Positions 1 through 14,563 of a stretch of DNA of 14,563 nucleotides are shown one piece after another. The first letter of the stretch is position 1. Every line of letters starts with the position of its first letter. The notes beneath the pieces were generated by a model. That model saw nothing but the letters and a program-made list of their open reading frames with translations. It did no database searches and was not told the DNA's origin. The stretch covers positions 1 through 14,563 of the forward strand of contig JAPKYG010000088.1 of the NCBI GenBank assembly GCA_026394435.1, read 5' to 3'. Origin of the DNA: Methanobacteriota archaeon (GTDB taxonomy: Archaea; Thermoplasmatota; E2; DHVEG-1). Made by a program: the position numbers and the translations under genes.

Positions 1-619
1 CATTTTTCGTCCCACCAAACGACAAGACATCCACACCGACCTTCCCGCATATCTCATTTAAATCGACCTTCAAAAACGCTGCAGCGTTACACAACCGGGC
101 ACCATCCATGTGAAGCAGCATGTCATTTGCATGAGCAAAATCAGCAAGTTTTTGTATCTCCTTTGGACGATACGCGGTCCCCCGCTCTGTCGCCTGCGTC
201 AGAGAGATAACATGTGGTTGAGCCATATGCGGATCACCAACACCTATGACATATGACTGGATCAGATCAACGGTGAGTTTCCCATCGTTCGTGGGAATGT
301 TCACCAGCTTGCATCCGATAAAATTCTCAGGGCCACAACATTCATGGACTGTCAGATGAGCACTTTCCGCACAAAAAATAGAATGAAACGAATCAGTGAC
401 ATTTTTTAATCCAAGGATATTCGCCGCGGTCCCATTATACACAAAAAACACTGTAGTCTGTTTTCCAAAAATCTTCTTCAATTGGTCAACAGCACGCTTG
501 GTATAGTCATCTAACCCGTATGCAATCGCATACCCTTCATTAACGTCTCTCAGAGATTTGAGAATATCAGGATGTACACCGGAATGATTATCACTTCCAA
601 AACCTGCAAACGATGACAT
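1..619 (-). CDS. Low-specificity L-threonine aldolase (PLP-dependent, beta-eliminating lyase family), partial; the C-terminus runs off the window start
   Basis: The reverse-complement translation starts at the ATG at 619-617: MSSFAGFGSDNHSGVHPDIL...VFFVYNGTAANILGL...HMDGARLCNAAAFL...VDVLSFGGTKNG. These blocks (FASDNYSG / FNGTAAN / HMDGARxxNA / DVLxFGGTKNG) match Pseudomonas-type L-threonine aldolase closely. The frame stays open to position 1. Confidence 0.85.
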   Translation of the reverse strand, partial: MSSFAGFGSDNHSGVHPDILKSLRDVNEGYAIAYGLDDYTKRAVDQLKKIFGKQTTVFFVYNGTAANILGLKNVTDSFHSIFCAESAHLTVHECCGPENFIGCKLVNIPTNDGKLTVDLIQSYVIGVGDPHMAQPHVISLTQATERGTAYRPKEIQKLADFAHANDMLLHMDGARLCNAAAFLKVDLNEICGKVGVDVLSFGGTKN

Positions 620-793
620 ACATGCATCAAGCAGCAATTGTTATAAAAAATCTTCTACAGCAGAACTACAATGATTTATCGTCATAAAAACATCTGTTAC
701 TTATTTTATTGGAGTATTATGTTACTGAAAAAAATTGATTAACAATACGTGTTCGAATGTGCGTACGAAGGTGTTTGATTCACCGTGCTTTTC

Positions 794-2755
794 TTAGTTT
801 GAAGACGACATTGAAGTATTGTCTTCAGACGCAGGGGAATTCTCAGGTTTTTCTGGTGCCTTGGATTTTTCTTCACTTTTCGTCTTTGATGCCTGTATTG
901 AGACCATTTGCGCAAGCCAGGTGTTGAACAGATTCCCGCTTGTTCCTTCACCAGTCACTAGGAAATCCGGGGTTATCCGTATTTTACCTTCTGAGACTTT
1001 TTCCATCAACTGGATTGCCGCAAGATTTCCTCTCCCGATTACCTCCGCCTGAGCGTTGTATGCCTTTGCGACTGCTTTTCCAACCATCTCCTTCTGATAC
1101 GACTCCCCGTCTGCCTTTGTCTTGGTTGCATCACGGATACCTTCTGCTTCTCGACGTGCCGATTGGGCTTTATCGGTCGCGATATCTATAGAAAGCTTTG
1201 CGGCTATCACTTCGGGCTGTTTATCAGCTCTGGCTTTCTTCTCCTGCACAGCGATCCGTTGCTCCTCAGCGTTCGCCTGCTGTTTATACTGTTCTTGTTG
1301 CTGGACCGCTATTTCTTTCTCTGTTTGGGTCCTGAGTAAATTCTGGTCAAGCGCGATATATGCAATGAGAAGGTTCTGAGCCTCAACGTGATATCTTTCA
1401 AATTCCTCACGCGCTTTCAACAACGCCTCATGTTGCAGCTTGGAACGCTCCTGGACAAACTCAATTGCTTTCTTCTCCCCAGCATTGTTTCGGAACGACG
1501 AATCGATCAGTGGGTGAACTATTTGTTCAATGAGGTTTGCCACTGAACCGAATCGAGCGATCACAAATGGTGCGTTCTGCGGTTCAATACGGATGATCAT
1601 TCGTACATCAACATCAAGTTGGAATCCGTCTTTTGAGGTCACTCGAAGCTGGCTGAACTTGAAGAACTCTTTGGCTTTTTCACTATCCACATCCTCACTG
1701 GTCGGTCTCTTTGCTGCCAGCCCCATCACAACATTCTTCATCGTCCCCTCGATGCGATGCTCTGCTCGAAGCTCAGCTCCAGCTGCCCAGTCAATGGTAA
1801 CCGCACTGGTCGGCACCGGATACATGGTGAACGCTAAGGGATTCAGGTTATACTTACCTGGGGCAATCGGGTTTTTCCAAATGCCACGTTGGTTCTTATC
1901 CGTTGTCAGAACAACCTCATCTCGTTCATGGATCGGCTGCTCAAACCCAGGTTCTCGTGGAACCTTCCCAGGGAGTCTCAATCGCTCTTCAGAACCAAGC
2001 TCCGCTCCGATGTTTGATCGTAGTACTGCGACATACCCTGGCGGGACTTCAGCGATATCAGAGATTTTTATATTAAAAAGAAGCGGGTTCACATAATATT
2101 CACCTGGTTGGAGCGTGTCAAGCTGGGGGCCTCGCGATCCCCCACTGTTAATGAACGCCTGCCCGTTTTGGAAGAAATTATGAATCGGTTTAGTTTCATC
2201 ATCGCTTGGTTTTGGGGCAATGATAAAGCCTGGTGGTAGGGGGATACCATCCTGTGCAACGACTACACCAATTTTCTCTTCATCAATTGCTATCGCTGGT
2301 TGTTTTGTAACATTGAACACTTTCAGGTTGATACGATATCTACCAGGCCGAAGGATCTCCACTTGTGGCCCTTTCTTCCCGCCGTTTTCAAGGAAGTTCT
2401 TCGCATCCTGATACGAGTTGCACTCCACTGCATCCGCAAGTAAACGTCCAACGGGAAGCGGATCACCATCAATGGATTCAACAATGCCAATTTCCCCTGG
2501 TTTGATCTCTACAACCGGTGCTTTCTCAATCTTCCAGGTGATCGGATTTCTCCAGAGTAATCGAGGCATTACGATATCTGCCTGGACACCGATTTCTCCT
2601 GCTCGTGAGATGATGCGCCCTTGTGGTAATTTTCTCCCAAACATTTTCTTGGTAAGTATCCCAACCTCGTCATCATGGATGAGTGCCAATCCCTTTACAA
2701 TGAAAATAAACAACAGGATTGCTACGAATATCAGCACAATTATTTCTTCTATCAT
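794..2755 (-). CDS. Flotillin-like SPFH/band 7 membrane protein (YqiK/FloT-like), 653 aa
   Basis: N-terminal transmembrane helix (IIVLIFVAILLFIFIVKGLALI). Central SPFH-like region (QLDVDVRMIIRIEPQNAPFVIARFGS). C-terminal flotillin-type E/A/Q/K-rich coiled coil (EIAVQQQEQYKQQANAEEQRIAVQEKKARADKQ...). Strong RBS GAGGAGG about 6 nt upstream of the ATG. Confidence 0.8.
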   Translation of the reverse strand: MIEEIIVLIFVAILLFIFIVKGLALIHDDEVGILTKKMFGRKLPQGRIISRAGEIGVQADIVMPRLLWRNPITWKIEKAPVVEIKPGEIGIVESIDGDPLPVGRLLADAVECNSYQDAKNFLENGGKKGPQVEILRPGRYRINLKVFNVTKQPAIAIDEEKIGVVVAQDGIPLPPGFIIAPKPSDDETKPIHNFFQNGQAFINSGGSRGPQLDTLQPGEYYVNPLLFNIKISDIAEVPPGYVAVLRSNIGAELGSEERLRLPGKVPREPGFEQPIHERDEVVLTTDKNQRGIWKNPIAPGKYNLNPLAFTMYPVPTSAVTIDWAAGAELRAEHRIEGTMKNVVMGLAAKRPTSEDVDSEKAKEFFKFSQLRVTSKDGFQLDVDVRMIIRIEPQNAPFVIARFGSVANLIEQIVHPLIDSSFRNNAGEKKAIEFVQERSKLQHEALLKAREEFERYHVEAQNLLIAYIALDQNLLRTQTEKEIAVQQQEQYKQQANAEEQRIAVQEKKARADKQPEVIAAKLSIDIATDKAQSARREAEGIRDATKTKADGESYQKEMVGKAVAKAYNAQAEVIGRGNLAAIQLMEKVSEGKIRITPDFLVTGEGTSGNLFNTWLAQMVSIQASKTKSEEKSKAPEKPENSPASEDNTSMSSSN

Positions 2756-2864
2756 GACAATGCCTCCTCACGTATTGTTACGTTATAGTTTCTTTTTCCT
2801 TTTATGCCTTTCTATTGACTTAAAAAAAGTTGAAAACAAGTGGGAAAATAGAGTTGTTACCATC

Positions 2865-2893
2865 ATATCTAAAAATTAAAAAAAATAAAAAAA
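2865..2893 (-). terminator. Oligo-T tracts (coding strand TCTTTTTTTATTTTTTTTAATTTTT) about 45 nt after the zinc-ribbon stop and about 110 nt before the flotillin ATG
   Basis: Seen directly in the sequence. It suggests the zinc-ribbon gene and the flotillin gene are separate transcription units. Confidence 0.3.
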
Positions 2894-2936
2894 GATTTTG
2901 TAAAATAAATGAACCTAAGAATTTTTCATTCTTTTA

Positions 2937-3107
2937 CTAAAATCTCTTTGGTCTGTGTTTTTGATAGCAGTCCCTACAGTACACAGGTTTTGAACCATCC
3001 GGTTTAAAAGGAACTTCACATTCTTTCCCACAATCTGCACAGGTCGCCTTGTGCATTTCTCGTGGTGCGCCCCCAAAACGACTACCGCCACTACTTTCTC
3101 TATACAT
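2937..3107 (-). CDS. Small zinc-ribbon protein, CxxC-x17-CxxC domain family, 56 aa. It is not in the ORF track (below 60 aa); the listed ORF 2915..3118 is the wrong frame.
   Basis: Hand translation of the minus strand from the ATG at 3107: MYRESSGGSRFGGAPREMHKATCADCGKECEVPFKPDGSKPVYCRDCYQKHRPKRF*. The two CxxC motifs are separated by 17 residues (CADCGKECEVPFKPDGSKPVYCRDC), as in the recurring 'CxxC-x17-CxxC domain' small proteins. The protein has a G/S/R-rich basic N-terminus. An oligo-T tract follows about 45 nt after the stop on the coding strand. Confidence 0.65.
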   Translation of the reverse strand: MYRESSGGSRFGGAPREMHKATCADCGKECEVPFKPDGSKPVYCRDCYQKHRPKRF

Positions 3108-3248
3108 TTTTTATACATCCTTTTTTTAGGCTTGTATTATACATTCAGTATTTAAAATTATACATTGATTAATCTGAAGAGAACTTATGATTGGAAACAG
3201 GCTGCAGTGAAATATTAAAATAAACCAAAATGATTTTTCGATGATAAG

Positions 3249-3319
3249 CAGCCCTGAGCGGGGTCGAACCGCTGACGCTGGCTCCAAAGGCCGGCATGTT
3301 ACCGCTACACCACAGGGCC
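3249..3319 (-). tRNA. tRNA-Gln (anticodon UUG), 71 nt, no encoded CCA
   Basis: Reverse complement: GGCCCTG TG GTGT AGCGGTA ACAT G CCGGC CTTTGGA GCCAG CGTC AGCGG TTCGACC CCGCT CAGGGCT G. The cloverleaf folds with a 7-bp acceptor stem (G1·U72 wobble), D-stem GTGT/ACAT, anticodon stem 4/5 paired, loop CU-UUG-GA, and T-arm AGCGG/CCGCT with loop TTCGACC. The discriminator is G73. Confidence 0.85.
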
Positions 3320-3386
3320 ATGTGTTCATACTGGGAATCTTTTATTTTATTTAAGAGTATGCTTTGTACACGTTGGGGCTACATCT

Positions 3387-5073
3387 TTATTTCTTCTGCG
3401 CTGTTTTCTGGATTTTCGCCCAGGCGTCACGCAGTTCAACAGTTCTGTTCAGAACAAGCTTGTTCTGAGTTGCCTCTGGATCAACGCAGAAGTACCCCAG
3501 GCGTTCAAATTGAAATCGATCAAACGGCTTAAGGGTACTCACCGCAGGTTCTACTCTGCATTCATGAAGGACGTCGAGAGAATGAGGGTTGAGAAATTCT
3601 TTGAAATCCGCTTCTTTCTGCCCAGCAGGGTCAACAACAGTAAAAAGCCTGTCGTACAATCGTACCTCGGCAGAGATGGCATGCGGATCTGACACCCAGT
3701 GAATCGTTGATTTCACTTTTCTCCCATCGGGGGCATATCCGCCTTTGGTGGCGGGATCATAGGTACAATACAGCTCAACTATTTTCCCATCTTTTTTCAC
3801 AACCTTGCTGCATTTAATGAAATAAGCGTATCTGAGTCGTACCTCACGATCTGGTGCAAGCCGGTAGAAATCCTTTGGTGGGTTTTCCATGAAATCATCC
3901 TGTTCAATAAAAAGAGTCTTGGAAAACGGTATCCGACGTTTCCCGAGCGCAGGGTCTTCAGGGTTGTTGACCGCTTCAAGCTCCTCCTTTTGATGATCCG
4001 GGTAGTTCTCAAGCACTACTTTGAGTGGACGCAGAACCCCCATAAATCGTGCGGAGGTTTTATTCAGGTCGTCTCGGACATTATGCTCAAGGAATTCAAA
4101 ATCAACCATGCTGTTGACTTTCGCAACACCAATACGTTTACAGAAATTCCGGATCGAAGATGGTGAGTACCCGCGACGACGCATCCCGCTAATGGTTGGT
4201 AACCTGGGATCATCCCAACCAGCAACATACTTCCCTTCGACCAACTGAAGGAGCAAGCGTTTACTCATGACCGTATAGCTGAGGTTCAAGCGGGCGAACT
4301 CAATTTGCTGCGGATGATATACCGCAAGTGCATCAAGGAACCAATCATACAGCGGCCGATGGTTCTCAAACTCAAGGGTACAAATGGAATGGGTGATGCC
4401 TTCAACGGAGTCTTCCAGGCCATGCGCCCAGTCGTACATCGGGTAGATGCACCAGGTATCACCGGTACGATGATGGTTCGCATGCAAGATCCTGTACATC
4501 ACCGGGTCACGCATGTTCAGATTTGGATGCGCCATGTCAATCTTGGCGCGCAGGACTTTTTGGCCATTAGGAAATTCACCTGCTTTCATCCGCTGTAACA
4601 GATCTAGATTCTCCTCAACAGATCGATCACGATACGGGCTGTTTCTCCCTGGTTTGGTAAGAGTCCCTCTGTATTCCGTGATTTTATCGGCAGTAAAATC
4701 ATCCACGTATGCTTTCCCTGCTTTGACTAATTGTACTGCATACTCGTACATCTTTTCAAAATAATCTGAGGCAAAGAACAATCGGTTCTCCCAGTCAAAA
4801 CCAAGCCATTTCACATTCTCTATGATTGACTGAACGTATTCCTCTTCTTCTTTGGTAGGATTCGTATCATCGAACCGAAGGTTGCAGAGGCCTTGGTAGT
4901 CTTCTGCGATCCCGAAGTTTAGACAGATTGATTTCGCATGACCGATGTGCAGGTACCCGTTTGGTTCTGGGGGAAACCTGGTATGAACACGGTCTTTATA
5001 CTTCTTGGTTCTCACGTCTTCATCGATGATTTCTCGAATGAAATCCTTGGTGATAGGTTCTGTTGATTCCATG
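3387..5073 (-). CDS. glnS: Glutaminyl-tRNA synthetase (class I, bacterial discriminating type). The probable true start is the ATG at 5073; the track's 5081 is an in-frame upstream GTG.
   Basis: [20 protein letters not shown]...[41 protein letters not shown]...TVMSKR... The sequence is collinear with, and near-identical in its motifs (HIGH, VMSKR/KMSKS) to, E. coli GlnRS ([41 protein letters not shown]). It is full length at about 561 aa. RBS GGAGAGTGAGG lies just upstream of the ATG at 5073. Confidence 0.95.
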
Positions 5074-5091
5074 TTCCTCACTCTCCTATGA

Positions 5092-5163
5092 CAGCCCCGA
5101 CCAGATTCGAACTGGTGTCTAGAGATCCAGAGTCTCTTGTGCTAACCGCTGCACTACGGGGCC
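5092..5163 (-). tRNA. tRNA-Gln (anticodon CUG), 72 nt, no encoded CCA
   Basis: Reverse complement: GGCCCCG TA GTGC AGCGGTTA GCAC A AGAGA CTCTGGA TCTCT AGAC ACCAG TTCGAAT CTGGT CGGGGCT G. The cloverleaf is perfect apart from a G1·U72 wobble. The anticodon loop is CU-CUG-GA and the discriminator is G73. The 3' end lies only 18 nt upstream of the glnS ATG. Confidence 0.85.
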
Positions 5164-5200
5164 AATAGCCAGTTTTGTTGAGACCAGAAGAGAAAACGTT

Positions 5201-5211
5201 TCATATATAAC
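5201..5211 (-). promoter_or_regulatory. TATA-box-like element (coding strand GTTATATATGA) about 39 nt upstream of the 5' end of tRNA-Gln(CUG). It is the candidate promoter for the tRNA-glnS-tRNA unit.
   Basis: The spacing is compatible with a transcription start about 15 nt upstream of the mature tRNA 5' end. No T-tract separates the tRNA, glnS and the second tRNA. Confidence 0.3.
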
Positions 5212-5714
5212 TTTTCATGCGGTCAACATTTCTGAATGATGAAACGATGAAATGTTTTTTTCTTTGTCTTCCTTTTTCTTTATCCATATACTCCTAAAAA
5301 AATGGTTTGAAAAAAGAAAAACAAGGGAATCAATCAGGAGACTTCCACGAGGAATATCATTACAGACGATTTCGCTACCAGTATTCCATTGCATCGCGTT
5401 TTTCCGGATTGGATAACAACGAACAACGCAAGAGATGACGTTACGTGATTCCTTGTAATCTGCTCCCATGGTATAGTAAAACCTACAGAAGGATATGCCA
5501 CAGAGGTAGGAGAGGGAACAGAAGACATAGCTATTTCTTAATCCAAGGAGGTATCTGAATGGGGAAGAGGTGAAGGAGCATGGAGAATATGTTTTGAGAG
5601 CGACAACTCATACGAACCAGTGTAACTGACTTGCACGTCTTTTATGATTGATCCAAAAGACACCAGAAATACTCGTATTATTTTGGGAAGTATAGTATTT
5701 CCTGGTTCTGCAAG

Positions 5715-5897
5715 TCATGCTGTCGCCTCGGGAAGTTCGATAAGGAGGCTTACCCCATGGTCCTTCACTAATGGTGCTGTTACTTTTACTGAATCGTGAA
5801 TTTCGAATGTTGTTTCGGTTGCGTGTGCATGGAGGAGCACACCTGCATTACTCATTACGAACAACCCTGTGATTATTCCGACAAGTTGGTACTTCAT
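5715..5897 (-). CDS. Hypothetical small secreted protein (60 aa); a weak call
   Basis: MKYQLVGIITGLFVMSNAGVLLHAHA-TETTFEIHDSVKVT... has a signal-peptide-like N-terminus. AGGGGT sits 4 nt upstream of the ATG. No homology is recognised and the ORF lies in an otherwise gene-poor 1-kb stretch. Confidence 0.25.
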   Translation of the reverse strand: MKYQLVGIITGLFVMSNAGVLLHAHATETTFEIHDSVKVTAPLVKDHGVSLLIELPEATA

Positions 5898-6127
5898 CTC
5901 AACCCCTAAATAAAGGAATTTCTTCCAGTAATAATATGATGAATTCGATATTTATTAAACTAATCGTGTAAAATTATACCAAACCGAAAAAATATTGAGA
6001 TAAAATGTTAACTTCGTACAAAAAAATACTTATTGTCGATTGCAAAGGTTCAAGGAAATTACGATATCGCAGCATTCTTCCTTGTAAAAAACCTCCTAGA
6101 GCTCTTTACCATATGGCAAAACACATT

Positions 6128-6157
6128 TAAAAAAAATTTAGACAAAAAGAAAAAAGG
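6128..6157 (-). terminator. Oligo-T tracts (coding strand TTTTTTCTTTTTGTCTAAATTTTTTTT) immediately after the chagasin stop
   Basis: Seen directly in the sequence. No hairpin precedes them. Confidence 0.35.
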
Positions 6158-6169
6158 GAGAGAAACTAG

Positions 6170-6601
6170 TTACGTGATTTCCAGGTGAACCACGAATTGC
6201 TGACAGGTATCCTTCTCACCAAACGGTCGTGTACATTCTAAATGAAGCGTGGTACTTCCTGTTTGTGTCGCAGTAAACACCCAGGTGTCTTTCCCAAAAT
6301 CACCGAGCATCCCTGAGCTGCCCCAATTGAACTGGTCGGTTTGGAACAGTAGCTTTTCATCGATACGTTTAACCGTCCAGACGTAGCCGCCATCACCATA
6401 ATCTTGTAACGTGAGATTCACTGTGTCTCCTTTCTTCACAGATACGGTTGTATCGTTCGCATCAGTGTTGATGTATACAGTCGATGGTGTTTGTTTGTTC
6501 ATGGGTTTTTCTGAGGTGAGGTTCACCCCGATTACGGTCCCTGCTGCTACCGCAACGATAGCCACTAGCCCTATGAGTATCAAGCTTTTTTTTGTTTTCA
6601 T
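6170..6601 (-). CDS. Chagasin-family (MEROPS I42) inhibitor of papain-like cysteine peptidases, with an N-terminal signal/anchor, 143 aa
   Basis: N-terminal hydrophobic segment MKTKKSLILIGLVAIVAVAAG. The Ig-like I42 hallmarks are present: ...TLQDYGDGGYVWTV (NPTTG-YxW-like loop), GSSGMLG (GxGG-like loop) and RPFGEKD (RPW/F loop). There is no SD. TTATATATA lies on the coding strand about 32 nt upstream of the ATG, which implies a very short leader. An oligo-T tract follows the stop. Confidence 0.8.
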   Translation of the reverse strand: MKTKKSLILIGLVAIVAVAAGTVIGVNLTSEKPMNKQTPSTVYINTDANDTTVSVKKGDTVNLTLQDYGDGGYVWTVKRIDEKLLFQTDQFNWGSSGMLGDFGKDTWVFTATQTGSTTLHLECTRPFGEKDTCQQFVVHLEIT

Positions 6602-6630
6602 AGATTATCAAAGACGGTTATGGGTGCTGA

Positions 6631-6643
6631 GAATATATATAAG
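6631..6643 (-). promoter_or_regulatory. TATA-box-like element (coding strand CTTATATATATTC) about 32 nt upstream of the chagasin ATG
   Basis: Archaeal-style -27 TATA geometry would give a leader under 10 nt, which is consistent with the absence of an SD. Confidence 0.35.
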
Positions 6644-6758
6644 GTGAGAAAATGTTCGGGAAACACCAAACAATAGAACACCAAAATCAGGAAGAGATCT
6701 TCGGGGAGTAGATAGTTTTTTCAAAACGGTTATCCTCAATTTTTTTGGAGTATCCTTC

Positions 6759-7478
6759 TTATTTTTTTATTACATAAATAACCCATGGGGCAATCTTGGT
6801 TTCATTAATCCATGCATATGGTTCAGTTCCTTTTGCAAGTGGTTTGTAGGTCTGAACTACCTTCAATCCAGCCTGTGCGAAGACTTTTTTATAATCCTCA
6901 TCGGTCCAGAGTATATCGTAACAGGGTCTTTTATCCAGGATATCTGTCGTAACTATCGGAACGATATCACCGCTTTTTGCACACTTATTCTGCGGGAAAT
7001 CCTTTGTGGAAAATGATGCCCATTCGTGGGTATATATGTCAGGTGAGCTGACCAGGTTTATTATTTTTCCATCTTGGTTCAAAAGGCTGGCAAGTCCTGA
7101 AAAGAGCGCCACCTTTTTTTCCTTTGTTGGGATATTGTCAAAAGTGAATGCAGACAGCACAAGATCGGAGGAATGAACGGTCAACTGGCTGAAGTCGCCA
7201 TCCTTGATAAGACGATAATCTGTCTTTGGATCAGTCTTTTTTGCTATCTGTATCATCTTTTCTGAAATATCAATTCCGATGGTAGAAAATCCAAGTTTTT
7301 GTAAAAAACGTGAAGATCGTCCGGTGCCACAACCAAAATCGATCGCTTTGTTTCCATGGACATGTTTGGTAATAATTTCAGGTAAATCTCTATAAGCCAG
7401 ATAGTAGGTCCCCGCAAATTCGAGTTTAGAGTACGCTTCTGCACGTGTGGCATCCTCATAGGAATTGAAAAATTTCAT
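6759..7478 (-). CDS. Class I SAM-dependent methyltransferase (Methyltransf_11/25-like). The likely start is the second Met at 7478; the track ORF begins at 7499.
   Basis: Motif I IDFGCGTGRSSRFLQKLGFSTIGIDISEKMIQIAK and the post-motif acidic/aromatic blocks are present. AAGGTG RBS sits about 7 nt upstream of the ATG at 7478 (MKFFNSYED...). Confidence 0.8.
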   Translation of the reverse strand: MKFFNSYEDATRAEAYSKLEFAGTYYLAYRDLPEIITKHVHGNKAIDFGCGTGRSSRFLQKLGFSTIGIDISEKMIQIAKKTDPKTDYRLIKDGDFSQLTVHSSDLVLSAFTFDNIPTKEKKVALFSGLASLLNQDGKIINLVSSPDIYTHEWASFSTKDFPQNKCAKSGDIVPIVTTDILDKRPCYDILWTDEDYKKVFAQAGLKVVQTYKPLAKGTEPYAWINETKIAPWVIYVIKK

Positions 7479-7770
7479 GTCTGCACCTTTTTTAAACATT
7501 TTTTTTCTTTGGTAAAGATGTCGATTGATTCACACAATGACTGAAGGGAAATCTTAGAGAGGGATAAAAAAATTTGCTATAGAGCCTGCCCGAGAAATTA
7601 AGTAAGATTGCCTGAAAGGTCATTTGTTGTCAAAAAATCAGGGATTTTTCGAGGGGAAAATACCTTTTTAGTGAAAAAACCTCTGAAAAATGCGAATACT
7701 CAGACAGGCTCTTAGATCAAATATTTGTTCTGTAATACAGTGTGTCAGATGGTTTCCGGCTGCTGCTCTT

Positions 7771-7790
7771 TTTTATAAATGTTTATATAG
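7771..7790 (+). promoter_or_regulatory. TATA-box-like element (TTTTATAAATGTTTATATAG; core TTTATATA 7782-7789) about 54 nt upstream of the peptidase ATG
   Basis: It is a consensus archaeal-type TATA (TTTATATA) preceded by an A/T-rich BRE-like stretch. The spacing fits a leader of about 30 nt carrying the SD. Confidence 0.35.
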
Positions 7791-7843
7791 ATAAAGCCTG
7801 TATTGTTTAGTAGATCTGATTTGGAAAATTAGGGGGAATAAGT

Positions 7844-9727
7844 ATGTTTGATAATAAAAAATGGTTGAAGTTGTTAATCGTGTCGATGACCGCTCTTCTT
7901 GTCATCGCGCCCGCTAGTGCAGTAACCAATGGAACAAAAACATCTCTGCAAATCGTCTCACCTCTCGCGCAAACTACTCTCAATGCTCCTTTGCAGGATC
8001 CTCCGAGTTCTTTTGACTTGCGAAATGTGAACGGTGCCAACTATGTGACCTCTGTGAAGTCTCAATCAGGTGGTACGTGTTGGACGCACGGGGTGATGGC
8101 TGCCCTCGAGGGGAATCTATTAATGACAGGGAACTGGAATGCAACTGGACATACCGAAGAGGCGAATCTCGCGGAATACCATCTTGATTGGTGGAACGGA
8201 TTTAATACATTTATCAACGATGATTTTCCTGGCAGTGGTCTTCAGGTCCATAACGGAGGAGATTATCTGCTCGCCTCTGCATATATCACCCGCGGGGGTG
8301 GGGCAGTGTATTGTGCAGCTGCAAATAACCCAACAGAGTACGATGACAACTGGTATAATTCAGCGCCTGCGAGATATAATGACTCCTATGAGTTTTTTTA
8401 CCCTAATGACATCGAATGGTTCGTTGCAGGATCAGATCTCAGCAACATCAACACAATTAAGGAGAAGATTATGACAGAGGGGGTCATGGGAACCTGTATC
8501 TGCTATGATTCCAGTTTTGTTTATAACTATGAGAGTTACTACTCCTTTTACCAACCACCTTCATCTACTTATGATCCTAACCATGCAGTTGCTATCGTGG
8601 GCTGGGATGATGACAAAGTTACTCAAGCACCACTACCAGGTGCATGGATTTGTAAAAACAGCTGGGGCTCTGGCTGGGGACCTGAAGACGGTTATTTCTG
8701 GGTTTCCTATTATGACAAATGGTCTGGTCAGCACCCTGAGATGGGAGCAGTATCCTTCCAGGATGTGCAATTCAAGCCTTACAATAACACGTACTTTTAT
8801 GATTATCATGGGTGGCGGGATACACTCACGGACGTCTCCGAAGCGTTCAATGCGTTTGTGTCGAACGGGAATGAGACACTCAAAGCAGTGAGCGTCTACA
8901 CTGCTACCGATGATGTTCAATATACAGTGAAGGTATACGATCGTTTCGAAGGCGGTGTACTTTTAGATGAACGCGCGACCCTGTCTGGGACGATTCTCTA
9001 CAAGGGGTATCATACCATTTCCCTTACACATCCAGTAGGATTCCTTGCAGGTGACGATTATTATATTTATGTAAAACTCTTTTCCGGTGGACAACCCATA
9101 GACCGTACCTCCGAGGTCCCTGTGTTATTAGGTGCACAAGACCAGGGGACGATCGTGAAATCCGTTGCTCACGCAGGAGAGAGTTACTACCGCAGGGGGT
9201 CTTCTTGGCTTGATCTCTACGACTATGTATTCAGCGATCCGACATGGGATCATACGGCGAATTTCTGCATTAAGGGATTCACCACTGGCGGGTGGATGCC
9301 GCACTACCCTGATTTGAATGGCGAAGGAAGCCTGAGCTGGACCGAGATAAAACCTGGTGCGACCATCATCGGTAACTTTACCGTAGGAAACATCGGGGAG
9401 CCCACCTCGGAGCTTGACTGGAAAATCACCGAATGGCCCTCATGGGGAACTTGGACGTTCGCACCTCTAAATGGTACAGATCTTACTCCAGAGGAAGGAT
9501 CGGTCGCGGTGCAGGTGTGGGTTGTCGCTCCATCGGAAAAAAACCAGGAGTTCAATGGAACCGTGAAGGTCGTCAATGCGCATGATCCAACTGATTATGC
9601 AGAGATCCACGTGTATCTAAAAACACCGATGGACCAGCTGTCCGTGAAGTCCCAGGTGTTGAGCCTTCTGAATGGGTTTGCTCAACATTTCCCTGTGATG
9701 AAGTATCTGATGAGACTGTTCTCTTAA
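7844..9727 (+). CDS. Secreted papain-like cysteine peptidase (MEROPS C1A) with a C-terminal beta-sandwich/adhesion-like extension, 627 aa. There is no I29 propeptide.
   Basis: Signal peptide [26 protein letters not shown]. Catalytic Cys block [18 protein letters not shown], His block [12 protein letters not shown], and Asn/Trp block [22 protein letters not shown]. The mature-type N-terminus (SSFDLRNV...) follows the signal peptide directly. There are many N-x-S/T sequons. RBS AGGGGGAA sits 6 nt upstream of the ATG. Confidence 0.85.
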
Positions 9728-9735
9728 GTAATCGT

Positions 9736-9754
9736 CACTTTTTTTCTTTTTTTT
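9736..9754 (+). terminator. Oligo-T tract (TTTTTTTCTTTTTTTT) 7 nt after the peptidase stop; factor-independent, archaeal-style
   Basis: A T-run with no preceding hairpin, seen directly in the sequence. Similar T-runs follow the chagasin, zinc-ribbon and FG-GAP genes. Confidence 0.4.
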
Positions 9755-9779
9755 ACATTGAGAGGCTGTCCAATAATTA

Positions 9780-11535
9780 TTCTCCTGTTGGGACAGGAGA
9801 AGCATTTATCAAATGATACGTGATATCAGGAGCAGGACAGGAGAGATATGGCATTAAGGACAGATAGAATTGGACAGTCGTGGCTGTTTCCACCACGGAT
9901 CACGGATTTCATACCAGGGGATCACATCTGCAACTTGGTTGTTGCTGTAGTGGGCTCTCTTAATATCTGGAGTATAGAAAAGAGGTACCGGTGTCAGCCT
10001 GGTCATCCCGCGTATCCTCGACGTATGCTGCTTCGTTTGATGGTTCAAGCAGCGATTGACGGGATGTTTTCTTCAAGGAAAATTGATCGGTTAGCGCAAG
10101 AGAATGTGATCTATATGTATCTTGCAGGAAACGCGAAACCTGATTTCAGGACATTGTGTAATTTCCGTAGGGAACACAAAGAGTTGATTGAGACGGTGTT
10201 CAAGAAAACTGTTCTGATCGCGAAAGCAGCCGGGGTACTTCAGCTTGGTCATCTGTCGACCGATGGGACGAAGGTGAAAGCGAATGCGTCAAACCAGTAC
10301 ACATTAAGTAAGGCGGAGCTTGAAACGATCCGTCGGATCATTGAACAGGGGATCGCGGTTGACGAAGAAGAGGATCGTTTGTATGGTGACCGTCGTGGTG
10401 ATGAGTTACCACCAGAGTTGAACACGCAGGAGAAGATCCGCAGGAAGATCAAAGAAATCGAGGAGCTGGAGGGGAAACCGTTGAAACAGGCTGCAAAGAA
10501 GATACTACGTCAGCATCTTAGTGGTAGTCAACAGCAGAAGAGGCACGTCATTTGGAAAATCAAGAACGCTGAACAGAAGCTCATGATGAGTGGTCAGAAG
10601 GTTGTGAGTGTGAGTGACCCTGAGGCACGGTTTATGGTGAATAAGAAGAAACGGATAGAACTTTCGTATAATCCTCAGATCACGGTGGATCATGGCTCTG
10701 GGATCATTGTTGCTAATGATGTCACGCAGGACTGCATTGATCGTGAACAACTACAACCGCAGATGGAGAAAACAGAGGAAAACCTTGGAGGACTCCCCAA
10801 GGGTGTAAAGATGAGTTGGGATAATGGGTACTTTAGCGGTCAAAACCTGCACTATTTGGAGGAGAAAGGGGTCGATGGATACATTCCAGATGGTGAACAA
10901 GCTACTGCGATGAAAGGAAAACAGGTGCCTGATGACCCGTACGCCAAAGATCAGTTCATCTACGATGAGACGCAGGACCGCTTCATCTGCCCTCAGGGCA
11001 GAATGCTCACCAGAAAAGGCGAGTACATCCACAACGGTAAACCGGTGTATGCGTATTATGGTGCACCCTGCGAAAGCTGTCTTGTCAGAGCAGTATGCGC
11101 TGGTGAAAACCGATGGAAGATGATCACCAGTTACGGGTTTGAAGGTGAACGACAACGGATGGCTGTAAAAATGCGGTCAGAAGAAGGGAAAGAAGAGTAC
11201 AGGAAACGAAGTGAAACCGTAGAATGGCCGTTCGGTGACATCAAGCAGAACTTTGGGTTACGGGAGTTTCTCACCCGAGGACTTCAAGGCGTGAGAACTG
11301 AACATAACCTGGTATGCACCGGCCATAATCTGAAAATACTTTGGAAGAAGTTGGATGGAAAGATTGCGATGTTGGAAAAAAAGAAAGACATGAGAGTAAT
11401 TTTATCATCAAATACGAGTAGTGTCTTAGATATCTGTTCAAAGTGTATCAAAAAAATCCCGCGAAAGTTGAATTGTTAGACGGCCTCTTGGTTAGCACAA
11501 AACATGCGTTAAAACCGTGTTAATGCTTCTCCGAT
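9780..11535 (+). mobile_element. Putative IS element carrying the transposase; the ends are approximate
   Basis: A perfect 9-bp hairpin TTCTCCTGT-tggg-ACAGGAGAA lies at 9780-9801. An exact 11-bp inverted match, GGAGAAGCATT (9795-9805) / AATGCTTCTCC (11519-11529), sits symmetrically about 50 bp from each end of the transposase ORF. The match does not extend into a long IR and no clear target-site duplication was found. Confidence 0.35.
9848..11479 (+). CDS. DDE transposase, IS5/IS1182 superfamily (InsH-type N-terminal DUF772 domain), 543 aa
   Basis: N-terminal PGHPAYPRRMLLRLMVQAAIDGMFSSRKIDRLAQENVIYMYLAGNAKPDFRTLCNFRR matches the DUF772/InsH N-terminal signature (PGRPxYxPxxLLKxLLYGYxxGxxSSRKLE...FRWLxG...PDHSTIxRFR). 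A charged linker is followed by a DDE core (SWDNGYFSGQNL..., YRKRSETVEWPFGDIKQNFGLREF). A C-terminal CPxG...C..C cluster is typical of IS1182-like transposases. RBS GGAGAG. Confidence 0.85.
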   Translation: MALRTDRIGQSWLFPPRITDFIPGDHICNLVVAVVGSLNIWSIEKRYRCQPGHPAYPRRMLLRLMVQAAIDGMFSSRKIDRLAQENVIYMYLAGNAKPDFRTLCNFRREHKELIETVFKKTVLIAKAAGVLQLGHLSTDGTKVKANASNQYTLSKAELETIRRIIEQGIAVDEEEDRLYGDRRGDELPPELNTQEKIRRKIKEIEELEGKPLKQAAKKILRQHLSGSQQQKRHVIWKIKNAEQKLMMSGQKVVSVSDPEARFMVNKKKRIELSYNPQITVDHGSGIIVANDVTQDCIDREQLQPQMEKTEENLGGLPKGVKMSWDNGYFSGQNLHYLEEKGVDGYIPDGEQATAMKGKQVPDDPYAKDQFIYDETQDRFICPQGRMLTRKGEYIHNGKPVYAYYGAPCESCLVRAVCAGENRWKMITSYGFEGERQRMAVKMRSEEGKEEYRKRSETVEWPFGDIKQNFGLREFLTRGLQGVRTEHNLVCTGHNLKILWKKLDGKIAMLEKKKDMRVILSSNTSSVLDICSKCIKKIPRKLNC

Positions 11536-11881
11536 ACAAGTAACTAAATCTATTATTTTTCTGAAGAATAAGGAAATGGGGAGTCCAGTCTGGGAGGAAA
11601 GGTAGATAAAATAAGGGTAGAACAATCGTAGGGGAAAGCTCTACCTGATCTACTATTGACTCCCCAAGATGTTATTATCTTTTTATTGTATAAAAACGTT
11701 TGGCTAAATTGGGAAATAGGTTTTAAAGAAGTAACCACAGAGTTATAGTAATGGATAAATGAAATCAGTCTCGTGATCTTTTGTTACCATTGTTTCCAAT
11801 TTTATATTTTACAAACATTTAAATGAAGCTACAGGATAATAACTCTTACAAAATCTAATATTTAAGGGAGGTCGAAAGAAC

Positions 11882-13498
11882 ATGAACAAGAAAATAATTG
11901 GTATTTTGATTTGTATGCTATTGATAGCTGCTGCTGTTCCGGCTGTCGGGTCTTTAAAAAATAGTACAACAAATTCAACGGTTCCAAGCATCCCTGTGAG
12001 AAGCATGGTAGCGAGCTGGATTGAAAAGCAAAAGCTCCTCACCTCAGACAGATTACTATATGGCGCTGTCGGCTGGTCTGTTTCTCTTAATGGTGACACC
12101 GCTCTCATCGGAGCACCATATTCTGGGTTGGCGTACGTGTTCACCCGCACCGGCACCACTTGGACCAAACAACAAAAGCTTCTCGTATCAGACGGTCCAG
12201 CAGAGAATTATTTTGGCTGGTCTGTTTCACTCTCTGGTGACACCGCTCTCATCGGAGCACTACTCGCTGATAACAACGGAGCCGGTTCGGTGTATGTGTT
12301 CACCCGCACTGGTACCACCTGGACCCAGCAGGCAAAGCTCCTCGCCGCAGACGGCGCAGCAGGAGCTTCTTTTGGCTACTCTGTTTCTCTTTCGGGTGAC
12401 ACCGCCCTCATCGGAGCAACGAATGATGATGACAACGGAGACCAATCTGGTTCTGCGTATGTGTTCACCCGCACCGGAACCACCTGGACCCAGCAACAAA
12501 AGCTCCTTGATTCAAACGGTGCAGAATTTGATCAGTTTGGCTGGTCTGTTTCTCTTTCGGGTGACACCGCCCTCATCGGAGCAATGAATGATGATGACAA
12601 CGGAAACTATTCTGGTTCTGCGTACGTGTTCACCCGCACCGGAACCACCTGGACCCAACAGCAAAAGCTCTTTGCTTCAAACCCCAAAGAATTTAATCAG
12701 TTTGGCTGTTCTGTTTCTATTGATGGTGACACTGCCCTCATCGGAGCACTATGGGATAATGACAACGGAAACTTTTCAGGGTCGGCGTACGTGTTCACCC
12801 GCACCGGTACCACCTGGACCCAGCAAGTAAAACTCCTCGCCTCAGATGGTCTAGCAAATGACTGGTTTGGCTGGTCTGTTTCTCTTTCTGGTGACACCGC
12901 GCTCATAGGAGCACCTCAGGATAATGACAACGGAAACTTTTCAGGGTCGGCGTACGTGTTCACCCGCACCGGTACCACCTGGACACAACAACAAAAACTG
13001 CTCGCCGCAGCCGGCGCAGCAGGGGACTGGTTTGGCTGGTCTGTTTCTCTTGCTGGAGACACTGCCTTCATCGGAGCACCATTTGATTTTGTCAAACGAT
13101 TCTTTTTAGGGTCGGTGTATGTGTTCACCCGCACCGGCACCATCTGGACCGAGCAAACCAGACTTCGCTCCTTATCTGGAACAAGTGGAATTGGTGGTAC
13201 TTTTGCGGGAAACCTTAGTTATTCACCAAACGGGAAAAAAGTTGGAGAGATCTCTGGAAGTTTTCCCACGAAAAATAAATTCCAAGGCAATTGGAATGTT
13301 TCAACAAATCCGGGAACCGTACAGTTCTTCTTCGGACGATATAATCTAATTGGTAAGATAAGAACACATGGGATAACAATACCTATTACGGGCGTCTACA
13401 CGTTCGATGAAACTACAAAAACATTCGCTGGAAGACTCACACCAGTATTAATAATTGTTTATTGTGTCCCAATATACTTCCAAGGCATTTGCACTTAA
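11882..13498 (+). CDS. Secreted FG-GAP / integrin-alpha-type beta-propeller repeat protein, 538 aa
   Basis: Signal peptide MNKKIIGILICMLLIAAAVPAVGS. Seven 53-55-aa repeats of FGWSVSLSGDTALIGAxNDDDNGNxSGSAYVFTRTGTTWTQQQKLLASDG (FG...GAP plus DxDxDG Ca-binding-like loops) would form seven blades. Strong RBS AGGGAGG. Many N-x-S/T sequons. Confidence 0.8.
   Translation: MNKKIIGILICMLLIAAAVPAVGSLKNSTTNSTVPSIPVRSMVASWIEKQKLLTSDRLLYGAVGWSVSLNGDTALIGAPYSGLAYVFTRTGTTWTKQQKLLVSDGPAENYFGWSVSLSGDTALIGALLADNNGAGSVYVFTRTGTTWTQQAKLLAADGAAGASFGYSVSLSGDTALIGATNDDDNGDQSGSAYVFTRTGTTWTQQQKLLDSNGAEFDQFGWSVSLSGDTALIGAMNDDDNGNYSGSAYVFTRTGTTWTQQQKLFASNPKEFNQFGCSVSIDGDTALIGALWDNDNGNFSGSAYVFTRTGTTWTQQVKLLASDGLANDWFGWSVSLSGDTALIGAPQDNDNGNFSGSAYVFTRTGTTWTQQQKLLAAAGAAGDWFGWSVSLAGDTAFIGAPFDFVKRFFLGSVYVFTRTGTIWTEQTRLRSLSGTSGIGGTFAGNLSYSPNGKKVGEISGSFPTKNKFQGNWNVSTNPGTVQFFFGRYNLIGKIRTHGITIPITGVYTFDETTKTFAGRLTPVLIIVYCVPIYFQGICT
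12057..13165. repeat. Tandem array of about 7 x 165-bp coding repeats (first period 159 bp) with long identical stretches
   Basis: GTGTTCACCC recurs at 12137, 12296, 12461, 12626, 12791, 12956 and 13121. Units 5 and 6 share more than 60 identical consecutive nucleotides (gataatgacaacggaaacttttcagggtcggcgtacgtgttcacccgcaccggtaccacctggac). Confidence 0.85.
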
Positions 13499-13504
13499 GC
13501 CCTT

Positions 13505-13519
13505 CTCTTTTTTTCTTTT
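13505..13519 (+). terminator. T-rich tract (CTTTTTTTCTTTT) starting 7 nt after the FG-GAP TAA stop
   Basis: Seen directly in the sequence. It argues that the TAA is the functional end of the transcript even though the frame stays open downstream. Confidence 0.3.
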
Positions 13520-14174
13520 ACCTCAGCCACAGCACCATATCAAGGGTCACAGTATCAGATTTTTCAACCAGGAAATGATAATAATACAGTGACTATAACA
13601 CTAAAATCAGGGCAGTATGATTGGAATACAGGAACAATTAGAGGAATAATTGGACTCGTACCATAAGTTTGCCGAACAACACACAAAGAAACCTCAACCA
13701 TCGATACCATTAGAACCACCAAAACCAACTACATCAGAGACACAACAATCACCACAGTTAGAAGACATAGCTAGACAACTACGAGAACTTCAATATAAAG
13801 TGAGAGAGCAAGAATTAAGTCTAAAAGAAAAAGATTTAGAAATTAAGGCTCTACGACAGAAAAACAAAGAGGGCAATATCTCGTACATGTAGGACATAAG
13901 AATAATACTGTCTTGGCATAAGAAAAGTTATGGTCTCTCCGAGAAATTGTCCCGAGTATATAAAGGATAAATGCTGGGTGTTGGCCGTAAGATTTATCTG
14001 TGACATAGCCCAAAAGTTCGTCTATTAGACGAGTTCCAAAAAACGTCCTTGATGGTGATGGACAGGGAAGACATTCTTCCTTTTTTCTTTCTATCAATCG
14101 CTAATGAGCATGGAGGTATGGGAGTGACTGAAAAGACAAATAACGTAACAAAACATTACGGAGAAAGGCAAAAA

Positions 14175-14563
14175 TGCGGGACAAACGATTTATTGCAGAA
14201 CATCGGGGTGGACCCCTAAAAAAGGAACAGCACTATCAGTTAATTAAATGGGCTTGCGACTGTGCGGAGAATGTATTGCATCTCTTCGGTGAAAAAATAG
14301 ATGAGCGACTAAAAAATGCACTAAATGTGGCTAAAGAGTGGAAACAAGGAAATGCTTCAGTTGGTGACGCAAGAAAAGCTTCATTAGGTGCAATTGCGGT
14401 AGCAAACGAAACTTCAAACCTGACTGCAATTGCAGTGGCTCGTTCTGTTGGACACGCTGTTGCAACTGCTCATATGGCTGACCATTCATTAGGAGCAGCG
14501 TTGTATGCTTTGAAAGCCGTGAAAAATGCAGGTAAATCAATAGATGCAGAAAGAAAATGGCAA
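14175..14563 (+). CDS. All-alpha hypothetical protein, partial (it continues past the window end). It resembles a family often annotated as a putative immunity protein.
   Basis: MRDKRFIAEHRGGPLKKEQHYQLIKWACDCAENVLHLFGEKIDERLKNALNVAKEWKQGNASVGDARKASLGAIAVANETSNLTAIAVARSVGHAVATAHMADHSLGAALYALKAVKNAGKSIDAERKWQ... RBS GGAGAAAGG sits 8 nt upstream. The frame is open to the window end. The family assignment is from memory of the conserved KWACDCAExVLHLF / HMADHSLGAALYALKAV blocks. Confidence 0.55.

Follow-up and report, generated by a model that had tools for sequence, protein, structure and literature searches.

A large uncultured clade of Thermoplasmatota carries a gene for a bacterial-type glutaminyl-tRNA synthetase (GlnRS), glnS, placed between its own tRNA-Gln genes, which have taken on the bacterial discriminator base. 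Because these features occur together, we consider it very probable, judging from sequence, that the clade charges glutamine directly, against the textbook archaeal rule. The account that we favor, with a probability of about three in four, is that glnS was acquired once, that the resident tRNA-Gln was then retuned, and that glutaminylation proceeds directly. Recent reviews still hold that the indirect route is the only source of Gln-tRNA-Gln in all or almost all archaea, which have no GlnRS; as a possible reason for this absence, they point to the orthogonality of archaeal tRNA-Gln to the enzyme. In the literature searched, we found no description of an archaeal GlnRS outside Asgard.

A glnS gene flanked by two tRNA-Gln genes

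The window, which is the whole 14,563-nucleotide stretch analyzed, contains two tRNAs only (ARAGORN and Rfam, whole window). Each is a tRNA-Gln encoded on the minus strand, and the Rfam scores (67 and 53 bits) exceed the gathering score of 29. The glnS reading frame runs between them from an ATG at 5072 to a TAA stop at 3389-3387. These calls, together with the TIGR00440 match described below, bear out the tRNA-Gln(CUG)-glnS-tRNA-Gln(UUG) cassette of the original prediction. The gaps are as compact as it had said, although it gave 18 and 66 nt where we find 19 nt ahead of glnS and 67 nt between its stop and tRNA-Gln(UUG). The minus-strand orientation of the cassette had been left unstated. In the order of reading, the features are as follows:

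5203 to 5216, minus strand: predicted promoter P1, a BRE-like purine-rich GAAAAG (5216-5211) and a TATA box TTATATAT (5210-5203)
5092 to 5163, minus strand: tRNA-Gln(CUG), ARAGORN and Rfam (67 bits)
5073 to 5091, minus strand: tRNA-Gln(CUG)-glnS spacer, 19 nt
3387 to 5072 including the stop codon, minus strand: glnS, bacterial-type discriminating glutaminyl-tRNA synthetase, 561 aa
3333 to 3362, minus strand: predicted promoter P2, a conserved block GCATACTCTTAAATAAAATAAAAGATTCCC with a TATA-like TTAAATAA at 3354-3347
3249 to 3319, minus strand: tRNA-Gln(UUG), ARAGORN and Rfam (53 bits)
3217 to 3230, minus strand: T-rich tract TTTTGGTTTATTTT 3' of tRNA-Gln(UUG), a candidate archaeal oligo-T terminator

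Among 10 distinct related lineages, 8 repeat the tRNA-glnS-tRNA order, and none is without a flanking tRNA-Gln; the exceptions, L129 and L213, lack tRNA(CUG) and tRNA(UUG), respectively. The arrangement is therefore not due to chance, and the packaging of GlnRS with both tRNA-Gln isoacceptors, which had been proposed for the window, extends to these eight lineages.

A complete, predicted discriminating synthetase

By its sequence, the window GlnRS is a complete bacterial-type discriminating enzyme, predicted to glutaminylate tRNA-Gln and not tRNA-Glu. The whole protein scores 735 bits against the glnS equivalog model TIGR00440 (cut-off 425.8); the archaeal GluRS model TIGR00463 gives 357.7, under its cut-off of 401.75, and GluQRS models match weakly, far under theirs. 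Three Pfam GlnRS/GluRS domains are matched, among them both anticodon-binding domains (PF03950 and PF20974). The protein is ∼60% identical to the solved GlnRS of E. coli (1GTR/1QTQ) and P. aeruginosa (5BNZ), and it matches bacterial GlnRS structures at 715 bits versus 470 bits for eukaryotic ones. In 17 archaeal sequences, the HIGH and MSK motifs, R30, E34, D66, Y211, C229, and Q255 (E. coli numbering), and the anticodon-binding residues R341, R402, R410, Q517, and R520 are invariant; the HIGH/KMSKS motifs and glutamine-pocket residues are also kept in nearly all of 48 bacterial sequences. Across the clade, dN/dS of glnS is 0.05-0.12, with dS up to 1.9. The top match, P0001, an 832-aa GlnRS that contains an internal duplication, was left out.

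These data bear on the idea that the protein is a paralogue that has lost Gln-tRNA-Gln synthesis and serves elsewhere, for example, in GluQRS-like tRNA modification or in regulation. Such a role has only the general precedent of aminoacyl-tRNA synthetase paralogues, together with the weak GluQRS matches. We regard it as highly improbable, since the protein is full length, has both anticodon-binding domains, and keeps all glutamine- and anticodon-binding residues invariant, since it lies far above the glnS cut-off while the GluQRS models fall far below theirs, and since both tRNA-Gln genes lie in close linkage with glnS.

Two further assignments were rejected. PRK14703, the name that NCBI applies to these proteins, denotes a GlnRS/YqeY fusion; the 561-aa protein is missing the C-terminal YqeY/GatB-like domain of ∼200 aa, matches the model only at positions 10-563 of 769, and gives no GatB_Yqey Pfam match. 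The other was that the Asn aligned with E. coli D235 is an archaeal adaptation to C3-G70; in E. coli, D235 to Asn is the relaxed-specificity mutation glnS7. The same Asn is found in 14 of 47 bacterial relatives, some of which pair it with G3-C70 tRNAs. When the 17 archaeal sequences were compared with bacterial relatives, no archaeal-specific change was found at the known tRNA-contacting residues. Clade-specific substitutions at otherwise conserved sites number just two, at E. coli positions 84 and 510, neither of which is a known tRNA contact. In addition, no GlnRS substitution was found to go with the change from A1 to G1 in the tRNAs described below.

An archaeal host and an old bacterial transfer

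Relatives of the window GlnRS at 76-96% identity form one clade. Most matches in this range carry no source name; those that do are all labeled Thermoplasmata, Thermoplasmatales, Thermoplasmatota, Euryarchaeota, or uncultured archaeon. The cassette lies within two closed chromosomes labeled Thermoplasmatales archaeon, CP070712.1 (1.82 Mb) and CP070798.1 (1.92 Mb), where its neighbors include genes with MJ1316, Volactin, and DUF131 domains, which we take to be mainly archaeal. Window synteny is kept on 200-961 kb contigs of relatives, and glnS GC3 follows that of the host genes from 0.18 to 0.57. The host is thus archaeal, as had been supposed, and glnS is resident in its genome. It was also called a notable archaeal exception, which agrees with a literature of archaea without GlnRS, but it is not a one-off: more than 230 database clusters (90% identity), the closed chromosomes among them, carry this glnS, and NCBI already annotates these proteins as glutamine--tRNA ligase.

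In the GlnRS tree, the archaeal clade is monophyletic within a bacterial radiation; the best bacterial GlnRS among the matches listed reaches at most 71% identity (conserved-peptide scan of genome contigs). This nesting and the TIGR00440 score uphold the lateral acquisition of a bacterial-type GlnRS that had been suggested at the outset. Because GC3 tracks each host and dN/dS is low, these sequence measures mark glnS as an old, vertically inherited bacterial transfer and not contamination. A bacterial window, or a contaminant or chimeric cassette in an archaeal bin, would agree with the bacterial type of the GlnRS and with the flanking Band_7 protein, which has almost no named matches (one Methanoperedens, one "bacterium"). 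It is nonetheless exceedingly improbable: the same cassette and neighbors recur in independent NCBI, ENA, and JGI assemblies, including the two closed chromosomes, the tRNAs and promoters are archaeal-type, the composition of glnS fits each host, and no clade member was found on the viral contigs scanned.

Resident tRNAs altered at the discriminator and D-loop

The window's tRNA-Gln(CUG) has G1.U72, G2-C71, C3-G70, G10, the anticodon loop CUCUGGA, and G73, with CCA not encoded. Its cloverleaf pairs are backed by compensatory changes, and its sequence is the same in relatives, despite the glnS dS values, except at position 1, which is A in L083, L084, L086, L211, and L213. The tRNA-Gln(UUG) has G1.U72, G73, a short D-loop, and a C28.A42 mismatch, again with CCA not encoded, and shows compensatory changes among relatives at pairs 6-67, 27-43, and 49-65. 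The A1-U72 pair is present in L083, L084, L086, L129, L209, L210, L211, and L213 and is kept in 7 of the 9 distinct lineages examined; the change from A1 to G1 in both tRNAs marks the window's own shallow sublineage, to which MAGs such as GCA_002634275.1 belong.

In a metagenome sample of tRNA-Gln(UUG) unselected for positions 1, 72, and 73, A73 occurs in 61 of the 69 archaeal-type tRNAs; 6 have G73, and 3 of the 6 come from the lineage studied here. Of 44 bacterial-type tRNAs, 41 have G73. The D-loop GG and the anticodon loop are 13-14 nt apart in the 61 archaeal tRNAs with the canonical A73, 12 nt apart in the 41 bacterial G73 tRNAs, and 12-13 nt apart in GlnRS-linked tRNAs. The cassette tRNAs all have G73 and a D-loop 1-2 nt under the archaeal norm, and both shifts are toward the bacterial state. 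G73 is an identity element for E. coli GlnRS, within a set of G73, U1-A72, G2-C71, G3-C70, G10, U35, and G36; for the archaeal ancestor, reconstruction gives A73 (PMC13433404). Present in the cassette tRNAs are G73, a weak 1-72 pair, G2-C71, G10, U35, and G36; missing are U1-A72 as such, G3-C70, A37, and U38. The last two, A37 and U38, also belong to the E. coli identity set.

The original prediction spoke of a laterally acquired GlnRS packaged with two cognate tRNAs as a self-contained module; read as an imported package, this would have the tRNAs arrive with glnS from a bacterial donor. Possible donor phyla do have such a package: of 80 bacterial loci, 7 or more carry a tRNA-Gln(CUG) no farther than 300 nt from glnS. 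However, the tRNA-Gln genes beside bacterial glnS have U1-A72, a D-arm of the GTCTAGTGGTAGGAC type, and, in many cases, an encoded CCA, whereas the cassette tRNAs have A1/G1-U72, a 5′ part (AGCCCyGTrGTGyAGyGG) like that of canonical archaeal tRNA-Gln, a G37/A38 loop, and no CCA. In L210, moreover, the G73 tRNA is separated from glnS by a decayed tRNA-Gln(UUG) of the canonical type, which has A73 and a long D-loop. Import of the tRNAs is accordingly very hard to credit, and this reading of the prediction is not retained. On their sequences, the cassette tRNAs are native and archaeal-type, altered at the discriminator and D-loop. Three other archaeal-type G73 tRNA-Gln (L160, L165, and L189) have no GlnRS in the flanks examined, so G73 may arise independently of GlnRS. 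Because the G73-GlnRS association in the clade has one evolutionary origin, it counts as a single correlated event and not as a statistic.

Predicted expression of the cassette

P1 lies 40-53 nt upstream of tRNA-Gln(CUG). Within it, ATGAAAAGyTATATATGA is the sole conserved upstream stretch in 6 loci with diverged flanks, and L209 and L210, both closed genomes, have an equivalent, CAAAAGTTAwATA, at 31-48 nt upstream. From this archaeal promoter geometry, we infer that P1 acts as a promoter. The 19-nt spacer contains Shine-Dalgarno-like GGAG (5086-5083) and GTGAGG (5081-5076), and GGAG, GAGG, or GGTG stands 5-12 nt ahead of the ATG in 7 of 7 loci compared. As the spacer is too short for a separate archaeal promoter, P1 would drive tRNA(CUG) and glnS as a cotranscribed pair. 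The TATA-like element of P2 lies 28-35 nt upstream of tRNA-Gln(UUG), the core of its block, CTTAAATAAAATmAAAGATTCCC, is conserved in 6 of 6 aligned loci, and TATA-like elements occupy the corresponding place in L129, L209, and L210; P2 is therefore put forward as a second putative promoter. The T-rich tract may serve as an oligo-T terminator, and T-runs directly follow tRNA(UUG) in L083, L084, and L086. Neither a sigma-70 promoter excess nor an intrinsic (hairpin) terminator was found in 3100-5400. The TATA-like box seen earlier upstream of the first tRNA is conserved in 6 loci, but the single tRNA-glnS-tRNA unit drawn in part from it is not favored: with P2 predicted ahead of tRNA(UUG), the cassette probably is not one transcription unit.

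Proposed route to Gln-tRNA-Gln

We propose that an ancestor of the clade acquired a bacterial glnS once, that the gene became fixed beside the host's own tRNA-Gln genes, and that the enzyme remained an ordinary discriminating GlnRS. Adaptation would have been mainly on the tRNA side: the archaeal body and the weak A1-U72 pair would have been kept, A73 would have given way to G73, a major E. coli GlnRS identity element whose appearance would be causally linked to GlnRS, and the D-loop would have shrunk to bacterial length. P1 would yield a tRNA(CUG)-glnS precursor from which RNase P and RNase Z would free the tRNA, so that the glnS mRNA would begin with a Shine-Dalgarno leader of 19 nt. P2 would transcribe tRNA(UUG), and GlnRS would aminoacylate both isoacceptors with glutamine directly.

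GatDE recognizes A1-U72 and the D-loop (PMC2330236). In a rival reading, a working GlnRS coexists with an archaeal GluRS-GatDE pathway that is still a main source of Gln-tRNA-Gln, the same tRNAs serving both. Retention of the GatDE-recognized pair in 7 of 9 lineages is compatible with continued GatDE use, and bacteria that combine GlnRS with GatCAB are documented (PMC4206432); Deinococcus and Bdellovibrio are examples of bacteria that have GlnRS as well as an amidotransferase. Such redundancy seems to us unlikely, if far from fanciful: both isoacceptors of the window's sublineage have G1.U72, the discriminator and the D-loop region recognized by GatDE depart from the archaeal norm, and the sole canonical-type copy seen, in L210, is decayed. 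Returning to direct charging as the preferred reading, the change from A1 to G1 removes the pair that GatDE recognizes, which suggests that the indirect route is no longer used in the window's sublineage, where GatDE may have been lost. The wider claim, that the bacterial GlnRS fully replaced the archaeal GluRS/GatDE route and that retuning of tRNA-Gln (G73, shorter D-loop, sublineage loss of A1) enabled this, we offer tentatively, at somewhat under even odds.

Comparison with known systems

The cassette resembles bacterial GlnRS/tRNA-Gln (1GTR/1QTQ, 5BNZ) in protein identity (∼60%), domain set, and the active-site and anticodon-binding residues checked, and its tRNAs share G73, G2-C71, G10, U35, and G36 with bacterial tRNA-Gln. 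It differs in its archaeal host, in having A1/G1-U72, C3-G70, and G37/A38 in place of U1-A72, G3-C70, and A37/U38, in CCA not being encoded, and in expression signals that are archaeal-type here. With the archaeal indirect pathway (nondiscriminating GluRS plus GatDE acting on A1-U72/A73 tRNA-Gln), it has the tRNA scaffold in common, and most of the clade also shares A1-U72; it departs from that pathway in the dedicated GlnRS, G73, the D-loop shorter by 1-2 nt, and the loss of A1 in the window's sublineage. The pylT-pylS system also links a synthetase gene to a dedicated tRNA and is a truly portable pair for a new amino acid, whereas here the tRNAs are resident and the enzyme alone would have been imported. 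In E. coli thrU-tyrU-glyT-thrT-tufB, tRNAs lie directly upstream of a translation-factor gene. Like that operon and the bacterial tRNA-Gln(CUG)-glnS adjacency, the cassette has a tRNA directly upstream of a protein gene, with a shared precursor implied; unlike them, it has archaeal promoter architecture and both isoacceptors flanking glnS.

A parallel is offered by CPR bacteria with archaeal-derived TyrRS or TrpRS, which combine a cross-domain synthetase with an identity switch of the recipient tRNA (Mukai et al. 2017, PMC5370408). Our case runs from bacteria to archaea, concerns another amino acid, and involves a synthetase normally absent from the recipient domain. GlnRS genes also occur in archaeal genomes next to cox genes in Hodarchaeales/Kariarchaeaceae (bioRxiv 10.1101/2024.07.04.601786); compared by description only, these belong to another phylum and neighborhood, and the preprint describes no tRNA linkage or retuning.

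Significance

The synthetase-tRNA pair, with its mixed identity rules, may be of use in genetic-code engineering, and the gene may serve as a marker to trace this Thermoplasmatota lineage. The clade is abundant in metagenomes, closed genomes included, and offers a natural case of GlnRS crossing the domain boundary, one that shows which tRNA positions changed upon the transfer. It makes directly testable the question of why GlnRS spread in bacteria yet not in archaea. If full replacement is true, L210 would still carry, in its decayed A73 copy, a relic of the former system, and the clade would represent a natural breach of the tRNA-orthogonality barrier proposed to exclude GlnRS from archaea.

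The cassette and its synthetase

The cassette lies on the minus strand and comprises three genes:

5092-5163, minus strand: tRNA-Gln(CUG) (ARAGORN; Rfam, 67 bits)
3387-5072, minus strand: glnS, 561 aa, with its ATG at 5072 and its stop at 3389-3387 (TIGR00440, Pfam)
3249-3319, minus strand: tRNA-Gln(UUG) (ARAGORN; Rfam, 53 bits)

According to ARAGORN and Rfam, the whole window contains exactly two tRNA genes, both tRNA-Gln. The gaps are 19 nt from tRNA(CUG) to the glnS ATG and 67 nt from the glnS stop to tRNA(UUG). The original prediction of a full glnS between two tRNA-Gln genes is correct in gene content and gaps to within one base, but it left out the minus-strand placement. The anticodon stem of tRNA-Gln(UUG) includes a C28.A42 mismatch, common to the related loci L081, L082, and L211, and more distant relatives have U-A at this pair.

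The protein scores 735 bits against the glnS equivalog TIGR00440 (cut-off 425.8), and Pfam recovers the catalytic domain and both anticodon-binding domains. Its alignment with the solved enzymes of P. aeruginosa (715 bits) and E. coli (697 bits) runs over the full length; human GlnRS, at about 470 bits, falls below both bacterial structures. All of the catalytic, glutamine-specific, and anticodon-contacting residues checked are invariant. We rejected the NCBI name "glutamine--tRNA ligase/YqeY domain fusion protein", carried by homologues P0003, P0039, P0136, and others, because the protein has 561 aa and no YqeY domain; the fusion model PRK14703 is matched only at positions 10-563 of 769, with the YqeY part unmatched. 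The top match in both homology searches, P0001 (ENA, 6.5-kb contig), is a GlnRS of 832 aa in which about 270 residues are duplicated internally; it is probably an assembly artefact.

A genome scan for GlnRS returned, among the matches listed, only bacterial proteins at ≤71% identity, the nearest of them from Pirellulales, other Planctomycetota, Chloroflexota, and Nitrospirota. A neighbour-joining tree groups the 17 archaeal GlnRS sampled into one clade within a poorly resolved bacterial radiation, which fits a single old transfer of glnS from bacteria to archaea.

An archaeal host

Homologues at 76-96% identity to the window GlnRS fall into >230 clusters (90% identity clustering), and the named sources among these are all Thermoplasmata, Thermoplasmatales, Thermoplasmatota, Euryarchaeota, or uncultured archaeon. 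The tRNA(CUG)-glnS-tRNA(UUG) arrangement also occurs inside two closed chromosomes, CP070712.1 (1.82 Mb) and CP070798.1 (1.92 Mb), and the archaeal host originally proposed is upheld. Neighbours in CP070798.1 encode MJ1316, Volactin, and DUF131 domains, which we take to be mainly archaeal. The window neighbourhood (chagasin inhibitor, C1 peptidase) is common to contigs of 200, 240, and 961 kb, the 200-kb contig also carrying the Band_7 protein, whose best matches lie on these same contigs (few with source names). The GC3 of glnS tracks each host, from 0.18 to 0.57, its dN/dS is 0.05-0.12, and no clade GlnRS was found in the viral contigs scanned. Taken together, these shared neighbourhoods, closed chromosomes, and gene properties exclude contamination, a chimeric join, or a recent mobile element as far as sequence data allow.

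Native tRNAs beside an acquired synthetase

Of 80 bacterial glnS loci, ten carry a tRNA-Gln no further than about 1 kb away. At least 7 of the 80, from Chloroflexota, Desulfobacterota, and Bacteroidota, place a tRNA-Gln(CUG) <300 nt from glnS; loci with such close tRNAs are L012, L024, L028, L047, L059, L065, and L069, and the isoacceptor within 300 nt is always CUG. The linkage looks recurrent in bacteria, and we know of no earlier description of it. In these bacterial tRNAs the first pair is U1-A72 and the discriminator G73, the D-arm differs, and CCA is often encoded. In most relatives of the window, the cassette tRNAs start AGCCCyGTrGTG and have A1-U72, the archaeal hallmark pair recognised by GatDE, the amidotransferase of the indirect route (PMC2330236). 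Like canonical archaeal tRNA-Gln, they carry G37/A38 in the anticodon loop and lack an encoded CCA, and compensatory changes maintain their cloverleaf pairs. By these features, the cassette tRNAs are native archaeal genes that were not imported with glnS. The proposal of a GlnRS acquired in a package with its cognate tRNAs therefore holds for a bacterial-type GlnRS in an archaeon but fails for the tRNAs.

To sample tRNA-Gln(UUG) from metagenome contigs, we used a search pattern whose anchors are the D-loop, the anticodon loop (CTTTGGA), and the T-loop and which imposes nothing at positions 1, 72, and 73 (120 loci). Archaeal-type tRNAs (A1-U72, n = 69) have A73 in 61, G73 in 6, and U73 in 2 cases; from the D-loop GG to the anticodon loop, the A73 group measures 14 nt (55 tRNAs) or 13 nt (6 tRNAs). 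Bacterial-type tRNAs (U1-A72) have G73 in 41/44, with 12 nt in all 41. The GlnRS-linked archaeal tRNAs all have G73 and a distance of 12-13 nt. G73 is an identity element of E. coli GlnRS, A73 is reconstructed for the ancestral archaeal tRNA-Gln (PMC13433404), and the D-loop is read by GatDE (PMC2330236); judged against these, both departures, G73 and the shorter D-loop, run towards the bacterial state. Three of the six archaeal-type G73 tRNAs come from the GlnRS lineage, and the one at L129 adjoins a GlnRS 76% identical to that of the window. The association of G73 with GlnRS is one evolutionary event. In other lineages, L160, L165, and L189 have archaeal-type (A1-U72) tRNA-Gln(UUG) with G73, two of the three with encoded CCA, and no GlnRS in the flank examined; they may mark further GlnRS-bearing archaea, or G73 may arise without GlnRS. 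In L210, from a closed genome, the interval that separates glnS from the G73 tRNA-Gln(UUG) holds a weak fourth tRNA (11740-11812; Rfam score 30.5 bits against a gathering threshold of 29). With A1-U72, A73, and a long D-loop it follows the canonical archaeal tRNA-Gln(UUG), but several of its pairs are mismatched, and it may be a decaying old-type copy from before GlnRS arrived.

G1.U72 occurs only in the window and L081/L082 (GlnRS ≥94% identical), where both isoacceptors have it; A1 is retained in L213 (93%), in L211 (89%), and in every more distant relative. The change removes a GatDE determinant and may reflect a relaxed GatDE constraint. A weak first pair is expected as a GlnRS requirement from the E. 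coli enzyme, and G1.U72 is still weak. No GlnRS substitutions were found to coincide with the change.

Predicted expression and cassette variation

Two candidate promoters were located:

5203-5216, minus strand: P1, BRE-like purines and a TATA box, 40-53 nt before tRNA(CUG), in the block ATGAAAAGyTATATATGA
3333-3362, minus strand: P2, a conserved block with TTAAATAA, 28-35 nt before tRNA(UUG)

The P1 block is the sole conserved one upstream of tRNA(CUG), and the closed genomes have counterparts of it; by standard archaeal promoter geometry, transcription would start some 17 nt upstream of the tRNA. Within the 19-nt spacer before glnS are GGAG and GTGAGG; a promoter would not fit there, so we infer expression of glnS from a tRNA-mRNA precursor. 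P2 suggests that tRNA(UUG) has its own promoter. Of the single transcription unit originally envisaged, the linkage of tRNA(CUG) and glnS is thus supported, but the inclusion of tRNA(UUG) is not. Across 3100-5400, sigma-70-like promoters showed no excess and no hairpin terminator was found; T-rich tracts lie downstream of tRNA(UUG).

The full cassette is present in 8 of 10 distinct lineages. L129 has the order glnS-tRNA(UUG)-tRNA(Glu), without an upstream tRNA. L213 (GCA_902384685.1, 4686-4860) has tRNA(CUG)-glnS and lacks tRNA(UUG); its divergence begins inside P2, in the middle of the conserved block, which points to loss through rearrangement. In more AT-rich relatives, tRNA-Glu(UUC) comes after tRNA-Gln(UUG) (L114, 122-280; L129, 2984-3130; L210, 11920-13182), with a spacing of 10 nt in L114 and 1.1 kb in L210; ARAGORN made no call for the tRNA-Glu-like sequence downstream in L129.

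Elsewhere in the window, a secreted C1 peptidase that carries a lectin-like domain (7844-9727, plus strand) is encoded near a chagasin-family I42 inhibitor (6170-6601, minus strand). Relatives add C11, C14, and C25 peptidases (loci L081, L083, L084, and L209), and the protease-rich neighbourhood suggests a protein-degrading lifestyle. An intact IS1182-family transposase (NF033551, 409 bits) occupies 9848-11479 (plus strand); no terminal inverted repeats were found across 9600-11800, where the sole inverted repeat is a local 14-nt hairpin (9775-9806). A 538-aa secreted protein with seven near-identical FG-GAP repeats (PF14312, 415 bits) is encoded at 11882-13498 (plus strand).

Relation to known systems

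A 2016 survey found GlnRS absent from the archaeal genomes analysed (PMC5388404), a 2021 review describes it as missing from "all known archaeal genomes" (PMC8007984), and a 2022 review assigned the indirect route to "almost all archaea", suggesting archaeal tRNA-Gln orthogonality as the cause (PMC8762117). For some Heimdallarchaeia, a 2024 preprint mentions a GlnRS gene adjacent to cox genes (bioRxiv 10.1101/2024.07.04.601786). We found no description in the literature of the Thermoplasmatota GlnRS clade, its tRNA linkage, or the discriminator switch; its glnS genes already carry automatic annotation in public records. Conceptually, the closest parallel is found in those CPR bacteria that have archaeal-derived TyrRS/TrpRS together with a switched tRNA identity (PMC5370408). 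The clade described here houses a long-resident bacterial GlnRS, embedded between native tRNA-Gln genes that have been retuned.
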